Assembly (NCBI GenBank): GCA_017533915.1
Contig: JAFWHX010000002.1
Span: forward strand, 55,064-119,063
Reading direction: 5' to 3'
From: Eubacterium sp.
GTDB taxonomy: Bacteria; Bacillota; Clostridia; Peptostreptococcales; Anaerovoracaceae
DNA length: 64,000 bases
Shown: positions 1 through 64,000 of the stretch, piece after piece
Position numbering within the stretch: position 1 is the stretch's first letter
How the letters are laid out: each line of letters opens with the position of its first letter
Position numbers and translations under genes: made by a program
The notes under the pieces: model-generated
The model's input: only the letters and a program-made list of their open reading frames with translations
Told to the model about the DNA's origin: nothing
The model's database searches: none

Positions 1-401
1 ATGTCAGGCCTGAAATTCTTCGCGATATGCCTTATCGTTTCGAGCACTGCCATAGAGAAGTACGCAACACGCTCTCCGTCGTCAAATTCGCCGTAGATCG
101 CGGCACGCTTAAAGTAGAACTCGTTGTCGAGGAAGTAGTATGTGACTCCGCCCATCCTCATCGTGAAGAGACCGCAGTACTGTTTGCGCCATCCGAGATC
201 CACGTCATAATGCTCTACGTATTTCATCTTCTCCTTATACTTCGCCGGTATCTGGCTGAGGAGCGGCAGGATCACACGGCAGTCCATGTCATCCGACTTC
301 AAGGCAGCCGGCAGCGCGCCTGCAACATCTCCAAGTCCTCCGGTCTTCAGAAACGGCGCACATTCAAACGCCGCGAACAGAACATTAGTCTTCTTTGCCA
401 T
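1..401 (-). CDS. glgA: Glycogen synthase GlgA, N-terminal part only (gene runs off the window start)
   Basis: The minus-strand translation from ATG at 401 reads [31 protein letters not shown], the typical GlgA N-terminus with the KTGGL motif. A GGAGAAG RBS lies 8 nt upstream. It is absent from the ORF track because it has no stop inside the window. Confidence 0.85.
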
Positions 402-443
402 AACATTCTTCTCCATACTATTCATATTCCAGTTCCAGTGAGA

Positions 444-1547
444 TCATACATGCATGCTCTTAGGAATGATAACTGGCTCGTCCACATCTCCTTCGATCTT
501 GACGCGGTCGCTTACTTTCACGTATTTATCAGCGATCACGTTGTCGAGCATCGCGCCGTCGCCTATATCCACATGCATCATTATGATGCTGTCCTTTACG
601 ACCGCGCCTTTTCCGATATTGACTGACCTGAAGATGATGCTGTTCTCGACTGTGCCTTCTATCCTGCATCCTGTGGAGATGATCGAATTCCTGACGTCGG
701 ATCCCGGTGTGTAGAACGCCGGAGCCTCATCCTGTGTCTTGGTGTAGATCATTCTCTCTTTATTATTGAATACTTCGTTCCTGATCTCGTGGACACACAT
801 GTCCTGGCTGACCTTAAGGTAATCCTGTGTGTCACTCACCTTCCCGAGGTATCCCTTGAACTCATATGTCCCCATATCGACTGTGTCGAGGTTCTTCTTC
901 ATCAGCTGGAACATATCCATGTACTCCAGCGCCTTGAACCAGTCGAGGAACTTGAGCATATATTCTCTGTTGATGATAAAGCATTCCATAAAGTAGTTAG
1001 ACCATCCTCTTGCCTTACTGTTTATGGACGTGACCTTTCCCGACATATCCATGTCGAAGAAATATCCTTTATATTTCTCACCCTTAGGGACTTTCATATA
1101 TACAGCGGTGACATCCTTGCCGGATTCCTGATGGGCTTTGATCAGCGGCTCGAATGACATGTTGTATACGTCGCTCGACCCCGTCACGATCACATAGTCT
1201 GCGTCGTCACGTTCGAGGAACATCCTGTTCTCGATCATGTCACGCATGAGGAATCTGCTCTCACCTGTCTGTACGCCGTAGACCGATCCCGGCATGAGGA
1301 AGAGCCCGCCGCTCTTTCTGTCAAGAGACCATGGGCTTCCTGTTCCGATATGGTCGATCAGGGACCCTGAGTTATATGGCGTGATCACTCCTACAGTCTT
1401 GATCCCTGAGTTTACCATGTTTGAAAGAGCAAAATCGATGAGTCTGTATCTTCCACAGAAAGGAAGAGATGCAAGTGTCCTGTTCTTCGTCAGTCCGCCG
1501 AACCCGTTTCCGGAATATGTAGCGGAGATAAGTCCTATTGTTTTCAT
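444..1547 (-). CDS. glgD: Glucose-1-phosphate adenylyltransferase regulatory subunit GlgD
   Basis: 367 aa with an NTP-transferase fold (GLISATYSG...LASLPFCGRYRLIDFALSNMVNSG) and a left-handed beta-helix C-terminus. It sits directly downstream of glgC, as in Firmicutes glgCD pairs. Confidence 0.9.
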   Translation of the reverse strand: MKTIGLISATYSGNGFGGLTKNRTLASLPFCGRYRLIDFALSNMVNSGIKTVGVITPYNSGSLIDHIGTGSPWSLDRKSGGLFLMPGSVYGVQTGESRFLMRDMIENRMFLERDDADYVIVTGSSDVYNMSFEPLIKAHQESGKDVTAVYMKVPKGEKYKGYFFDMDMSGKVTSINSKARGWSNYFMECFIINREYMLKFLDWFKALEYMDMFQLMKKNLDTVDMGTYEFKGYLGKVSDTQDYLKVSQDMCVHEIRNEVFNNKERMIYTKTQDEAPAFYTPGSDVRNSIISTGCRIEGTVENSIIFRSVNIGKGAVVKDSIIMMHVDIGDGAMLDNVIADKYVKVSDRVKIEGDVDEPVIIPKSMHV

Positions 1548-1560
1548 CTTCTCCTCCTTT

Positions 1561-2694
<1,134 letters not shown>

Positions 2695-2849
2695 AATGCC
2701 TCCTTATATAGTTTATATTACCGAAGCGTCATTACGCTTTATGAGCCATGAGTCGCTCGTGCGGTTTTTCCGTCAGGACCAAGCCAGAAAACGCAAGCTG
2801 TATCGGGAATACAGCGAGGCTTTCTGGCGCCGGTAATGGCGGAAAAGAG

Positions 2850-5267
2850 CTAGAGCGCGTGCCAGATGTCATCCGAATACTCCCTGATCGTGCGGTCACT
2901 TGAGAAGAACGCGGATCTTGCGATATTGATCAGCGACATCCTGCCCCACTTCTCCTTGTCAGAATACAATTTGTCGACGTCTTCCCATGCCTTTACGTAT
3001 GAATCAAAATCTCCGAGTACGAAATATTCATCATTGTATCTCAGGAGAGCGTCGTAGATCTGCCAGAAGTTATAGTTGCACTTTTCGAAGAAGCCGTCTA
3101 CGAGCTGCGCCGTCATGCGCTGGAGCCTCGGGTCATTACCGCACACTTCACCTGAAATGTAGCCGCCGTGTCTGTAGAATTCCTCGACCTCATCTGATGT
3201 GTAGCCGAAGATCCTCATGTTGTCGTCCCCTACGAGACGGTTGATCTCAACATTCGCCCCGTCCATCGTACCGAGCGTGACTGCACCGTTCATCATGAAC
3301 TTCATGTTTCCGGTTCCGCTTGCTTCTTTACCGGCGGTAGATATCTGCTCGCTTATGTCTGCGGCAGGATAGATGAGCTGTGCGTTGGATACGCAGAAAT
3401 TTTCGATGAAGATTACTTTGATCTTGTCGTTTACGTCCGGGTCTGCGTTGATGATGTCAGCAAGGCTGTTTATGAACTTGATCACTTCCTTCGCGAATGC
3501 ATAGCCCTGGGCTGCTTTACCCGCGAAGATGAACGTATATTTGTTTATCGGAAGATCTGGATTCTGCTTCAGCCTGTTGTAGAGGTCGAGGATCTTGAAT
3601 CCGTTCAGAAGCTGCCTCTTGTAGGCGTGCATTCTCTTCACCTGTACGTCGAATATGGAGTCAGGATCGATCTCGATCTCCATGTTCTTCCTGACATATT
3701 CAGCCAGGCGTACTTTGTTCGCGCGCTTCACTGCAGCGAGCTGTTCGAGGAATTCCGGATCGTCGGCAAAGTCTTCAAGCTGTTTTATCTGATCAAAATC
3801 GCGCTGCCAGTCTGTCCCGAGTTTTGAATCGATGAGGTCGGTCAGCTCCGGATTAGCCTGGATCAGAAAGCGCCTGTGGCTGATGCCGTTGGTCTTGTTG
3901 TTGAATCTGGCAGGATCCATCTCGTAGAACTTATGGAACACTGTCTGCTCAAGGATATCTGTATGAAGCGCAGACACACCGTTCACAGAATGGCTGCCGA
4001 TGACTGAAAGGTTTGCCATTCTGACCTGGTTGTCCCAGAGCGGCGCTGTTTCCTTTTCTGTCTCCCACCAGTCGTCTGTCTTTTTCTGAAGCTCTTCCTG
4101 CCATCTCTTGTTGATCTCTTCGATGATCATGTAGATCCTCGGAAGCAGCTCCTGGAAGTACGGGATGTCCCAGCGCTCAAGGGCCTCAGGGAGTACAGTG
4201 TGATTCGTGAATGAGATCGTCCTGGTCGTGATGTCCCAGGCGTCGTTCCACTCAAATCCCTCCTGGTCCATGAGGATCCTCATGAGCTCAGGTATGCACA
4301 TCGTAGGATGTGTGTCATTTATATGGATCTGGACGTGATCCGGAAGCTTTTCAAGGCCTTCGTCTCCGAACTCAGCCTTATATTTTCTTATGATCTTTCC
4401 CATGCCGGCAGCAACGAGGAAGTATTCCTGGCGGAGCCTGAGCCTCTTTCCGATGCCGTTCGAGTCGTCAGGATAGAGTATGCTCGTGATGGCTTCGATC
4501 TCGCTCTTCTCGCGCATCGCTCTTGCATAGTCGCCTTTGTTGAAAGCGTCCATGTCGATAGTGTCGTGCACCGGCTTTGCATCCCAGAGGTAAAGGCGGT
4601 TAAGCGCTTTGCCGTTACGTCCGATAACAGGAACGTCGAACGGGACCGCTCTTACTTCAGTGTAGCCTACATGCTTATATTCCATCTTGCCGTTGTTGTA
4701 GCTTCTGTCGACACGGCCGCCGAATCTCACGATGACAGAGTTTATCGGCTTTGCTCTCTCCCAGATATAGCCGTCATCAAGCCAGGCATCCGGGAGCTCG
4801 ATCTGATAGCCGCTCTCGATCTTCTGCTTAAACAGGCCGAACTTGTAGCGGATGCCCATTCCGTCTCCTCTTATGCCGAGTGCCGCCATAGAATCGATGA
4901 AGCACGCAGCCAGCCTTCCGAGGCCGCCGTTTCCAAGACCAGGCTCCGGCTCGAGTGCCAGGAGATCCTGTATGTCGATCCCGAATTCTTTCAGACCTTG
5001 TTCAGCCTGTTTCCTTATTCCAAGGTTTATAAGATAGTTCTCCATAAGCTTTCCGATAAGGAATTCCATAGAGAAGTAATAGACTCTTTTGTTCTTAGGA
5101 GGCTCGAATGCTGCCGCTGCTTCCGCTCTCGTCTCAGCCTCGCGCTTGATGAGTTCGGCAAGCACCTCGAATTTATCTTCATTGTCCAGCTTGTCCGGCA
5201 GACTGTCGAACATGGATCTGGACAGCTGTACATATTCTGCTTTAAAATCTTCTGATGTTTTGATCAT
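2850..5267 (-). CDS. glgP: Glycogen/maltodextrin phosphorylase
   Basis: 805 aa with GNGGLGRLAACF and the PLP-lysine motif EASGTGNMKFMMNGA. Confidence 0.95.
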   Translation of the reverse strand: MIKTSEDFKAEYVQLSRSMFDSLPDKLDNEDKFEVLAELIKREAETRAEAAAAFEPPKNKRVYYFSMEFLIGKLMENYLINLGIRKQAEQGLKEFGIDIQDLLALEPEPGLGNGGLGRLAACFIDSMAALGIRGDGMGIRYKFGLFKQKIESGYQIELPDAWLDDGYIWERAKPINSVIVRFGGRVDRSYNNGKMEYKHVGYTEVRAVPFDVPVIGRNGKALNRLYLWDAKPVHDTIDMDAFNKGDYARAMREKSEIEAITSILYPDDSNGIGKRLRLRQEYFLVAAGMGKIIRKYKAEFGDEGLEKLPDHVQIHINDTHPTMCIPELMRILMDQEGFEWNDAWDITTRTISFTNHTVLPEALERWDIPYFQELLPRIYMIIEEINKRWQEELQKKTDDWWETEKETAPLWDNQVRMANLSVIGSHSVNGVSALHTDILEQTVFHKFYEMDPARFNNKTNGISHRRFLIQANPELTDLIDSKLGTDWQRDFDQIKQLEDFADDPEFLEQLAAVKRANKVRLAEYVRKNMEIEIDPDSIFDVQVKRMHAYKRQLLNGFKILDLYNRLKQNPDLPINKYTFIFAGKAAQGYAFAKEVIKFINSLADIINADPDVNDKIKVIFIENFCVSNAQLIYPAADISEQISTAGKEASGTGNMKFMMNGAVTLGTMDGANVEINRLVGDDNMRIFGYTSDEVEEFYRHGGYISGEVCGNDPRLQRMTAQLVDGFFEKCNYNFWQIYDALLRYNDEYFVLGDFDSYVKAWEDVDKLYSDKEKWGRMSLINIARSAFFSSDRTIREYSDDIWHAL

Positions 5268-5385
5268 ATGTGCCTTTCCGGGCCGGGTCCACTTTCTTAT
5301 GCTCCTTCAGCATTCCGGCCGCAATTTAAAGTATAATTATCTGATTATCATTATACTCCAAAAGAATAGTGTATTCCATCTGTTT

Positions 5386-5709
5386 TCAGATCAGCATCTG
5401 GATCATCACCATATATGCGATCGTGCCCGCGAGGATACTAAGCACAGAATTACGCTTCCATATCTGCATAAGCACCACGACCGCTGCCGCGGCGAGTTCA
5501 GGCAGCCCGAAGGGAACAGCGGTGAACTCAGTCTCTCTGAGGCAGTATATGACGAGCATACCGATTATAGCAGACGGGAGCACTTTGCCGAGGTAGGCGA
5601 TATATGCAGGTGTCTCTTTGTTGAATACCAGGAACGGAAGGAACCTGAGAAGGATCGTTACCGCTGCCATGACAGCTACGAGTATCGCCGAATAAACATC
5701 ACCGGTCAT
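5386..5709 (-). CDS. azlD: AzlD-family branched-chain amino acid transport protein
   Basis: 107 aa, very hydrophobic. It overlaps the azlC stop by 4 nt, the typical azlCD arrangement. Confidence 0.75.
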   Translation of the reverse strand: MTGDVYSAILVAVMAAVTILLRFLPFLVFNKETPAYIAYLGKVLPSAIIGMLVIYCLRETEFTAVPFGLPELAAAAVVVLMQIWKRNSVLSILAGTIAYMVMIQMLI

Positions 5710-6404
5710 TTTGATGCCTCCTCTCCATTTTCAAGCCTGCCGCGGAATATCGTAAGCACTGCTGTGATCAGGATCATCGCCGGTATCAGGAAGCGGTCAG
5801 GCCTGAACAGAACGAGGCAGATAAGCGTCCCGAAAAGTCCTGTCAGCGCCGGGACATGGTCCCTGGTCTTCAGCCACTGCTCTGTGAATGACGCGATGAA
5901 AAGCGCCGTCATACTGAACTCGATCCCCTCAGTTGAGAACGGCAGTACCGAACCTATCAGGCTTCCAAGCACGCACCCCGTGACCCAGTAGCTGTGGTCG
6001 AACAACGTCACAAAAAACCTGTATCTGTTCAGGTCTTTTTTGTCTATGCCAGGCTCATCGTCCACGCAAAGCAGCGAGTACGTCTCGTCCGTAAGTCCGA
6101 ATATGAGATACGGCTTATATTTTCCGGCGCCTTTATATCTGTCGATCATCGAGATACTGTAGAACAGATGCCTGGCATTCACCATCACCGTCGTTATGGC
6201 AGTCGTGATGATCGAAGCCCCTCCTGTAAGAAGCCCGATCCCCACATACTGCATGGATCCTGCGAAAATAAAAAGCGCCATGGCAAAAGACCACAGCACT
6301 CCGTATCCTGCGTTATCCATCAGTATTCCAAAGCCGATGCCGAGGATAACATATCCCGCCATGACTGGAACTGATTTATAGAACGCTTTTCTTATAATTT
6401 CCAT
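5706..6404 (-). CDS. azlC: AzlC-family branched-chain amino acid permease component
   Basis: 232 aa multi-TM protein with AzlC-like N-terminus KSVPVMAGYVILGIGFGIL and FAGSMQYV. Confidence 0.8.
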   Translation of the reverse strand: MEIIRKAFYKSVPVMAGYVILGIGFGILMDNAGYGVLWSFAMALFIFAGSMQYVGIGLLTGGASIITTAITTVMVNARHLFYSISMIDRYKGAGKYKPYLIFGLTDETYSLLCVDDEPGIDKKDLNRYRFFVTLFDHSYWVTGCVLGSLIGSVLPFSTEGIEFSMTALFIASFTEQWLKTRDHVPALTGLFGTLICLVLFRPDRFLIPAMILITAVLTIFRGRLENGEEASK

Positions 6405-6431
6405 TTACTTACTGTTATCCGGCTTTATCCA

Positions 6432-8615
6432 TCACTTCTTCGCGAAGATACATCCTCCGAGCGGGGGCATCGTTATCCTTATCGAGTACGGCATCCCATG
6501 AGCCGGCTCGTCCACTGCATCTGTAAAACCACGGTTTATCCTGCCGCTCCCGGCGTACTTCACGTCATCAGAATTGATCAGTTCCACATACGCCCCGGGT
6601 CCCGGTACTCCGATCCTGTAGTCATCGTATGTCTCGGCACTTGCGTTAAGCACCACGATCAAAGCCTCGCCGGCATTTGACTCTGCTTCTTCTGCATAGT
6701 TCTCCGTTCCGTTTTCACTTAATGCAGAATCAGCAGGAAAAGCAGCAGAGATGACCTTATCTGTATCGTCAAAGCCGCTTCCTGTGAGGCTCCTGCGTAT
6801 ATACGTGAAGATCTGCTGCCTGCTGTTCTCTGCGTCTATCCAGCGGAAGCCGCGCCAGTCGCTGTCGTTGTCCCATAAGGCCGGGTGTTTTAGATACAGG
6901 TGGTTAATGTCGCGGATGAATTCATTGTATTTTCTGTGATTTTCATGATCCAGCATGAACCACTCAAGTCCTTCATAATCACGCCACTCAATGAATTCAG
7001 CTATCTCATGCCCCATGAAGTTCAGTTTCTTGCCGGGATGCGTCATCTGATACAAAGTGAGCAGGCGTATACCAGCAAACTGCCTCCAGATGTCGCCAGG
7101 CATCTTGCTTATCAGCGATCTCTTGCCGTGCACCACCTCGTCATGCGACAGTGCCAGCACATAATTCTCGTTGAACGCTGCCGCAGGCTGAGTTGAGATC
7201 CTGTCGTGTTCATAACACCTGTCCGGGAAATCCGTCTTCATGTATTCCAGGGTATCGTTCATCCAGCCCATGTGCCATTTATAGTGGAATCCAAGCCCGC
7301 CGGCGTCCGGTGGAGCCGTAACATGAGGCCAAGCTGTGCTCTCTTCGGCAATTGTGAAGACACCTGGCGCCCTGGTCCCGACCATGTAGTTGAATTCCTT
7401 CAGAAACTCCATGGCATCGAGGTCGCGCTCATCGCCAAACATGTTGTATCTCCTCGTTTTTTCGTCCTTCACGCCGAAGTTCAGATAGAGCATGCTCGTA
7501 ACGCTGTCCACCCTTATGCCGTCAACATGATACTCCTCTATCCAGTACATCGCGTTGGAAAGAAGGAAGCTCCTGACCTGCGGACGGCTGAAATCGAACT
7601 TGTATGTGCCCCATTCAGGGTGTTCACACGACTCATAGAGCATATTCCCGTTAAACTGTCCAAGGCCGTGCTCATCCATGCAGAAATGCCCCGGCACCCA
7701 GTCCAGAATGACCCCGATCCCTGCCTGATGGCAGCGATCTATAAGATACCTGAGGTCTCCCGGACTCCCGTATCTGGAACTCGGAGCATAATATCCCGTC
7801 ACCTGATATCCCCATGAAGAATCAAACGGATGCTCCATCAGCGGAAGAAACTCAACATGAGTATAGCCCATACTCTTTAAATAATCCGGAAGGATGTCTG
7901 CAAGCTCCACATATGTGAGGAATGTACCGTCTTCGTGACGGCGCCATGATCCAAGGTGCATCTCATAGATATTCATCGGCGATCTGAATATGTCGCGCCT
8001 CGACCGTGCATCCATCCATTCATCGTCCTGCCACTCATATGTCATATCAGCTATTCTTGATGCTGTGCCTGGTCTGGACTCTGAAGTAAAGGCAAACGGA
8101 TCCGCCTTCATCATATATCTGATCTGCGGCTCCTGAGCTTCCTCACCAGTTTCTGATGCCACATCAGTATCTGCCGTTCTTCTGTCTGCAGAAGCCTGAG
8201 GGGCTTTGACGCCGCCTGACTCTGCGTCATCGCGGTATCCGATGTTGTACTTATACAGCTGCCATGGTCTTGCTCCCGGAACAAAGCCGGTCCAGATCCC
8301 TGAGTGCTGGAGCTCTTTAAGATCATAAACATCTCCGCTCCCCATGACGTTCCAGCCGTTAAAGTCTCCTACGACACGTACTGACTCGACGCCCGGCGCC
8401 CAGACAGTAAATCTTACACCGGATGCCGGACGCTCGCCGGCGTTGAATATATATTCCTCATCCAGGTGAGCGCCGAATGTGTTATATGCGTTGTAATACT
8501 TGCCTTCATTGAACAAATAAATAAGCTCATCTGTAAGCCTGGAGCCTGCTCCTGATTTCTTTTCGCTCATGATTTTTACCGCTTTAACATGCCTTTCTGC
8601 CATTTTGTGCAGCAT
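6432..8615 (-). CDS. glgB: 1,4-alpha-glucan branching enzyme GlgB (start may be an internal Met, e.g. near 8570)
   Basis: 727 aa with a CBM48-like RFTVWAPGVESVRVVGDFNGWN segment and a GH13 catalytic core (GIGVILDWVPGHF, HVDGIRVDSV, AEESTAWP, LSHDEVVHGK). Confidence 0.95.
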   Translation of the reverse strand: MLHKMAERHVKAVKIMSEKKSGAGSRLTDELIYLFNEGKYYNAYNTFGAHLDEEYIFNAGERPASGVRFTVWAPGVESVRVVGDFNGWNVMGSGDVYDLKELQHSGIWTGFVPGARPWQLYKYNIGYRDDAESGGVKAPQASADRRTADTDVASETGEEAQEPQIRYMMKADPFAFTSESRPGTASRIADMTYEWQDDEWMDARSRRDIFRSPMNIYEMHLGSWRRHEDGTFLTYVELADILPDYLKSMGYTHVEFLPLMEHPFDSSWGYQVTGYYAPSSRYGSPGDLRYLIDRCHQAGIGVILDWVPGHFCMDEHGLGQFNGNMLYESCEHPEWGTYKFDFSRPQVRSFLLSNAMYWIEEYHVDGIRVDSVTSMLYLNFGVKDEKTRRYNMFGDERDLDAMEFLKEFNYMVGTRAPGVFTIAEESTAWPHVTAPPDAGGLGFHYKWHMGWMNDTLEYMKTDFPDRCYEHDRISTQPAAAFNENYVLALSHDEVVHGKRSLISKMPGDIWRQFAGIRLLTLYQMTHPGKKLNFMGHEIAEFIEWRDYEGLEWFMLDHENHRKYNEFIRDINHLYLKHPALWDNDSDWRGFRWIDAENSRQQIFTYIRRSLTGSGFDDTDKVISAAFPADSALSENGTENYAEEAESNAGEALIVVLNASAETYDDYRIGVPGPGAYVELINSDDVKYAGSGRINRGFTDAVDEPAHGMPYSIRITMPPLGGCIFAKK

Positions 8616-8686
8616 ATCTTCCAGATATACTCACTCTGGTCTGATCGAATTACGGCAAATACCTTTTTCTGCTTATATCATAGCAC

Positions 8687-8749
8687 AAAAAAACAGAAGC
8701 AGACGTCAATTTCATCTTTCGGCTTCGCCGGATGAGATCCGTCTGCTTC
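8687..8749 (-). terminator. Rho-independent terminator after the lipoprotein gene
   Basis: On the minus strand, GAAGCAGACG pairs with CGTCTGCTTC (10-bp arms, long loop) and is followed by UGUUUUUUU. Confidence 0.6.
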
Positions 8750-8774
8750 CGTCCGTATCCCTGCATTCTATATG

Positions 8775-9281
8775 CTATATCATCTTCGCTTCCCTGAGTG
8801 TGCAGTATTTAGTCCCGCCTTCTTCGTATGTATCAAATGTTCCGATCACTGTTATCTCTGCTCCCTGTTCAGGATAGTCGTCAGGATAGACATGCTCTCC
8901 CTCGAGCTCAAACTCCATACCCTGAGAGCAGCAGGCTGTAGCATCACTGATTATGCATGCGAAATAGTTCTTTCCAGTCGCTTCATCTGTGTAGACTGCG
9001 AACTGCCCGCCCATCTTGATCTCTTTGCCGAGATAATCGTCAGGGCTGGTCAGCATTTCATACACCTGTCCATAGACCATAGTGGAATTAAGGGTCGTGA
9101 GATCAACATCCACATCAGCATCTTCTTCTGCCGCATCAGTCGCAGCTTCCTCCTCTACCGCTGCGCCGCTCTCTGACTGTGCAGCAGCATTATTATCAGA
9201 AGTGCCGGACTTCTCATCTCCACAGCCCGCAGCAAAAGCCATAAGCACGATGATCATAAATACAACTATAGTTCTTTTCAT
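8775..9281 (-). CDS. Lipoprotein of unknown function, last gene of the Zn ABC operon
   Basis: 168 aa with the lipobox LMAFAAGC, an acidic linker, and a Cys-containing C-terminal domain (DATACCSQGMEFELEGEHVYPDDYPEQG). It lies 18 nt downstream of the permease gene. Confidence 0.8.
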   Translation of the reverse strand: MKRTIVVFMIIVLMAFAAGCGDEKSGTSDNNAAAQSESGAAVEEEAATDAAEEDADVDVDLTTLNSTMVYGQVYEMLTSPDDYLGKEIKMGGQFAVYTDEATGKNYFACIISDATACCSQGMEFELEGEHVYPDDYPEQGAEITVIGTFDTYEEGGTKYCTLREAKMI

Positions 9282-9299
9282 AATTATTGCACCATCCTT

Positions 9300-10139
9300 T
9301 CATCTTCTGGATAAAGCAGCTCCTGCAACATAGAACAGGGCAAATACCACGACCTGCACGGCTACGATCGTAGAACCCACTGGCGTCCCGGCAAGTATCG
9401 AAGCGATTATTCCTGTAAACGACGACAGAACAGCTACAACGGCTGAACATACCGTGACGCTGAAGAAACTGCGGAATATGCGCATTGCTGAGAGCGCAGG
9501 GAATATCACGAGCGCCGAGATCAGAAGCGACCCCACCAGATTCATAGCAAGGACTATGATCACGGCAGTTATAACTGCGATCAGAAGATTGTATATATCA
9601 GCATTTGCACCAGTCGCTTTAGCAAAATCCTCATCAAAAGTGACCGCGAAGATCTTATTATAGAGCAGGACAAATATCACTATCACCGCAATAGACAATG
9701 TAATGCAAAGTATTACATCCTTCAGCTCAAGAGTCAGAATCGACGTGGAACCGAACAGTGTGCTGCAGACATCTCCAGATACATTTCCCGATACCGGGAA
9801 CAGATTCATGACCATGTAGCCGAAAGCAAGAGCAGCGACTGAGATCAACGCTATCGCGGCGTCACCTTTGATCTTTGCATTTTTCCCTGCTCTTAGCAGA
9901 AGTACGGCGCTTGCCACAGTTACCGGAAGGACAAGCAGCATCTCATCTGAAAGTCCCATGACGCTCGCTACTGCCATAGCGCCGAATGCGACATGTGACA
10001 ATCCGTCACCGATGAATGAGAATCTTCTGAGAACGAGTGTCACACCAAGCAGTGATGAGCAGAGTGCTATAAACACACCGACTATCAGTGCGTACTGCAC
10101 GAAAGGATACTGAAGATATACTGTAAGCTTCTCTAGCAT
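9300..10139 (-). CDS. znuB: Metal (Zn/Mn-type) ABC transporter permease
   Basis: 279 aa, about 8 TM segments, ABC-3 family pattern (LVLRRFSFIGDGLSHVAFGA). It overlaps the ATPase gene stop. Confidence 0.85.
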   Translation of the reverse strand: MLEKLTVYLQYPFVQYALIVGVFIALCSSLLGVTLVLRRFSFIGDGLSHVAFGAMAVASVMGLSDEMLLVLPVTVASAVLLLRAGKNAKIKGDAAIALISVAALAFGYMVMNLFPVSGNVSGDVCSTLFGSTSILTLELKDVILCITLSIAVIVIFVLLYNKIFAVTFDEDFAKATGANADIYNLLIAVITAVIIVLAMNLVGSLLISALVIFPALSAMRIFRSFFSVTVCSAVVAVLSSFTGIIASILAGTPVGSTIVAVQVVVFALFYVAGAALSRR

Positions 10140-10909
10140 TCTACATCACCTTCTTTCTGACCGTCACGATCCATATCATCAGATGATCTGTCTCCATGGA
10201 CTGATGACGCCGCGGCGTCAGATGCTCTGAACAGCTTTCCGGCTTCACTTTCCAGATATTCCCTGGTCGTTCCAAAGAAGATCGTATCTCCGATATGAAG
10301 GATATGACTTGCATATTTCACGGCAGCGCCGATATCGTGGGATATCATTATTATCGCAGTCCCTTCTTTGTTCAGGCGGCTTATCAGTTCATACATGTCA
10401 GCGGTGACTTTCGGATCCAGCCCCGTGACAGGCTCATCAAGCAGCAGTATCATTTCAGTCGCGCAGAGAGCACGCGCAAGAAGGACTCTCTGCTGCTGCC
10501 CTCCGGAAAGATCTCTGTAACAGCGATCCTCAAGATCATCTATGCTCATCCTCTTCATACATGCCTCTGCTGTCTGCCTTTCATCTGCTGTATAAAAAGG
10601 CCTGAGTCCGCATTTCCCCTGAAATCCGGACATAACGATCTCCTTGACAGATGCCGGGAAATCTCGCTGAACATCAGTCTGCTGCGGGAGATATCCTATC
10701 TGGCTCATCTTAAGCCCGTCCCCCATAATGATCTTCCCGCCGATCGGTCGCTGCAGTCCCAGAAGAGTCTTCATTAAAGTACTCTTCCCTGAGCCGTTCT
10801 CACCTACTATACACAGGTAGTCTCCTGGATCCACCTTGCAGTTAAGATCGCTCACTATAACATGAGACTCATAACCCAGGCACAGATCCTCTGTTTTGAT
10901 CAGTGACAT
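10133..10909 (-). CDS. znuC: Metal ABC transporter ATP-binding protein
   Basis: Walker A GENGSGKST, signature LSGGQQQR, Walker B LLLDEP. Confidence 0.9.
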   Translation of the reverse strand: MSLIKTEDLCLGYESHVIVSDLNCKVDPGDYLCIVGENGSGKSTLMKTLLGLQRPIGGKIIMGDGLKMSQIGYLPQQTDVQRDFPASVKEIVMSGFQGKCGLRPFYTADERQTAEACMKRMSIDDLEDRCYRDLSGGQQQRVLLARALCATEMILLLDEPVTGLDPKVTADMYELISRLNKEGTAIIMISHDIGAAVKYASHILHIGDTIFFGTTREYLESEAGKLFRASDAAASSVHGDRSSDDMDRDGQKEGDVEC

Positions 10910-10931
10910 TCGTTCTCCTCCCCTATAACGA

Positions 10932-11942
10932 TCAGGCCAGTGCTTCCGCTAATACTGTAAGATTGCTCTCCATGGAATCGAGATATGTCTTGCCTTTATT
11001 AAAGTCATCTATTGCAGCAGTCTGCATAGAATCCAGTATCAGGATCTTCTGGCTGCCTGTTTTAGTATTCTCAATGATCGTCCTGGCTATGGCCTGATCA
11101 GAGCCGTCGATCGTCATGACAAAGTCCAGTCCGAGCTCATCTACCTTGTTCGCCAGGAACGTCACGGTCTCAAAGCTTGCTTCTGTCTCCGCCGAGCATC
11201 CGACGAACGCCGCGTAATATTTAAGTCCGTAGTCGTCGAACATATAGCGGAACGGGAATCTGTCGCCGAACAGGACTGTATCTTTCTTTCCCGCCTTTAC
11301 AGCTTCTTCATATCTTCCGTCAAGCTCATTGAGCTTTTCGGTATACGCCGCGGCGTTGGCTTTGTAAGCATCTGCATTGTCAGGATCCTCTTCTGCAAGC
11401 GTATCACCGATCGCGCTTACTATGATCTCTGCGTTCCTGAGTGAGAGCCAGACATGTTCGTCATATTCAGGACCCTCTTCCTCGTCTTCTTCACCTTCGC
11501 CGTGTTCTTCCTCTTCTTCCTCCATGCCTTCAACGATCTCTTCTTCTTTTGCCTTATCTCCGATAAGCCCCATAAGATCTATGACCTTCATATCTTTGTT
11601 AGCAGCCCCTTTAAGAGCATCTTCGACCCATTCGTCAGACTCCCCGCCGACATAGATGAATATGTCACATTCAGATATCTTCATAAGGTCATCAGCTGTC
11701 GGCTGATAGCTGTGAAGGTCGACTTTGTTGTCAAGAAGCATCGTGACGTCTGCTCCGTCTGCTTTGTCGCCCAGGACATTCATCACCCAGTCATATTCCG
11801 GGAAGATAGTGGTAACGATCTTAAGTCCTCCATCGGACGTCTTTTCTGCGGCTGGGTCACTCTTCTGTCCACATCCTGCAGCAAAACACACTATAAGAGC
11901 AACGGCCATAAACACCGCAATCATTTTCATATTCTTTTTCAT
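10932..11942 (-). CDS. znuA: Metal ABC transporter substrate-binding lipoprotein, Zn-type (acidic/His-rich loop)
   Basis: Lipobox FAAGC and a ZnuA/TroA cluster A-I fold. The loop EEEEEEHGEGEEDEEEGPEYDEH is characteristic of zinc-specific binding proteins. Confidence 0.85.
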   Translation of the reverse strand: MKKNMKMIAVFMAVALIVCFAAGCGQKSDPAAEKTSDGGLKIVTTIFPEYDWVMNVLGDKADGADVTMLLDNKVDLHSYQPTADDLMKISECDIFIYVGGESDEWVEDALKGAANKDMKVIDLMGLIGDKAKEEEIVEGMEEEEEEHGEGEEDEEEGPEYDEHVWLSLRNAEIIVSAIGDTLAEEDPDNADAYKANAAAYTEKLNELDGRYEEAVKAGKKDTVLFGDRFPFRYMFDDYGLKYYAAFVGCSAETEASFETVTFLANKVDELGLDFVMTIDGSDQAIARTIIENTKTGSQKILILDSMQTAAIDDFNKGKTYLDSMESNLTVLAEALA

Positions 11943-12051
11943 TTTTTCACTCCAATCAAAATCAAACTACGCAAAAACTGACAAATACCCTAAAGTATCA
12001 GTCATATATCACAAAAAAATGATATATCTGACCTGAGAACTCCAGTATTCG

Positions 12052-12354
12052 TCAGTTATTGAGTCTGACTTTCATTGTAATGAGATTTTCTGCTGTTCTG
12101 GATACAGTCCTGCCCAGAGACGGAAGGACCATAGTAAGAAGAAGCACGACAACAGCTGTTGTAACAGAAACAGCCGGAGAAACTCTCTTTGTGAGGCTCC
12201 CGGACATCTCTATCATCTTGCAGACAGGACATCCGTTATTGTCACACTCATGAAAAGCTTCCGCAGAAATGTAATAAAAAGACAGCGCGGCAGACGTCGT
12301 GATGAGCGCCGCGAGCAGAAGTATTATTACTTTTTTCCATACATTCTTGATCAT
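12052..12354 (-). CDS. Small two-TM membrane protein with an H-x-C-x4-C-P-V-C motif, function unknown
   Basis: 100-aa ORF with an N-terminal TM, the motif HECDNNGCPVC, and a second TM. Two TATAAT boxes lie upstream, but there is no clear SD. Confidence 0.55.
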   Translation of the reverse strand: MIKNVWKKVIILLLAALITTSAALSFYYISAEAFHECDNNGCPVCKMIEMSGSLTKRVSPAVSVTTAVVVLLLTMVLPSLGRTVSRTAENLITMKVRLNN

Positions 12355-12456
12355 AATACTGTCTGCATTATAGCATTATAGTTCGCTTTTGTGAAACGTC
12401 CTGGCCGGAAAACGCATAAAATTGACTGGAAGCACACATATTCCACACAATCGGGA

Positions 12457-13707
12457 TCACTTGAGGACATAGACTTTTCTGTTCCGCCTGCCCCAGCTGA
12501 AGCATTCTTTGGTGCTCCTCATGTAGAGGTCGATGATATGTCCTTTCACGGCGCCGCCGCAGTCATTCGCGACAGCGGTGCCGTAGCCTTCCACATACAG
12601 TTTTGTGCCGTATGGGATAACTTTTGGATCTACAGCGCAGGTCCCGTAATGGCAGTGCCCGCCTGTGGCTCCGTGCGCATTATTGCCGAAGTAGTACGCC
12701 GTGCAGTTCCCGATAAAGGTCTCGCCGAATTCGACCGCGCCTGTCTCACCTGTCACACTGGTCCCGAATTTCAGCTGAATGTCAGTCGGCTTCCTGATCC
12801 AGTGGTCGAATTCTTTCTTCGTCTTTTTCTTCTTTCCGTTTATATATTTGTATGTGTATTTATATACGGCCTTTCCTGGCTTTCCCTCGGTCCTCACGAT
12901 CGTGCCGGACGCGATCCCCTTATCGAAGACAGCTCCCTTCTCGACCGGCTCGATAGTCTCTTTCTTCTCCTTGACGACGATCTTCACACGTGTGATCTTT
13001 ATCCTGTCGTCAAAATCCAGCTCTTTGTCGAGTTCCGGCTCTATCACGTCGTCTTCATCCCATTCGATGCCATTATACCCGAGAGTATCTTCGACATTGC
13101 CCGGATACATCATTATATCGACTTTCTCACCGCCGATCTTTGCAGCTGCAGACTCCGCCTTCTTTATCCTGATAGTCATTCCATTTGAGATGAAAGCATC
13201 AGCTCCGGAATTCTGCTTTTGCTTCAGAGTTTCAGCGGCTTCTTCATCAGCTTCACCGCCGCCATCCACGCTGCGGTCGTAAGAAGTGTCATATCCGGCG
13301 GGGTCCGTATCACGCATACTGCCCGCGGTCCTCTCAAAACCCTGGGCGAACGGAACGAGCGATTCTTCTTTTCCCCATTTACCGGTCTGATGCATGTACC
13401 AGCTTTTTAAAGACGCCTTTATATCATCTGTAGTCGGGTCCATCGCGGCAGTCTCATACAGGTCGAGCACCATGTCGTCATCTGCGATCTCATACTTATG
13501 CTCGGCCAGGAAATCTGACACCCTGTGAGCACGCGTCTCGTATTCAGCCTCAGTCTCACCGTTGAAGGTGATGTATCTCACAGTCACCTTCCGCGGAATG
13601 AACTCATCTACAACAGGTACAGCAGCAAGCACCACAAGAAGGACTGCTATAAACAGCAGCCACTTCCCTGCAGACCAGCGTTTTTTCTGTTTAACGTCTT
13701 TACCCAT
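12457..13707 (-). CDS. YabE/RpfB-architecture cell-wall protein (TM, 2x DUF348, G5, 3D domain)
   Basis: 416 aa. It has an N-terminal TM, a G5-like segment (IVRTEGKPGKAVYKYTYKYINGKK) and a C-terminal 3D/DPBB domain (GNCTAYYFGNNAHGATGG...AVDPKVIPYGTKLYVEGYG...ANDCGGAVKGHIIDLYM). Confidence 0.85.
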   Translation of the reverse strand: MGKDVKQKKRWSAGKWLLFIAVLLVVLAAVPVVDEFIPRKVTVRYITFNGETEAEYETRAHRVSDFLAEHKYEIADDDMVLDLYETAAMDPTTDDIKASLKSWYMHQTGKWGKEESLVPFAQGFERTAGSMRDTDPAGYDTSYDRSVDGGGEADEEAAETLKQKQNSGADAFISNGMTIRIKKAESAAAKIGGEKVDIMMYPGNVEDTLGYNGIEWDEDDVIEPELDKELDFDDRIKITRVKIVVKEKKETIEPVEKGAVFDKGIASGTIVRTEGKPGKAVYKYTYKYINGKKKKTKKEFDHWIRKPTDIQLKFGTSVTGETGAVEFGETFIGNCTAYYFGNNAHGATGGHCHYGTCAVDPKVIPYGTKLYVEGYGTAVANDCGGAVKGHIIDLYMRSTKECFSWGRRNRKVYVLK

Positions 13708-13717
13708 GATGTAACTT

Positions 13718-16700
13718 CTACTCTGTGCGAAGAGCTGTCACCGGATCGCTGTTTGCTGCTTTGCGCGACGGGATCCACCCGCCGATCAGAGTAAGTACGA
13801 TGCTGAGCAGCACGAGCACGACAGCGGCATCGGCCGGGATCATGGCATACATCCTGGTACCGCCGGATAACGTCTGAAGAATAAAATTCTCAAGAGGCAT
13901 AAGCGCGTAGGATATACCTATCCCGAGAAGACCGGCAAGCGCACCGATTATGAATGTCTCCGCGTTGAACACGTTCGCAACGTTGCCTTTTGACGCGCCC
14001 ATCGCGCGGAGTATACCGATCTCTTTCTTGCGTTCGAGCACGCTGATATATGTGATGACGCCGATCATTATCGACGATACAACGAGCGAGATAGCGACGA
14101 AGGCGATGAGCACCATGCTCAGCTGATTGATGATCTCAGTGACCGAAGACATCAAAGCCCCTACGATGTCAGAGTATGTGATCACCTTGTCATCTTCTTC
14201 CGCCTTCTTCATACGGTCATTGTACGAATCTATTATATTAATGACCTCTTCTTTACTCTCAAAGTTCTTCGGATAGATCTGGATCATGCTCGGCTCATCC
14301 AGATCCGCATACCCGAAGTTCTTCATATTGTCTTCATATGTGGCGTTCCCTGTGGTCATCAGCTGTGTGATCATCTGCGTAAGGTCATCCTCATCCATAT
14401 CCATCTTGAATGCAGCTGCAAACGCATCCGGATTTATGCTCATCGCATGTTTCATGCCGGACACGATCTGCTTCATCATGGCTTTGGTATATGTGGACAT
14501 GTAGTTCGCCATACCCTGTGTCATCTTCTTCTGGAGTGCCTTGGATATGCTGCTCATATCCGGCATCAGGCCGGCCATCGCTGTGGAGATTATCTTCTTG
14601 GCATCATCAGTCTTCATATAATCTTCCAGCACTTTGTTGACGTCGATGTCGCTTACGATGCCCTCTTCTATCGCGTATTGTATATAAGCCTCATAAAGTT
14701 CTGATAAGATCTGTGTCAGTTCCTCCTGCGTTGTTTCCTGTGTGATCTTCCCGGCGATCTCCTTTGCCTGATCAGTCTGCATGAACTTGGCAAAACCTTC
14801 TGCCAGCTTCTCCGGATCCAGAGCATCGCCATAATTCTCTTTGACATATTCGGCAAAGCCTTTCATGATGCCTGTCATCATCTTGCTCATAGCATCGCCG
14901 GCATCCGGGGTCTTCATCTTACTGAAGACAGAAGAGAAATCAAAGTCGTTCTTATTCGCCTTCGGGAGCTTCTTCGGATCGACCTTCATCTTTCCTGCAT
15001 CGAACTTGAACGCATCTTTGAGAGCGTCCTTGTCCATGGTGACCATGTCTTCAAAATCAAAATCTGAATTGTCATCATCACCGAAGTCTTTGCCCGTCAG
15101 GACGTTTTTACCTCTGTCGTCCAGCTGTGCCTGAACGATATCTGAATCCCTGTTCTGATCTATGATATATTCGATAAGGTCCGGGTGGAACACAAAGCCT
15201 ATCGTAAGCGGTGTAATCGAGGCATCCTCTTTTGGCTTCACTATTCCCGTGATCGTAAGCTTGTCGCCCTTCGCAGCGACTTTATTCATGTATTTTCTGT
15301 TGTCCCTTTTGTCGATGTACACGTCTTTGTCAGCATCATACTTATAGCATGATGAGTTCTTGATGAGTCTGAATTCCTGGCCCATAAAGAAAGAAGCGTC
15401 ATATTCTTTGTCACTGTAGTCCATGGTGACTTCTTCACCTTTGGCAAATTGCTTCACCGCGTCTTCCAGCTCCTTCGGGTCGCGTTCGCCAAGCATAAAC
15501 AGTACAAGATCGCTGACTTCACCATTGGAGGAAAGTACCAGTGTCAGATCATGCTCGTCTTCAGGCCAGTGTCCTGCGACAACATCATACTGGTCTTTAT
15601 ACATCCCCTCATCCGCCGGCAGCTGCCAGAAGCTGTCCGTACTCATCATCATCGACATCAGATTGTTCGATGTCCCGGACGATCCGGCAAGGCCGACTGC
15701 GGCGAAAGAGTTGTCCGGATTGACCTGCCTGAATTTTCCTTTGTCATCTTCTCTATAGATCAAAGGCACGATGCTGTATCTGTATTCTATCGCTGACGTA
15801 TAATCGTTGATCTTGCTTTCATCGCTTTCCAGGAATTTCCTGAACGATTTCAGGTCATTCGCATTTGATTTGGAGAATATCTCAGTGATGGTCTTCAGCT
15901 CGCCGATCTTCTCGCCATATTCGTCCATTTCGTCGACTGCACTGCCCTCAACGTTCTTGCCGTTCGTGCTCTGAGCCTTCCCACCGCTGCCTTCTGCCTT
16001 GCCCGAGCCGTCCTTGCCGTTCTTTTTTTCGGCCTCATCTTTATTCTGGGTGTTGCTTATTCCCTCGGCTGTAGTCATCAATGACGTGAGATCAAAACCC
16101 GTATTCTGTATCTGGATCGGATATTGTGAAAGCGTCTCCTCTTCGACCAGCTCTATATATTTATTGACTCCTGTTGACAGCGACAGGATGAGCGCGATCC
16201 CGATGATACCGATCGACCCTGCAAACGCGATAAGCAAAGTCCTGCCCTTCTTCGTCATCAGATTGTTAAAGCTCAGCGTGAGTGCCGTAAAGAATGACAT
16301 GGATGCCCTTTTATTGCGTTTCACGCGCGTTGCCTTAACTGCCTCAGCTGCTTCTGACTTGTCAGTGCTTTCCGCGACAGATGCTTCCTTATCAGTTTCC
16401 GCGGCAGCTGTTTTTTCAGCTACTTCTTCGACCGCTGACTCCTCGGCTTCATTCTCGGATCCTGCAGTCGCCACGTTTCCCTGACTGTCATCCTCCGACA
16501 CAACTGCGGCAGCTTGGCTCCCTTCGCTTTCTTCACCAGATACTGCGGCAGCTGGATAAAATGGATCAGAATCTGATACTACTTTGCCGTCTCTAAGGTT
16601 GATTATCCGCGTCGCGTACTTATCGGCCAGCTCAGGGTTGTGAGTTACCATCACGACCAGCCGGTCACTAGCCACTTTCTTAAGAAGCTCCATGACCTGG

Positions 16701-17233
16701 ATGCCAGTCTTGCTGTCGAGAGCACCTGTCGGCTCATCCGCGAGCACGATATCAGGGTCGTTGACAAGAGCACGCGCGATAGCGACTCTCTGCATCTGTC
16801 CGCCTGAAAGCTGCATCGGGAGCTTGTGGATATGCTCTGCCAATCCAACATCTGCCAGAGCCTTCTCAGCTCTGGCTTTACGCTGGCCTGCCGGGACTCC
16901 TCCTATGGTGAGCGCGAGCTCCACATTCTTAAGAACAGTCTGGTGCGGTATAAGGTTGTAGCTCTGGAAAACAAAACCTATAGTGTGGTTTCTGTAGGTA
17001 TCCCAGTCACGGTCTTTATACTTAGCGGTTGAGACCCCGTTTATCACCAGTTCTCCGCTGTCTGCTTCATCCAGACCGCCTATGATATTAAGAAACGTGG
17101 TCTTGCCTGATCCGCTCGGCCCGAGCACCGCTACAAACTCATTGTCGCGCAGGTTCATGCTCACCCCGTCAAGCGCCATCTGCGTAAGACCAGCAGTCCT
17201 GTATTCCTTTTTGATATTTTTGATCTCTAACAT
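13718..17233 (-). CDS. Fused ABC transporter: LolD/MacB-type ATPase plus FtsX/MacB-type permease with a ~700-aa extracytoplasmic domain
   Basis: Walker A GPSGSGKTT, LSGGQMQR, Walker B VLADEPTGALD. A low-complexity linker, TM1 and a huge extracellular region follow, then the C-terminal FtsX 3-TM module (ERKKEIGILRAMGASKG). I chose the ATG at 17233 (MLEIKNIKKEY) because it has a GGAAGGGGA RBS. The track ORF begins at a TTG at 17254. Confidence 0.9.
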   Translation of the reverse strand: MLEIKNIKKEYRTAGLTQMALDGVSMNLRDNEFVAVLGPSGSGKTTFLNIIGGLDEADSGELVINGVSTAKYKDRDWDTYRNHTIGFVFQSYNLIPHQTVLKNVELALTIGGVPAGQRKARAEKALADVGLAEHIHKLPMQLSGGQMQRVAIARALVNDPDIVLADEPTGALDSKTGIQVMELLKKVASDRLVVMVTHNPELADKYATRIINLRDGKVVSDSDPFYPAAAVSGEESEGSQAAAVVSEDDSQGNVATAGSENEAEESAVEEVAEKTAAAETDKEASVAESTDKSEAAEAVKATRVKRNKRASMSFFTALTLSFNNLMTKKGRTLLIAFAGSIGIIGIALILSLSTGVNKYIELVEEETLSQYPIQIQNTGFDLTSLMTTAEGISNTQNKDEAEKKNGKDGSGKAEGSGGKAQSTNGKNVEGSAVDEMDEYGEKIGELKTITEIFSKSNANDLKSFRKFLESDESKINDYTSAIEYRYSIVPLIYREDDKGKFRQVNPDNSFAAVGLAGSSGTSNNLMSMMMSTDSFWQLPADEGMYKDQYDVVAGHWPEDEHDLTLVLSSNGEVSDLVLFMLGERDPKELEDAVKQFAKGEEVTMDYSDKEYDASFFMGQEFRLIKNSSCYKYDADKDVYIDKRDNRKYMNKVAAKGDKLTITGIVKPKEDASITPLTIGFVFHPDLIEYIIDQNRDSDIVQAQLDDRGKNVLTGKDFGDDDNSDFDFEDMVTMDKDALKDAFKFDAGKMKVDPKKLPKANKNDFDFSSVFSKMKTPDAGDAMSKMMTGIMKGFAEYVKENYGDALDPEKLAEGFAKFMQTDQAKEIAGKITQETTQEELTQILSELYEAYIQYAIEEGIVSDIDVNKVLEDYMKTDDAKKIISTAMAGLMPDMSSISKALQKKMTQGMANYMSTYTKAMMKQIVSGMKHAMSINPDAFAAAFKMDMDEDDLTQMITQLMTTGNATYEDNMKNFGYADLDEPSMIQIYPKNFESKEEVINIIDSYNDRMKKAEEDDKVITYSDIVGALMSSVTEIINQLSMVLIAFVAISLVVSSIMIGVITYISVLERKKEIGILRAMGASKGNVANVFNAETFIIGALAGLLGIGISYALMPLENFILQTLSGGTRMYAMIPADAAVVLVLLSIVLTLIGGWIPSRKAANSDPVTALRTE

Positions 17234-17267
17234 CAACGTCCCCTTCCGGTCCAAGGGTATATAAACA

Positions 17268-17441
17268 TCATTCTTCAGTTTTCAGCTTCGTATCTTCAGT
17301 ATCTGACTTGTCGGTCTTCCGGCTTGACTCTTCAGTGTTTTTCCCGACTTCGTCTGACAAATGGGCTTTTGATGATTCATCTACGCTGTCGATGACCATG
17401 CGCATCACGCTGTCATCAAGCCTGCCTATTACTGATTCCAT
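17268..17441 (-). CDS. Candidate small acidic protein (57 aa) leading the ABC operon
   Basis: An ATG preceded by GGGGAGAAGAA opens MESVIGRLDDSVMRMVIDSVDESSKAHLSDEVGKNTEESSRKTDKSDTEDTKLKTEE. It is below the track size cutoff and has no recognisable domain. Confidence 0.35.
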   Translation of the reverse strand: MESVIGRLDDSVMRMVIDSVDESSKAHLSDEVGKNTEESSRKTDKSDTEDTKLKTEE

Positions 17442-17566
17442 TTCTTCTCCCCAGCTTAAGAGCCTACTTACCTATTTTATAGTATCATTGTACCATACGA
17501 TGCAATACCTTCACTCCGGGAGCCCTGCGGGCTGTTCCGGAGTGAAATAAGATCGATTGGAAGGGC

Positions 17567-17621
17567 TTGACGGCTAATAGCTATTAGCCTATAATCAGAT
17601 TGGCTAATGTTTATTAGCCAA
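17567..17621 (+). promoter_or_regulatory. Sigma-A-type promoter with two flanking TetR-type palindromic operators
   Basis: The promoter is TTGACG (17567-17572), a 17-nt spacer, then TATAAT (17590-17595). Operator O1 is GGCTAAT-AGCT-ATTAGCC (17572-17589). Operator O2 is GGCTAAT-GTTT-ATTAGCC (17602-17619). Confidence 0.6.
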
Positions 17622-17662
17622 TCTTTAGTTGAACTATATACCTGCTTTCAATGGAGGATCAT

Positions 17663-18238
17663 ATGGATACCAGAGAAAAGATACTGACAGAGGCTGTGAA
17701 ACTTTTTGCGCGTGATGGTTTTGATGCTGTAACTGTTGAGATGATCGCCGAGGCGGTCGGTATCAAAGCGCCGTCGCTATACAAGCATTACAGGAGCAAG
17801 CAGGACATCTTCACCTCGATCATAAAAGAGATGGAGCGGATGGATGAAGTAAATGCCGCAGCGTCAGGAATGCCTGACAGGCCGCAGGACGAAAAGATCG
17901 ATCTGCAGGGATTCATGGATTACTGCCGAAAAATGTTCAGATACTGGACAGAGGATGTATTTGCCTGTTCTTTCAGAAGGATGCTGACGGTAGAACAATA
18001 CAAAAGCCCGGAAATGAGCAGGCTTTACCATCAGTATCTGGGAAGCGGTCCGCTGGGGTACACAAAAGATATCGTCGGGTCGGACGAGGCAGCTGTTGCT
18101 TTATACGGACCGATGCACCTATTGTACAGCATTTATGACAGTACAAGTGAAAAACGCGGGCAGGGCTTTGATGACGCTGCATATATGATGCTGGATACTC
18201 ACCTGAAAAACTGGTATCAGAAATATGTCACGAAATAA
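17663..18238 (+). CDS. TetR/AcrR family transcriptional regulator
   Basis: N-terminal HTH TREKILTEAVKLFARDGFDAVTVEMIAEAVGIKAPSLYKHYRSKQDIF. The ATG at 17663 follows a GGAGGA RBS. The track ORF starts at 17651. Confidence 0.9.
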   Translation: MDTREKILTEAVKLFARDGFDAVTVEMIAEAVGIKAPSLYKHYRSKQDIFTSIIKEMERMDEVNAAASGMPDRPQDEKIDLQGFMDYCRKMFRYWTEDVFACSFRRMLTVEQYKSPEMSRLYHQYLGSGPLGYTKDIVGSDEAAVALYGPMHLLYSIYDSTSEKRGQGFDDAAYMMLDTHLKNWYQKYVTK

Positions 18239-18252
18239 CAGGAGGCGCTGAA

Positions 18253-18996
18253 ATGAAATATCCGTTGAGCAAAAAGTATGAAAAACCTGAACTTATGTCG
18301 AAGATCATGGGGCCGAACCCGATCAAGCTCGAAGAAGAGCTCCTCACCGATAATCTGATACCGAAAGGCGCGACAGTCTGCGATCTTGGAAGCGGGCAAG
18401 GCCTGACGAGCGTGTTTCTTGCGAAGGAGTACGGATTCAGGGTATATGCTGCAGATCTGTGGAGCGACCCGGAAGAGAACCTCAGATTTTTTATCGATAT
18501 GGGGCTGAAGGTACCTGACGGCGGTGCTGAAGATGACGACTGGCAGATCGTTCCGGTGAAAGCCGACGCAGAAGACCTGCCGTTTGAAAAAAATCTCTTT
18601 GATGCTGTCGTGTCAACTGACTCATATAACTATTTCGGACGTGATCCGGACTATCTTGACAACAAGCTCCTGCCTTTCATAAAGAAGGGAGGCTATGTCT
18701 ATATAGCGATACCGGGCATGAAAAAAGACTGCCACGACGCCCTTCCCGAAGAGCTTTTGCTCTCGTGGACGCCGGAGCAGCTTGAATACATGCACGACGT
18801 AACGTACTGGTCTGACATGGTAAGCCATGCTGAAGGCGCAGACGTTATTACTGTCGAAGAGATGAAATCAAATGAAGAAGTCTGGGCAGACTGGCTTGCC
18901 CAGGATAACGAATACGCAGTCGGCGACCGCAGGTCTATGGAGGCCGGAGGCGGCAAATATCTTGATTTTATCAAGATCGTGCTTCGCAGGCGGTGA
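18253..18996 (+). CDS. Class I SAM-dependent methyltransferase
   Basis: Motif I VCDLGSGQGLTSVFLA and an acidic post-I residue (VYAADL). RBS AGGAGG upstream. Confidence 0.85.
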   Translation: MKYPLSKKYEKPELMSKIMGPNPIKLEEELLTDNLIPKGATVCDLGSGQGLTSVFLAKEYGFRVYAADLWSDPEENLRFFIDMGLKVPDGGAEDDDWQIVPVKADAEDLPFEKNLFDAVVSTDSYNYFGRDPDYLDNKLLPFIKKGGYVYIAIPGMKKDCHDALPEELLLSWTPEQLEYMHDVTYWSDMVSHAEGADVITVEEMKSNEEVWADWLAQDNEYAVGDRRSMEAGGGKYLDFIKIVLRRR

Positions 18997-19022
18997 AGTC
19001 TGCATGCCACTGCCTCTGTATC

Positions 19023-20087
19023 CTAACTGTGATGAATTGCTGCCTTCCTGCTCTGGAAGAAACGGTCCATTACGTCATCTGCGATCTCTGATTTCTTCTC
19101 GCGGCTCATCAGCCTCTCGACCATGTCGACCGGATCGACTCCGCCGTTGACGATCATATCCAGAGCGTGGACTATCGGCATATCGACTTCGTATTTCTCT
19201 GAGAGCTCGAGTGCTGCAGGAAGTGCGTTCAGGCCTTCTACCACCTGCCCGATCTCTTTCACTGCTTCATCGACCGGCACGCCCTGTCCGATAAGTATGC
19301 CGCAGCGGTTGTTTCTGCTGTGCATACTCGTTGCAGTGACGATCAGGTCGCCGATCCCTGCAAGGCCGCTGAACGTCTGCTCCATGCAGCCCATCTTAAG
19401 GCCGAGTCTCGTGATCTCCGCCATGCCGCGGGTGATGAGAGCAGCTTTCGCATTGTCTCCGCAGCCGATACCGACAGCAACACCGCATGAGAGCGCTATA
19501 ACGTTTTTCAGTGCTCCACAGAGTTCTACTCCAAGTACGTCAGCATTCGTGTATACACGCATACATGTATTTGTGAATACATCCTGCACGATCTCGGCAG
19601 CTTTCATGTCCTCACAAGCTGACACTATGGTAGTCGGCATATCGAGCGCGATCTCCTCCGCATGCGTAGGACCAGACAGCGCGACGACCTTCACGTTGGA
19701 ATGTGCGCCGTCTTTATTGAGCTCATCTGAAATGATCTGCGACATCGTGAACAAAGTATCTTTCTCGATCCCCTTTCCGACGTCCGCAATGATCTGCCCG
19801 TCAGGAATGTAATCCCTTGCTTTTGCTATCGTCTGTCTGATGAACACAGACGGGATCGCACACATGATCACGTCTTTATCTCTGCACGCTTCACTTATAT
19901 CCAGTGTATATTTTATTCCCTCAGGGATCTCCATCCCCGGCAGGTTATGATGCTTATGCGTAGTACTGCATTCCTCGATCTCGCTCTCAATGGCTGACCA
20001 TACCAGAACGTCATGTCCGCTGTTATACAGCATCCTCGCGAGCGACATACCTATCGTTCCACAGCCCAGCACACCAATCTTAGCCAT
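19023..20087 (-). CDS. gpsA: NAD(P)H-dependent glycerol-3-phosphate dehydrogenase
   Basis: 354 aa. Rossmann motif IGVLGCGTIGMSLA and GpsA core GALKNVIALSCG...GLAGIGDLIVT. Confidence 0.95.
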   Translation of the reverse strand: MAKIGVLGCGTIGMSLARMLYNSGHDVLVWSAIESEIEECSTTHKHHNLPGMEIPEGIKYTLDISEACRDKDVIMCAIPSVFIRQTIAKARDYIPDGQIIADVGKGIEKDTLFTMSQIISDELNKDGAHSNVKVVALSGPTHAEEIALDMPTTIVSACEDMKAAEIVQDVFTNTCMRVYTNADVLGVELCGALKNVIALSCGVAVGIGCGDNAKAALITRGMAEITRLGLKMGCMEQTFSGLAGIGDLIVTATSMHSRNNRCGILIGQGVPVDEAVKEIGQVVEGLNALPAALELSEKYEVDMPIVHALDMIVNGGVDPVDMVERLMSREKKSEIADDVMDRFFQSRKAAIHHS

Positions 20088-20388
20088 AATTCATCCTCCC
20101 GATCAAAATCTTCACTTTCATATATTATACAGTCAGCGCCGATTCTTTACAAGCATATGCAGATGGTGCATCATACCATGCAGAATAAGATATTAATATA
20201 TAAGGAAGAGGCATGTTACTGATCAATTGCCAGAATAATGCTGAAATCATTGCAAATCACTTGATTCTCACATAAAAATCCCTTTTTTTGTCACAAAAAT
20301 GACATAAACAGGTTGTATACTGCTTATTGTAAACATGAAGAATGCCCTGCATACGAAAAAGGGGTAAATACATATAAGAAAAGAAGGA

Positions 20389-22128
20389 ATGGATATGGAC
20401 GAGAAAAATTTTGAGGAAGCAGCAAAGAGATTAAAGGAAAGCGAAGAGGCTGTCAGCGAAGCGAAAGCAGAAGCTGAAGCGGCCGCTTCTGGCAATGCAG
20501 AAACTGATACAGCTGAAGCCGAGGCCGGCCCAGCGGCAGCTTCAGAGTCTGTCAGCGAAGAGCCGGAGGTAAGGCTCGACGACAGCACTCAGGTTATCGA
20601 TGTAGATTACATCTCAGTGGACAACACAGAGACTGCTGACAGCTCAGACAATTTAGACGACACAGCCAGCATAGATGTGGATATCGCAGAGCAGGCTGTC
20701 AAGGCCAACGCAGCAAGCTTTGAAGCAGAAGCAGCGAACGCAGAAGGCTTTGACGCTGACAGAACTACCGGCTTTGATGCTGACAGCACGATCGGCTTCG
20801 ATGCAGCTGCCAAGACAGGCTTTGACGCCGGCAACCCGCAGTATGAGGAGCACGAACAGAGCCGCACTTACGATGAGCCCGCACATACATCATACGCTGG
20901 GGGCGGATCGTCGGATTATTACAGCTCAGCTTCAAGAGCATATGAGCATTCACAGGGTCAGGCAGTCACAGCCGCTCAGGTGAATCGCAACTTCATAAGA
21001 AAGAGCACATTCGTCGCAATACTTATCATAGCGATGCTCTTCACTATGCTTGCGTCAGTCGGCATCACTACTGCGATCAGCACATACATGAACAACAAGA
21101 CTATCAGCAGCATGAAATCATCTGACGACCATGCCACGAACTACACCCTGACACAATCAGACGAATCGCTCTCATTCAAGAGCATCATCCAGAAGACACA
21201 GGATTCTGTGGTATCGATCACGACCGAGTCTGTAACGAATGACATCTGGATGCAGAACTATGTAACACAGGGCGCCGGCAGCGGAGTCATCATTCAGAGC
21301 GACGGCTACATCATCACTTGTGAGCACGTTATCGAAGGCGCCAGGAAGATCACGGTAACTACACGTGACGGCAAAGAATATGACGCACAGATAATCGGAG
21401 CTGATCCGGCGAATGACATCGCAGTTATAAAGATCGACGCAACAGGCCTGCAGGCTGCAACATATGGGGACAGCAGCAAGCTTGAAGTCGGCGACACTAC
21501 TGTAGTCATCGGAAACCCGCTCGGCACACTTTCAGGAACAGCTACGACAGGTATCATCAGCGCACTTGACAGAAAGCTTACGATCGACAACAGAACGATG
21601 AGCCTCCTCCAGACAGATGCTTCCATCAACCCAGGCAACTCCGGCGGCGGCATGTTCGACGCGTCCGGTAACCTGATCGGCATCGTAGAGGCAAAATCCA
21701 CAGGATCTGACATTGACGGCCTCGGGTTTGCTACTCCGATAAACAAAGCTGCCAAGATAGCCAAGGATATCATAGAGAACGGCGGCAGCGGCTATGATGA
21801 CAACGGATCAGAGTCAACGAGCGGTGATCCTAAGATCGGCATCATGGTGACTGAAGTAGACGAAACTGTTGCAAAGCAGTACGGCTACTCACATGGCGGG
21901 CTTCTTGTAAGATCAGTCACGAGCACACAGGCAAGCCTTGCAGGCCTCAATCAGGGAGATATCATCTACAAGGCGGACGGCAAGAACGTATCAGTCCAGT
22001 CTGACCTTACAGATATCCTCGCCAAGAAGAAAGCCGGCGATAAGCTGAAGCTCTCGATCGCACATGATGACGGCAGCACTTCTGAGGTGACTACGATACT
22101 CGTGAGTGAAAGAGACAGCAACAGATAA
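20389..22128 (+). CDS. htrA: HtrA/DegP-family serine protease (S1C) with PDZ domain and a long acidic N-terminal region
   Basis: Catalytic motifs TCEHV, DIAVIKI and GNSGGGMF, then a PDZ domain (GLLVRSV...AGLNQGDIIYKADG). One TM lies near aa 205-230. The N-terminal ~200 aa are low complexity. Confidence 0.9.
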   Translation: MDMDEKNFEEAAKRLKESEEAVSEAKAEAEAAASGNAETDTAEAEAGPAAASESVSEEPEVRLDDSTQVIDVDYISVDNTETADSSDNLDDTASIDVDIAEQAVKANAASFEAEAANAEGFDADRTTGFDADSTIGFDAAAKTGFDAGNPQYEEHEQSRTYDEPAHTSYAGGGSSDYYSSASRAYEHSQGQAVTAAQVNRNFIRKSTFVAILIIAMLFTMLASVGITTAISTYMNNKTISSMKSSDDHATNYTLTQSDESLSFKSIIQKTQDSVVSITTESVTNDIWMQNYVTQGAGSGVIIQSDGYIITCEHVIEGARKITVTTRDGKEYDAQIIGADPANDIAVIKIDATGLQAATYGDSSKLEVGDTTVVIGNPLGTLSGTATTGIISALDRKLTIDNRTMSLLQTDASINPGNSGGGMFDASGNLIGIVEAKSTGSDIDGLGFATPINKAAKIAKDIIENGGSGYDDNGSESTSGDPKIGIMVTEVDETVAKQYGYSHGGLLVRSVTSTQASLAGLNQGDIIYKADGKNVSVQSDLTDILAKKKAGDKLKLSIAHDDGSTSEVTTILVSERDSNR

Positions 22129-22163
22129 AGAATGGTCATACATTATAGATACGATCAGACAAA

Positions 22164-22196
22164 AGAGTCTGTCCTTAACAGGGCAGGCTCTTTTTT
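22164..22196 (+). terminator. Rho-independent terminator of htrA
   Basis: AGAGTCTGTCC-TTAACA-GGGCAGGCTCT followed by TTTTTT. Confidence 0.65.
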
Positions 22197-22326
22197 GCAT
22201 TTTATTGCGCTGATATCGACAGTTGATTATTGACTCTTATCATTATATTATTAATAAGGAGTATTATTGTCTTTCCCGATGCGGCTCAACTGCATCTGGT
22301 TCGGCGAGGGAGGCCGGGACATTCTC

Positions 22327-24132
22327 ATGAAAGCAAATAAAAATGAACCATCCGCGCAGTATCAGAAGCGTATTCCGATACGTACGCGTATCTTGAGCAT
22401 AGTACTGGCAGCGACTATGATCAGCCTGGTGTCTGCGAGCGTTATCGGCATCATATGCATGAGCTGGATAAGAGGCTCGTCCGAGAAGGCGCTTACGGAG
22501 CAGCTGGAGAATAACCTCAAAAGCATTATCAGACAGAAAGCTGTGGCTGCTGACGCAAAACTCGAACATTACGAAAAATACATACAGTTTTCGACAGATT
22601 ATATCGAAGATATGTATAAAGACCCGGATAAGATGATAAATGCGGGCCATATGTACTATTCTCCTGATGATACCAGAGAGTATGCGCTTACCCGCGCATT
22701 CGCAAACAACAAGCTGACAGAAGCCGGCCTGCATGACGAGCTCCTGTTTTTCAGCAATGTAGAGCTTATCTGGGATCCGTTATCACACGAGAACGAGAAT
22801 CTCATCACCACCATCTATGCCGGCACCAAAAACGGCCTCCTGACCTCATATGACAGATGGTCGTACATTTCTGCCGTCCCAGAAGGCGAAGAGCTCATAT
22901 ATAACTATTTCAAGTCTGAATGGTATAAGCAGGGACTGAAAGCGGACAAGCCGTTCTTCACTGGTCTTTATGTCGATTCACAGGGACGCGGCCTGACCAT
23001 TACAGTCGCGTCGCCGTTTAAAGACGCGAAAGGCAGGATCGCAGGCGTGAACGCTGCAGATTTTGATATAACAAGTCTGCATAAAGAGCTGCTGTCGTTC
23101 GATCTCGGCGAAGACACATTCTCATTCACTCTGGATAAAGACGGCATGCTGATCTCACCGGATGCAAAGGATATGACTGTCGAGAAATATACAGGACTTT
23201 CAAAAGATGAGATACAGTATCTTCTTAAGAATCCGGATAATCTAATGGAGAAGAACGAATCTCTTTACATATCTATTCCTATCGAGCGTGTCGGCTGGAC
23301 GCTTTGCGCCTGTGTCCCCAAGAAGATGATCGAAGGCAGCATAAAGGAGGCAAATAATTCCATCAGATATACGTACGGTATCTTCCTGGCTATCGCGATC
23401 ATCATTCTGATCCTCTCTGTATACGTCGTGAACAAAGCCGTCCGCACCATCACATACCCTATGGAGCTCCTTGGAAAAGACATGAAGATCATCGCAGGCG
23501 GCGATCTCAAACACAGAGCCAAAGTATACCGGAATGATGAGATCGGAGACATGACAAACGAGCTGAATGCGCTTGTTGACCGGCTTTCCGACACGATGAA
23601 CGATCTGATCAGCGCCAAGCAGCGGGCAGATGCCATGACAACGCTCGCAACACGCGACTCTCTTACCGGTATCCGCAACAAGACCGCTTATGAGGCACTG
23701 ACACGCGACATCGAACAAAAGCTCTCTGTCGGCTATACTCCTTTCGGCATCGTCATGATCGATATGAACAACCTCAAAGAGATCAATGACAGCTACGGCC
23801 ATAATAACGGCGATATCGCGATCAAGAACGTCAGCAAGACGATATGTGATGTCTTTGCCCATTCGCCTGTGTTCCGCATAGGCGGTGACGAATTCGCAGT
23901 CATACTTACGAATTCAGATTACGGGAATATAGAAAAGCTCTATGAGAGATTCAGGTCGATAGTAGATGAATCATGTAAAGATATGAGCATTCAGCCGTGG
24001 GAGAAGATCTCTGCCGCGATCGGCTACGCAATATATGATGAAAACCAGGATCAGAATGTTGAGTCTGTTCTTGAAAGAGCTGATAAAGAAATGTACAAAT
24101 GCAAGCGGAAGATGGAAAAGCCTGACATGTAG
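22327..24132 (+). CDS. Diguanylate cyclase with extracytoplasmic double-Cache sensor, HAMP and GGDEF domains
   Basis: MKANKNEP start with a GAGGGAGG RBS. Order is TM, Cache-like region, TM, HAMP, then a GGDEF domain with an intact RIGGDEF. No RxxD I-site was seen. Confidence 0.9.
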   Translation: MKANKNEPSAQYQKRIPIRTRILSIVLAATMISLVSASVIGIICMSWIRGSSEKALTEQLENNLKSIIRQKAVAADAKLEHYEKYIQFSTDYIEDMYKDPDKMINAGHMYYSPDDTREYALTRAFANNKLTEAGLHDELLFFSNVELIWDPLSHENENLITTIYAGTKNGLLTSYDRWSYISAVPEGEELIYNYFKSEWYKQGLKADKPFFTGLYVDSQGRGLTITVASPFKDAKGRIAGVNAADFDITSLHKELLSFDLGEDTFSFTLDKDGMLISPDAKDMTVEKYTGLSKDEIQYLLKNPDNLMEKNESLYISIPIERVGWTLCACVPKKMIEGSIKEANNSIRYTYGIFLAIAIIILILSVYVVNKAVRTITYPMELLGKDMKIIAGGDLKHRAKVYRNDEIGDMTNELNALVDRLSDTMNDLISAKQRADAMTTLATRDSLTGIRNKTAYEALTRDIEQKLSVGYTPFGIVMIDMNNLKEINDSYGHNNGDIAIKNVSKTICDVFAHSPVFRIGGDEFAVILTNSDYGNIEKLYERFRSIVDESCKDMSIQPWEKISAAIGYAIYDENQDQNVESVLERADKEMYKCKRKMEKPDM

Positions 24133-24161
24133 CACCGGGATCCCGCTCCCTGATACGGTAC

Positions 24162-24198
24162 AAAAAAAGCGCGCGCCGTACGGCGCGCGCTTATTATT
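24162..24198. terminator. Bidirectional terminator between convergent genes
   Basis: Perfect palindrome AAGCGCGCGCCGTACGGCGCGCGCTT, flanked by an A7 tract upstream and TTATTATT downstream. Confidence 0.75.
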
Positions 24199-24206
24199 AT
24201 CTCAGA

Positions 24207-25148
24207 TTATGCCTCTTCAGTTTCTTGAGGCATCTTCTCCTCGAACCAGCTCAACAGGTCGTGGTACACTTTATCACGATCAAGCTCGTTCAGGATCTCA
24301 TGACGATCACCTTCGTATAACTTCATCTCAATATCCTGCAGCCCTGCATCCTTATAGAGCTTGAATGCCTGCTTTACACCCTCGCCGTAATTACCCACAG
24401 GATCTTCTGCTCCTGAAACGAGAAGCACAGGCAGATCCTTGCGGATCATCTCGACTGTCTTCCTGTCCTGGCAGTCCTTGAAGCTGTAGAACAGATTGTA
24501 ATATCCATTCACAGTGAATATGAATGTGCATTTCTTATTCGAAAGATACGCTTTTTTGTTCTCTGTATTCTTGGACAGCCATTCCGCAGGCGTCTCATTT
24601 CCGAATCTCTTATTATAATTCCCGGATGCCATATTGCGTACGAGTTTGCTCCTGTATCTCCATCCGCGGATCGCTGCGATCGCTCTGCAGAGCATCATAC
24701 CTGAGTCCAGAGCTAAAGCTCCCTGGCTTCCTGTCCCCATGATCACTGCGCCTGAGAGTCCTTCGCCGTATCTTGCCATGAACTGCCTGGCGAGGAACGA
24801 GCCCATGCTGTGTCCAAGTATGAAATATGGGACTTCAGGGTACTTTTCCCGTGTCATATCCCTCAGCGTCCGTATATCCTCAAGAAGGCATCTGTTTCCG
24901 TTCTTTTCACGGAAATAGCCATAATCATCCGATGAATCTACAGAATCGCCGTGCCCCAGGTGATCGTTTCCGACTACGCAGAATCCATTATCCGCCATGA
25001 ATGACGCAAATTCATCATACCTTCCGATGTATTCCGTCATCCCGTGTATGAGCTGAAGAACAGCTCTCGGTTCGTCTTTCGGACCCCATTCTACCGCATG
25101 TATCTTATGTTCTCCGTCTATAGATCTGTAATAAAACTCATTTCTCAT
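24207..25148 (-). CDS. Alpha/beta hydrolase (lysophospholipase / monoacylglycerol lipase-like)
   Basis: Nucleophile elbow GHSMGS and an HGMTEY oxyanion region. The start at MRNEFYY has an AGGTGGA RBS. The track ORF extends to 25181. Confidence 0.85.
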   Translation of the reverse strand: MRNEFYYRSIDGEHKIHAVEWGPKDEPRAVLQLIHGMTEYIGRYDEFASFMADNGFCVVGNDHLGHGDSVDSSDDYGYFREKNGNRCLLEDIRTLRDMTREKYPEVPYFILGHSMGSFLARQFMARYGEGLSGAVIMGTGSQGALALDSGMMLCRAIAAIRGWRYRSKLVRNMASGNYNKRFGNETPAEWLSKNTENKKAYLSNKKCTFIFTVNGYYNLFYSFKDCQDRKTVEMIRKDLPVLLVSGAEDPVGNYGEGVKQAFKLYKDAGLQDIEMKLYEGDRHEILNELDRDKVYHDLLSWFEEKMPQETEEA

Positions 25149-25164
25149 AGCGAATCCACCTGCC

Positions 25165-25839
25165 TTATTTATATATCGCAAAATCAGCGCCTTCCTTCAT
25201 GACGAAGTCTTTCAGCCTTCTGACATGATCAAAAGCGATATCGCGAGCATGCTCACTGTCTCCTGACATGAGAGCCTCAATTATCTCACGGTGCTCCGTT
25301 GGCATGTTCTTATAGTTTGCCAGATCTTCATAATAAAGATAGCGGAACCTGAGTACCTGTGTCTGCACAGTACTTACGATCTGCGCGAGGGTCTTGTTTC
25401 CGGAAAGTCTCGCGATCCTCTTGTGGAAAGCCTCATCAGCGCGGATCATGGTATCCATATCGCCTGACTCTATCGCCGCGGCATACCTGTCAGTAAGCTC
25501 AAGCAGCTTCTGTTCCTCGCCCTTGGTGATTCGCGATGATGCCAGATACGCAGCCAGCGCATCCAGATCCTCCCGGACGGTCAGGGTATCTATCATGTCT
25601 TTCACCGAGATCTCAGAAGCAAAATTACCGCGTCTCGGCTCGATAGTGACCAGCCCTTCTTTACCAAGCTCACGCACCGCTTCTCTTACGGGAGTCCTGG
25701 AGACGCCCAGATCTTCAGCGAGCTCGATCTCCATCATGCGCGTCCCAGGACGGATCTTTCCTGTAAGGATGCGCCTCTTCAGCTGCTCATAAACCTGTTC
25801 CCTGAGCGGCTTGTGATTCACACGATCATTATTGTCCAT
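25165..25839 (-). CDS. GntR family transcriptional regulator (FadR/FCD subfamily)
   Basis: Winged HTH LREQVYEQLKRRILTGKIRPGTRMMEIELAEDLGVSRTPVREAVREL plus a helical FCD C-terminal domain. Confidence 0.9.
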   Translation of the reverse strand: MDNNDRVNHKPLREQVYEQLKRRILTGKIRPGTRMMEIELAEDLGVSRTPVREAVRELGKEGLVTIEPRRGNFASEISVKDMIDTLTVREDLDALAAYLASSRITKGEEQKLLELTDRYAAAIESGDMDTMIRADEAFHKRIARLSGNKTLAQIVSTVQTQVLRFRYLYYEDLANYKNMPTEHREIIEALMSGDSEHARDIAFDHVRRLKDFVMKEGADFAIYK

Positions 25840-25863
25840 GGCTTTTCTCCATCTGTACATGCC

Positions 25864-26952
25864 CTATATGGCTGTCCTGGTCCAATATGTTTCCAGGCCT
25901 TCTGCTCTGAGCTTTTCCGCAGCTTCCTTTGCCTCGCTCATCGAGCCGAATATACCGAACACAGTCGGCCCGCTCCCGCTCATCAAAGCAAACTTTGCTC
26001 CTGCTTCGAGCATTTTTCCCTTTGTCTCCGCGACTTTAGGATATCTGTCAAGAGTATACTCTTCCAGAACATTTATAAAATCCCTATACAGGTCTGCGTC
26101 AGGTCGTGCAGATCTGTGCCTGGATTTTTTCGCCTTTTCATTCATGCAGCTGACGAGCCTGTCGTTATCAGGCCTCTTCGCTATCTCGCGCGCGTCTATC
26201 CCTTCGTAGACTTCTTTCGTCGATACGCTGAACTTTGGCTTGGAGATGACTACCCAGCTGTCAAGCGGCGTGACCGGAACGAGCTCTGTCCCGCGCCCTG
26301 TTGCTCTGGCGCATGATACAGCCATCGCGTCTTTTCTGATGTATTCCGGAAACTTTCTGTTTGACCTTGCCTGTCCCATCACACAGAAAGGAACGTCAGA
26401 ACCGAGCTTTGCCCCAAGATCCATAAGCTCAGAAAGACTGAGCCCGAGTCCCCATATGATATTCAGCGCATGAAGCACAGCAGCGGCGTTCCCGCTTCCT
26501 CCTGCCAGTCCTCCTGCGACCGGGATCCTCTTTCTTATCGAGATCCTGATAGTACCTGGAGCGACATACACCGGATCTTTGCATCCGTCTTCATGATCGA
26601 TGCCGCAGTCCGAGCCGGATCCCGTACCTTTGCGCTCACCATCCTGATCCCGGCTGCCGCCTGATACAAGATCCACCATAAGCTCTGCTGCCTGATATGC
26701 CAGGTTTCGGTTATCTACAGGAAGATAATAGCGGTTCGTACTGACCTCTATGTCAAACGAGCCGCCATCGCCGGAAGCCGTCCCGCAGCCTTCCCGGCCG
26801 GGATCTGACGGCATATATTCAACTGTTACGTCATCGTGGAACGAAAGCTGCTGCATCACCATGTCGACCCGGTGGTATCCGTTATCACCGCGCGGGCCGA
26901 CATCGATCGACAGATTGATCTTGACAAATGACTTTATCTCTACTTTTGCCAT
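25864..26952 (-). CDS. ispE: 4-diphosphocytidyl-2-C-methyl-D-erythritol kinase IspE (unusually long, with insertions)
   Basis: GHMP kinase motifs KINLSIDV and IPVAGGLAGGSGNAAA. The C-terminal SGSGPTVFG motif is also present. Confidence 0.85.
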   Translation of the reverse strand: MAKVEIKSFVKINLSIDVGPRGDNGYHRVDMVMQQLSFHDDVTVEYMPSDPGREGCGTASGDGGSFDIEVSTNRYYLPVDNRNLAYQAAELMVDLVSGGSRDQDGERKGTGSGSDCGIDHEDGCKDPVYVAPGTIRISIRKRIPVAGGLAGGSGNAAAVLHALNIIWGLGLSLSELMDLGAKLGSDVPFCVMGQARSNRKFPEYIRKDAMAVSCARATGRGTELVPVTPLDSWVVISKPKFSVSTKEVYEGIDAREIAKRPDNDRLVSCMNEKAKKSRHRSARPDADLYRDFINVLEEYTLDRYPKVAETKGKMLEAGAKFALMSGSGPTVFGIFGSMSEAKEAAEKLRAEGLETYWTRTAI

Positions 26953-27022
26953 ATCCTGAATGCATTTACCTGATCTGTTTCCGGAACGATCATCCTGAGG
27001 CTCCGGAACAGTGCAGGCTCAA

Positions 27023-27919
27023 CTATTTTCTTCCGCCCTTTTTCTTCTTTTTATTATCCGGTTCCTGCTTATCTGATTTCTTCTTGCTGTATCCTTCAGC
27101 TTTACGCTGCTGTTTCTCAGCTTCGAGTCTCTCTGCTTCAGCTTCGGCCTTAGCCTTGCGTCCCGTCTTATATGTCGCGCCGGCAGCTGATATAGGCTGC
27201 GGCTTCTTGACTTTATATAAGTCGCCGTCGCGTTTCTGGTCTTTCTCTACGGCGCCTGCAACGGCCTTCTTCTCCTGCTTTTTCTTCTTTTTCTCGTGCT
27301 CTGCGATGACCTGCTCTACAGTCTTGCCTGTCTCTTTTGCCTCTTTGTACGGATTGTACCCGGCTTCTTTGATCTTCTGCTTTGCCTCTTCTTCAGCCTC
27401 TTTCTTGGTCTGGTAGAATGTGAGTCCCATCATCGCGACCATCATTCCGACCATGAGCACCATGTAGACCATCATGCCCTGGCCCTGGTTCATCGTGGTG
27501 AAACTTATACGCTGTTCATCGCCAAGAGTATCACCGGCATTGTCGCGGAAATCACCGTCTATTATGCACGTATACTCTGTCGCGTCCTGAATAGCGCCTT
27601 TACCTGTCTCCGGGATCTTGGTCGTATCCGCGAGGATCAGGACATACTTCGGGTTCTCTTTGTTATAGTAGATGAGTGACGGGAATTCCTTGCCCTTCTC
27701 ATCGATGATCCTGAACGCATCTTTATTCGCCTCTACGGATTCGTCGTTCCCGACTTCCTGGCTGAATATGATCTTCACGCACAGATTCTCTTTGGTCGTG
27801 CCCTTGGCGCCGTCCTCAGGCGTCGTAGTCTCGATGCGGAAGTCGGCGGCGAAGCATGTCGCTGTCGTCATGATCATCAAAACCATTATTGCTGCAATTG
27901 TTGTCCCGATCTTTTTCAT
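27023..27919 (-). CDS. Membrane-anchored protein: signal peptide, Ig-like domain, one TM, Lys/Glu-rich cytoplasmic tail
   Basis: 298 aa. A signal-like N-terminus is followed by a beta-rich ~130-aa domain, a Met-rich TM (MMVYMVLMVGMMVAMMGL) and a tail ending KKKKKGGRK. No catalytic motif is recognisable. Confidence 0.65.
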   Translation of the reverse strand: MKKIGTTIAAIMVLMIMTTATCFAADFRIETTTPEDGAKGTTKENLCVKIIFSQEVGNDESVEANKDAFRIIDEKGKEFPSLIYYNKENPKYVLILADTTKIPETGKGAIQDATEYTCIIDGDFRDNAGDTLGDEQRISFTTMNQGQGMMVYMVLMVGMMVAMMGLTFYQTKKEAEEEAKQKIKEAGYNPYKEAKETGKTVEQVIAEHEKKKKKQEKKAVAGAVEKDQKRDGDLYKVKKPQPISAAGATYKTGRKAKAEAEAERLEAEKQQRKAEGYSKKKSDKQEPDNKKKKKGGRK

Positions 27920-27964
27920 TATATATTTCCTCCATATAGGTATTAGACTTCTTCGGCGTCAATG

Positions 27965-28447
27965 TCAGGGCTTTGATCTGAGTCCCCTGAAAAACTCCTT
28001 GAGCATCGCCGAGCATTCGTCTTTCAGAATGCCGCGCTCGACTTTGATCATGTGATTAAGGTCCGGATTAGACGCAACGTTCATCACCGAGCCGCACGCA
28101 CCGGCTTTCGGGTCGTCTGCTCCGATATACAGCTCTTCAATCCTCGCCCAGACCATCGCTCCTGCGCACATCGGGCACGGCTCGCATGTAACGTACGCTG
28201 AACATCCGGGGAGCCGCCAGCCGCCGAGCGCTTTCGAAGCTTCCCTTATTGCGTTCATCTCTGCATGCACGGTCGGATCCTTTTCTGTCTCTGTGAGGTT
28301 ATGCCCGCGTGCGATGATCCTGCCGTCACGCACTATCACGCATCCTACCGGCACTTCACCAAGATCAAAAGCTGTCCTCGCCTCTTTCAGCGCTTCCCGC
28401 ATATAATATTCCGGGCCGGCCTCATTTTTATCAGAATACCTGTCCAT
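27965..28447 (-). CDS. tadA: tRNA adenosine(34) deaminase TadA (start uncertain; the ORF reaches 28501 via GTG)
   Basis: CDA zinc motifs HAEMNAI and PCPMCAG; EVPVGCVIV near the N-terminus. Confidence 0.9.
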   Translation of the reverse strand: MDRYSDKNEAGPEYYMREALKEARTAFDLGEVPVGCVIVRDGRIIARGHNLTETEKDPTVHAEMNAIREASKALGGWRLPGCSAYVTCEPCPMCAGAMVWARIEELYIGADDPKAGACGSVMNVASNPDLNHMIKVERGILKDECSAMLKEFFRGLRSKP

Positions 28448-28558
28448 ATAAACTAAATCGTGTATACAATATCCACTATCAAACGAGTATACACCAAACA
28501 CCGTGCAGTTTCAAGGCTTTCACGGTCTGTAGAACTATGCGCTTCTGTAATTATGGGA

Positions 28559-29206
28559 TTATTTGAAAACAGCTTCTTTCGCGTAGCGGAAAAGAATAAA
28601 GAGTGGATTGTTATCGTAGATGACGCCACTGAAGTATGATTCATCCAGATAGTTCCTGATAGTTTCAGCTGTAGCGTCAGGCAGGAATTCCATAACGAGC
28701 ACGAGCCCCGCAAGGAGGAGCAGTACATAGAACACTCCAAGCGCTATCCCGAGCACAAGGCCGCCGGTACTGTCTATGAAAGCGAGCGGACCGTCATGAT
28801 ACTCCTTGGACAGCAGATGTACTATGATGAACAGCACTATCTTCACTGCCAGCATAAGAAGCAGGAACGAGAACAGCGTGATTATAAATGAAGCTACGCC
28901 CTGAGAGACCTGGCTTGATGCAGCATCTGCAGCGATCCCGATCCAGTTGCGAACGATCGAAGGGGCAGATGTAACAGCGGATGATTCCATGATAGAATCT
29001 GACAGGTTTTCCGCTATAGAAGCCTCGATCTTCCGGCCGACGCCGGCGCCATAGATAAAGCTCCTGATCTCATCATAGAAGAACAGGCCACAGGCAAAAC
29101 AGGCAACCCAAGATATCACGCTCACCACACTTCTCACGAAGCCGATGTGCGCGTAGCAAACAGCAGATATGAATACTATTATGCAGATCGTAAGGTCTAT
29201 TGCCAT
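28559..29206 (-). CDS. cvpA: CvpA-family membrane protein
   Basis: 215 aa with 4-5 TM segments. CvpA-like N-terminus DLTICIIVFISAVCYAHIGFVRSV. Confidence 0.7.
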   Translation of the reverse strand: MAIDLTICIIVFISAVCYAHIGFVRSVVSVISWVACFACGLFFYDEIRSFIYGAGVGRKIEASIAENLSDSIMESSAVTSAPSIVRNWIGIAADAASSQVSQGVASFIITLFSFLLLMLAVKIVLFIIVHLLSKEYHDGPLAFIDSTGGLVLGIALGVFYVLLLLAGLVLVMEFLPDATAETIRNYLDESYFSGVIYDNNPLFILFRYAKEAVFK

Positions 29207-29383
29207 GTCTTATCCCTGCAGTCTATATCCGGCGGCATCTGAAGCTGCCGCACAGGCGATCGCCCGCGGCACTGAAAGCTGCCGCACATCTGATCATCAG
29301 CAGCATTTACCACCGCAGCGGAACATGTCCCGGGGCATCCTGCAGATGCCCCGGATATTGAAACAGTTCAAGTTTGTAATAGA

Positions 29384-29833
29384 TTATTTGCTTTCCGGCT
29401 CGAGGTCGATATCAGCGTTGAGCTCAAGAACTGAAGTGCAGTTCGGGCATCTTGTAGCGCCGATCGCGATCTCTGTCTTGCAGAACGGGCACTCTTTTGT
29501 CGTCGGCTCTTCTGGAGCCTCTTCTTCCTTCTTCTTGAGGTTAGCGGCCTTGTTCATTGCCTTGAGCAGGCAGAAGATGCAGAACGCAACGATCAGAAAG
29601 TCGATCACAGCCTGGATGAACGCGCCGTAGCCGATCTGGGCTTTACCTACTGTTATGGCGAGCTTTGAGAAGTTGACTCCGCCCATAGCGGCACCGATTA
29701 TCGGTGTGATGATGTTATCGACAAGAGCAGTGATGATCGCTCCGAACGCACCGCCGATAACTACGCCTACTGCCATGTCCATGACATTTCCGCGCATTGC
29801 AAATTCCTTGAATTCTTTGATGAAAGCTTTCAT
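29384..29833 (-). CDS. mscL: Large-conductance mechanosensitive channel MscL with a C-terminal CxxC..CxxC zinc-ribbon extension
   Basis: FKEFAMRGNVMDMAVGVVIGGAFG is the canonical MscL TM1. The C-terminus contains CPFCKTEIAIGATRCPNC. Confidence 0.9.
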   Translation of the reverse strand: MKAFIKEFKEFAMRGNVMDMAVGVVIGGAFGAIITALVDNIITPIIGAAMGGVNFSKLAITVGKAQIGYGAFIQAVIDFLIVAFCIFCLLKAMNKAANLKKKEEEAPEEPTTKECPFCKTEIAIGATRCPNCTSVLELNADIDLEPESK

Positions 29834-30088
29834 TTTACAGCCTCCTTTATAAAAAACAAAAACATGATTCCAATTTAATGTTACTATCCGAAGCCGCTAA
29901 AATCAAATAAAGATATCTTAATCTGTTGCCGTCGCGCCGGATAATATGATATAATATATTGGCTCGAGGCAGATGCCGCGGGCATTTTTTGAAACTGATC
30001 AGGATGCACTATGTCATGACTGTTTTCTGCGTCAGACGCATCCTGCATGCAGGACGATCTCACGATTTATCATAAAGGTATCTGATAT

Positions 30089-31582
30089 ATGACGATCTTA
30101 CTTAAAGGCGGAAGGATCTTTCTCGGCCGGAAGTTCGTAACGGCTGATGTTCTCCTCAAGGGAGGAAGTGCTTTTGTTTTTGACAAAGGCGCCGCTCCTG
30201 ATGAGATGACCGCCCTTTGCAGTGCTGCTCCGGACATCGAGAATGCCGGCTGCGGCGACGTATTCGGAACAGATACAGATGCTGAGGTGATCGACCTCAG
30301 CGGTAAAGATATTCTACCCGGTTTTGCGGATGTGCACGTTCACTTCCGTGAGCCGGGTTTTTCATATAAGGAAACGATCCGTACGGGTTCACTGGCGGCT
30401 GCGCACGGCGGCTATACATGTGTCTGCCCGATGCCTAATATCGTGCCGGTCCCGAAGGATCTGGACAGCCTGAGAGCTGAGCTTGATATCATAAACAAAA
30501 CATCTTTGTTAGATGTCATTCCTTACGGCGCGATCACTGTCAAGCAGGACGGACGGAGCGAGCTCTCTGACATGGAGAGCATGGCGCCTTACGTATGCGC
30601 ATTCAGCGATGACGGACGCGGCATTCAGACAGGCGATCTTATGCGTGACGCGATGCAGCTGGCAGGATCTCTTGGAAAGCTCATAGTCGCGCACTGCGAA
30701 GACGAGAGCCTTCTCCAGCCAGGAGGCTGCGTGCATGAAGGTCTCTTCGCGGAAGCGTCCGGCCTTATCGGCATAAGCTCGGCGAGCGAGTGGCGGCAAG
30801 TCGAGCGCGATGTGAATCTATGCTATGAAACAGGCTGCGCATATCATGTATGCCATGTGTCAACGAAAGAATCTGTCCAGATAATCCGCGAAGCGAAGCA
30901 GTCAGGTGTTAACGTGACCTGTGAGACGGCGCCGCATTACCTGACACTCACCCAGGACGATGTGGCAGAATACTGCCGCGGCGGCGAGCCTGCTGATTCA
31001 GGGCGGTTCAAGATGAATCCCCCGCTGCGCGGGAAAGACGACCGCGAAGCACTGCGCGAGGGAGTTTTTGACGGTACGATAGACATGATCGCGACGGACC
31101 ACGCTCCTCACAGCGCTGAAGAAAAAGCCCGCGGACTTGAAAAGAGCCCGTTTGGCATAACAGGGCTGGAGACTTCGTTTCCGATCCTGAAGACAAGACT
31201 CGTCGAAACCGGGATCCTCACATATGAAAGACTGATAGAATGCCTTGCATCGGCGCCTCGGAAGAGGTTCGGCCTCCCCGGCGCAGAGACACTGGACCAT
31301 GGATCATTCAGAGCCGTCTATAGTGAAGATGCAGGAGGCGGCTGTGAGGGAAATGTCGGATATAAAGAGGCTGTTCGGGGGAACAGGATGATCTTCCCGG
31401 ATCTTACCATAATCGATCCGGAATATGAATACACCATCGACCCGGACGACTTCCTGAGCATGGGACACGCGACACCGTTCGAAGGAGATACCGTGCGCGG
31501 GAAGGTGATCATGACTATACATAAGGGCAAGATCGCCTATGAAGGCTGCGATAACGATCCGCGGGCGCAAGATCGTAATTAG
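30089..31582 (+). CDS. pyrC: Dihydroorotase (long form with insertions)
   Basis: Metal ligands DVHVHFREPG and AHCED; ATDHAPH. Confidence 0.9.
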   Translation: MTILLKGGRIFLGRKFVTADVLLKGGSAFVFDKGAAPDEMTALCSAAPDIENAGCGDVFGTDTDAEVIDLSGKDILPGFADVHVHFREPGFSYKETIRTGSLAAAHGGYTCVCPMPNIVPVPKDLDSLRAELDIINKTSLLDVIPYGAITVKQDGRSELSDMESMAPYVCAFSDDGRGIQTGDLMRDAMQLAGSLGKLIVAHCEDESLLQPGGCVHEGLFAEASGLIGISSASEWRQVERDVNLCYETGCAYHVCHVSTKESVQIIREAKQSGVNVTCETAPHYLTLTQDDVAEYCRGGEPADSGRFKMNPPLRGKDDREALREGVFDGTIDMIATDHAPHSAEEKARGLEKSPFGITGLETSFPILKTRLVETGILTYERLIECLASAPRKRFGLPGAETLDHGSFRAVYSEDAGGGCEGNVGYKEAVRGNRMIFPDLTIIDPEYEYTIDPDDFLSMGHATPFEGDTVRGKVIMTIHKGKIAYEGCDNDPRAQDRN

Positions 31583-31615
31583 ACGATAAAGCTGTGATTT
31601 CAACACATTAAGGCT

Positions 31616-32431
31616 ATGAAAGACCAGATACTTACTGTACAATTTAACAATAAGATCTCAGGCGGAGTATATCACATGTCACTTGCCGGCGACTGTTCTG
31701 AGATAAGCAGGCCGGGTCAGTTCATCGACATAAAGATCGACGACTTTTTTCTGAGGCGCCCGATCTCGATATTCGATCACGATGATGATCACGTAGAGAT
31801 ACTTTACAGAGTCGTAGGCGCCGGAACCGACGCGCTTGCAACAAAAGCTCCCGGCGATGAGCTAGACGTGCTGCTTCCGCTGGGGAATGGTTTTGATGCG
31901 AAAAAGTGCGGAGAACGCAGCCTGCTTGTAGCAGGCGGTATCGGAATGCCGCCGATCCATGAGCTCGCAAAGCAACTGAACGATTCCGCCCATTCATTCC
32001 GAGTACTCCTTGGCTTCAGGTCAGCAGATGACATTTTCGGGATCGACTCGTTCCGAAGCCTCTGCATAGAACCGGTGATCGCTACAGAAGACGGCTCTGC
32101 CGGCGTCAAAGGCCTGGTCACAGATGTGATGGAAATAATGAGCTCCGGAAAAGGACACGCCAAAAATGCATCGGCTGCATCCGGAAACGACACGACCGGC
32201 GAACTCGATTTTGATTATGACTGCGTATTCTGCTGCGGACCGGAACCGATGCTGAAAGCCGTATACGAGACCGCAATAAAAAATAACATCTCTGAAGGAC
32301 AGTTCTCATTTGAAGAGAGGATGGGCTGCGGATTCGGTGCCTGCATGGGATGCTCCTGCAAGACCAGATACGGATACAAGCGGATCTGCAGAGACGGACC
32401 GATCCTGTCTATGGATGAGATCCTGTGGTAG
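31616..32431 (+). CDS. pyrK: Dihydroorotate dehydrogenase electron-transfer subunit
   Basis: FAD/NAD-binding fold RRPISI and GGIGMPP. The C-terminal 2Fe-2S cysteines are CGFGACMGCSC...CRDGP. Confidence 0.9.
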   Translation: MKDQILTVQFNNKISGGVYHMSLAGDCSEISRPGQFIDIKIDDFFLRRPISIFDHDDDHVEILYRVVGAGTDALATKAPGDELDVLLPLGNGFDAKKCGERSLLVAGGIGMPPIHELAKQLNDSAHSFRVLLGFRSADDIFGIDSFRSLCIEPVIATEDGSAGVKGLVTDVMEIMSSGKGHAKNASAASGNDTTGELDFDYDCVFCCGPEPMLKAVYETAIKNNISEGQFSFEERMGCGFGACMGCSCKTRYGYKRICRDGPILSMDEILW

Positions 32432-32487
32432 CCGTATCGTTTTGTGGCCGGCGCAGAAGATTTTGATTGAAATGGTGGCCGAGGCAG

Positions 32488-33474
32488 ATGATTCTTGCAA
32501 AATCGGCCACAGAAATGACGAGAACGATGAGAAATAACAGTAACGACAAGAAAATCAGTAACGCGCAGCCGGATCTTTCAGTCGAGCTGGCTGGGCTCAG
32601 ACTCGATAACCCGGTCATTCCGGCAAGCGGCACGTTCGGCTATGGCCGCGAGTTCGCCGATCTGTATGATCTGGACATACTGGGATCGATCTCCTTTAAA
32701 GGCACGACAGTTGAAAAGCGGTACGGCAATCCGCTCCCGAGGATCGCGGACTGCACTGCAGGCATGCTGAACTCAGTCGGGCTTCAGAATCCGGGCCTTG
32801 ATGCGGTCTGTTCGGAAGAACTCGCTGAGATGGCGAAGATATTCCATAAGCCGCTCATCGCGAACATCAGTGGTTTTGCTGAAGAAGAATACGTCAGACT
32901 GGCTGAGGCTATGGACCGTGAACCGCAGGTCGGGATCATAGAGGTCAACATAAGCTGTCCGAACGTTCATAACGGCGGCATGGCTTTCGGGACTGACCCG
33001 GAAAACGCCGCGGCGATCACGCGCGCTGTGAAGAAGGCCACATCAAAATCTGTCTTTACCAAGCTTTCGCCGAACGTTACGGATATTACGGAGATAGCGC
33101 GGGCATGCGAAGACGCCGGCGCGGATGGGCTGAGCCTGATCAACACGATACTCGGCATGCGGATCGACATCAAGAGCCGGAAGCCGGTGCTCGCGAACAA
33201 AGTCGGCGGCTTTTCAGGTCCGGCGATCTTTCCTGTCGCCGTCCGGATGGTCTGGCAGGTCGCACATGCAGTAGATATTCCGCTGATCGGCATGGGCGGC
33301 ATCTCATCAGCAGAAGATGTGATAGAGATGATGATGGCAGGTGCTTCCGCCGTGCAGATCGGGGCTGCAAATCTGAGAGACCCGTTCGCATGCAAAAAGA
33401 TCATCGAAGACCTGCCTCGCGTAATGGACAGGCTCGGGATCGAAAAGCTGAAGGACATAGTCGGGATAGTATAG
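32488..33474 (+). CDS. pyrD: Dihydroorotate dehydrogenase B catalytic subunit (start uncertain: 32488 has the best SD; 32527 gives a more typical length)
   Basis: LAGLRLDNPVIPASGTFGYG, NISCPNV and GGFSGPAIFPVA motifs. Confidence 0.9.
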   Translation: MILAKSATEMTRTMRNNSNDKKISNAQPDLSVELAGLRLDNPVIPASGTFGYGREFADLYDLDILGSISFKGTTVEKRYGNPLPRIADCTAGMLNSVGLQNPGLDAVCSEELAEMAKIFHKPLIANISGFAEEEYVRLAEAMDREPQVGIIEVNISCPNVHNGGMAFGTDPENAAAITRAVKKATSKSVFTKLSPNVTDITEIARACEDAGADGLSLINTILGMRIDIKSRKPVLANKVGGFSGPAIFPVAVRMVWQVAHAVDIPLIGMGGISSAEDVIEMMMAGASAVQIGAANLRDPFACKKIIEDLPRVMDRLGIEKLKDIVGIV

Positions 33475-33553
33475 AACCACTGAAATACAGAATGAGCTGA
33501 TAAGAACATAACTCCAAAACGCAGAATCGACGAATTGGAGCACAGGAGGAAAT

Positions 33554-34276
33554 ATGGCTAAAGATGTGATCGTTGCTTGTGATTTCCCATCAATGGAGAG
33601 AACTCTGGATTTTCTTGACCTGTTTGAGGGAAAACGAAAGCCTTTTGTAAAGATCGGCATGGAGCTTTTTTATGCTGAAGGCCCTGATGTCGTCCGCAAG
33701 ATCAAAGAAAGAGGACATAAAGTATTTCTTGACCTGAAGCTGCATGACATCCCTAACACAGTAGCGGGAGGAATGCGGTCACTTGCCGGGCTTGGTGTCG
33801 ACATGACTAATGTACATGCATCCGGCGGGATAAAGATGATGAAAGCTGGTCTTGAAGGGCTCACTTCCGGCGGCCAGTCTGCTGCTGACCAGGTGAATTC
33901 CGCACCTGTGCTGATCGCTGTCACACAGCTCACATCGACAAGCCAGGAGATGCTGGCAGAAGAGCTTCTGATAGATAAAGATATTAACGACGTCATCGTA
34001 AAGTATGCGCTTAACGCAAAGGCAGCAGGCCTGGGCGGCGTGGTATGCTCACCGCTTGAAGCGGGTCTGATCCACGAGGCGTGCGGAAGCGATTTCCTGA
34101 CAGTGACGCCAGGGATCAGGTTCAGCGATAGTACGAGTGACGATCAGGCGAGGATCACAACGCCTGCCAAAGCCCGCGAGCTCGGATCAGACTACATCGT
34201 GATCGGACGGCCGGTCACACAGGCTGAAGATCCGGTCGAGGCATACATGAGGGCTGTGTCTGACTTCCTGGGTTGA
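33554..34276 (+). CDS. pyrF: Orotidine 5'-phosphate decarboxylase
   Basis: VACDF, KIGMELF, FLDLKLHDIPNT and VIGRPV motifs. Confidence 0.95.
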   Translation: MAKDVIVACDFPSMERTLDFLDLFEGKRKPFVKIGMELFYAEGPDVVRKIKERGHKVFLDLKLHDIPNTVAGGMRSLAGLGVDMTNVHASGGIKMMKAGLEGLTSGGQSAADQVNSAPVLIAVTQLTSTSQEMLAEELLIDKDINDVIVKYALNAKAAGLGGVVCSPLEAGLIHEACGSDFLTVTPGIRFSDSTSDDQARITTPAKARELGSDYIVIGRPVTQAEDPVEAYMRAVSDFLG

Positions 34277-34366
34277 ATCGTAAAATCAGCAAATAGATTA
34301 CAGTTGAATTGTAAAATCAGCAAATAGATTACAATTGAATTTGTAAAATCACTAAACAGATTACAG
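34273..34366. repeat. Three tandem ~31-bp direct repeats in the pyrF-pyrE intergenic region
   Basis: The three units are TTGAATCGTAAAATCAGCAAATAGATTACAG, TTGAATTGTAAAATCAGCAAATAGATTACAA and TTGAATTTGTAAAATCACTAAACAGATTACAG. They are contiguous and start on the pyrF stop codon. Confidence 0.9.
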
Positions 34367-34396
34367 GCGGAGATTTTGATAGAAAGGAGAACGCAA

Positions 34397-35053
34397 ATGG
34401 ATTTTGACGAGGAAAAGACAGCGCGCGAGATCGCGAAGAGCTTACTGTCTATCGAGGCAGTGTTCCTTAGACCGCATGAGCCGTTCACATGGGCGAGCGG
34501 GATAAAAAGTCCTATCTACTGTGACAACAGGCTGACGCTTACCGCGCCTTCTGCAAGGACTATCATCGAAACGAGCATTGCGGAGACTATCAGGCAATAT
34601 TTCCCTAAGTGCCAGCTTCTCATGGGAACGAGCACCGCTGGTATCGCCCATGCGGCGATCACAGCGCACATCATGGATCTTCCGATGGGCTATGTGCGCG
34701 GTTCCAAGAAAGACCACGGCCGCACTAACAGGATCGAAGGCAAACTCGAGCGCGGTGAGAAAGTAGTAGTTATTGAGGATCTGATCTCAACCGGAGGGTC
34801 CGTGATCGAGACAGTCGAAGCGCTTCGGGAAGCCGGTGCTGATGTTCTCGGCATAGTAAGCATCTTCACATATGGGATGAGGAAGTCTGTCGAGATGCTT
34901 CAGGAACATAACGTCGTGAACCACAGCCTCTGCGACCTCGATGTCCTTGTCGACGTCGCCGTAGAGACAGAGTACATAGATGAGGCCGAGAAGGCAGGAA
35001 TTCTTGCGTTCAGGGACGACCCACTGGACGAGAGCTGGATAGAGCGCGTTTAA
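34397..35053 (+). CDS. pyrE: Orotate phosphoribosyltransferase
   Basis: The PRPP-binding loop is VVVIEDLISTGGS. ATG preceded by AAAGGAGAA. Confidence 0.95.
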   Translation: MDFDEEKTAREIAKSLLSIEAVFLRPHEPFTWASGIKSPIYCDNRLTLTAPSARTIIETSIAETIRQYFPKCQLLMGTSTAGIAHAAITAHIMDLPMGYVRGSKKDHGRTNRIEGKLERGEKVVVIEDLISTGGSVIETVEALREAGADVLGIVSIFTYGMRKSVEMLQEHNVVNHSLCDLDVLVDVAVETEYIDEAEKAGILAFRDDPLDESWIERV

Positions 35054-35152
35054 GATATCCGCCACACAGACTATATGCCGGAATATATGATGCAGTCAGG
35101 CGGCGCGTCAGAAAAGCTGCGTCACAGAGACCAAATACAGAAAGGACAGAAA

Positions 35153-36076
35153 ATGTCGAAGTCAGAAATCAAGAATCTTATCAAGATCACCGATCTCAGT
35201 AAAGACGAGATCGATCACCTGATCGAGATCGCAGATCAGATCGAAGCCAATCCGAAAGGCTTCAGCGAGATGTGCAGGCACAAGAAGCTGGCAACTTTGT
35301 TCTTTGAGCCAAGTACAAGGACGAGGCTCAGCTTTACAGCGGCCATGATGGAGCTTGGCGGCGACGTACTGGGTTTTGATGATGCTGGATCGAGCTCGGC
35401 GACTAAAGGTGAAAGCGTAAGCGACACCGTCGTCATGGCCGGCTGCTACGCGGACATCATCGCTATGCGCCACCCCAAAGAAGGTGCGCCTGTCATCGCA
35501 TCACAGAAAACCACCGTTCCGCTGATCAACGCGGGTGACGGCGGTCACTTCCACCCAACGCAGACGCTCACCGACCTGCTGACGATAAGCAGGAAAAAGC
35601 AGCTCGGGAATTTCACGATCGGGCTTTGCGGCGACCTCATGTTCGGGCGGACAGTACACTCTCTGATCGAGGCGCTGCTCCGGTATGAGGGTATAAAGTT
35701 CATTCTCATCTCACCGCCGGAACTGAGACTCCCTAAATATGTGAAAGATGAGATGGATGAAGCCGGTGCCGAATGGACCGAGTGCGAGGCGCTTGAGGAC
35801 GCGATGCCTGACCTGGACATCCTGTACATGACAAGAGTCCAGCGTGAGCGGTTCTTCAACGAAGAAGATTACGTCCGCCTGCGCGACAGCTACATCCTGA
35901 CTCTCGACAAGCTCAAGACGGCGAAAGACGACATGATCATCATGCATCCGCTTCCTCGTGTGAATGAGATCGCAGTCGAGGTCGACGATGATCCGCGGGC
36001 GTGCTACTTCTATCAGGCACTCTGCGGCAAACATATCAGGATGGCTTTGATACTGTATCTACTTGGGCTGAAGTAG
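35153..36076 (+). CDS. pyrB: Aspartate carbamoyltransferase catalytic subunit
   Basis: [12 protein letters not shown] and HPLPR motifs. The start [10 protein letters not shown] follows GAAAGGA. Confidence 0.95.
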
Positions 36077-36180
36077 CCCATCTGCAGCTGTCAAAGCCTT
36101 CACGGCAAACGAGCATGCTCGCACCGCAAGGTACTTCAGCAAGCCGCTGATAACCAATCAGAACATCAAAGGAGTAACAT

Positions 36181-36603
36181 ATGAACATAGATGGAGTAAA
36201 CACAGGAATAGTCCTCGACCACATCAAAGCCGGAAAAAGCATGATGATCTATGAGCTTCTCGGCCTGGATAAGCTCAACTGCTGCGTCGCGATCATCCAG
36301 AACGCAAAAAGCGAGAAGTACGGACTCAAGGACATAATCAAAATAGATGGCGACATCGATATAAACCTGGATGTGCTGGGATATGTTGATAATAACATCA
36401 CTGTAAACATCGTAAAGAACGGAGATCTTACGAGGAAGGTGCATCTGGAGCTTCCGGAAACACTGACGAACGTGATAAAATGCAGCAACCCTCGATGCAT
36501 CACATCCACCGAGCAGGGGATCGTACATAAATTCTACCTCGCAGACCGCGAACATAAGATATACAGGTGCTGCTACTGCGACTCGGAGTACAAGCGCCGG
36601 TAA
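36181..36603 (+). CDS. pyrI: Aspartate carbamoyltransferase regulatory subunit
   Basis: 140 aa. Zn-domain cysteines CSNPRC...CCYC. Confidence 0.95.
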   Translation: MNIDGVNTGIVLDHIKAGKSMMIYELLGLDKLNCCVAIIQNAKSEKYGLKDIIKIDGDIDINLDVLGYVDNNITVNIVKNGDLTRKVHLELPETLTNVIKCSNPRCITSTEQGIVHKFYLADREHKIYRCCYCDSEYKRR

Positions 36604-36674
36604 TGTGCCTGCGCACAGGCATACAGTATGTCTGTCATACAACTATGTTGTCATGGAAGAATTTCATCAGAAAG

Positions 36675-36706
36675 AAAAAAGACCCAGGTCTAAAGACCCG
36701 GGTTTT
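36675..36706. terminator. Bidirectional terminator shared by pyrI (+) and tRNA-Thr (-)
   Basis: AAAAAAG-ACCCAGGTC-TAAA-GACCCGGGT-TTTT. The stem has A and T tracts on both sides. Confidence 0.6.
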
Positions 36707-36710
36707 GATG

Positions 36711-36786
36711 TGGAGCTCCCGGCCGGACTTGAACCGGCGACCTGCGCGTTACGAATGCGCTGCTCTACCGACTGAGCCACGGAAGC
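36711..36786 (-). tRNA. tRNA-Thr (anticodon CGU)
   Basis: The reverse complement GCTTCCGTGGCTCAGTCGGTAGAGCAGCGCATTCGTAACGCGCAGGTCGCCGGTTCAAGTCCGGCCGGGAGCTCCA folds as a cloverleaf. It has a 7-bp acceptor stem, a GCTC/GAGC D stem, a GCCGG/CCGGC T stem with a TTCAAGT loop, an anticodon loop TTCGTAA, and an encoded CCA. Positions 31-39 are an A.C mismatch. Confidence 0.9.
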
Positions 36787-36930
36787 ATATCGTGCGGTGC
36801 CTGATGCACCGCATTTGTTATTCTATCATGATTATAATGTGCGCGTCAAACATTTTGTGCGCGCCGCGGATCTTGCCAATTGTGCGTGCCGCGGACTGGC
36901 GATATGTGTGCCGTGGATCTGTCTGATCCA

Positions 36931-37998
36931 TCAGATCTGTCCGTTGACAGCGGCATCTATTACGATACTTGCTGTGTCGAACAGATTGTGCATCGCCGGT
37001 TCGAAGATATCGAGCGTCTCACTGTTATCCTCTTCAACTTTATCGTTGTAACCTTTCGTCTCGTCCCAGAGGCCTTCAGGCGTTTCGCCTTTCAGGAACA
37101 CATCCATATTCACTATGACGCGGAAGGACACTACATGCTCCAGCATCCCGTAGCATTCCGCCGCGTTCGCAACTGAGATCTCTTCCATCTCAGTAACGGC
37201 GTACGGATCCGGACAGTTGTAATAATCTGTGATGAACAAAGCGTTCTTATGTCCATACTCCCCTTTCCAGAAATTGTCTCCTGTGAGAGAAGTTCCTTTT
37301 ATCACTTCAGGTCTGCGCAAAGCCCAGTCTTCGCCCGGAAAGTTTTCAGCCATGACCTGATCTGTCTTTTTCGTGGTCCTGAGCTTGCAGTCTTTGGTCA
37401 TTTTATATACTTTCTCCAGAGTGTCCTCATTAAAGTCCTTATATGAGAAATCGTCATATGAACTGTCGTGGAACCATGTGACATCGGAATTCTTATCCTC
37501 CATCTCACGAACGTCGGCCATATGGCCCAGCTCACTGTCGCAGACCGCTGTGATCAAAACCACGTCGCCCGGCCTGCTGTAACCTTTACTTCCTCCTGCA
37601 CAGCCTACAGAAATGATAGTTGCTTCAGAATGGTCATACTTTTCGCAGGAAAGAAGCGCCATTAAGGAAAGCGATGCCGCAGTTTTGCTCGAATCGGTAA
37701 CAAGGATCCCGATCCCGTCCTCCTCATTCACGTAGAAATGCGCGCAGTCAGGCATGTGAGGCACTTCGGTCTCTTCAGCGTCCGGACAGTATTTCTCATA
37801 GAAAAGCTGGGCTTCTCCCGGAAAATCTCCGCTCATTTCCCCAAGCTCGATCTTCGGCACGATAATAGCTTTCAGCTTTACCGCACTGGTGTCTTTCCCT
37901 TCAGTTCCGGCATTAGTGTTTCTGCTGCTGCATGACACCGCAAGAACGGATGTCATGATCAGTATTGCGGAAATCAGTAATGCTATGGTTTTTCTCAT
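36931..37998 (-). CDS. Lipoprotein of the NUP / purine nucleoside permease (phosphorylase-like) family
   Basis: Lipobox LAVSCS. The pattern GEAQLFYEKY...GIGILVTDSSKTAASLSLMALL...ISVGCAGG matches my recollection of bacterial NUP-family proteins. No search was run. Confidence 0.6.
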   Translation of the reverse strand: MRKTIALLISAILIMTSVLAVSCSSRNTNAGTEGKDTSAVKLKAIIVPKIELGEMSGDFPGEAQLFYEKYCPDAEETEVPHMPDCAHFYVNEEDGIGILVTDSSKTAASLSLMALLSCEKYDHSEATIISVGCAGGSKGYSRPGDVVLITAVCDSELGHMADVREMEDKNSDVTWFHDSSYDDFSYKDFNEDTLEKVYKMTKDCKLRTTKKTDQVMAENFPGEDWALRRPEVIKGTSLTGDNFWKGEYGHKNALFITDYYNCPDPYAVTEMEEISVANAAECYGMLEHVVSFRVIVNMDVFLKGETPEGLWDETKGYNDKVEEDNSETLDIFEPAMHNLFDTASIVIDAAVNGQI

Positions 37999-38033
37999 AA
38001 GTTCGATCCTTGATCATCAAAATTAATGATAGT

Positions 38034-38064
38034 AAAAGACTGTCATATTGAACGACAGCCTTTT
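38034..38064 (-). terminator. Rho-independent terminator after the OFOR beta subunit
   Basis: Minus-strand RNA reads AAAAGGCUGUC-GUUCAAUAU-GACAGUCUUUU. The stem includes one G.U that pairs only on this strand. Confidence 0.6.
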
Positions 38065-38071
38065 ATTCTCT

Positions 38072-39001
38072 CTATTCGCATTTGGCAAGAAGCTTCTCCC
38101 ACTTCTCGTCCACGTATTTCTGGGCATCTTCGATCATCCACTCGTTGCCCGGCTGGAACATGTGCTTGAACCTGCCCTGCTTCGCGAGGAACTGTTCCAC
38201 AGGGAGCTTCTTACGAGGCTCGTATGTAAGATGCCATTCACCTTCTACGATCTCGTACATCGGCCAGACGCATGTGTCTACTGCCAGCTTGCAGATTTCT
38301 GCAAGCTCTGACGCATCGTATCTCCAGCCTCGCGGACACGGTGCAAGTACGTTCAGGAAGCAAGGGCCCTCCGTATAGATCGCTGTGTGTGCTTTGTTGT
38401 ACAGATCGCGCATGTCGTTGTACATCGTAGTCTGCGCAACGTAAGGAATGTTGTGGGCTGCGATGATCGCGGTCAGGTCTTTCTTGTCCTGCTTCTTTCC
38501 GTAGCTCTCCGTACCGACAGGAGATGTCGTAGTGTTCGCAAAGCGAGGAGTCGATGACGATCTCTGGATACCAGTGTTCATATATGCCTCGTTGTCGTAG
38601 CAGACGTAGACCATGTCGTGACCGCGCTCCATGGCGCCGGAAAGCGACTGCAGTCCGATATCATATGTGCCGCCGTCTCCGCCGAAGCAGATAAATTTGA
38701 AGTTTTCGTCGATCTTGCCGCGCTTCTTGAGTGCTCTGTATGCAGTCTCGACACCACCTGTCATCGCAGCGGCATTCTCGAACGCGCTGTGGATGTAGCT
38801 GTCTTCATAAGCTGTGTTCGGGTAGATGAATGTTGAGACTTCAAGGCAGCTCGTAGCGTTGCTCACGACCGCCCTATCGCCCTCATCCAGCGCGCGGAGC
38901 ACGTTATTTATCGCGACTCCCGCTCCACATCCTGCACAAAGCCTGTGGCCAGGAGCAAGACGCGGCTTTTTGTTAAGTTGTTCCTTAAGACTATATGCCA
39001 T
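38072..39001 (-). CDS. 2-oxoacid:ferredoxin oxidoreductase beta subunit (TPP-binding)
   Basis: CAGCGAG near the N-terminus and the TPP motif FGGDGGTYDIGLQSL. The ATG overlaps the alpha stop by 1 nt. Confidence 0.9.
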   Translation of the reverse strand: MAYSLKEQLNKKPRLAPGHRLCAGCGAGVAINNVLRALDEGDRAVVSNATSCLEVSTFIYPNTAYEDSYIHSAFENAAAMTGGVETAYRALKKRGKIDENFKFICFGGDGGTYDIGLQSLSGAMERGHDMVYVCYDNEAYMNTGIQRSSSTPRFANTTTSPVGTESYGKKQDKKDLTAIIAAHNIPYVAQTTMYNDMRDLYNKAHTAIYTEGPCFLNVLAPCPRGWRYDASELAEICKLAVDTCVWPMYEIVEGEWHLTYEPRKKLPVEQFLAKQGRFKHMFQPGNEWMIEDAQKYVDEKWEKLLAKCE

Positions 39002-40221
39002 TACTCTTCCTCCCTTACTCCTATATGCCTGTAAGTTTCACCTGTGTCTCCTGTCTCGGCTATCTTGCCGAGCTCAGCGAATATCGTCTCAAACGTCTCG
39101 ATCGTGACGTCGCGTCCGCCGAGTCCGTATACGTAATCGATCATCAAAGGCCTCTCGGCCGCATCGTACAGCGCTGACCTTGTCTCAGCGAATACCGGGC
39201 CACCGCAGCCTGACATGCCTTCCGACTTATCCATCGCCGCTACTGCCTTCACCCCGGACAGGGCTTCCTCAAGCTCTTCCTTCGGGAACGGCCTGAATAC
39301 ACGGATCTTTACAAGTCCGGCTTTGATGCCCTGCTCACGGAGCATGCTCACCGCCGCCTTGCCGGTACCTGCTGAAGAACCGATGACAACGACTGCAAGT
39401 TCTGCATCGTCCATCATGTATTTCTCGATCATCTCGTACTTGTGGCCGAACGACTCGCCGAACTCCGATCCGACTTTCAGTATCGTCTCGTGCGCCTGCT
39501 TCATCGCTTCAGCCTGCGCTTTTTTGATCTCCATATAGTAGTTGCTCACGCCGTAAGGTCCGACTGCCAGCGTCTCATCTTTCTTCAGCAGATAATGTTC
39601 CGGATGATACTCGCCTACGAATCCTTTTACGTCATCGTCGCCGTAAAGTGTGATGTTCTGGACGTTATGGCTCGTGATGAATCCGTCCTGGCAGATCATG
39701 ACCGGTATCCTGCAGCGCTCTGCGATCGGAAAAGCCTGGATATAGTTGTCGTAAGCTTCCTGATTGTCTTCAGAATAGATCTGGATCCATCCCGCGTCGC
39801 GCGCTCCCATTGAATCCGAGTGATCGCAGTTGATGTTTATCGGTCCGGTAAGTGCGCGGTTCACGACTGCCATGACTATCGGAAGTCTGTCGGACGCCGC
39901 TACATAAAGCAGCTCCCACATGTAGGCAAATCCTGCTGACGAAGTAGCTGTGATCGCACGCGCTCCGGCAGCAGAAGCTCCGATGCATGTGGACATCGCT
40001 GAGTGCTCAGATTCCACCGGAACGAATTCTGTATTTACTTCACCGTTTGCTACATAGCTGGAGAAATACTGCGGTATCTCTGTAGATGGCGTGATCGGGT
40101 ATGTGCCCATAACGTCAGGGTCTATCTGCTTCATAGCATAAGCGACAGCTTCGTTTCCGCTCATGCGCTCCCTGATCTTCTCGGCAGCTTTCGGCGCCTT
40201 CTTCTTGCGTGTTTCTGCCAT
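39001..40221 (-). CDS. 2-oxoacid:ferredoxin oxidoreductase alpha subunit
   Basis: GNEAVAYAMKQIDPDVMGTYPITPSTEIPQ and the POR/VOR alpha pattern. The start MAETRKKK overlaps the delta stop (TGATG). The track ORF extends to 40284. Confidence 0.9.
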   Translation of the reverse strand: MAETRKKKAPKAAEKIRERMSGNEAVAYAMKQIDPDVMGTYPITPSTEIPQYFSSYVANGEVNTEFVPVESEHSAMSTCIGASAAGARAITATSSAGFAYMWELLYVAASDRLPIVMAVVNRALTGPININCDHSDSMGARDAGWIQIYSEDNQEAYDNYIQAFPIAERCRIPVMICQDGFITSHNVQNITLYGDDDVKGFVGEYHPEHYLLKKDETLAVGPYGVSNYYMEIKKAQAEAMKQAHETILKVGSEFGESFGHKYEMIEKYMMDDAELAVVVIGSSAGTGKAAVSMLREQGIKAGLVKIRVFRPFPKEELEEALSGVKAVAAMDKSEGMSGCGGPVFAETRSALYDAAERPLMIDYVYGLGGRDVTIETFETIFAELGKIAETGDTGETYRHIGVREEE

Positions 40222-40532
40222 CAGTCTTCCTCCCTTCTCATCGTGATCGCCTGGAATGGACAAACTTTGGCGCAGATCCCGCATCCTTTGCAGTGATCCA
40301 TGTCCATGCCGGACATCTTACCCTCTACGACTTTGATTGAGGAGTCCGGGCAATACGGTACGCAGAGCATACACTGTCTGCATTTCTGACTGTTCCAGTC
40401 CGGAGTCTCGACCCGCCACTCACCTGTCTTTACAAGCTTTGATGTCGCAGGCTCATAGATCTCCGCACCTGGGGTAAGCTCCTCCCAAGGGGAGGTCTCA
40501 TGTATATCTTTTGCTGATCTGAACATATTCAA
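40221..40532 (-). CDS. 2-oxoacid:ferredoxin oxidoreductase delta subunit (2x[4Fe-4S] ferredoxin)
   Basis: CRQCMLCVPYCP and CKGCGICAKVCP cluster motifs. Confidence 0.9.
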   Translation of the reverse strand: MNMFRSAKDIHETSPWEELTPGAEIYEPATSKLVKTGEWRVETPDWNSQKCRQCMLCVPYCPDSSIKVVEGKMSGMDMDHCKGCGICAKVCPFQAITMRREED

Positions 40533-40542
40533 CCTCTTTCAA

Positions 40543-41130
40543 TTAACCGACGCGCACCTGATCCATCGCCATGGAGAGCGCCTTCATGTTCCCGTCGATG
40601 ACTTCTGGCTTGGTCCTGAATTTATGACCGAACGACTCGCGCATGTCGCTCAGGAATTTCTCACAGTCGATGACATTACTGATCTTAACGATAGCTGCGA
40701 GCATCGGCGTATTTGGAATGTTTCTCCCGATCGTCTCGAGCGAGATCGTCGCCGCGTCGACTGTGCAGACGCGCCCTTTGTAACCGTTCAGCTGCCTCCT
40801 GATCTCAGACGGCGACCTCATCGTATTAACCAGGATCGCGCCATCCTCCGACAGACCGGCGGTCACATCCACCGCTTCGAGCAAAGTCTCATCGACTACT
40901 ACTACATAATCAGGATAGTAGATGTTTGAATGCACGATATTCGGTTCATCTGAGATCCTGTTATACGCAGTGATCGGAGCGCCCATCCTCTCAGGGCCGT
41001 ACTCAGGGAATCCCTGGACTTCCTTGCCCGAGCTGAAGCAGACATCCGCGAGGAGCAGACACGCCGTCTTGGCGCCCTGGCCGCCTCTTCCGTGCCATCT
41101 TATCTCAATGGCCTTGCTAGATTTACTCAT
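40543..41130 (-). CDS. 2-oxoacid:ferredoxin oxidoreductase gamma subunit
   Basis: IRWHGRGGQGAKTA, the POR/VOR gamma signature. Confidence 0.9.
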   Translation of the reverse strand: MSKSSKAIEIRWHGRGGQGAKTACLLLADVCFSSGKEVQGFPEYGPERMGAPITAYNRISDEPNIVHSNIYYPDYVVVVDETLLEAVDVTAGLSEDGAILVNTMRSPSEIRRQLNGYKGRVCTVDAATISLETIGRNIPNTPMLAAIVKISNVIDCEKFLSDMRESFGHKFRTKPEVIDGNMKALSMAMDQVRVG

Positions 41131-41405
41131 ACCTTCTCCTTATATACCAAAAAGTCCGCCCTGTATCAGGACGGACATATTTTCCGCGTGTAAACCACCT
41201 GCTACAAAACGCATACCATCATATGCTCTCCTGATAACGGGGGAGGACCGTCACGGCTTACTGGTCAGAACTTTCTGCCGCGCGACTCGGGAGTGATCTT
41301 CATCACAGCGCTACTTCAGTACCGGGCTCGCACCATCCCCGGCTCGCTACTCACCTTTTCACATCTGGACTACTGTCTCCGTCACAGTCTTTAGCAATTC
41401 AGTTG
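41131..41405 (-). promoter_or_regulatory. T-box riboswitch leader, specifier AUC (Ile)
   Basis: The minus strand carries a Stem I AGUA/GAA specifier loop and the distal element AGCGA + GCCGGG-GAUGGUGCGAG-CCCGGU. It also has the F-box CCGUUA, the T-box-like GGUGGUUUACACGCGG, and the terminator GUCCGUCC-UGAUACA-GGGCGGAC-UUUUU just before the RBS AAGGAGAAGG. Confidence 0.8.
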
Positions 41406-41410
41406 TTTTG

Positions 41411-41439
41411 ATATTACATCAACACAGATAAAAAGTCAA
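41411..41439 (-). promoter_or_regulatory. Sigma-A-type promoter of the T-box/OFOR operon
   Basis: TTGACT (41439-41434), a 17-nt spacer, TAATAT (41416-41411), starting 7 nt after the addB stop. Confidence 0.55.
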
Positions 41440-41445
41440 GCGTCA

Positions 41446-44400
41446 TCAGTCGATATCATTGTATCTGCAGCCCGTAAATCCCGTATCGAATCTGCAGATG
41501 GAAAGATATGGGCAGTACTCACACGCTATGCGCTCGCCCTTCCTCCGCATCGGATGTATATCTATGCGTCCTTCCCGGATACCGGCCGCAAGCTCCTGGA
41601 CTTTATCATCCACCGCCTGCTGAAGATCAAAGAAATCTCCCTCGGCGAGCACCATATTATTGTTCGTGCCCCGGTATACACCGTCTTTCCCCGGCTTGAT
41701 GGATGCGATGCTTCCTGTGGTATCATCTCCCAGGATCTCTGATATCGTCTCCGGGTCGTCTACGACTATGCCCTGCATACTCGGAGCACGCTTTGCCGAG
41801 ACAGCTTCCGGGTCTGTGTCATCAGCGATGCTCGGACCTTTAAGGTCGTCTGTATTTATATCCTTTGTGCCCAGATAGAAATAGAATACTCCCGCCGGCT
41901 CGCGCTTTCCTTCCTGTGCGGCTTTCATATACAACATAAGCTGCAGGCTGTATCCTGCCCTGATCGTCTGATCGGTCAGCGTCTTCTGTCCGGATTTATA
42001 GTCTATTATCTTTACTCTCCCGTTCTCAAGAAGATCCAGACGGTCTATCTTTCCTTCTATATATATCTTCTTTCCGCCGGCATCAACTTCCACCGGGGGT
42101 ATATCTGACCGCCGTCCGAATACCTGCTCGTATCTGCTCCCCGCGATCCTTCCTGCACGGGCATGGCGAACCAGCACTTCGACAGCTTCCATCAAAGTCT
42201 TCTCCACACGGTCTGCCCGGTAAGTATCGCTGCCTGTATAATGAAATACTCCGTCTCCGTATTCCTGTCTCTCTGCTCCTGCTATCCTGTGGATCATCTC
42301 GCCCAGCTGTTCCGGTGTAACTGTATCCCAAAGGCCATGCTCGGACAGTTCTGAGGTGATCTTCATCAGTGAATCGTGGTAGACATCGCCTATTTCTCGT
42401 AAACCCGTCTCGAAAATCCGCCTTTCTTCAGGCTTCAGACCATAATCTATGAAGTATCTGAACGGACATCCGGCATAGCTCTCCAGTCTGGATGCGCTCA
42501 CTGTATCAGAATCTCTTCCGGAGAGCATGATACCTGATAATCCTTCTCCGACCGGATATGCTCTATTGTCGAACCCAAGACCGCTTATCATGCTCGCCGC
42601 AGTTTCGGGCTCGTTCGATCTATACCAGCCGAGCACGTCATCCCAGATCGGATCAAGATCTGCACCTTCTCTTTTTTTCACTTTGGCGTCTGCAAGGTGC
42701 CTCAATGTACTTGTCCGACCTCCGATCAGATCTTCCGCTTTTCCTGTGTTCAGTATGTCATGTCCTGTCTTCTTATCAGGGAATATCCTCAGCAGATCCT
42801 CGATCAGTTCTGACGGCCGGAGTGCTGATCCACTCTCATCTGAAGCGGTATAGCTTATCCAGAGCTCCGAATCCGGCTTTGAGAAATTACGGTATATGGC
42901 AAGACGCTCTTCCTCACGCCTCACCTTTTCCGACTTACATGCCTCAAAGCCGCTTTCTGCAAGTCTTTCCTCTTCCTGTTCGGCGAACAGCCCAGAGCCT
43001 GAGCCTCCCTGCGGTATCACCCCGTCGTTCGCGCCTACCACGACTATAGCTTTTACCGAGCCGACTCTGGTACGCTGCATCGTACCCACCACCAGATCAT
43101 CCGGTGATGTCGGCATGATACCGATCTCGGACTGCCTGAGTCCCACAGTGAAAATGTTCAGGAATTCCTCAGAATCGAACCGCTCATCACCTAATATCGC
43201 GTTCACCTGATCCAGAATGCTTAATATCTGCTGCCAGATCTGGACGGTCTCCTCTGCGATATCCCTCAATCCCGACTCTTCCCGCGCGTTTACAAGCGAA
43301 TCAAGTCTGCATACAAGCGCCATATCTTCAGTCAGAAATCTGTAGAAATCTTTCAGGAATTCAGCATAACTCTGCTTTTTCTTTAAAAGATCTGAAAGCT
43401 TTCCGAATGTTCCTGTAACGATCATCCTTGAACGTTCCAGCTCGCTGAGTTCTTCTTCACTGTATCTGTCCGTTCCAAACGTGAATGCCCTGTTCCAGAG
43501 CTTTCTGTCTATTCTGTAACACACAGCATAATTCTCAAGCTTCTCCGTATCTTCCTGATCGAGTACACACAATCCTGTCTTGAGAGCCCTGAAGATATCC
43601 TGCGTCCTCATTCCATGTATACACGCATTTATCATCGCTGAAATGCACACGGCAATGCCTGATCCTGATATGCTTCTTTTTTTATCGATAAAAGCCGGAA
43701 GCCCATACTCGTCAAATGCATGCTCAAGCGCAGCTCCTCTACTGTCCGAGTCATTGCATATCACGGCGATATCTCTGTACCTGTAGCCCTTGTCCCTTAA
43801 CAGATGGAGAATGTACGCCGCCGCTGACTCCGCCTCGTTATAATAGTTGGCAGATTCGATGATCGTTATGCCGCCCTCAGCATCCGGGCTTTTCATCGGC
43901 CGCGGCATTACAGAATACAGCTCGTGCTCCAGATGCTCTATCTCCGCAGAGCTTTTCTTCACTTTATATCTTCCATCAGCAAACATCCCGGCGATCGATC
44001 TTATAACGCCTCTTTCCGCGCCGTTTTCTTCAGCCGCAGCAATAAGATTGTCTCTTACAGCGCCTGTCAGCTCGAACAAAGCCTCATCGGCTGCTCCTTC
44101 ATCATATGTGAGCACGACATTCACCTCGGTGCACAGGCGCATCAGCTTTCCAAGCACCTTGAGCGCTTTCGGAGCGAAGCTGTCGAATCCATATACCCAT
44201 ACAGATGATTTCCTGAGAAGCCCCGACTCGTCAGCTTTGTTAAGGAAAAGCTCCACATAGTCTTCAGAATCGGTGTATTTCCCTGATATGCGCTTGTCAT
44301 ATGCTGTATAGATCCTGCTGATGTCCCGCATCTTGAGCGAGAGAGCATCGTCCGATTCAAGACCGTAAGCCGTTTCTTTATACAGTTCCGGAGATACGTC

Positions 44401-44790
44401 ATATTGTTTCAGCTGAGAGATATAATCGTTCAGCATCTCGATGAACGCCGGCTTTCTGACGCTTCCGCCGTATACTTCGAGATCATCCTTAAGCTCTGAC
44501 AGCACTCCGGTCAGAAGCATCTGCCGCCCGTACTTGTCGATGAAACTGACATCACCCTGGCCAACGTCCGCGATCACATTATGTTCCAGTCTGGAGATAC
44601 TGTACACGTCAAGCCCTATCAGCGCATCCCTGCCGATCACCTGAAACGCTCTGCGCTCTGCCTCCAGTGTATACTGGTCAGGGACAAGTACTAAAACAGG
44701 AGAGGCAGCGCTGAAGCCCCTCTCCTTTATCATTTCGTATATGAACTTTTCCTTATCGACGGATTCCCGTCCGTAATAGATGTTCAGCAT
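41446..44790 (-). CDS. addB: Helicase-nuclease AddAB subunit AddB (RexB-like)
   Basis: 1114 aa. It has a degenerate N-terminal P-loop region, the PD-(D/E)XK nuclease motif GKIDRLDLL...IIDYKSG, and Fe-S cysteines including CEYCPYLSICRF at the C-terminus. Confidence 0.85.
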   Translation of the reverse strand: MLNIYYGRESVDKEKFIYEMIKERGFSAASPVLVLVPDQYTLEAERRAFQVIGRDALIGLDVYSISRLEHNVIADVGQGDVSFIDKYGRQMLLTGVLSELKDDLEVYGGSVRKPAFIEMLNDYISQLKQYDVSPELYKETAYGLESDDALSLKMRDISRIYTAYDKRISGKYTDSEDYVELFLNKADESGLLRKSSVWVYGFDSFAPKALKVLGKLMRLCTEVNVVLTYDEGAADEALFELTGAVRDNLIAAAEENGAERGVIRSIAGMFADGRYKVKKSSAEIEHLEHELYSVMPRPMKSPDAEGGITIIESANYYNEAESAAAYILHLLRDKGYRYRDIAVICNDSDSRGAALEHAFDEYGLPAFIDKKRSISGSGIAVCISAMINACIHGMRTQDIFRALKTGLCVLDQEDTEKLENYAVCYRIDRKLWNRAFTFGTDRYSEEELSELERSRMIVTGTFGKLSDLLKKKQSYAEFLKDFYRFLTEDMALVCRLDSLVNAREESGLRDIAEETVQIWQQILSILDQVNAILGDERFDSEEFLNIFTVGLRQSEIGIMPTSPDDLVVGTMQRTRVGSVKAIVVVGANDGVIPQGGSGSGLFAEQEEERLAESGFEACKSEKVRREEERLAIYRNFSKPDSELWISYTASDESGSALRPSELIEDLLRIFPDKKTGHDILNTGKAEDLIGGRTSTLRHLADAKVKKREGADLDPIWDDVLGWYRSNEPETAASMISGLGFDNRAYPVGEGLSGIMLSGRDSDTVSASRLESYAGCPFRYFIDYGLKPEERRIFETGLREIGDVYHDSLMKITSELSEHGLWDTVTPEQLGEMIHRIAGAERQEYGDGVFHYTGSDTYRADRVEKTLMEAVEVLVRHARAGRIAGSRYEQVFGRRSDIPPVEVDAGGKKIYIEGKIDRLDLLENGRVKIIDYKSGQKTLTDQTIRAGYSLQLMLYMKAAQEGKREPAGVFYFYLGTKDINTDDLKGPSIADDTDPEAVSAKRAPSMQGIVVDDPETISEILGDDTTGSIASIKPGKDGVYRGTNNNMVLAEGDFFDLQQAVDDKVQELAAGIREGRIDIHPMRRKGERIACEYCPYLSICRFDTGFTGCRYNDID

Positions 44791-44805
44791 ACATTACCCT
44801 CTTAA

Positions 44806-44943
44806 CTGCTGACAGCGGCATCCTGAGGGACTTCCGCAGTGCCGGTTCTTAGTGAGCACGAGCCTGCAGGCGAAGTGCAAGCTTAGAACCGCTGCACGAG
44901 GACAAAGCGCGAGCGGTCCCGAACGGATGCCGCTGTTCAGCAG
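44806..44943 (-). repeat. Unclassified structured intergenic element, copy 1 (conserved ~92-nt core closed by an 18-bp helix)
   Basis: The closing helix pairs CTGCTGACAGCGGCATCC with GGATGCCGCTGTTCAGCAG. The core at 44827-44920 is nearly identical to 47711-47800. Confidence 0.6.
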
Positions 44944-44968
44944 CTAATACTGTATAGTAAGTGCACAA

Positions 44969-47668
44969 TTATTCACCGACGTGCATCTCGAGCTGCTCAG
45001 TCGTCATCGTCCTCTGATAGATATCAGTCAGAAGGCCATTGAATACGATGTCGCATTCTCCCAGTGGAGCATCCTCCACTTTGACATCGCCCTGCTTGAT
45101 CACGCGGACTGTCTTGCCGGCAGGCGCTGTCTTCTTTATGTTGCCTTCTTCATCGCATATATCGAATATGAACTGGAGCGTATCTCCTGTCTTGAGGTTT
45201 TCTGTTCCCCTTACGTTCATGATGCTTGAGATAAGCCCTGTTCCTACAGGATAATATCCTGTTATGCGGCCGTTGTCTGCATCCTTTTTGCTGCCGTCTT
45301 TTACAGGGTCCCATTCGATGAGCAGAATTATATCCTGTTCATCATTCAGCCTTGCGCGTACTTTGCCTGAGTAGACGTCACCGTCTTCAGTTTCCCTTAC
45401 AGGCTCAGCCTCGTAGCAGACAGGCTGTCCGTCGATATGTACCCAGTAATCATCCGCTACGACAGTAGGATTACCGTTTTCATCAGACCCGACGATCTGA
45501 TCTTTGCCCAGATACCTCATCTCGCCGGTTTTTTCGGTCTTCTGCCATACCATCGTCTCACAGTCGACTATAATGTTCCATGCCTGCTCCGGAAGCTCTA
45601 TCTTATATCCGTCAGCTGATTCCGTAAGCGGGATATCGACCAGAGCTTCAGTATCGTCGTAATCTTCGAATCCCTTGACGTACCATTCCTGCACTGTAAG
45701 GTCTTCTACGGCCAGGTCATTCATAAGTGCTGACAGAGGATCGTCACTCTCAGCGGCATTCTCCATCATTTTTTCCATGTAGTCATCCTGCTCAGCAGCT
45801 TTCTTCTTCTGAACAGCTATGATACTGAATATATCATTGAAGACCTTACGCTCTTTATTGAGCTTCATGTCTTTAAGCGCCTTGCTTGTGTCACTGTACA
45901 AGAATGCAGTTTTATACGGGAAGGCGAACGCCATGCCGTTTATCCCGTTTGCTGAATTCTTGTTCCGGTAAAGCACACAAGCCTGCAGTCTGTTGATAAG
46001 CTTATCAAGTTCTTCGTCTGTAGTGAGGTCATCCTCATAATCCGCTTTCTTGAGTACTGTCAGATAGTCAATCAGGTCGATCTGAAGGCTCTGGTCAAAA
46101 TTGTATGCGTTGGAGCCTGCAACAGCCATGTCAGCAAAAACTCCTGGATCATTCTTCAGCTTCCTGTCAGCGAGTTCGAGAAGTTCTACGAATTCATCAT
46201 ACGCAGGTTTCGCAAGCGTCGTATCTACCAATGAAAGTGTTGCCTTTGTATCCGGCTTTCCGTCATCATCCTTCACGATCGTGTTCAGCTGGTCATAGCA
46301 GGACAACATGTCGACAGCAAACTCTTCAGTGCTCATGCCCGGATCTTTCGCGAGCTTTCCGAACGGTGAAGTGTAGTACCATCCAAGGCCGCCTTCCACT
46401 TCCTCTGACGCCAGATAATAATCGGTATACGGCTCCATCTTCGCAGCGACTTCAATATCCTGCATCAGGCAGGCATCAAAACCTATTACGTCGAACTTTA
46501 TCCCGGACTTTTTGACTGCCTGGATTACTTCCGGCGTATCCATGCATTCTTCGTCTTCATCCCCGTGCTTCTTATTAAGGTCATCGGAGCCAAAACCCAT
46601 AGCGACTCCGCCGCCGTGATCCCAGAGAACGAGCATATATCTGTCAGCCTGGTACTTGTCCTTAGCCCAGAGCAGGAAGTCCTCCAGGCTCTCCTCATCC
46701 GCCATGCTCATGTCATCAGGAAGGTCCTCTACTTTACTGAGTTCTCCTCCCTGTATCTCATATCTTCCATAAGACTCGTCGTCGATCCCGCTTGTGAACC
46801 AGCGCTTTGATCCTCCTGCCTGTACGATGAACTTAAGAGCGTCGCCTTTACCGGTCGCATCGATCATCTGTCTGATGTTTGCAGAGGCAAGACCTGCCAT
46901 ATCCTCAAGATTGGACCCGACTATGTATGTAAGTACGACCACACTCTTGTCCTGGGAATGGTTCGGGAAGAACTTATCCCTGCTGGTCTCCATCGTATCT
47001 ATCAGAGCCGCATCCTCACCCATGGCCTCTTCTCTGGACACTACTTCTTCCGTACTTTCTATTTCATTCAGCTCATCATGTATATCTTCCAGGTCCATCT
47101 CTACCAAGAACCCAGGTCTGTGAGCCTGTATCGTGATAGTCCCTACGATCACCACCAGCGCGATTATCTCGGCTCCTGACAACAGAACGATCGCCGCCTT
47201 TGCCAGAAAATTCAGCACAGGAGGCAGTTCTTTCACCGGCCTGAGCTTGAGCGGCGTGTACTCAGCCTTACTGATACCAAGTATGGCCATAAAGATCGGC
47301 GGTAAGATTATCGTCCCAAGTCTGAACAGAACGCCTTTGCCAAAGCTCTTTGCGAGACGCCAATGGAGCCGGCAGAGAAAGATGCCGTACACGATATATA
47401 CGATGATCGCAAATGCCAGTCCCATACCTTCACTGGTCCCAAGGTAAAGGGCTGCTGCTCCAAATACCAGCGAGATAATGAACGGCCTGTAGAACGATCT
47501 CATCGTCCGGAACAGCACCTTTGTCATCTCGCGCTCCGCAAGGAACGGCACTATGCACGTCCATCTCTTGAGCGGCATCTTTTTAAGTACAAAGAAATAT
47601 CCGATAGTCATGACTACCCAGTAGACGACGAATGCGATCGGATCTGTCAATATTCTTAGAAATAACAT
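44969..47668 (-). CDS. Membrane-anchored clostripain-family (peptidase C11) protein
   Basis: 899 aa. An N-terminal ~190-aa multi-TM region precedes a C11 core with the catalytic His-Gly (LVLWDHGGG) and Cys (IGFDACLM). A large C-terminal beta-rich region follows. Confidence 0.85.
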   Translation of the reverse strand: MLFLRILTDPIAFVVYWVVMTIGYFFVLKKMPLKRWTCIVPFLAEREMTKVLFRTMRSFYRPFIISLVFGAAALYLGTSEGMGLAFAIIVYIVYGIFLCRLHWRLAKSFGKGVLFRLGTIILPPIFMAILGISKAEYTPLKLRPVKELPPVLNFLAKAAIVLLSGAEIIALVVIVGTITIQAHRPGFLVEMDLEDIHDELNEIESTEEVVSREEAMGEDAALIDTMETSRDKFFPNHSQDKSVVVLTYIVGSNLEDMAGLASANIRQMIDATGKGDALKFIVQAGGSKRWFTSGIDDESYGRYEIQGGELSKVEDLPDDMSMADEESLEDFLLWAKDKYQADRYMLVLWDHGGGVAMGFGSDDLNKKHGDEDEECMDTPEVIQAVKKSGIKFDVIGFDACLMQDIEVAAKMEPYTDYYLASEEVEGGLGWYYTSPFGKLAKDPGMSTEEFAVDMLSCYDQLNTIVKDDDGKPDTKATLSLVDTTLAKPAYDEFVELLELADRKLKNDPGVFADMAVAGSNAYNFDQSLQIDLIDYLTVLKKADYEDDLTTDEELDKLINRLQACVLYRNKNSANGINGMAFAFPYKTAFLYSDTSKALKDMKLNKERKVFNDIFSIIAVQKKKAAEQDDYMEKMMENAAESDDPLSALMNDLAVEDLTVQEWYVKGFEDYDDTEALVDIPLTESADGYKIELPEQAWNIIVDCETMVWQKTEKTGEMRYLGKDQIVGSDENGNPTVVADDYWVHIDGQPVCYEAEPVRETEDGDVYSGKVRARLNDEQDIILLIEWDPVKDGSKKDADNGRITGYYPVGTGLISSIMNVRGTENLKTGDTLQFIFDICDEEGNIKKTAPAGKTVRVIKQGDVKVEDAPLGECDIVFNGLLTDIYQRTMTTEQLEMHVGE

Positions 47669-47690
47669 AGTTAAACCTCATTACATATCA

Positions 47691-47820
47691 GGCAATGTAG
47701 TCCACAGGAAGGACTTCCGCAGTGCCGGTTCTTAGTGAACACGAGCTTCAGCGAAATGCGAGCTTAGAACCGCTACACGAGGACTAAGCGCGAGCGGTCC
47801 TTCCTGTAGACTACATTACC
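47691..47820 (-). repeat. Unclassified structured intergenic element, copy 2
   Basis: The closing helix pairs GGCAATGTAGTCCACAGGAAGGAC with GTCCTTCCTGTAGACTACATTACC. It has the same core as copy 1 and the same orientation. Confidence 0.6.
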
Positions 47821-47827
47821 TTATAAG

Positions 47828-48939
47828 TTATAATTGCTTCAGCTCTTCGTTTATAAATATATCAATATCTCCGTCCATGACAGCCTGTACGTTTCCGGCT
47901 TCTGCGCCGGTCCTGTGGTCTTTCACAAGTGTGTAAGGCTGGAATACGTATGAACGTATCTGTGACCCCCACGTTATCTGCGAGAAGTCGCCTTTGATCT
48001 CCTTCAGTGTTTCTTTATGCTGCTGCTCTTTCAGGTCAGCAAGCCTGGAGATAAGGATCTTCATAGCCATATCTTTGTTCTGATGCTGGCTTCTCTCATT
48101 CTGACACGTTACTACGATGTTTGTCGGAATATGCGTGATACGGATCGCGGAGTCGGTCTTGTTTACGTGCTGTCCGCCCGCGCCTGAGCTTCTGTATGTG
48201 TCGATACGGAGGTCTTCCGGCTTTATCTCCACATCACCGACGTCATCCATCTCCGGCATGACCTCAAGCGCAGCAAACGATGTCTGCCGCTTTCCTGCCG
48301 CGTTGAACGGAGAGATCCTTACCAGCCTGTGCACGCCCTTCTCATGTTTGAGATAACCGTAAGCATTGGTCCCCTCGATGAAGAACGTTGCGCTTTTGAT
48401 CCCGGCTTCTGTATCGTCCTGGACGTCCACGACATCTACCTTGAACCCGTGGTTCTCAGCCCATCTCGTGTACATCCTGAGGAGCATCTCAGTCCAGTCC
48501 ATGGCGTCGACTCCTCCTGCTCCGGCATGCACCGAGAGCAGCGCGTTCTTGCGGTCGTACTTTCCGCTCAGCAAAGTCGTCACGCGGTAGCTGTCAAGCT
48601 TCTTCTTGAGCTGCTCAAATGATGAGATGATATCATCCGCCTCCTGCTCTGCCTCTTCAGTCTCGCCCTCAGCTTCCATCTCATCGCAAAGATCGAGCAG
48701 CTCCTCCAGATCCTCGAACTCGCCGAGCAGCTCCTCGTACGCCTTGATCTTATCATCTATAGCTTTTTTCTCCTGGAGCACTTTCTGGGCAGCATCAGAA
48801 TCTGTCCAGAAGTCGTCAGCCAGTGTCTTTTTGTTCAATTCTTCTGATTCACTTCTGAGACCTTCCAGGTCAAAGTGAATCACCTACCTCTATAAGGATC
48901 GCCTTCTTAGCCGGCAGATCCTGCTTGACCGGATCCAGT

Positions 48940-48947
<8 letters not shown>
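47828..48947 (-). CDS. prfB: Peptide chain release factor 2, with programmed +1 frameshift (join 48947..48873, 48871..47828)
   Basis: Frame 0 reads [25 protein letters not shown] and then stops at TGA within CTT TGA C (48875-48869). The +1 frame continues [11 protein letters not shown] into the 351-aa ORF, which carries SPF and [11 protein letters not shown]. Confidence 0.95.
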
Positions 48948-51732
<2,785 letters not shown>

Positions 51733-51767
51733 AAGTAGTATTTCCCCTTTCTATAATCAGTGAAGAA

Positions 51768-53054
51768 TCATTCTTCTTTCTGTTCTTCGTTTTCTGGTAC
51801 GTCTGTTACTTTAAGTATTATTTCCAGCGCCTTGCGATCATCGGCTTTAGTCACCTTGCCTGTGTATATCTTCTTTGATGACCTGTAGCTGAATGTGTCG
51901 CCGGCTTCCGGCAGCTTGTCTATCAGACGGACTATCCAGCCATTTACTGTGGTCGCTTCGCTCTCCTCATCTTCGTCATCGAAATAGTCGAACATCTTCT
52001 CTACGTTCGCTGACGCGAGCACGCGGTATGCGCCGTTCTGAAGCTTTGTTATCTCCTGCGACTCGACCTCCTCATGCTCGTCATAGATCTCGCCTACGAG
52101 CTCTTCGAGGATGTCTTCCATGGCGACAAGACCTGTAGTCCCGCCGTATTCATCTACTACGATCGCTATCTGGCACTTCCCTTTCTGCATTCGCTTCAGA
52201 AGCTCTGCCGCGCTCATCGATTCTCCTACGAATACCACGGGCTTGATGAAATCTGATACCGTCTTGTCCTTGTGATATATGTAATTGTGGAAATCTTTCT
52301 GGTTCAGCACTCCGAGAATGCTGTCAAGGTCATCCTTGTATACCGGAAGCCTTGAAAATCCGGTCTTCAGGAACTGCTCGGCGATCTCGTCTTCCGAAGA
52401 TGCGATGTCGATCGCTTCTATCTCGACCCTCGGCGTCAGCACGTCTTCAGCCTTAAGAGCATCAAACTCTATCGCGTTCTGAATGAGCTCGCTCTGGTCC
52501 GACTCCAGATTACCTGCAGTCTCTGCTTCCTCTACCATCGTGAGGATCTCATCCTCAGTTATCGAATCCTCGCCTTTGCGTCTGAATATCACGAACAAAA
52601 GCTTTTTCCACTGTGAGAATATCCAGTTGAACGGCGCAAATATCACCATGAGCACTGACAGTATCGGGGCAGAGAACATAGCAAAGCTTTCAGGACTGTC
52701 TTTTGCCAGATTCTTCGGCGATATCTCCCCGAAGATCAGGACCGTCACCGTCATCACAACAGTCGCTACCGTAGGCCCATAGCTTCCATACAGCGCCACA
52801 AAAAACACCGTAGCGATAGCGGTATTGGCGATATTCACAATATTATTTCCGATAAGGATGGTAGACAGCACCTTGTCGAACTCATCAACAAGATCAAGCA
52901 CCTTACGCGCTTTCTTATTGCCGTCATCAGCCATATTCTTAAGTTTTATCCTGTTAAGCGATGTGAACGCTGTTTCCGTCGCCGAGAAGTACGCCGACAG
53001 TATCAGCAGGATCACCATCGCCCCAACGTAGACCGCTATAGTCTGCGGATCCAT
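51768..53054 (-). CDS. CNNM/HlyC/CorC-family transporter (DUF21, CBS pair, CorC_HlyC domains)
   Basis: 428 aa. A 4-TM DUF21 N-terminus is followed by a CBS pair and a C-terminal transporter-associated domain. Confidence 0.9.
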   Translation of the reverse strand: MDPQTIAVYVGAMVILLILSAYFSATETAFTSLNRIKLKNMADDGNKKARKVLDLVDEFDKVLSTILIGNNIVNIANTAIATVFFVALYGSYGPTVATVVMTVTVLIFGEISPKNLAKDSPESFAMFSAPILSVLMVIFAPFNWIFSQWKKLLFVIFRRKGEDSITEDEILTMVEEAETAGNLESDQSELIQNAIEFDALKAEDVLTPRVEIEAIDIASSEDEIAEQFLKTGFSRLPVYKDDLDSILGVLNQKDFHNYIYHKDKTVSDFIKPVVFVGESMSAAELLKRMQKGKCQIAIVVDEYGGTTGLVAMEDILEELVGEIYDEHEEVESQEITKLQNGAYRVLASANVEKMFDYFDDEDEESEATTVNGWIVRLIDKLPEAGDTFSYRSSKKIYTGKVTKADDRKALEIILKVTDVPENEEQKEE

Positions 53055-53138
53055 ATTTATATAATCATCCTTTCTGTTTTTTCTATACGAGCTGCCCCGC
53101 AGCTTTCAGAACACATAATACACGAACTATATTAAGGA

Positions 53139-56100
53139 TCACTTAATGAGGCGCTCCAGTGTCGCAAACAAAGCTTCAGGCTCCACCGGCTTTGACAGAT
53201 GCGCGTTCAGGCCGGCCTGAAGACTCTTCTGCACGTCCTCGTCAAACGCATTTGCCGTAAGCGCGATGATCGGTATATCTTTCGCGTCAGCTCTTCCTGT
53301 CGCCCTGATAGCCTTAGTCGCCTCAAGTCCATCCATCTCAGGCATCCTCATATCCATGAGTATCGCATCGTAATATCCTTCCGGCTTGCTGCAGTAATCC
53401 TCCAGACAGATCTTTCCGTTCTCCGCATGATCTGTTTCCATACCTCTCATCGAGAGCAGCTCCTGCATGATCTCAGCGTTGACGATCATATCTTCCGCAA
53501 GAAGGATCTTCCTTCCGTTAAGATCAGCTTTATGCTCTTCTTTAGGGGCTTCATCGATCTTCTTCTGCAGAGCAGATTTGAATTCTTCGATGACATTCGA
53601 GGCGAACAGAGGCTTTGCAATGAAGCTGTCCACGCCGGCTTTGACCGCTTCGTCGATAACGTCATCCCAGTTGTATGCGGTAAGGATTATGATCGCTGAC
53701 TCTGTGCCTACCATATTCCTTATCTGTCTGGTCGTCTCGATGCCATCCATGCCCGGCATCTTCCAGTCAACCAGGATAAGGTTATACGGCTCCTGCCTTG
53801 CCTGGTGCACCTTTACCATCTCGATCGCTTCTTCGCCTGACATTGCTGTCTCAACGGAAATGCCCACGCTGTCAAGAACGATCCTTGCGTGCTCACATGC
53901 CACCCTGTCGTCATCAATAACGAGCACAGACATGTCGCTGGTACTTACCTCGATGCCGTTCTTCCCGTCCCATGTCCGGTCAGAATCAGTAAGTGTCACC
54001 GTCACAGTGAACGTAGAGCCCTTTCCTTTTTCGGACTCCACACTTATACTGCCGTTCATCATCTCTATGATGCTCTTCGTGATCGCCATGCCAAGGCCGG
54101 TACTTCCGTATTTGCTCGTTACAGTCGAGTCTTCCTGGCTGAAGGTGTCAAACAGCTTAGGTATGAATTCCCTATCCATTCCGATACCTGTGTCAGACAT
54201 CACGAATCTGAGAGATGTTTTTCCGTCGAATGAGTTTATCTTTTCGACCGTGAGATCGACATGCCCGCCTTTCGGCGTGAATTTTACAGAATTGCCCAGG
54301 ATATTGATGAGCACCTGCTTGAGCTTCATATCGTCGCCGATATAGTAATCGTCGATCTTATTCAGAGCTCTGCATTCATATGTCAGCCCCTTCTCTGTGC
54401 ACTGACCATTTATTATCGTGTTGACCTGTTCCAGGAGCCTTGAGAATGAGAATTCTTCGTTCTTGAGGATAAGCCTTCCTGCCTCGATCCTGGATATATC
54501 AAGTATATTGTTTATGAGTCCAAGCAGATGATGTGCAGACCCGTCTATCTTCTCCAGATAATCCCTTGTCTTATCTGAGATGTCCGGATCGCTCAGCGCA
54601 ATGTTATCCAGACCGATTATGGCATTCATAGGGGTCCTGATCTCATGGCTCATATTCGAAAGGAATGCCGTCTTGGCTTTGCTCGCATCCTCTGCTGCAG
54701 CAAGGGCATCAGAAAGGGCCTGGCTCTGAGCCATATCCTCACGCATCTCCTCATCCACGTCTGTGAAGCCGACGCCTATGGCGTGAACGATATGATCGTC
54801 TCTGTCCTGTGGATGACGGACCCCTGCCATACGGAGCATCTCATAGCGTTCTTTTCCGTCGCGTATAGTAAGGTATCTGTATACCATTATCGATTCCGTC
54901 ATAAGACGTTTCCTGATCTCATCCACACTGATAAATTTCAGGAAGCCATCTCTGTAATTCTCAGCGACATACTTTTCGCCATAATCACGGAAAGCTTCTT
55001 CGAATTTAAAATGTTCGCCATCCGGGTTTATATCCAGTTCAGGAGAAACAGATCTGTAGCATATTCCCTCGTCCTGATCGATATCAACGTAGTAAACGCT
55101 TCTGTAGTCAGAAGCCATCGCAGTTATCATCTTATCCTGCTGTACACGTTTCTTTTCCTGCGCGAGCAGTTTGTCCTGGAGCTCGATGCGCTGCTGCATT
55201 TCTTCCTGCTTCACACGGCTCTCGGCTTCGATCTTCTCTTTCTCAAGCTGTGCCCTCGCGCTCCTTCTCGTCTGATGTATTATGAAGATGAACAGAGCAA
55301 GCATTACAAGCGTTATGAACAGCGTCATCATGAGACTCTGCTGCGCGATCCTGTCGGAGATCCCGCTGACCTGTTCGCTTATCACGCTTTCACGGATAAG
55401 GTAAGTCAGCATCCAGTCAGTACCTTCGACCGGAACATAGTCAAGTGATTCATATATTCCGTTATACGTGAAAGAAACTATGCCTTTACGTCCGTTACTG
55501 AAGTCGTCCTCAACCTGCTCGTAAGTATAACCGTCCGCGTACTCCGCATGTTCCAGAGCGTCAAGAAGATTATCCTCTGCGGCAAGACCGCCCAGGACCA
55601 TCTTGGTCAGCGGTTCGCCGTTTCTGTCATAAATATTGCAGAATGTAGTCTCATTTGCATCTGACTGCAGCGACAGGCCGCGAAGCATCGTCTCCATATC
55701 GATCTCGATAAAAGACGCGACCAGCTCGTGTCCCTGTAAAGACGTCCCTTCTACCGGGACAGCTATAATGACTTTGTTTTCTCCATCCTCTTCGATCACA
55801 GAGATCTCCGGCTCCGATATCGTCTTGTAGTCGAATGTATACTTGTCGATATCGTCCAGCTTGCCGTCAGCAGTATATATCATGCCGCTGCTGTCGACAA
55901 AAGCGAACTTCTCCAGATCGTACATCGTCCTCATTCGAGACTGGAGCTCCTGAAGATGTTCTTCGTCTACCAGGTCTTCTTCAGTGATCAGAGATATGGC
56001 GGCCTGCATATTGGATATATAGTTTTCCATATTAGTCGCCACGACCTGCTCACGTCTTCCCGCAAGTTCATCCATGAAGAACACGCTGACAGCGCGTACA

Positions 56101-56282
56101 GCTTCATCATTAGCTACACGTGCATTTCTCCCCATCCACAGAGTCCCCGCGACGACCATCGCGGCAACGATCATCGAGACAAGTATGACTAATCTCAGTG
56201 TACGTCTGTTTTCTGATTCACGCATGATGCTTAAGCCTCTTTTCATTCTTATGCATAACCTGATATGCACATAATTACTCAA
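53139..56282 (-). CDS. Hybrid sensor histidine kinase with an extracytoplasmic sensor, PAS-like region, HisKA/HATPase and two receiver domains (start may be an internal Met near 56225)
   Basis: H-box FLSNMSHEIRTPMNAIIG; N and G boxes (NSVKFT, DTGIGM, GTGLGM). Receiver aspartates sit in LILVDWKMPGMDG and AILMDMRMPEMDG. Confidence 0.9.
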   Translation of the reverse strand: MSNYVHIRLCIRMKRGLSIMRESENRRTLRLVILVSMIVAAMVVAGTLWMGRNARVANDEAVRAVSVFFMDELAGRREQVVATNMENYISNMQAAISLITEEDLVDEEHLQELQSRMRTMYDLEKFAFVDSSGMIYTADGKLDDIDKYTFDYKTISEPEISVIEEDGENKVIIAVPVEGTSLQGHELVASFIEIDMETMLRGLSLQSDANETTFCNIYDRNGEPLTKMVLGGLAAEDNLLDALEHAEYADGYTYEQVEDDFSNGRKGIVSFTYNGIYESLDYVPVEGTDWMLTYLIRESVISEQVSGISDRIAQQSLMMTLFITLVMLALFIFIIHQTRRSARAQLEKEKIEAESRVKQEEMQQRIELQDKLLAQEKKRVQQDKMITAMASDYRSVYYVDIDQDEGICYRSVSPELDINPDGEHFKFEEAFRDYGEKYVAENYRDGFLKFISVDEIRKRLMTESIMVYRYLTIRDGKERYEMLRMAGVRHPQDRDDHIVHAIGVGFTDVDEEMREDMAQSQALSDALAAAEDASKAKTAFLSNMSHEIRTPMNAIIGLDNIALSDPDISDKTRDYLEKIDGSAHHLLGLINNILDISRIEAGRLILKNEEFSFSRLLEQVNTIINGQCTEKGLTYECRALNKIDDYYIGDDMKLKQVLINILGNSVKFTPKGGHVDLTVEKINSFDGKTSLRFVMSDTGIGMDREFIPKLFDTFSQEDSTVTSKYGSTGLGMAITKSIIEMMNGSISVESEKGKGSTFTVTVTLTDSDRTWDGKNGIEVSTSDMSVLVIDDDRVACEHARIVLDSVGISVETAMSGEEAIEMVKVHQARQEPYNLILVDWKMPGMDGIETTRQIRNMVGTESAIIILTAYNWDDVIDEAVKAGVDSFIAKPLFASNVIEEFKSALQKKIDEAPKEEHKADLNGRKILLAEDMIVNAEIMQELLSMRGMETDHAENGKICLEDYCSKPEGYYDAILMDMRMPEMDGLEATKAIRATGRADAKDIPIIALTANAFDEDVQKSLQAGLNAHLSKPVEPEALFATLERLIK

Positions 56283-56457
56283 TATTAATTATACCAAAAA
56301 ACAGCGATATTGTCAGCGTTATCTTTGACATATACCGGCAAACAGGTTTACAATTGCTTTATAGATCAGACAGATGGTTTACACTTAAGATCAGGGGCAT
56401 TTTTCTGCTGTGCCCCGCCTATATAAATGACAGAACTGTCTTAACGGGGTGGTCAAT

Positions 56458-57489
56458 ATGTCAACCAAGTCATTATTGCTGAAGCTGTTGTCAGACAATG
56501 CCGGACATTTTGTTTCAGGCGAGAAGATCGGTGAAGTACTAGGCGTTTCAAGAACCGCTGTGAACAAAGCCTGCGCCGCTCTCCGAAAAGAGGGCTATCT
56601 CATCGAGAGCAGAACCAACAAAGGCTATATGCTGTCCGAGCACGGCACGCTTCTTACAGTAGACGGCACGCAGGCATATGTAAATATCCCCTGCTCGCTT
56701 GAAGTATATGATGTCGTCACTTCCACTAATGAAGTCGCAAAGACAGTGGAATCAGACGCGCTGTTCCGCCCGCTCGTCATCATCGCAGACAAGCAGACTG
56801 CAGGTAAAGGCCGTCTTGGAAGACGCTTTGAATCGCCTGCGGGTGCCGGTCTCTATATGTCATTTGTGCTGAAGCCTGATTTTGATATAAGGAAATCGCT
56901 CTACGTGACCATGGCTGCCGCAGTCGGAACATGCCGCGCGATCGAAAACGTGACTGGACACCATCCCGGGATCAAGTGGGTGAATGACCTGTACTTAGGC
57001 AGCAAAAAGATCTGCGGCATTCTGACCGAAGCCCGGTCCGATCTTGAGACCGGCACGGTAGACAGACTGATAACCGGGATCGGCGTAAACTGTTATCCTG
57101 GGAGTTTTCCTCCTGATGTCAGCGCGATAGCCGGCTCCATTGCTAATGATCCTGCAGAATTCGCCCGCGAGGTACTCGCCGCAGACATGATAAATGAGAT
57201 CCTTCCATTGATAACCAGGCCTGATACCTCCTCGTTTCTGGATGAATACCGCGAGAGATGCTTCATCCTTGGCAAGGAAATAAAGATCCATCCTTCATAT
57301 AATGATGCCGGGATACGGGCACGCGCGATCGACATCGCCGACGACGGCGGTCTGCTTGTCGAATATCTTGAAGACGCAAAAGCAAGCGATCTTCTCACCG
57401 CTTCCGGATCAGCCGCAGACATCCTCAGAAGAGCAAAAGCCGGTACAGAGGACATCCTCCATACCGGCGAGATATCGATATCTCTATAA
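56458..57489 (+). CDS. birA: Bifunctional biotin-protein ligase / repressor BirA (N-terminal HTH present)
   Basis: HTH region LLKLLSDNAGHFVSGEKIGEVLGVSRTAVNKACAALRKEG. The ligase motif is QTAGKGRLGRRFESP. RBS GGGGTGG. Confidence 0.9.
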   Translation: MSTKSLLLKLLSDNAGHFVSGEKIGEVLGVSRTAVNKACAALRKEGYLIESRTNKGYMLSEHGTLLTVDGTQAYVNIPCSLEVYDVVTSTNEVAKTVESDALFRPLVIIADKQTAGKGRLGRRFESPAGAGLYMSFVLKPDFDIRKSLYVTMAAAVGTCRAIENVTGHHPGIKWVNDLYLGSKKICGILTEARSDLETGTVDRLITGIGVNCYPGSFPPDVSAIAGSIANDPAEFAREVLAADMINEILPLITRPDTSSFLDEYRERCFILGKEIKIHPSYNDAGIRARAIDIADDGGLLVEYLEDAKASDLLTASGSAADILRRAKAGTEDILHTGEISISL

Positions 57490-59193
57490 TACTGCTTTTT
57501 TCAGACGCTCTCGTTCTTCCTCCTTCAGCGGCCTGAACCTTTCAGCCGCCCCCATATCTTCCTCCGCATGCTCTGGATCGCCTGTCGAAGCGATACATGT
57601 AACGACGAATGGGAACGAAAGGACGTATCTCAGCGCCCAGTCGACCGCGCTGTGAGGAGCGGCATCCTGCTTGAGCAGTGCATATCCTGCCATAGTCTTC
57701 CGCAGGACATCTTGATCTATTTGTTCACCAGACTGCTCCGGCACTTCAAGCTTTCGGAGCGTTTTTTCATCTGGCTTTGCAAGCTCTCCTCCGGCAAACG
57801 GGCTCCTCACGAGTATCTCCTTGTATCTGCGGCGTGATATAGTATAGTATTTCTGCGCCAGATCTCCTTCAGAAAATCCCATCTTGTAATTCACCGGAAG
57901 CTCTACATACTCGATCTCCTGACGGTTTTTCAGCAGGTCGTCGAGAAGCGTCGCGGATCCGCTGAACGCAAGGCCGCCTTTCTTGATCATCCCGGTCTTC
58001 TTCAGCCTCCCGAGCTCAGTCCATACTGCCTCCAGCTCAGCGCTCACCGGTCTTCCGGATTCCTCTTCAGGACCGTCTATCCGCTTGTCTGCAAGTGTCT
58101 CTGGCTCTATATTCTCATCTTCCGGATAGTTCTCATAGTATCTCTCTATGCCGCAGACAGCGAGCCTGTCCAGGTATCCTGCTCCGGACTTCCTGATCAA
58201 AGTCTCCGCCTCTGCGAGCATGCTCGCATCGACGATCGCTGTGAGATAGTATCTTTTCCTGTCGTATCTCTTTACGAGCGCGCCTCGCAAAGCCTTAAGC
58301 TTCCTCTCAATGCCCGTTACATACAGATCCTCTTTCTGATCCTGCTGCGCCTCTGAATCATCCATCTGCTGCCTGAACTCATCCGGCCATGCCAGGAACT
58401 CCAGCTCAAAGTATCCGTGTCCCTTTTTCATCTGTGTATCGATCAGGGCTCTCGTCGCTTTGTGATCTATCTGTGCCGGCTTTGTGCCAGGAATGCTTTG
58501 ATGCCTCTCTGCCGCACGGCCGCGAAGAGGAAGTCTGTACAAGCCGAGTCCGAGCCGGCCTATGTCGTTGATCTTGCTGTACATGAATGGATCACTGTCC
58601 TGGAAGTCGACAGCATAGCCAAACCCCGGTTCAGGAAGCCAGTCCCACATCGAGCCGCAGACCGCCGGAAAAAGCTTTTCCATTATGCACGCGATCACGC
58701 CGCCGTGGCATACGACGACCGATACTGCATCCTGTCCGCCGTGCCTATGCGACCATTCCTTCAGACGGTGCTTTCCAAGCAGTATTTTCAGGCCTTTACC
58801 GATCCTTTCATGGAACTCATTCGCTGTTTCCGCGTCATCTACGATCCTGATGTCGCCCGTCGTGTCCCACGCCCATTTATCAAAATTCTCGAACTGCTTC
58901 AGATCGTCATATGTCATGCATTCCGCTTTACCGAAATCGATCTCCTGCAGTTCAGAGATCTCACTATGGTCACGCTTACCGTAAATCGCCTCAAGCGTCT
59001 GATCCGTACGGATCAGCCCCGTCGTATAAAAATCAGCATCCTCCGGGATCTCCGGATAGATGCCTTGTTCCGCGTACGCGCGTATCTCCGCCTCGCCCGC
59101 TTCTGTTAATGAAAGGTCTGTGGATCCGTAGTACCAGTGGTTGCGGTTGCCGTCAGTCCTTCCGTGCCGTATGAGATATATTCTGGATAACAT
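57484..59193 (-). CDS. Fusion protein: histidine phosphatase (CobC/alpha-ribazole phosphatase-like) N-domain plus a degenerate aldo/keto-reductase-like C-domain
   Basis: The N-terminus has RHGRTDGN (the RHG phosphohistidine motif) and a later HGG. The C-terminal ~370 aa follow AKR landmarks loosely (IGRLGLGLYRL, YLDRLAVCGIE, SPFAGGEL, FPFVVTCIASTGDPEHAEEDM). It is the last gene of the cob cluster. Confidence 0.7.
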   Translation of the reverse strand: MLSRIYLIRHGRTDGNRNHWYYGSTDLSLTEAGEAEIRAYAEQGIYPEIPEDADFYTTGLIRTDQTLEAIYGKRDHSEISELQEIDFGKAECMTYDDLKQFENFDKWAWDTTGDIRIVDDAETANEFHERIGKGLKILLGKHRLKEWSHRHGGQDAVSVVVCHGGVIACIMEKLFPAVCGSMWDWLPEPGFGYAVDFQDSDPFMYSKINDIGRLGLGLYRLPLRGRAAERHQSIPGTKPAQIDHKATRALIDTQMKKGHGYFELEFLAWPDEFRQQMDDSEAQQDQKEDLYVTGIERKLKALRGALVKRYDRKRYYLTAIVDASMLAEAETLIRKSGAGYLDRLAVCGIERYYENYPEDENIEPETLADKRIDGPEEESGRPVSAELEAVWTELGRLKKTGMIKKGGLAFSGSATLLDDLLKNRQEIEYVELPVNYKMGFSEGDLAQKYYTISRRRYKEILVRSPFAGGELAKPDEKTLRKLEVPEQSGEQIDQDVLRKTMAGYALLKQDAAPHSAVDWALRYVLSFPFVVTCIASTGDPEHAEEDMGAAERFRPLKEEERERLKKAVL

Positions 59194-59224
59194 ATATACT
59201 TTGCCTCTTTGTGATCACTGCTCC

Positions 59225-60013
59225 CTATTCCCCGCCGTTATCTTTTTGAGCCGCTTCTTTTTCCGCGGCTTCTTTTGCTGCTTTCTCTTTTGCCGCTTTA
59301 CGCTCCGCTTTCATCTTCTCGAAATTGATACGGAACTGTTCTTCCGGTGTCAGTCCGCCCTCTTCAGCGTTACCGAAATCAAAATGCTCGAAGGGGTTCG
59401 CTCCCGGCATACCGAAAGGTGTTCTAGGCGCCGGACCCTGTCCGCGCCCGCCGGTGCTGTGCGGCTTATCTGCCGCTGCTTCAGGCTTTGATCCTTCTGT
59501 CTTAGGTTCAGGCTTTGATGTATCTGAGTATGCCGCAGCTTCAGGCCTGACCGCCCCGTTCGCTTCTGATGCAAATACCGCCTCGAGACCATCGATTTTT
59601 GGCGCAGGCTTTTCTTCTGCCGACTCATCTTTCAGCACCACAGGGATCCCGCAGAATACGCGGACAACCTTATCTGCCTGCTGCGCGACTTTTACCATAG
59701 TGCGCCCGACGCCCTCGCGCCATGCGCGCTCAGTCTTATCCATAGGCACGATGCCCTGCGATATGTCGTCGCAGATTATGATGCGCCCTTTATATCTGTT
59801 CGCACGGAGCTGCATGCCGACCGCCCTCTCCGGAACCTGTCCTGCCTTTATCAGAGCAAGAATATACCGTTCGAAATGGTCTACGATCTTCTCATCAAAA
59901 CCGACTGCCGTACTTCCCTCTTCACATGTGAAGACGTCTGCGTCCGTCAGTCCATACTCCTCTTTTGCATAGTCAAGCTTTCCCTGATACGCCCCGCCTA
60001 TTATCAAAACCAT
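59225..60013 (-). CDS. CobU-family paralog with a degenerate P-loop and an Ala/Glu/Lys/Pro-rich C-terminal tail
   Basis: The N-terminus IIGGAYQGKLDYAKE replaces GGxxSGKS. The CobU-like core is IICDDISQGIVPMDKTERAWREGVGR...ADKVVRVFCGIPVVLK. The last ~125 aa are low complexity. Confidence 0.6.
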   Translation of the reverse strand: MVLIIGGAYQGKLDYAKEEYGLTDADVFTCEEGSTAVGFDEKIVDHFERYILALIKAGQVPERAVGMQLRANRYKGRIIICDDISQGIVPMDKTERAWREGVGRTMVKVAQQADKVVRVFCGIPVVLKDESAEEKPAPKIDGLEAVFASEANGAVRPEAAAYSDTSKPEPKTEGSKPEAAADKPHSTGGRGQGPAPRTPFGMPGANPFEHFDFGNAEEGGLTPEEQFRINFEKMKAERKAAKEKAAKEAAEKEAAQKDNGGE

Positions 60014-60089
60014 GTCTTTTTCTCCCGTTAACGTTTACTGTTGTATACATATGAGCATGCTGTGGTGGATATGCTGCAGACCCTGCTCT

Positions 60090-60884
60090 TTAATACGCTG
60101 TGCTGATCGCGGCCGCAAGCACTCCTGCGAACTCGCCCCAGATTATCGAATATCCCGCAATATCTCCGCTCATCCCGCCGAGCTGTTTCCTCGCGTGCGC
60201 TCCGGCGATGAAGGTCACAATGCTCGTCGCCAGATTGACGCAGAAGACTTTGATCATCTGATCGAAGGCCAGTCCTACGACGAAGGAGAATACGACATAA
60301 AGGATAACCATGTAGAGAAGCTGCTGGATTATGACAAGAGCTCTGTACTTGCCGCGGTCTTTATCCTCATAGTCTTCCACATACTGGCTGTGCCCGATCG
60401 GCTTGTACGTGAGCACCTGGTATCCTGCGCCCGCCCGGCTTATGACCGGTACAAGCACGATGCCGTACACCATGAGAGGCGACGATGAGAGCATCGTATA
60501 GAAGCACGCGAGCCAGCCGATCAGCAGGAATGCCACCATCACGACCGCAAACGAGCCGACCGTCGGATCCTTCATTATCCTCTGCCGTTCTTCAAGGTCG
60601 CGTCTAGACATGATCGCGTCGGTGCAGTCCATAAAACCGTCCAGATGCATGAATCCATGGATGTAGAACATGTAGAATTCAGCGATCAAAGCCGCCACCA
60701 TGTCCGGTATTCTGACTTTCTCGCATACCACCATGAGAGCGAAGAACAAAAGCCCGACGACGAGCCCTACTGAAGGCAGCATTGCCAGCATCAGATTCTT
60801 CAGCTTGCCGTCCCATTTCTGAGACGGGCACGGCAGCGTTATGAAATTGCCCCATGCCATGAAAAACGCTGTGATGAAATTCAT
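60090..60884 (-). CDS. cobS: Adenosylcobinamide-GDP ribazoletransferase (cobalamin synthase)
   Basis: 264 aa polytopic protein with CobS-like FFMAWGNFITLP and DGFMDCTDA motifs. Confidence 0.9.
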   Translation of the reverse strand: MNFITAFFMAWGNFITLPCPSQKWDGKLKNLMLAMLPSVGLVVGLLFFALMVVCEKVRIPDMVAALIAEFYMFYIHGFMHLDGFMDCTDAIMSRRDLEERQRIMKDPTVGSFAVVMVAFLLIGWLACFYTMLSSSPLMVYGIVLVPVISRAGAGYQVLTYKPIGHSQYVEDYEDKDRGKYRALVIIQQLLYMVILYVVFSFVVGLAFDQMIKVFCVNLATSIVTFIAGAHARKQLGGMSGDIAGYSIIWGEFAGVLAAAISTAY

Positions 60885-60910
60885 CCCTTATCCTCTTCCT
60901 GTATTCTCTG

Positions 60911-61474
60911 TCAATTACCTTTGATCACCGTAAACGTGCCGAACGACGTGTCGATCACCTTGCCGCACACCTTCGCAAGCGCTCTGTCACACATAGCGAG
61001 CGACCGCCTGTAATTCTCCGTCCAGTCGTCGAACAGTCTTGCGTCTGAGTATATGTAATCTGAGACGAACACCGTATTCCCGGTCGCTTCGGCAAAATCG
61101 GCGACATCTTTCTTTACGCGGGCTCCGGCATCTTCATCATATTCACCGTGGGGACCGAACATCTCGTTTGAGAGTAGCGCCGTCACGCTGTCAAGAAGGA
61201 ACGCGCCTTTCGGATCTACCGGGTCTCCGTTTTCGTCGCGGAAACCATCGTCGAACATGCCCATAAGGTATGTCGGCTTTTCGACCGTGATGAATCCCCA
61301 GCCCGCGCGGGCTTCCAGATGCTTTTTGATCCGCAGCCTGTCCTCGTCGTCAGCCGGTATCATCGTTGCTATGTAATAGAGCGGCACATGCTGCTCTTCA
61401 GCCATCTCCTTCGCAAGTTCCTGCGCATGGAGCGACTTTCCGTTTTTGCATCCGCCGCTTATGAAAATATTCAT
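60911..61474 (-). CDS. cobU: Adenosylcobinamide kinase / adenosylcobinamide-phosphate guanylyltransferase
   Basis: 187 aa. P-loop ISGGCKNGKS and a CobU core with a conserved His (RIKKHLEAR). Confidence 0.85.
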   Translation of the reverse strand: MNIFISGGCKNGKSLHAQELAKEMAEEQHVPLYYIATMIPADDEDRLRIKKHLEARAGWGFITVEKPTYLMGMFDDGFRDENGDPVDPKGAFLLDSVTALLSNEMFGPHGEYDEDAGARVKKDVADFAEATGNTVFVSDYIYSDARLFDDWTENYRRSLAMCDRALAKVCGKVIDTSFGTFTVIKGN

Positions 61475-61497
61475 ATAGTATTCTCCCTGGCCTGATA

Positions 61498-62655
61498 TCA
61501 GTCTAGATAATGTCCGCGCTTGATCTCTTCCAGATACTCCGCGTCGATCGCGCCTTCTGCGAGGGTCTTCATGAGACTCATCGATGCTTCAGCCGCTTCT
61601 ATGATCTTGAATGCGATCGGGCATCCGCTGCCTTCGCCGAGCCTCATTCCGAGGTCGAACATAGGCTCAAGGCCAAGTCTTTCGATCGCGGCGATATAGC
61701 CTATCTCTTTTGATTTATGAGATGCGAACATGTAGTCTGTCACAGCCGGGTTGAACTCCCTGGCCATGCACGCTGCCGCAATGGAGATGAACCCGTCGAT
61801 CACAGCAGGGATATGGTTCTTTGCTGCTCCGAGGAAGCATCCTGCCATGGCGCAGATATCAAATCCTCCGACCAGCGCAAGCTTGTCGATCGGATCGAGG
61901 TCCGTCGCCGCGGCGCCCCGTTCTCCTACGATCTTTACTTTAGCTGCGAGGCCTTCATCATTAAGGCCGCCGCCTCTTCCTACGAGATCCTCAGCAGGAA
62001 GGCCTGTAAGAGCCTTCAGAAGGCATGAGCTGGTCGTCGTGTTCCCGATTCCCATCTCGCCGATGCCGCAGAGTGTAACTCCCGCTTCCTTCATGGCGTC
62101 AGCCGCTTCAAATCCGGTAAGGATCGCCTTCATCGCCTGTTCTCTCGTCATCGCGGGACCGGCCGAAAGATCTTCCGTCCCTTTTCCGAGGCTTCTGTTA
62201 ACTATCTGCACAGGGATCTTTCCGTCTATTACCATCTTATCTGTATAGAGCGCCTCAGGTATCTCCCCGGCTACTCCCATATCTGTGACGAGCACGTCTA
62301 TCCCGAAGTATCTTGCCTGCGAGCTCATTCCGGTGATCCTTCTTGTGAAGTTGATCGTCTGGGACTGAGTTACCGACTGCGGAGCAGAAGCAACGCCCGA
62401 CTTCACCACGCCGTTATCCGCGCTGAAAATTGCTATGCACTGCTTTGTAACATCTATATCCTTGACCTTGCCTGTAATCCCTGCCAGCTTTACAGAGATG
62501 TCCTCGAGCTTACCGAGACTGCCCGGCACCTTCGCAAGCGTGACCTGGCGATCCCGTGCCGCATCCATCGCCTGTGTGTCCGAGGGATCTATCGACGCCG
62601 CCAGCTCGGCGATCTTTTCTTCCATCTCTGCTGCAGATAAATCATTCATTTCCAT
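61498..62655 (-). CDS. cobT: Nicotinate-nucleotide--dimethylbenzimidazole phosphoribosyltransferase
   Basis: 385 aa. Motifs LGKLEDISVKLAGI, GEMGIGNTT and LGEGSGC. Confidence 0.95.
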   Translation of the reverse strand: MEMNDLSAAEMEEKIAELAASIDPSDTQAMDAARDRQVTLAKVPGSLGKLEDISVKLAGITGKVKDIDVTKQCIAIFSADNGVVKSGVASAPQSVTQSQTINFTRRITGMSSQARYFGIDVLVTDMGVAGEIPEALYTDKMVIDGKIPVQIVNRSLGKGTEDLSAGPAMTREQAMKAILTGFEAADAMKEAGVTLCGIGEMGIGNTTTSSCLLKALTGLPAEDLVGRGGGLNDEGLAAKVKIVGERGAAATDLDPIDKLALVGGFDICAMAGCFLGAAKNHIPAVIDGFISIAAACMAREFNPAVTDYMFASHKSKEIGYIAAIERLGLEPMFDLGMRLGEGSGCPIAFKIIEAAEASMSLMKTLAEGAIDAEYLEEIKRGHYLD

Positions 62656-62720
62656 TTCCTCCGTAAAAACTTACGATAATCCATGACTTGATTATATCAT
62701 CTCTTCTGTATAAATTAAAC

Positions 62721-62744
62721 AAGCGCCGTCATATGGCGGCGCTT
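62721..62744 (-). terminator. Terminator hairpin after the ABC ATPase gene
   Basis: Minus strand AAGCGCCGCC-ATAT-GACGGCGCTT followed by GTTTAATTT. Confidence 0.55.
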
Positions 62745-62759
62745 TGGATATACTGTTTT

Positions 62760-64000
62760 TTATATCGTCTCCAGCTTGCCGAGCTTATCTGCCAGCTTGA
62801 CGAGATCGTTTATACGGTCATTACATGTTCCGGTCTCGAACGGAACGAATATGACTTTGCTGCACGATTGTACCAGCTGTTCTGCCCGTGTATAAGCTGC
62901 GTCGCTGATATCAGAGAACGGCTTTTCGGTCACGACTTCACAGGCTAGCAGACGAGCGAGCCTGTAATCCATGTCATTCAAGTACAGGATGCCGGCTGCG
63001 AAAGTCAGGTTCTTTCTCTGGAGCTTTCTGTATACCGGGATACCGCCTCCGCCGGATGATATCACGAATGCGTACGGTGCACTCCCGCGGTCGGTGTCAT
63101 GCGCACGATCAAAGCCTTCATCGCTGCCAGCCTGTGCCTCTTCAGCCTTTGCTGCAGGCCTTTCTACCGCTACGCTGTCCGACAGGTGGCGCTTCCATCC
63201 CTCCCCGGTAGGAGCCGGAAGCTCGATGCTTCCATAGAGCGGATCAAAGAATCCGTTGTCGATATCGTAGAGGGTCCTGATCATATCCTCGTCGAATATC
63301 TCGTCCGGCGCGCCGTATTTATATATGTGGTCTCCTTTTACGCAGATGACTTTGTCCGCGATCTTCATGGCGAGGTCTATCTCATGAAGCGAGGATATGA
63401 CAGTGATGTCTTTCTTCTTCGCCATGTTCCGGAGTATCGAAAGCAGCTCCAGCTTATATTTGATATCCAGGAAAGACGTAGGCTCGTCGAGCACGATCAG
63501 CTCAGGATCCTGGCATATCGCTCTCGCAAGCAGGATCCTCTGGCGCTGGCCGTCTGATATCGCGTTAAAGTCGCGGGGCCCCAGCTCTGTCGCATGCACT
63601 GCCGCGATAGCTTCATCTACTTTCTGTTCATCTTCAGGCATCAGGATGCCGAGCTTGCCTGTGTACGGATAGCGGCCGCTTGCCACTACGTCGTAGCACG
63701 TGAGAAGATCAGTTTTGAGCCTTTCAGTCAGGACGACCGCCATCTTCTGCGACAGCTCTTTGTTCGGGATCTTATGCATGCTCCGGCCTTCAAAGCCGAC
63801 GTCTCCTTTGATGATCGCGAGCTGTTTGGTCAAGGTCTTGAGGATGGTCGATTTACCGGCTCCGTTTGGCCCGATAAGCGTTACGATCTCACCCTTCTTT
63901 ATGTCGATACAGATATCGTGGATGATGGCTTTGCCGTTGTATCCGACTGAAAGATCATCGAATTTTACGTAAGCCTGGCCTGATCCTTCCTGGAGGCTGC
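62760..64000 (-). CDS. FepC/BtuD-type ABC transporter ATP-binding protein with an extra ~150-aa C-terminal domain (N-terminus beyond the window end)
   Basis: The reading frame is open to position 64000 (..VKFDDLSVGYNGKAIIHDICIDIKKGEIVTLIGPNGAGKSTILKTL). It has the signature ISDGQRQR and Walker B LIVLDEPTSFLD. The track ORF start at 63833 is an internal TTG. Confidence 0.85.
   Translation of the reverse strand, partial: SLQEGSGQAYVKFDDLSVGYNGKAIIHDICIDIKKGEIVTLIGPNGAGKSTILKTLTKQLAIIKGDVGFEGRSMHKIPNKELSQKMAVVLTERLKTDLLTCYDVVASGRYPYTGKLGILMPEDEQKVDEAIAAVHATELGPRDFNAISDGQRQRILLARAICQDPELIVLDEPTSFLDIKYKLELLSILRNMAKKKDITVISSLHEIDLAMKIADKVICVKGDHIYKYGAPDEIFDEDMIRTLYDIDNGFFDPLYGSIELPAPTGEGWKRHLSDSVAVERPAAKAEEAQAGSDEGFDRAHDTDRGSAPYAFVISSGGGGIPVYRKLQRKNLTFAAGILYLNDMDYRLARLLACEVVTEKPFSDISDAAYTRAEQLVQSCSKVIFVPFETGTCNDRINDLVKLADKLGKLETI

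Follow-up and report, generated by a model that had tools for sequence, protein, structure and literature searches.

T-box leaders turn genes on in response to uncharged cognate tRNA. They are amino-acid-specific, and their usual targets are the genes for that amino acid. What, then, would such a leader do in front of an operon annotated as 'pyruvate ferredoxin oxidoreductase', an enzyme usually taken as catabolic? We know of no T-box control reported for the known POR and VOR enzymes. The question is raised by a locus on the minus strand of the window, the whole stretch of 64,000 nucleotides analysed here, for which an earlier note made from the sequence alone had proposed an isoleucine-type T-box before a four-subunit 2-oxoacid:ferredoxin oxidoreductase (OFOR) operon. 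That proposal was supported by a covariance-model match, covariation, an AUC specifier, a UGGU motif and a signature shared with ileS leaders. The individual motifs that the note had read were each found in place on the minus strand, with one range four bases too long: the T-box sequence with its UGGU is present, but the range given for it, 41203-41184, takes in four surplus bases at the 5' end. The features of the locus are collected in Table 1.

Table 1. Features of the leader and of the OFOR operon, in window coordinates
Feature	Coordinates	Strand	Basis or detail
Sigma-70-like promoter	41439-41411	-	-35 TTGACT 41439-41434, 17-nt spacer, -10 TAATAT 41416-41411
T-box leader RNA, Stem I through antiterminator	41394-41164	-	Rfam RF00230 match and covarying orthologous leaders
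Stem I	41389-41284	-	Rfam alignment; holds K-turn, specifier loop, AG bulge and distal hairpin
K-turn UGA...GA	UGACGGAG 41384-41377 / CUCCCGAG 41293-41286	-	Rfam alignment
Specifier-loop halves AGUA and GAA	41374-41371 and 41301-41299	-	Sequence
AG bulge AGCGA	41348-41344	-	Sequence
Distal hairpin GCCGGG-GAUGGUGCGAG-CCCGGU	41343-41321	-	Sequence
Specifier triplet AUC (Ile)	41297-41295	-	Rfam model slot; context GAA-G-AUC-A-CUCC-CGAG
Stem II GCGCGGC ... GCCGUG	41283-41252	-	Rfam alignment; GAAA/AGUA internal motifs
Stem IIA/B pseudoknot	41251-41226	-	IIA, ACGG/CCGU; IIB, loop UCCU 41247-41244 with AGGA 41232-41229
F-box CCGUUA	41240-41235	-	Sequence, within Stem IIA
Stem III hairpin CAUAU-GAUG-GUAUG	41225-41212	-	Paired in all 17 sequences
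Antiterminator	41201-41167	-	A1 CAGG/CCUG, bulge UGGUUUACAC, A2 GCGGA/UCCGU
T-box sequence GGUGGUUUACACGCGG	41199-41184	-	UGGU at 41197-41194
Intrinsic terminator GUCCGUCC-UGAUACA-GGGCGGAC	41176-41154, with U5 41153-41149	-	Sequence, terminator scanner
RBS AAGGAGAAGG	41141-41132	-	Sequence; outside the terminator and not sequestered by it
OFOR gamma, 195 aa	41130-40543	-	PF01558 138 bits; TIGR02175 PorC_KorC 210.6 (cut-off 81.1)
OFOR delta, 103 aa, 2x[4Fe-4S] ferredoxin-like	40532-40221	-	TIGR02179 PorD_KorD 99.1 (cut-off 60.05), Fer4
OFOR alpha, about 392 aa	40179-39001	-	PF01855 and PF17147; PorA_Arch 470.8 (cut-off 550)
OFOR beta, 309 aa, TPP-binding	39001-38072	-	PF02775; PorB 357.8 (cut-off 405)
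Possible fifth co-transcribed gene, NUP/PNP_UDP_1-like, 355 aa	37998-36931	-	PF06516 90 bits

The leader matches the full T-box model below its cut-off and covaries

The comparison with the Rfam T-box model RF00230 that the earlier note had suggested gave a match to 41394-41164 over the full model (positions 1-219 of 219) with 65.7 bits and E = 3.8e-14. The match is significant on its E-value, though it lies below the Rfam gathering score of 93, which is a curation threshold and not a biological feature. Because 65.7 bits falls short of this score, a default scan of the whole window at the gathering threshold was silent on the T-box and reported one tRNA only.

Seventeen orthologous leaders were placed on the curated structure. 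Pairing was found in 86.5% of cells, compared with 38-47% when the partners were slid, and 30 of the 44 base pairs had changed on both sides. None of 500 shuffles reached the observed value on any of five measures, and RNAalifold found compensatory changes in 25 of 39 pairs. The basal helices of Stem I were 96-98% paired with compensatory changes present, and the distal hairpin was 93.9% paired with all six of its pairs changed on both sides. The AG bulge reads AGCGA or AGAGA among the leaders, its conserved positions being invariant; together with the distal loop it carries the sequence features of a tRNA-elbow platform, which it is predicted to form. The Stem II helix 158-163/209-214 was 80% paired (both-side changes in four of six pairs), Stem IIA was invariant with an F-box of CCGUUA or CCGUAA, and the IIB helix 221-224/237-240 was 95.6% paired with compensatory changes in all four pairs. 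Stem III, 100% paired, had two covarying pairs, and helix A1 of the antiterminator also covaried. Pairing on the MAFFT alignment was weak in the middle of Stem I (29%) and in A2 (55%), probably through misalignment. At the level of sequence analysis, these results establish the RNA as a T-box leader in its identity, specifier and switch architecture.

The promoter-like site upstream lies directly past the addB stop codon. A promoter scanner returned the same TTGACT/TAATAT site with 9 of 12 matches; 6 sites of this kind occurred in 5 kb against 5.4 expected, and the site by itself is not statistically significant. On the other side of the leader, the gamma subunit starts with the ATG at 41130.

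The leader is related to ileS T-boxes

Of 74 assessable species-level Clostridia genomes, 21 had a homologous leader before the same OFOR operon. The 21 complete leaders come from several families of Clostridia and are of two sequence types. The second type (the L063 group) is canonical, with L063 itself scoring 138.8 bits against RF00230, above the cut-off; it was missed by the nhmmer leader profile and recovered by an Rfam scan of profile-negative loci. The roughly 53 loci scored as having no leader were covered by the leader profile, an L063-seeded search and a core-motif regular expression, and 10 of them by the Rfam scan as well. Since the leader stands before 21 of 74 operons and is missing from the close relatives L005 and L006, the OFOR family is not uniformly Ile-regulated. 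CodY boxes were seen before 19% of the operons that have no T-box, compared with about 5% in mononucleotide shuffles, a mild excess that was given no weight. One T-box locus, L004, has a second, unrelated T-box that is Phe-specific.

The motif pair GGAGACAGUA...GAANAUCACUCC was located in gut-metagenome contigs, where it stood before ileS in 64 of 70 and before an OFOR operon in 3; the ileS identity in this positive control was given by TIGR00392 with 969 bits. Since the same Stem I and specifier signature precedes ileS in 64 of the 70 contigs, the OFOR leader and the ileS T-box are paralogues. The OFOR-leader profile matched ileS leaders over almost the whole length of the profile (median 125 bits), and the OFOR-type leaders scored 140-187 bits against their own profile, forming a distinct subgroup. 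The ileS leaders of gut Clostridia (RF00230, Ile class) have the same Stem I K-turn, AGUA/GAA loop, AUC-A, AG bulge, distal loop, Stem II, IIA/B pseudoknot with F-box, Stem III, UGGU and terminator, and the same extended antiterminator bulge, but are followed by isoleucyl-tRNA synthetase instead of a four-subunit OFOR.

The T-boxes of Bacillus, such as those of tyrS and glyQS, are the reference for mechanism and structure. They attenuate transcription: the specifier codon pairs with the anticodon, NCCA pairs with UGGN in the antiterminator bulge, and terminator and antiterminator exclude each other. The OFOR leader has the same elements, namely the specifier, the UGGN bulge and the exclusive terminator. 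In contrast to glyQS, which is without Stem II and the IIA/B pseudoknot, it has both. The bulge in the window is 10 nt long, compared with 7 nt in the canonical Bacillus T-boxes.

Specifier and switch point to control by tRNA-Ile

The reading of AUC as an Ile specifier is upheld by its place in the Rfam codon slot and by the leader alignment, in which AUC was invariant in all 21 complete leaders of both sequence types. Val or Leu specifiers were found in none of the 21. The base 3' of AUC is A or C depending on the leader, and UGGU, which fits an A73 discriminator, is present in 19 of 21.

The competing terminator and antiterminator that had been proposed were also recovered. In the window the antiterminator reached -8.3 kcal/mol in a constrained fold and the terminator -16.4 kcal/mol (-19.2 kcal/mol for a longer segment). 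Among the orthologues, terminators ranged from -15 to -26 kcal/mol and antiterminators from -5 to -14 kcal/mol. The 5' terminator arm and the 3' antiterminator strand overlap, and because this strand is shared, one or the other can form but never both. A terminator hairpin with its U-run was found in every orthologous leader, and in 19 of the 21, UGGU comes with a canonical antiterminator of lower stability than the terminator it overlaps. In L052 and L061, UGGG replaces UGGU and there is almost no antiterminator.

These elements suggest the following model. Transcription would start at the TTGACT/TAATAT promoter, and Stem I would present AUC to the GAU anticodon of tRNA-Ile, with the distal AG-bulge/loop platform stacking on the tRNA elbow. 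An uncharged tRNA-Ile would have its NCCA end free to pair with UGGU in the bulge (U opposite A73), and this pairing would lend stability to the antiterminator, weak at about -8 kcal/mol, so that RNA polymerase would read through into the gamma-delta-alpha-beta operon. With charged tRNA-Ile the antiterminator would go unsupported and transcription would end at the U-run. Both the binding of the tRNA and the regulation in vivo by Ile-tRNA status are what we infer from these sequence elements.

Two other readings of the RNA were weighed against this model. If the specifier were read one base downstream, the A/C variation after AUC would give UCA or UCC, both of them Ser codons, and another tRNA would be sensed. 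This is extremely improbable: the Rfam model puts AUC in the codon slot, a reading in the Ser frame leaves a purine after the codon in none of the leaders and would have the codon abut the closing helix, UGGU matches A73 of tRNA-Ile and not G73 of bacterial tRNA-Ser, and the identical context stands before ileS in those 64 of 70 contigs. Alternative specifier frames were rejected on these four grounds of codon slot, absent 3' purine, A73 match and ileS context. A leader that scores under the Rfam threshold and has a lengthened bulge, as that of the window does, might also be a decaying or non-functional copy of the ileS T-box, duplicated before the OFOR operon and with its regulation lost; the UGGG and near-absent antiterminator of L052 and L061 do resemble decay in that lineage. 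We give such decay very little credence for the leader as a whole, as 21 species-level genomes keep it in the same place, 30 of 44 pairs show compensatory changes, the specifier is invariant, and the terminator/antiterminator pair is intact in 19 of 21. The extended bulge, moreover, is common to the ileS leaders, which must work.

The downstream operon encodes a POR-like OFOR

The order gamma-delta-alpha-beta was found in all 80 related loci. When 813 flanking ORFs were clustered, no neighbour family besides the OFOR subunits was conserved in more than 9 loci, and the neighbours of the T-box loci were mostly unrelated. As no other family is conserved alongside, the four OFOR genes are taken as the regulated unit. 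For alpha, the mechanical ORF start is at 40284 and the homologues, of 392-406 aa, start near 40179. The scanner found no terminator-like site between beta and the NUP/PNP_UDP_1-like gene; this gene is not conserved beside the operon in other genomes, and its membership of the operon is uncertain.

By its domains and model scores, the operon is placed at subfamily level as a four-subunit OFOR of the pyruvate/2-ketoisovalerate family. It has the same gamma, delta, alpha and beta subunits and the same Pfam domains as the archaeal and Thermotoga POR and VOR enzymes and the PFOR 9bt4. POR models outscored VOR models for all four subunits. All the equivalog scores were below cut-off, as for PorC at 189.9 (cut-off 270) and PorD at 96.9 (120), with the VOR models lower still (alpha 363.9 against 646, beta 292.8 against 405). 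Since the scores lie under every POR and VOR equivalog cut-off, the substrate is not assignable by homology. The closest PDB entry to alpha is 9bt4, a PFOR alpha, and the pocket motif R-A-x-x-x-P-I-N-I is identical to that of this solved four-subunit PFOR.

The OFOR may supply an isoleucine precursor

A catabolic branched-chain oxoacid oxidoreductase induced at Ile shortage would drain Ile further, and for this reason an anabolic role is favoured. An OFOR that is switched on at Ile starvation would most likely act as a reductive, ferredoxin-dependent 2-oxoacid synthase for an Ile precursor. A catabolic VOR was rejected on T-box logic, namely induction when tRNA-Ile is uncharged. The best explanation of the locus, to which we assign a probability of about 75%, is a tRNA-Ile-specific attenuating T-box coupled to an OFOR that runs reductively and supplies an Ile-specific precursor. 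That all 21 specifiers are Ile weighs for an Ile-specific enzyme, because a general branched-chain enzyme predicts some Val or Leu specifiers. Two routes may be envisaged. In route (i), propionyl-CoA, CO2 and reduced ferredoxin would yield 2-oxobutyrate, which would enter the ilv pathway. In route (ii), 2-methylbutyryl-CoA, CO2 and reduced ferredoxin would yield 2-oxo-3-methylvalerate, which would then be transaminated. We lean slightly towards route (i) over route (ii), roughly 45:30, the rest going to a broad-specificity enzyme or another role. The lean rests on the gene neighbours described below, on the higher POR scores and PFOR-like pocket, and on the Ile-only specifiers.

Some gene neighbourhoods are linked to 2-oxobutyrate. 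At the T-box locus L004, the operon divergently adjoins ilvB-ilvN-ilvC, all above their equivalog cut-offs. The beta gene is followed on its own strand by the large subunit of a biosynthetic acetolactate synthase in L040 and L045, and in L020, L031, L040 and L057 a gene of the Cys/Met gamma-lyase family lies immediately upstream on the same strand. Enzymes of this family release 2-oxobutyrate; the gamma-lyase-like proteins at these loci score 430-440 bits, below the equivalog cut-off of 549.7. About 8 of the 80 loci provide this neighbour evidence, and the majority of these have no T-box; no RNA leader was found on the gamma-lyase-OFOR operons. Genes for an acyl-CoA-forming enzyme, an aminotransferase or the ilv pathway were found neither co-regulated with the operon nor elsewhere within the window.

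Both routes have precedents. The carboxylation of propionyl-CoA to 2-ketobutyrate is described in a passage of PMC7476758 that cites Buchanan 1969, Monticello 1984, Eikmanns 1983 and Sauer 1975. This reaction of anaerobes is of the OFOR type, has an Ile-specific precursor as its product, and would fit both the Ile-only control and the ilv, acetolactate synthase and gamma-lyase neighbours. The literature searched records it as an activity or from labelling, with no dedicated Ile-regulated gene set assigned to it; the present operon is a candidate for such a set. The carboxylation of 2-methylbutyrate on the way to Ile, likewise OFOR-type, has been described in rumen anaerobes and proposed for the methanogen M. 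ruminantium (PMC2812497), in gut and rumen habitats such as those considered here. PorA of C. sporogenes, from the PFOR superfamily, interconverts 2-methylbutyryl-CoA and the 2-oxoacid of Ile, but is catabolic and broad, accepting all three branched-chain and the aromatic 2-oxoacids (bioRxiv 10.1101/401489). Because this PorA handles branched-chain 2-oxoacids, a POR-like sequence leaves room for route (ii).

Route (ii), which is nested in the best explanation, would make the T-box-induced OFOR a VOR-like 2-methylbutyryl-CoA carboxylase working in reverse and salvaging gut or rumen 2-methylbutyrate to Ile. The closest relatives are Anaerovoracaceae, amino-acid fermenters that may be without full ilv pathways, and the Ile-only specifier suits an Ile-specific precursor; the physiology of rumen anaerobes, the proposal for M. 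ruminantium and the action of clostridial PorA on the Ile-derived 2-oxoacid, among others, point the same way. We nevertheless regard this route as tentative and rather unlikely. VORs and PorA take isobutyryl-, isovaleryl- and 2-methylbutyryl-derived substrates alike, for which Val and Leu specifiers would be expected; the subunits are nearer to the POR than to the VOR models, with the pocket motif of the pyruvate enzyme; and the recurrent neighbours are 2-oxobutyrate-linked, with no acyl-CoA ligase, ptb-buk or branched-chain aminotransferase among them. The best family matches, PorA-D, and the closest solved structure, a PFOR, would suit an ordinary pyruvate:ferredoxin oxidoreductase or pyruvate synthase, for which Ile starvation would serve as a proxy for amino-acid or carbon shortage or which would supply pyruvate to the ilv pathway. 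About 70% of the homologous operons have no T-box, as would be the case for a housekeeping enzyme. However, the four subunits all fall under the PorA-D equivalog cut-offs, T-boxes usually sit on the genes of the amino acid they sense, and both independent leader types keep the Ile specifier over several Clostridia families, which argues for an Ile-specific benefit and not a generic one. An ordinary pyruvate enzyme is thus improbable here.

Discussion

The RNA before the OFOR operon is a standard T-box and its target is unusual. In the open literature searched, T-box databases being outside its scope, no earlier report of a T-box with a ferredoxin oxidoreductase was found. T-boxes point reliably to function, because they turn genes on in response to a single tRNA species, and only in its uncharged state. 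On balance, if by a small measure, we favour the view that gut and rumen Clostridia have in this operon a dedicated 2-oxoacid synthase, induced by Ile starvation. It may provide the genes so far missing from the ferredoxin-dependent carboxylation route to Ile, from propionate and/or 2-methylbutyrate, and be the first case of a T-box on a CO2-fixing ferredoxin enzyme. To our knowledge, this reductive-carboxylation route has otherwise been represented only by labelling and crude-extract work, from the 1960s-80s onwards.

If an Ile-specific reductive role of the OFOR holds, the locus would provide the gene set and the regulatory logic for an old, genetically unassigned Ile route in anaerobes. It would also call for caution, since POR and VOR annotations in Clostridia would then hide anabolic, amino-acid-specific enzymes. 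Because carriers of the leader include the cultured gut species Butyricicoccus pullicaecorum and Faecalicatena contorta, the Ile question is directly testable. If the operon is such an Ile-induced synthase, a sizeable group of commensals would use short-chain fatty acids of the gut as direct, regulated precursors of amino acids.

An isoleucine-type T-box leader upstream of the OFOR operon

The earlier note had proposed an isoleucine T-box leader in front of a four-subunit 2-oxoacid:ferredoxin oxidoreductase (OFOR). Positions 41560-41000 of the window were read on the minus strand with each motif placed by script, and the motifs listed in that note were recovered almost to the base. The promoter-like site scored 9/12 in a simple scanner, a match that alone is not significant. 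An Rfam scan of the whole window at gathering thresholds reported one tRNA only and no T-box. With E-value thresholding, RF00230 matched 41394-41164 over the full model (1-219 of 219, E = 3.8e-14), yet at 65.7 bits the leader does not reach the curated score of 93. In this alignment the specifier slot is occupied by AUC.

Features of the T-box leader, the OFOR operon and associated genes
Feature	Position	Strand	Basis or remark
Promoter-like site	TTGACT 41439-41434, 17-nt spacer, TAATAT 41416-41411	-	sequence, simple scanner
UGACGGAG	41384-41377	-	sequence
AGUA	41374-41371	-	sequence
AGCGA	41348-41344	-	sequence
Hairpin GCCGGG-GAUGGUGCGAG-CCCGGU	41343-41321	-	sequence
GAA-G-AUC-A-CUCC	41301-41290 (AUC 41297-41295)	-	sequence
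F-box CCGUUA	41240-41235	-	sequence
GGUGGUUUACACGCGG	41199-41184	-	sequence
Terminator GUCCGUCC-UGAUACA-GGGCGGAC, then U5	41176-41154	-	sequence, simple scanner
RBS AAGGAGAAGG	41141-41132	-	sequence
ATG	41130	-	sequence
OFOR gamma	first gene of operon	-	PF01558; TIGR02175
OFOR delta, 2x[4Fe-4S]	second gene	-	TIGR02179
OFOR alpha	third gene	-	PF01855 + PF17147
OFOR beta, TPP-binding	fourth gene	-	PF02775
NUP (purine nucleoside permease)/PNP_UDP_1-like protein, 355 aa	36931-37998	-	73 nt behind OFOR beta
~305-aa protein, related loci	L011:7077-7982, L027, L030, L033, L044:4147-5055, L009:929-1876, L012:1750-2706

For an independent test of the structure, 80 loci encoding proteins related to the alpha subunit (57-75% identity) were collected from species-representative genomes. 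Of the 80, 16 had a leader resembling the window's in the corresponding position ahead of gamma, and a profile search raised this count to 19. An Rfam scan of the supposedly negative loci revealed a second, more canonical type in locus L063 (138.8 bits, above the RF00230 threshold), common also to L062, L047 and L038. A T-box was present in 21 of the 74 loci having enough upstream sequence. The curated T-box structure (Stem I, Stem II, the F-box-holding IIA/B pseudoknot, Stem III and the antiterminator) was tested on 17 aligned orthologous leaders. Paired cells amounted to 86.5%, against 38-47% with partners slid by 1-3 columns, both sides changed in 30 of 44 pairs, and none of 500 shuffles attained the observed value on any measure. 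Covariation was especially clean in the IIB pseudoknot helix, and RNAalifold found compensatory changes in 25 of 39 pairs. Mid Stem I and the A2 helix of the antiterminator paired poorly on the MAFFT alignment, which we attribute to misalignment since the A2 helix forms when the leaders are folded one by one. The window RNA is a further example of the well-known T-box class and would not surprise a riboswitch specialist.

The isoleucine codon claimed as specifier was invariant, with ATC in 17/17 first-type leaders and in all of the second type (21/21 complete leaders; that of L032 is cut off by the contig end). Other frames were rejected as not conserved among the leaders; a specifier in the +1 frame (UCA/UCC) lacks a purine on its 3' side and would require G73. 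In 19 of 21 leaders the T-box bulge opens with UGGU, the partner of an A73 discriminator under the established pairing rules for T-boxes; bacterial tRNA-Ile has A73. Collectively, the sequence comparisons support an isoleucine reading of the OFOR leader. A second T-box, with a UUC (Phe) specifier, lies at L004:11679-11916 (91.9 bits, just below Rfam's 93).

The competing terminator and antiterminator described earlier were also found. In the window, the predicted antiterminator CAGG-UGGUUUACAC-GCGGA-loop-UCCGU-CCUG (-8.3 kcal/mol with UGGU held unpaired) uses as its 3' strand the 5' arm of the terminator (-16.4 kcal/mol; longer segment -19.2). Predicted folds of the orthologous leaders gave -15 to -26 kcal/mol for terminators and -5 to -14 for antiterminators, and a U-run ends every one. 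The terminator leaves out the RBS, so that control would act on transcription. Two Lachnospiraceae leaders are exceptions: in L052 (~396-402) and L061 (~4846-4852), AUGGGAC/AUGGGAU replaces GGUGGU, giving UGGG, while the AUC specifier and terminator are kept. Their antiterminators barely form (-1.8 and -6.6 kcal/mol, respectively), and these are either decaying switches or users of a variant acceptor-end interaction.

The strongest control on specificity came from searching metagenomes for the motif pair GGAGACAGTA-N55-85-GAANATCACTCC, which gave 70 contigs in which the gene downstream could be read. In 64 of these the gene belonged to one protein cluster, isoleucine-tRNA ligase (TIGR00392, 969 bits, cut-off 621), and in three it was OFOR gamma. 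The OFOR-leader profile matches ileS leaders over almost the whole length of the profile (median 125 bits, versus 140-187 for OFOR-type leaders), and both share an unusual lengthened T-box bulge. The OFOR leader is thus paralogous to the T-box of clostridial ileS, and this also explains its modest Rfam score.

The regulated unit and its surroundings

Domain and family matches bear out the four-subunit operon, and the gamma-delta-alpha-beta order is kept in 80/80 related loci. No further gene family is conserved beside the operon in their flanks, and the gene behind beta runs on the opposite strand in many T-box loci; the regulated unit is therefore the four OFOR genes. In the window no terminator was found between beta and the NUP-like gene, which may be co-transcribed in this genome only. 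Neighbour-joining places the leader-bearing enzymes chiefly in the clade of the window, and also at three other points of the tree; L005 and L006 are close relatives without a leader.

The window is unremarkable chromosomal DNA from a member of the Clostridia with near relatives among Anaerovoracaceae and Eubacterium MAGs, and carries glycogen, pyrimidine and cobalamin genes, azlCD, a Zn transporter, addB, prfB and secA. No ilv, ileS, aminotransferase or tRNA-Ile gene was found within its 64 kb. The sole other branched-chain amino-acid-related function is azlC-azlD (exporter family; 5386-6404, minus strand), between glgP and glgB. A programmed +1 frameshift site of the classic kind, CTT-TGA-C at 48875-48869, is present in the minus-strand prfB (release factor 2), whose short upstream frame begins at ATG 48947 and overlaps the secA end (region 48869-48947). 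A lone tRNA-Thr(CGU) gene (36711-36786, minus strand) is flanked by a promoter-like site (36849-36820) and a terminator (36703-36682) of its own. Aspartate carbamoyltransferase (pyrB) lies near the OFOR operon in the window (35075-36076) and in the Anaerovoracaceae locus L007 (3391-4329), indicating local synteny.

Among the related loci, L040 (3831-10068) and L045 share a same-strand layout of a Cys/Met gamma-lyase-family gene, the OFOR operon and a biosynthetic-type acetolactate synthase large subunit; L020 (3816-8129), L031 and L057 have the gamma-lyase-family gene and OFOR operon. This layout, which belongs to genomes without the T-box and has no riboswitch ahead of it, looks like a 2-oxobutyrate-centred operon. 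Sub-threshold V_AS7 (Rfam) matches on the minus strand of L040 (194-362, 88.1 bits) and L045 (197-365, 62.5 bits; cut-off 90) are probably conserved coding sequence, not an RNA gene. A ~305-aa protein with weak CbiT-like methyltransferase similarity only and no Pfam match lies beside the operon in seven loci, directly behind beta in one subclade without the T-box.

Physiological role and substrate

T-box control turns genes on once the cognate tRNA is uncharged, which means that the OFOR would be called for under isoleucine shortage. At such a time, breaking down branched-chain oxoacids with a catabolic oxidoreductase would work against the cell, and a biosynthetic role in the reductive direction is a reasonable inference. 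Two isoleucine-specific reactions of this kind have been described in physiological work: propionyl-CoA to 2-oxobutyrate (PMC7476758, citing Buchanan 1969, Monticello 1984, Eikmanns 1983, Sauer 1975) and 2-methylbutyrate to the isoleucine 2-oxoacid (PMC2812497).

We favour the 2-oxobutyrate route, at a probability of about 45%. All four subunits fall below every pyruvate (POR) and 2-ketoisovalerate (VOR) equivalog cut-off and are nearer POR; the closest solved structure is the four-subunit pyruvate enzyme 9bt4 (293 bits), whose alpha pocket motif is identical, followed by oxalate oxidoreductase. A generic pyruvate enzyme seems improbable to us. The gamma-lyase family releases 2-oxobutyrate, and its gene lies directly ahead of gamma in L020, L031, L040 and L057; acetolactate synthase directly follows beta in L040 and L045. 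In the T-box locus L004, ilvB-ilvN-ilvC is divergently adjacent. The specifiers are all isoleucine; with a general branched-chain enzyme, valine or leucine would be expected in some of them. Against this, the neighbour evidence comes mostly from operons without a T-box. PorA of C. sporogenes, of the pyruvate:ferredoxin oxidoreductase superfamily, also acts on all three branched-chain 2-oxoacids (10.1101/401489), and the 2-methylbutyrate route is a tentative second choice. Other roles take the small remainder. The evidence on substrate choice is thin, though its direction is towards 2-oxobutyrate.

No publication that connects a T-box with an OFOR turned up in the open full-text literature; within that literature, this T-box target and the implied functional assignment appear undescribed. 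For anaerobe physiology, the pairing offers specific, testable candidate genes for a long-known route to isoleucine to which no genes have been assigned.

Follow-up and report, generated by a model that had tools for sequence, protein, structure and literature searches.

Catalogues of small dispersed repeats are good for Proteobacteria, pneumococci and Neisseria but almost lacking for the anaerobic Clostridia that predominate in rumen and gut. Bacterial MITE-like repeats are shorter than 200 bp, give rise to transcripts that form long stem-loops, occur in either orientation and in size variants carrying internal insertions, and act on mRNA by way of RNase III or RNase E (PMC2229807). The effect of ERIC on mRNA stability depends on its orientation, the transcripts of Correia elements, which are substrates of RNase III, change how stable neighbouring mRNA is, and YPAL inserts in or beside regions of dyad symmetry (PMC2229807), with which the pnp terminator site of loci L058 and L088 described below may be compared. 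The element described here, two copies of which lie in the 64-kb stretch of DNA that was analysed (the window, itself part of a 424-kb metagenomic scaffold), is a single long non-coding hairpin of about 130-250 bp.

The 127-bp imperfect palindromes of Enterobacteria termed ERIC or IRU resemble this element in being small, non-coding and intergenic, often within operons, in occurring in either orientation, in being co-transcribed as a long stem-loop, and in showing both filled and empty sites between species and internal-insertion variants. ERIC is, however, conserved over its full length and bears short terminal repeats with TA duplications, whereas in the Clostridia element conservation is confined to a three-way junction, the arms are free to vary and no duplication was seen; the two share no sequence similarity and belong to different host phyla. 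Wilson and Sharp reportedly described ERIC in 2006 as unusually well conserved relative to its surroundings. The Correia or NEMIS repeats of Neisseria are likewise dispersed hairpins of about 100-155 bp with a longer variant containing an internal insert, but differ in having conserved 24-bp terminal inverted repeats, a TA target duplication and an IHF site, and are without a conserved covarying multi-helix core. The Yersinia repeat YPAL (RU-2) shares with the element a composition that is not A+T-rich, the absence of TA termini and an internal position of the inverted repeats, although its duplications are variable (3-26 bp), its sequence is conserved throughout and it is without a three-way-junction core. 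REP, BIME and REPIN sequences are, like the element, many-copy extragenic palindromes, sometimes in inverted pairs, in which arm pairing is kept by compensation, and both are targets of IS110/IS1111-type insertion sequences. REP sequences nevertheless measure 20-40 nt and have a conserved GTAG/CGTC tag and a RAYT transposase, compared with 130-250 nt and no tag here, and in REPINs the arms are conserved and the loop is free, the exact opposite of the Clostridia element. Integron attC sites also act as a folded single strand in which structure is kept over sequence, and direct copies may bracket one gene, but they have conserved R''/R' ends, a variable centre and a uniform orientation within arrays, in contrast to the conserved centre and random orientation of the element.

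Two copies in the secA-prfB-C11-addB operon

The two window copies lie in direct orientation to each other and bracket the gene for a C11 (clostripain-family) peptidase, filling the gaps that directly precede the ribosome-binding sites of C11 and addB (Table 1). A covariance model of the family run over the 64 kb of the window found these two copies alone. Since secA, prfB, C11 and addB are all encoded on the minus strand, the strand bearing the motif is antisense to these genes, and copy 1 is for this reason not a leader or attenuator of addB. Neither a U tract nor a predicted terminator was present on either strand at either window copy, and consensus scans gave nothing convincing at these copies in the way of an own promoter or terminator. 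The core contains AGCGG, the Chi pentamer of B. subtilis, and adjoins addB; a link with Chi was considered and treated as coincidence.

Table 1. Positions of genes and element features in the window (helices numbered P1 to P4)
Feature	Position	Strand	Remarks
addB	41446-44790	-	Pfam ADDB_N, PDDEXK_1; start codon 15 nt past copy 1 P1
Copy 1, P1 5' arm, CTGCTGACAGCGGCATCC	44806-44823	+	Read from sequence; pairs with 44925-44943 in RNA and DNA folds
Copy 1, folded core	44824-44924	+	Motif ('pattern') orientation; covariance model 102.7 bits, E 2.5e-23
Copy 1, limits of conserved core	44827-44920		About 92 nt
Copy 1, internal loop			UGA / GAAC, between P1 and P2
Copy 1, P2	44827-44831 with 44916-44920		GGGAC with GTCCC
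Copy 1, P2a	44833-44835 with 44900-44902		UCC with GGA
Copy 1, P3	44839-44849 with 44885-44897		GUGC+CGGUUCU with AGAACCG-CU-GCAC
Copy 1, apical hairpin	44850-44884		With GA/GAA loop
Copy 1, P4	44907-44914		GC[GCGA]GC hairpin
Copy 1, P1 3' arm, GGATGCCGCTGTTCAGCAG	44925-44943	+	Sequence and folds
C11 peptidase gene	44969-47668	-	Pfam PF03415; context, outside the element
Copy 2, P1 5' arm, AGGCAATGTAGTCCACAGGAA	47690-47710	+	Runs straight into P2 GGAC (47711-47714)
Copy 2, full closing helix	47690-47714 with 47797-47821		AGGCAATGTAGTCCACAGGAAGGAC with GTCCTTCCTGTAGACTACATTACCT
Copy 2, folded core	47707-47805	+	Architecture as copy 1; covariance model 95.1 bits, E 2.1e-21
Copy 2, limits of conserved core	47711-47800		About 92 nt
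Copy 2, P1 3' arm, TTCCTGTAGACTACATTACCT	47801-47821	+	Comes after P2' GTCC (47797-47800)
prfB	47828-48883	-	Pfam PCRF, RF-1; stop codon 6-7 nt from copy 2 P1
secA	48940-51732	-

The cores of the two copies are 90% identical, while the flanking helices cannot be aligned. A 28-nt block, GGACTTCCGCAGTGCCGGTTCTTAGTGA, occurs exactly twice in the window and was matched in 0/100 shuffles; a 15-nt block, AAGCGCGAGCGGTCC, also occurs exactly twice, with two matches being reached in 1/100 shuffles. The closing helices are 18-25 bp long and nearly perfect, yet mutually unrelated in sequence, that of copy 1 comprising 18 bp with one bulged base and having a 5' arm (CTGCTGACAGCGGCATCC) found in this copy only. 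Both copies fold far more stably than shuffled sequences on either strand (RNA z -6.6 to -8.4), and the same structure is predicted with DNA parameters (-42.9 kcal/mol, z -6.0). The sequence blocks shared by the cores and the common orientation of the two copies were found to be as described in the initial annotation, and its dismissal of a plain terminator agrees with the lack of a U tract in the window. Its description of the closing helices as fully paired is slightly overstated, two positions in copy 2 being C.A on the plus strand (G.U on the minus strand).

Fold, covariation and conservation of the element

The structure of the copy 1 core was obtained from RNAalifold together with pair counts, and the family covariance model was built from 25 cores. 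The strongly conserved core is a three-way junction of approximately 90 nt. On the motif strand P1 is followed by a small asymmetric loop, P2 (GGGAC with GUCCC) and the junction AUCC-GCA, the UCC of which pairs with a downstream GGA to form P2a. P3 follows (GUGC-CGGUnCUnnG with CnnAGnACCG-CU-GCAC) and bears the apical hairpin with its conserved GA/GAA internal loop, after which come the junction GAGGAC-nAA, P4 (a 2-bp hairpin with a GNRA cap), a single G, P2' and P1'. In a model-guided alignment of 31 copies pairing was kept in 95.3% of cells and 12/22 pairs showed double compensatory changes; these covariation values were reached by 0/500 shuffles, and controls with slid partners paired in 28-48%. 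Compensation in the basal P3 pairs was also seen in copies outside the selection imposed by the search patterns, L086 having GCAACGCC/GCGU and L044b having GCGC/GCGC instead of GCAGUGCC/GCAC. The P4 loop is GNRA in 30/31 copies, with a closing pair that covaries from C-G to U-A; the junctions AUCCGCA and GAGGAC are near-invariant and the CU bulge does not vary. The constancy of GCAGUGCCGG, CCGCUGCACGAGG and CCGCURCWCGRGG reflects ascertainment in part, that of GCAGUGCCGG and CCGCURCWCGRGG being inflated because the search patterns demanded those sequences.

The closing helix P1 measures 16-45 bp and pairs in every copy, its sequence being kept within subfamilies only. Across the family P1 comprises 1017 Watson-Crick, 42 G.U and 32 A.C pairs with no strand bias, a symmetry that would fit a DNA palindrome or a helix working both ways and not an RNA helix formed by one strand. 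The core has approximately 10 G.U against approximately 5 A.C pairs, and assignment of the strand from the wobble pairs of P1 and core was not decisive. Hairpin ends GGGGCTGYCGCA...TGCGRCAGCCCC are common to a Eubacterium/Lachnospiraceae subgroup, frequently with a U run after them on the complementary strand, but no termini are conserved family-wide and none are common to the two window copies. No target-site duplication was recognised at any copy, the flanks of filled and empty sites being too diverged to fix exact ends. Medium and long variants (L016, L020, L054, L061, L074, L008 and L009) contain extra hairpins after CACGAGG, and in the L087 variant an extra hairpin lies at the P2a/P3 junction; every accessory hairpin has a CC-AGU-GG apex over a covarying stem.

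The level of conservation was compared at the orthologous C11-addB site, where cores are 87-90% identical, against 85-86% for prfB DNA, 72-75% for C11 DNA and 61-65% for prfB third codon positions. The outer arms at this site are unrecognisable and yet paired. Conservation of the core at a level like that of prfB points either to gene conversion or to purifying selection acting at the site, and would not be expected of a neutral selfish relic.

Distribution, insertion, inversion and loss

Scans of genome collections produced approximately 35 further copies in approximately 16 genomes of Clostridia, mostly MAGs from rumen and gut. With a gapped pattern and one genome per GTDB species 69 loci were obtained, comprising approximately 27 true copies from approximately 16 genomes and otherwise chance matches in high-G+C genomes, and five loci came from scanning metagenome contigs with a 19-mer. 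The 16 genomes, mostly from rumen or ruminant gut, are labelled as Eubacterium, Lachnospiraceae (including the isolate FE2018), Anaerovoracaceae, Mogibacterium, Oscillospiraceae, Christensenellales and unclassified Bacillota. Up to 7-8 loci were present in a single MAG, on seven contigs by pattern scan, two of which (L016 and L074) end inside the element. The covariance model added copies within the fetched loci, including pairs in L077, L033, L044 and L029; paired copies are 0.1-3 kb apart and direct or inverted, and in L077 direct copies bracket one gene.

Searches against Rfam 15 gave no match in the window at gathering thresholds, none at E<=10 on positions 44760-44990 and none at E<=1 on 12 related loci representing short, medium and long variants. 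Among known self-cleaving ribozymes (hammerhead, twister, twister-sister, pistol, hatchet, hairpin and HDV-like) no Rfam match was obtained on either strand, and a literature search using repeat-element terms, sequence strings and host taxa found no description of the element. An origin from phage or plasmid was rejected following searches of IMG/VR with two patterns and of phage and plasmid collections by blastn, neither of which gave a match. In the L005 copy an IS110/IS1111-family insertion sequence is inserted in the conserved apical loop, repeat families being usual targets of such insertion sequences; a retron, omega-RNA or bridge-RNA reading was rejected, the L005 transposase belonging to an independent insertion sequence flanked by the two halves of the element. 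The long form in L008 has an HSP70-like gene downstream that does not recur as a neighbour, and no recombinase gene linked to the element was found in the loci and neighbours examined.

All copies are intergenic, with neighbouring genes that are unrelated from copy to copy. Orientation relative to these genes is random (approximately 17 one way and 14 the other): among co-directional gene pairs approximately 8 copies are sense and 9 antisense, and approximately 7 lie between convergent and 5 between divergent genes. The covariance model scores sense and antisense copies equally highly. In the Eubacterium/Lachnospiraceae subgroup, copies sharing 86-94% identity over 155-199 nt, arms included, occur at loci with unrelated flanks.

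The gene order secA-prfB-C11-addB is kept in relatives whose C11 proteins are 65-82% identical, and in the orthologous loci L079-L086 the C11 gene is in place with one or both elements absent. Between prfB and C11 the window has 159 nt, whereas in L080-L086 these genes overlap or lie 11-27 nt apart; between C11 and addB the element is present in the window (a gap of 178 nt), L015, L081, L085 and L086, and the gap measures 3, 3, 6 and 21 nt in L079, L083, L084 and L082, respectively. These empty orthologous gaps indicate that the whole hairpin, including both arms, is inserted material. The possibility that P1 at the C11 locus represents a pre-existing target hairpin was rejected, the empty gaps of 3-27 nt holding no hairpin, as was a reading of the bracketed C11 gene as an attC-type gene cassette, orthologues keeping the C11 gene without the elements.

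Two cases of inversion in place were seen among close relatives. Comparison of L015 with L085/L086 showed the same flanks, addB-proximal arm and core, but with the core and its asymmetric loops reversed. In the prfB-C11 gap of L079 the element has decayed, one arm of copy 2 and a P4/P2' stub surviving, and this remnant aligns better to window copy 2 after the core is flipped, consistent with the opposite orientation. The window locus itself was recovered on four contigs from four samples in one orientation, and this agreement indicates that flipping is slow and does not represent phase variation. The source samples are ERZ28655054, SRR31077495, SRR32129082 and SRR12529295. At the pnp-dut site the element is present in FE2018 (L058), a different element variant is present in L087 (PNPase 98% identical), and in L088 (PNPase 96% identical) there is a plain 17-bp terminator hairpin with a stem that corresponds to the outer part of the L058 P1. 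The L088 state is either that of a target terminator, the loop of which was entered by the element, or the product of a central deletion. In L058, L020 and L061 a U run on the gene strand comes after the G+C-rich hairpin base, and at pnp-dut the element replaces or contains the pnp terminator. These data demonstrate that the element has been inserted at gene junctions, is present in multiple copies and either orientation, can invert in place and can be partly or centrally deleted.

Nature of the element

The element is a genome-wide structured repeat and not a gene-specific RNA, and copy 1 is not a regulator of addB. With a probability of roughly one half, the window copies belong to an undescribed family of dispersed structured palindromic repeats of rumen and gut Clostridia that is comparable to ERIC, Correia and YPAL. 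Several MITE-type traits were present, namely small non-coding size, many dispersed intergenic copies, a long stem-loop, and filled and empty sites. Set against this reading are the conservation of the centre and not of the ends, the reverse of what is found in ordinary MITEs and REPINs, the lack of family-wide termini and of any target-site duplication seen, the absence from plasmid, phage and IMG/VR collections, and the lack of any partner transposase or reverse transcriptase among the findings. The strand-specific GNRA loop, the GA/GAA loop and the invariant junctions also point to one folded strand that may have a job of its own. As neither family-wide termini nor a target duplication were recognised and the pattern of conservation is inverted, the element is placed in no named family. 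The initial annotation had excluded a MITE on the grounds of its terminal repeats; however, termini GGGGCTGYCGCA...TGCGRCAGCCCC are conserved within one subfamily and this argument therefore does not exclude a mobile element. Its view of a real, conserved and folded element outside known RNA families is borne out by the Rfam searches at gathering and permissive thresholds, and its conserved core with a variable but paired closing stem is seen throughout the approximately 35 copies, with real covariation. What it had named a folded RNA domain resides in a dispersed, inserted, flipping and decaying element with randomly oriented copies, an observation that it had set beforehand as counting against its reading; a role of copy 1 as addB leader or attenuator is contradicted by the antisense position of the motif strand.

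The main alternative, possible though tentative, is that the element encodes a functional structured RNA, in which the motif strand would fold as a compact three-way junction and the closing helix would be cut, for example by RNase III, to release a stable small RNA. Such a product might bind proteins, act as a sponge or constitute a new motif that is self-cleaving or otherwise catalytic, with mobility and flipping serving to spread and switch the module. Strong covariation, including compensation in copies that the search pattern did not select, argues for this, as do the near-universal GNRA tetraloop with its covarying closing pair, the conserved GA/GAA loop, near-invariant junctions and CU bulge, the shared CC-AGU-GG apex and covarying stems of the accessory hairpins, and a core conserved at the prfB level at orthologous sites; a closing helix of 18-45 bp would also be a plausible substrate for a double-strand RNase. 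Approximately half of the copies, both window copies included, are nevertheless antisense with no room for an own promoter or terminator, and these are conserved as well as the sense copies. The closing helix shows no G.U excess over A.C, copies have been lost with no obvious consequence, models of known ribozymes and riboswitches give no match even at E<=10, and the constancy of GCAGUGCCGG and CCGCURCWCGRGG is to a large extent search-pattern ascertainment. More doubtful is a combined proposal in which the core is a new class of functional RNA, such as a ribozyme or protein-capturing RNA, that travels inside a self-complementary hairpin, its activity being set by its orientation to transcription and the arms serving to release and flip it.

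That the element acts at the level of DNA, the folded strand or cruciform functioning in recombination, replication restart or priming or nucleoid organisation, or as a small orientation switch, is considered unlikely. The same fold is predicted with DNA parameters, GC[GNRA]GC and GNA mini-hairpins are unusually stable in DNA too, the arms form a strand-symmetric palindrome, arm-to-arm inversion was seen twice and placement is independent of transcription direction. A switch is opposed by the single orientation of the four window-locus contigs and by the absence of a linked recombinase gene; the arms are not conserved, making a site-specific invertase unlikely. Of the traits of an inverton, both orientations at one site were observed whilst conserved recombinase-specific repeats were absent. 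Cis-regulation of the flanking genes, as a C11 terminator or attenuator or an addB leader, is highly improbable: it would account for the position of the window copies immediately before two ribosome-binding sites and for the U runs after the G+C-rich hairpin base in L058, L020 and L061 with the pnp terminator replaced or contained, but not for window copies without U tract or predicted terminator, for unrelated neighbours and random orientation, or for orthologous operons that function without any element, their gaps being 3-27 nt. Neither the fixed sense orientation nor the recurring gene class of a riboswitch or leader was found.

If the element is indeed a dispersed structured palindromic repeat, the simplest route to inversion would be for its two arms to recombine or to allow template switching from one to the other. 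The folded single strand, whether DNA or RNA, may be what is recognised by the copying machinery, and this would explain the conserved core and its pairs, with the arms merely needing to pair. Transcripts of secA-prfB-C11-addB presumably include the window copies, in the form of the core's complement, and the resulting hairpins of about -70 to -78 kcal/mol are predicted to segment the polycistronic mRNA. Such segmentation would be through an RNase III-type cleavage site or a barrier to 3'-exonuclease and would not amount to specific regulation of addB.

The element unites an unusual trio of properties, these being a covarying multi-helix core with RNA-type motifs, freely varying arms and flipping in place, and across several orders its core is preserved to about the same degree as an essential gene. 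A cultured host exists in Lachnospiraceae bacterium FE2018, which has copies in JNKK01000014 and JNKK01000063. If merely a selfish repeat, the element would still serve to mark assembly breaks, as a target of IS110/IS1111 insertion sequences and as a source of operon-internal hairpins to be masked in annotation. Should the core prove to have its own function, it would represent a new class of structured nucleic acid with a built-in mechanism of delivery and orientation.

Variation at the pnp-dut junction and within the core

The pnp-dut junction was found in three different states in three close relatives whose PNPases are 96-98% identical, namely Lachnospiraceae bacterium FE2018 (locus L058) and the related loci L087 and L088. 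These states are a short element, a variant of the element that has one more hairpin and whose closing helix differs, and a bare 17-bp terminator hairpin, the stem of which corresponds to the outer part of the closing helix of the L058 element.

Coordinates of features at the pnp-dut junction, on the comparison loci and in the window
Feature	Sequence	Position	Strand	Location or support
Short element	L058	2943-3165		pnp-dut junction
Element variant, different closing helix and extra hairpin	L087	2492-2723		pnp-dut junction
Bare 17-bp terminator hairpin	L088	3636-3741		pnp-dut junction
IS110/IS1111-family insertion sequence	L005	249-2086		metagenome contig JAEEGL012694392.1
Gut-1 RNA motif matches	L008	790-890, 4690-4768, 11726-11814		Rfam
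31-nt tandem repeats	Window	34272-34365		three copies
tRNA gene	Window	36714-36786	-	Rfam, 63.7 bits

Optional accessory hairpins were observed within the element in eight comparison loci (L008, L009, L016, L020, L054, L061, L074 and L087). They enter the core at two different positions, their stems covary and all share a common apex, CC-AGU-GG, with the variants CC-GGU-GG in L054 and AC-AGU-GU in one L008 hairpin. The accessory hairpin looks like either an add-on module that has been conserved or another, very small palindromic insert.

In L012 (approximately 2895-2960), downstream of a sense-oriented element copy, the closing helix's 3' arm (AUGCCCGAAACCC) is able to pair alternatively with GGGCAU to form a small terminator followed by U7. 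This is a riboswitch-like overlap, in which the closing helix, with its 25 bp, should prevail over the predicted terminator in every case. In L080 the 103-nt C11-addB gap (4242-4344) contains a different long hairpin, GCCTGCACAGC...GCTGCGCAGGC, and the conserved core is absent. This hairpin includes a stretch, AGCTCAGAACGCTGAT, similar to AGCTTAGAACCGCTGCA of the core, and may represent a decayed element copy.

An insertion sequence in the element and Gut-1 matches

The L005 insertion sequence is located exactly within the apical part of a long-form element copy, which is interrupted after GGTTCTTAG and picks up again at CGATTGGCGAGC, a position suggesting that the repeat family is the target used by this RNA-guided insertion sequence. 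It encodes a 378-aa DEDD/Transposase_20 protein (356-1492), with approximately 600 nt of non-coding sequence at the 3' side, and carries sub-terminal repeats ATGAAGTGACC/GGTCACTTCAT. On L008, three matches to the Gut-1 RNA motif scored slightly under the gathering score (44-48 bits vs 50; E 1e-5 to 1e-6); these share the contig with a long-form element without adjoining it.

Window features and direct copies around one gene

The tRNA gene was the sole Rfam match at gathering threshold within the window. A 31-nt unit, GTTGAATCGTAAAATCAGCAAATAGATTACA, is present in three tandem copies (97% and 74% identity to the reference copy) occupying the gap between an ORF at 33554-34276 and another starting at approximately 34376-34398, which from their N- and C-terminal sequences were taken to be putative pyrF-like and pyrE-like genes. 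No addA follows addB (window 41446-44790) on the scaffold (L001 12879-17126), where pyruvate:ferredoxin-oxidoreductase-type subunits are the genes called next.

The two window cores (44827-44920 and 47711-47800) are direct repeats, 90% identical and 2.9 kb apart, with the C11 peptidase gene between them, and the same arrangement encloses a 435-aa gene in L077. Recombination between two such direct cores would remove the gene enclosed by them.
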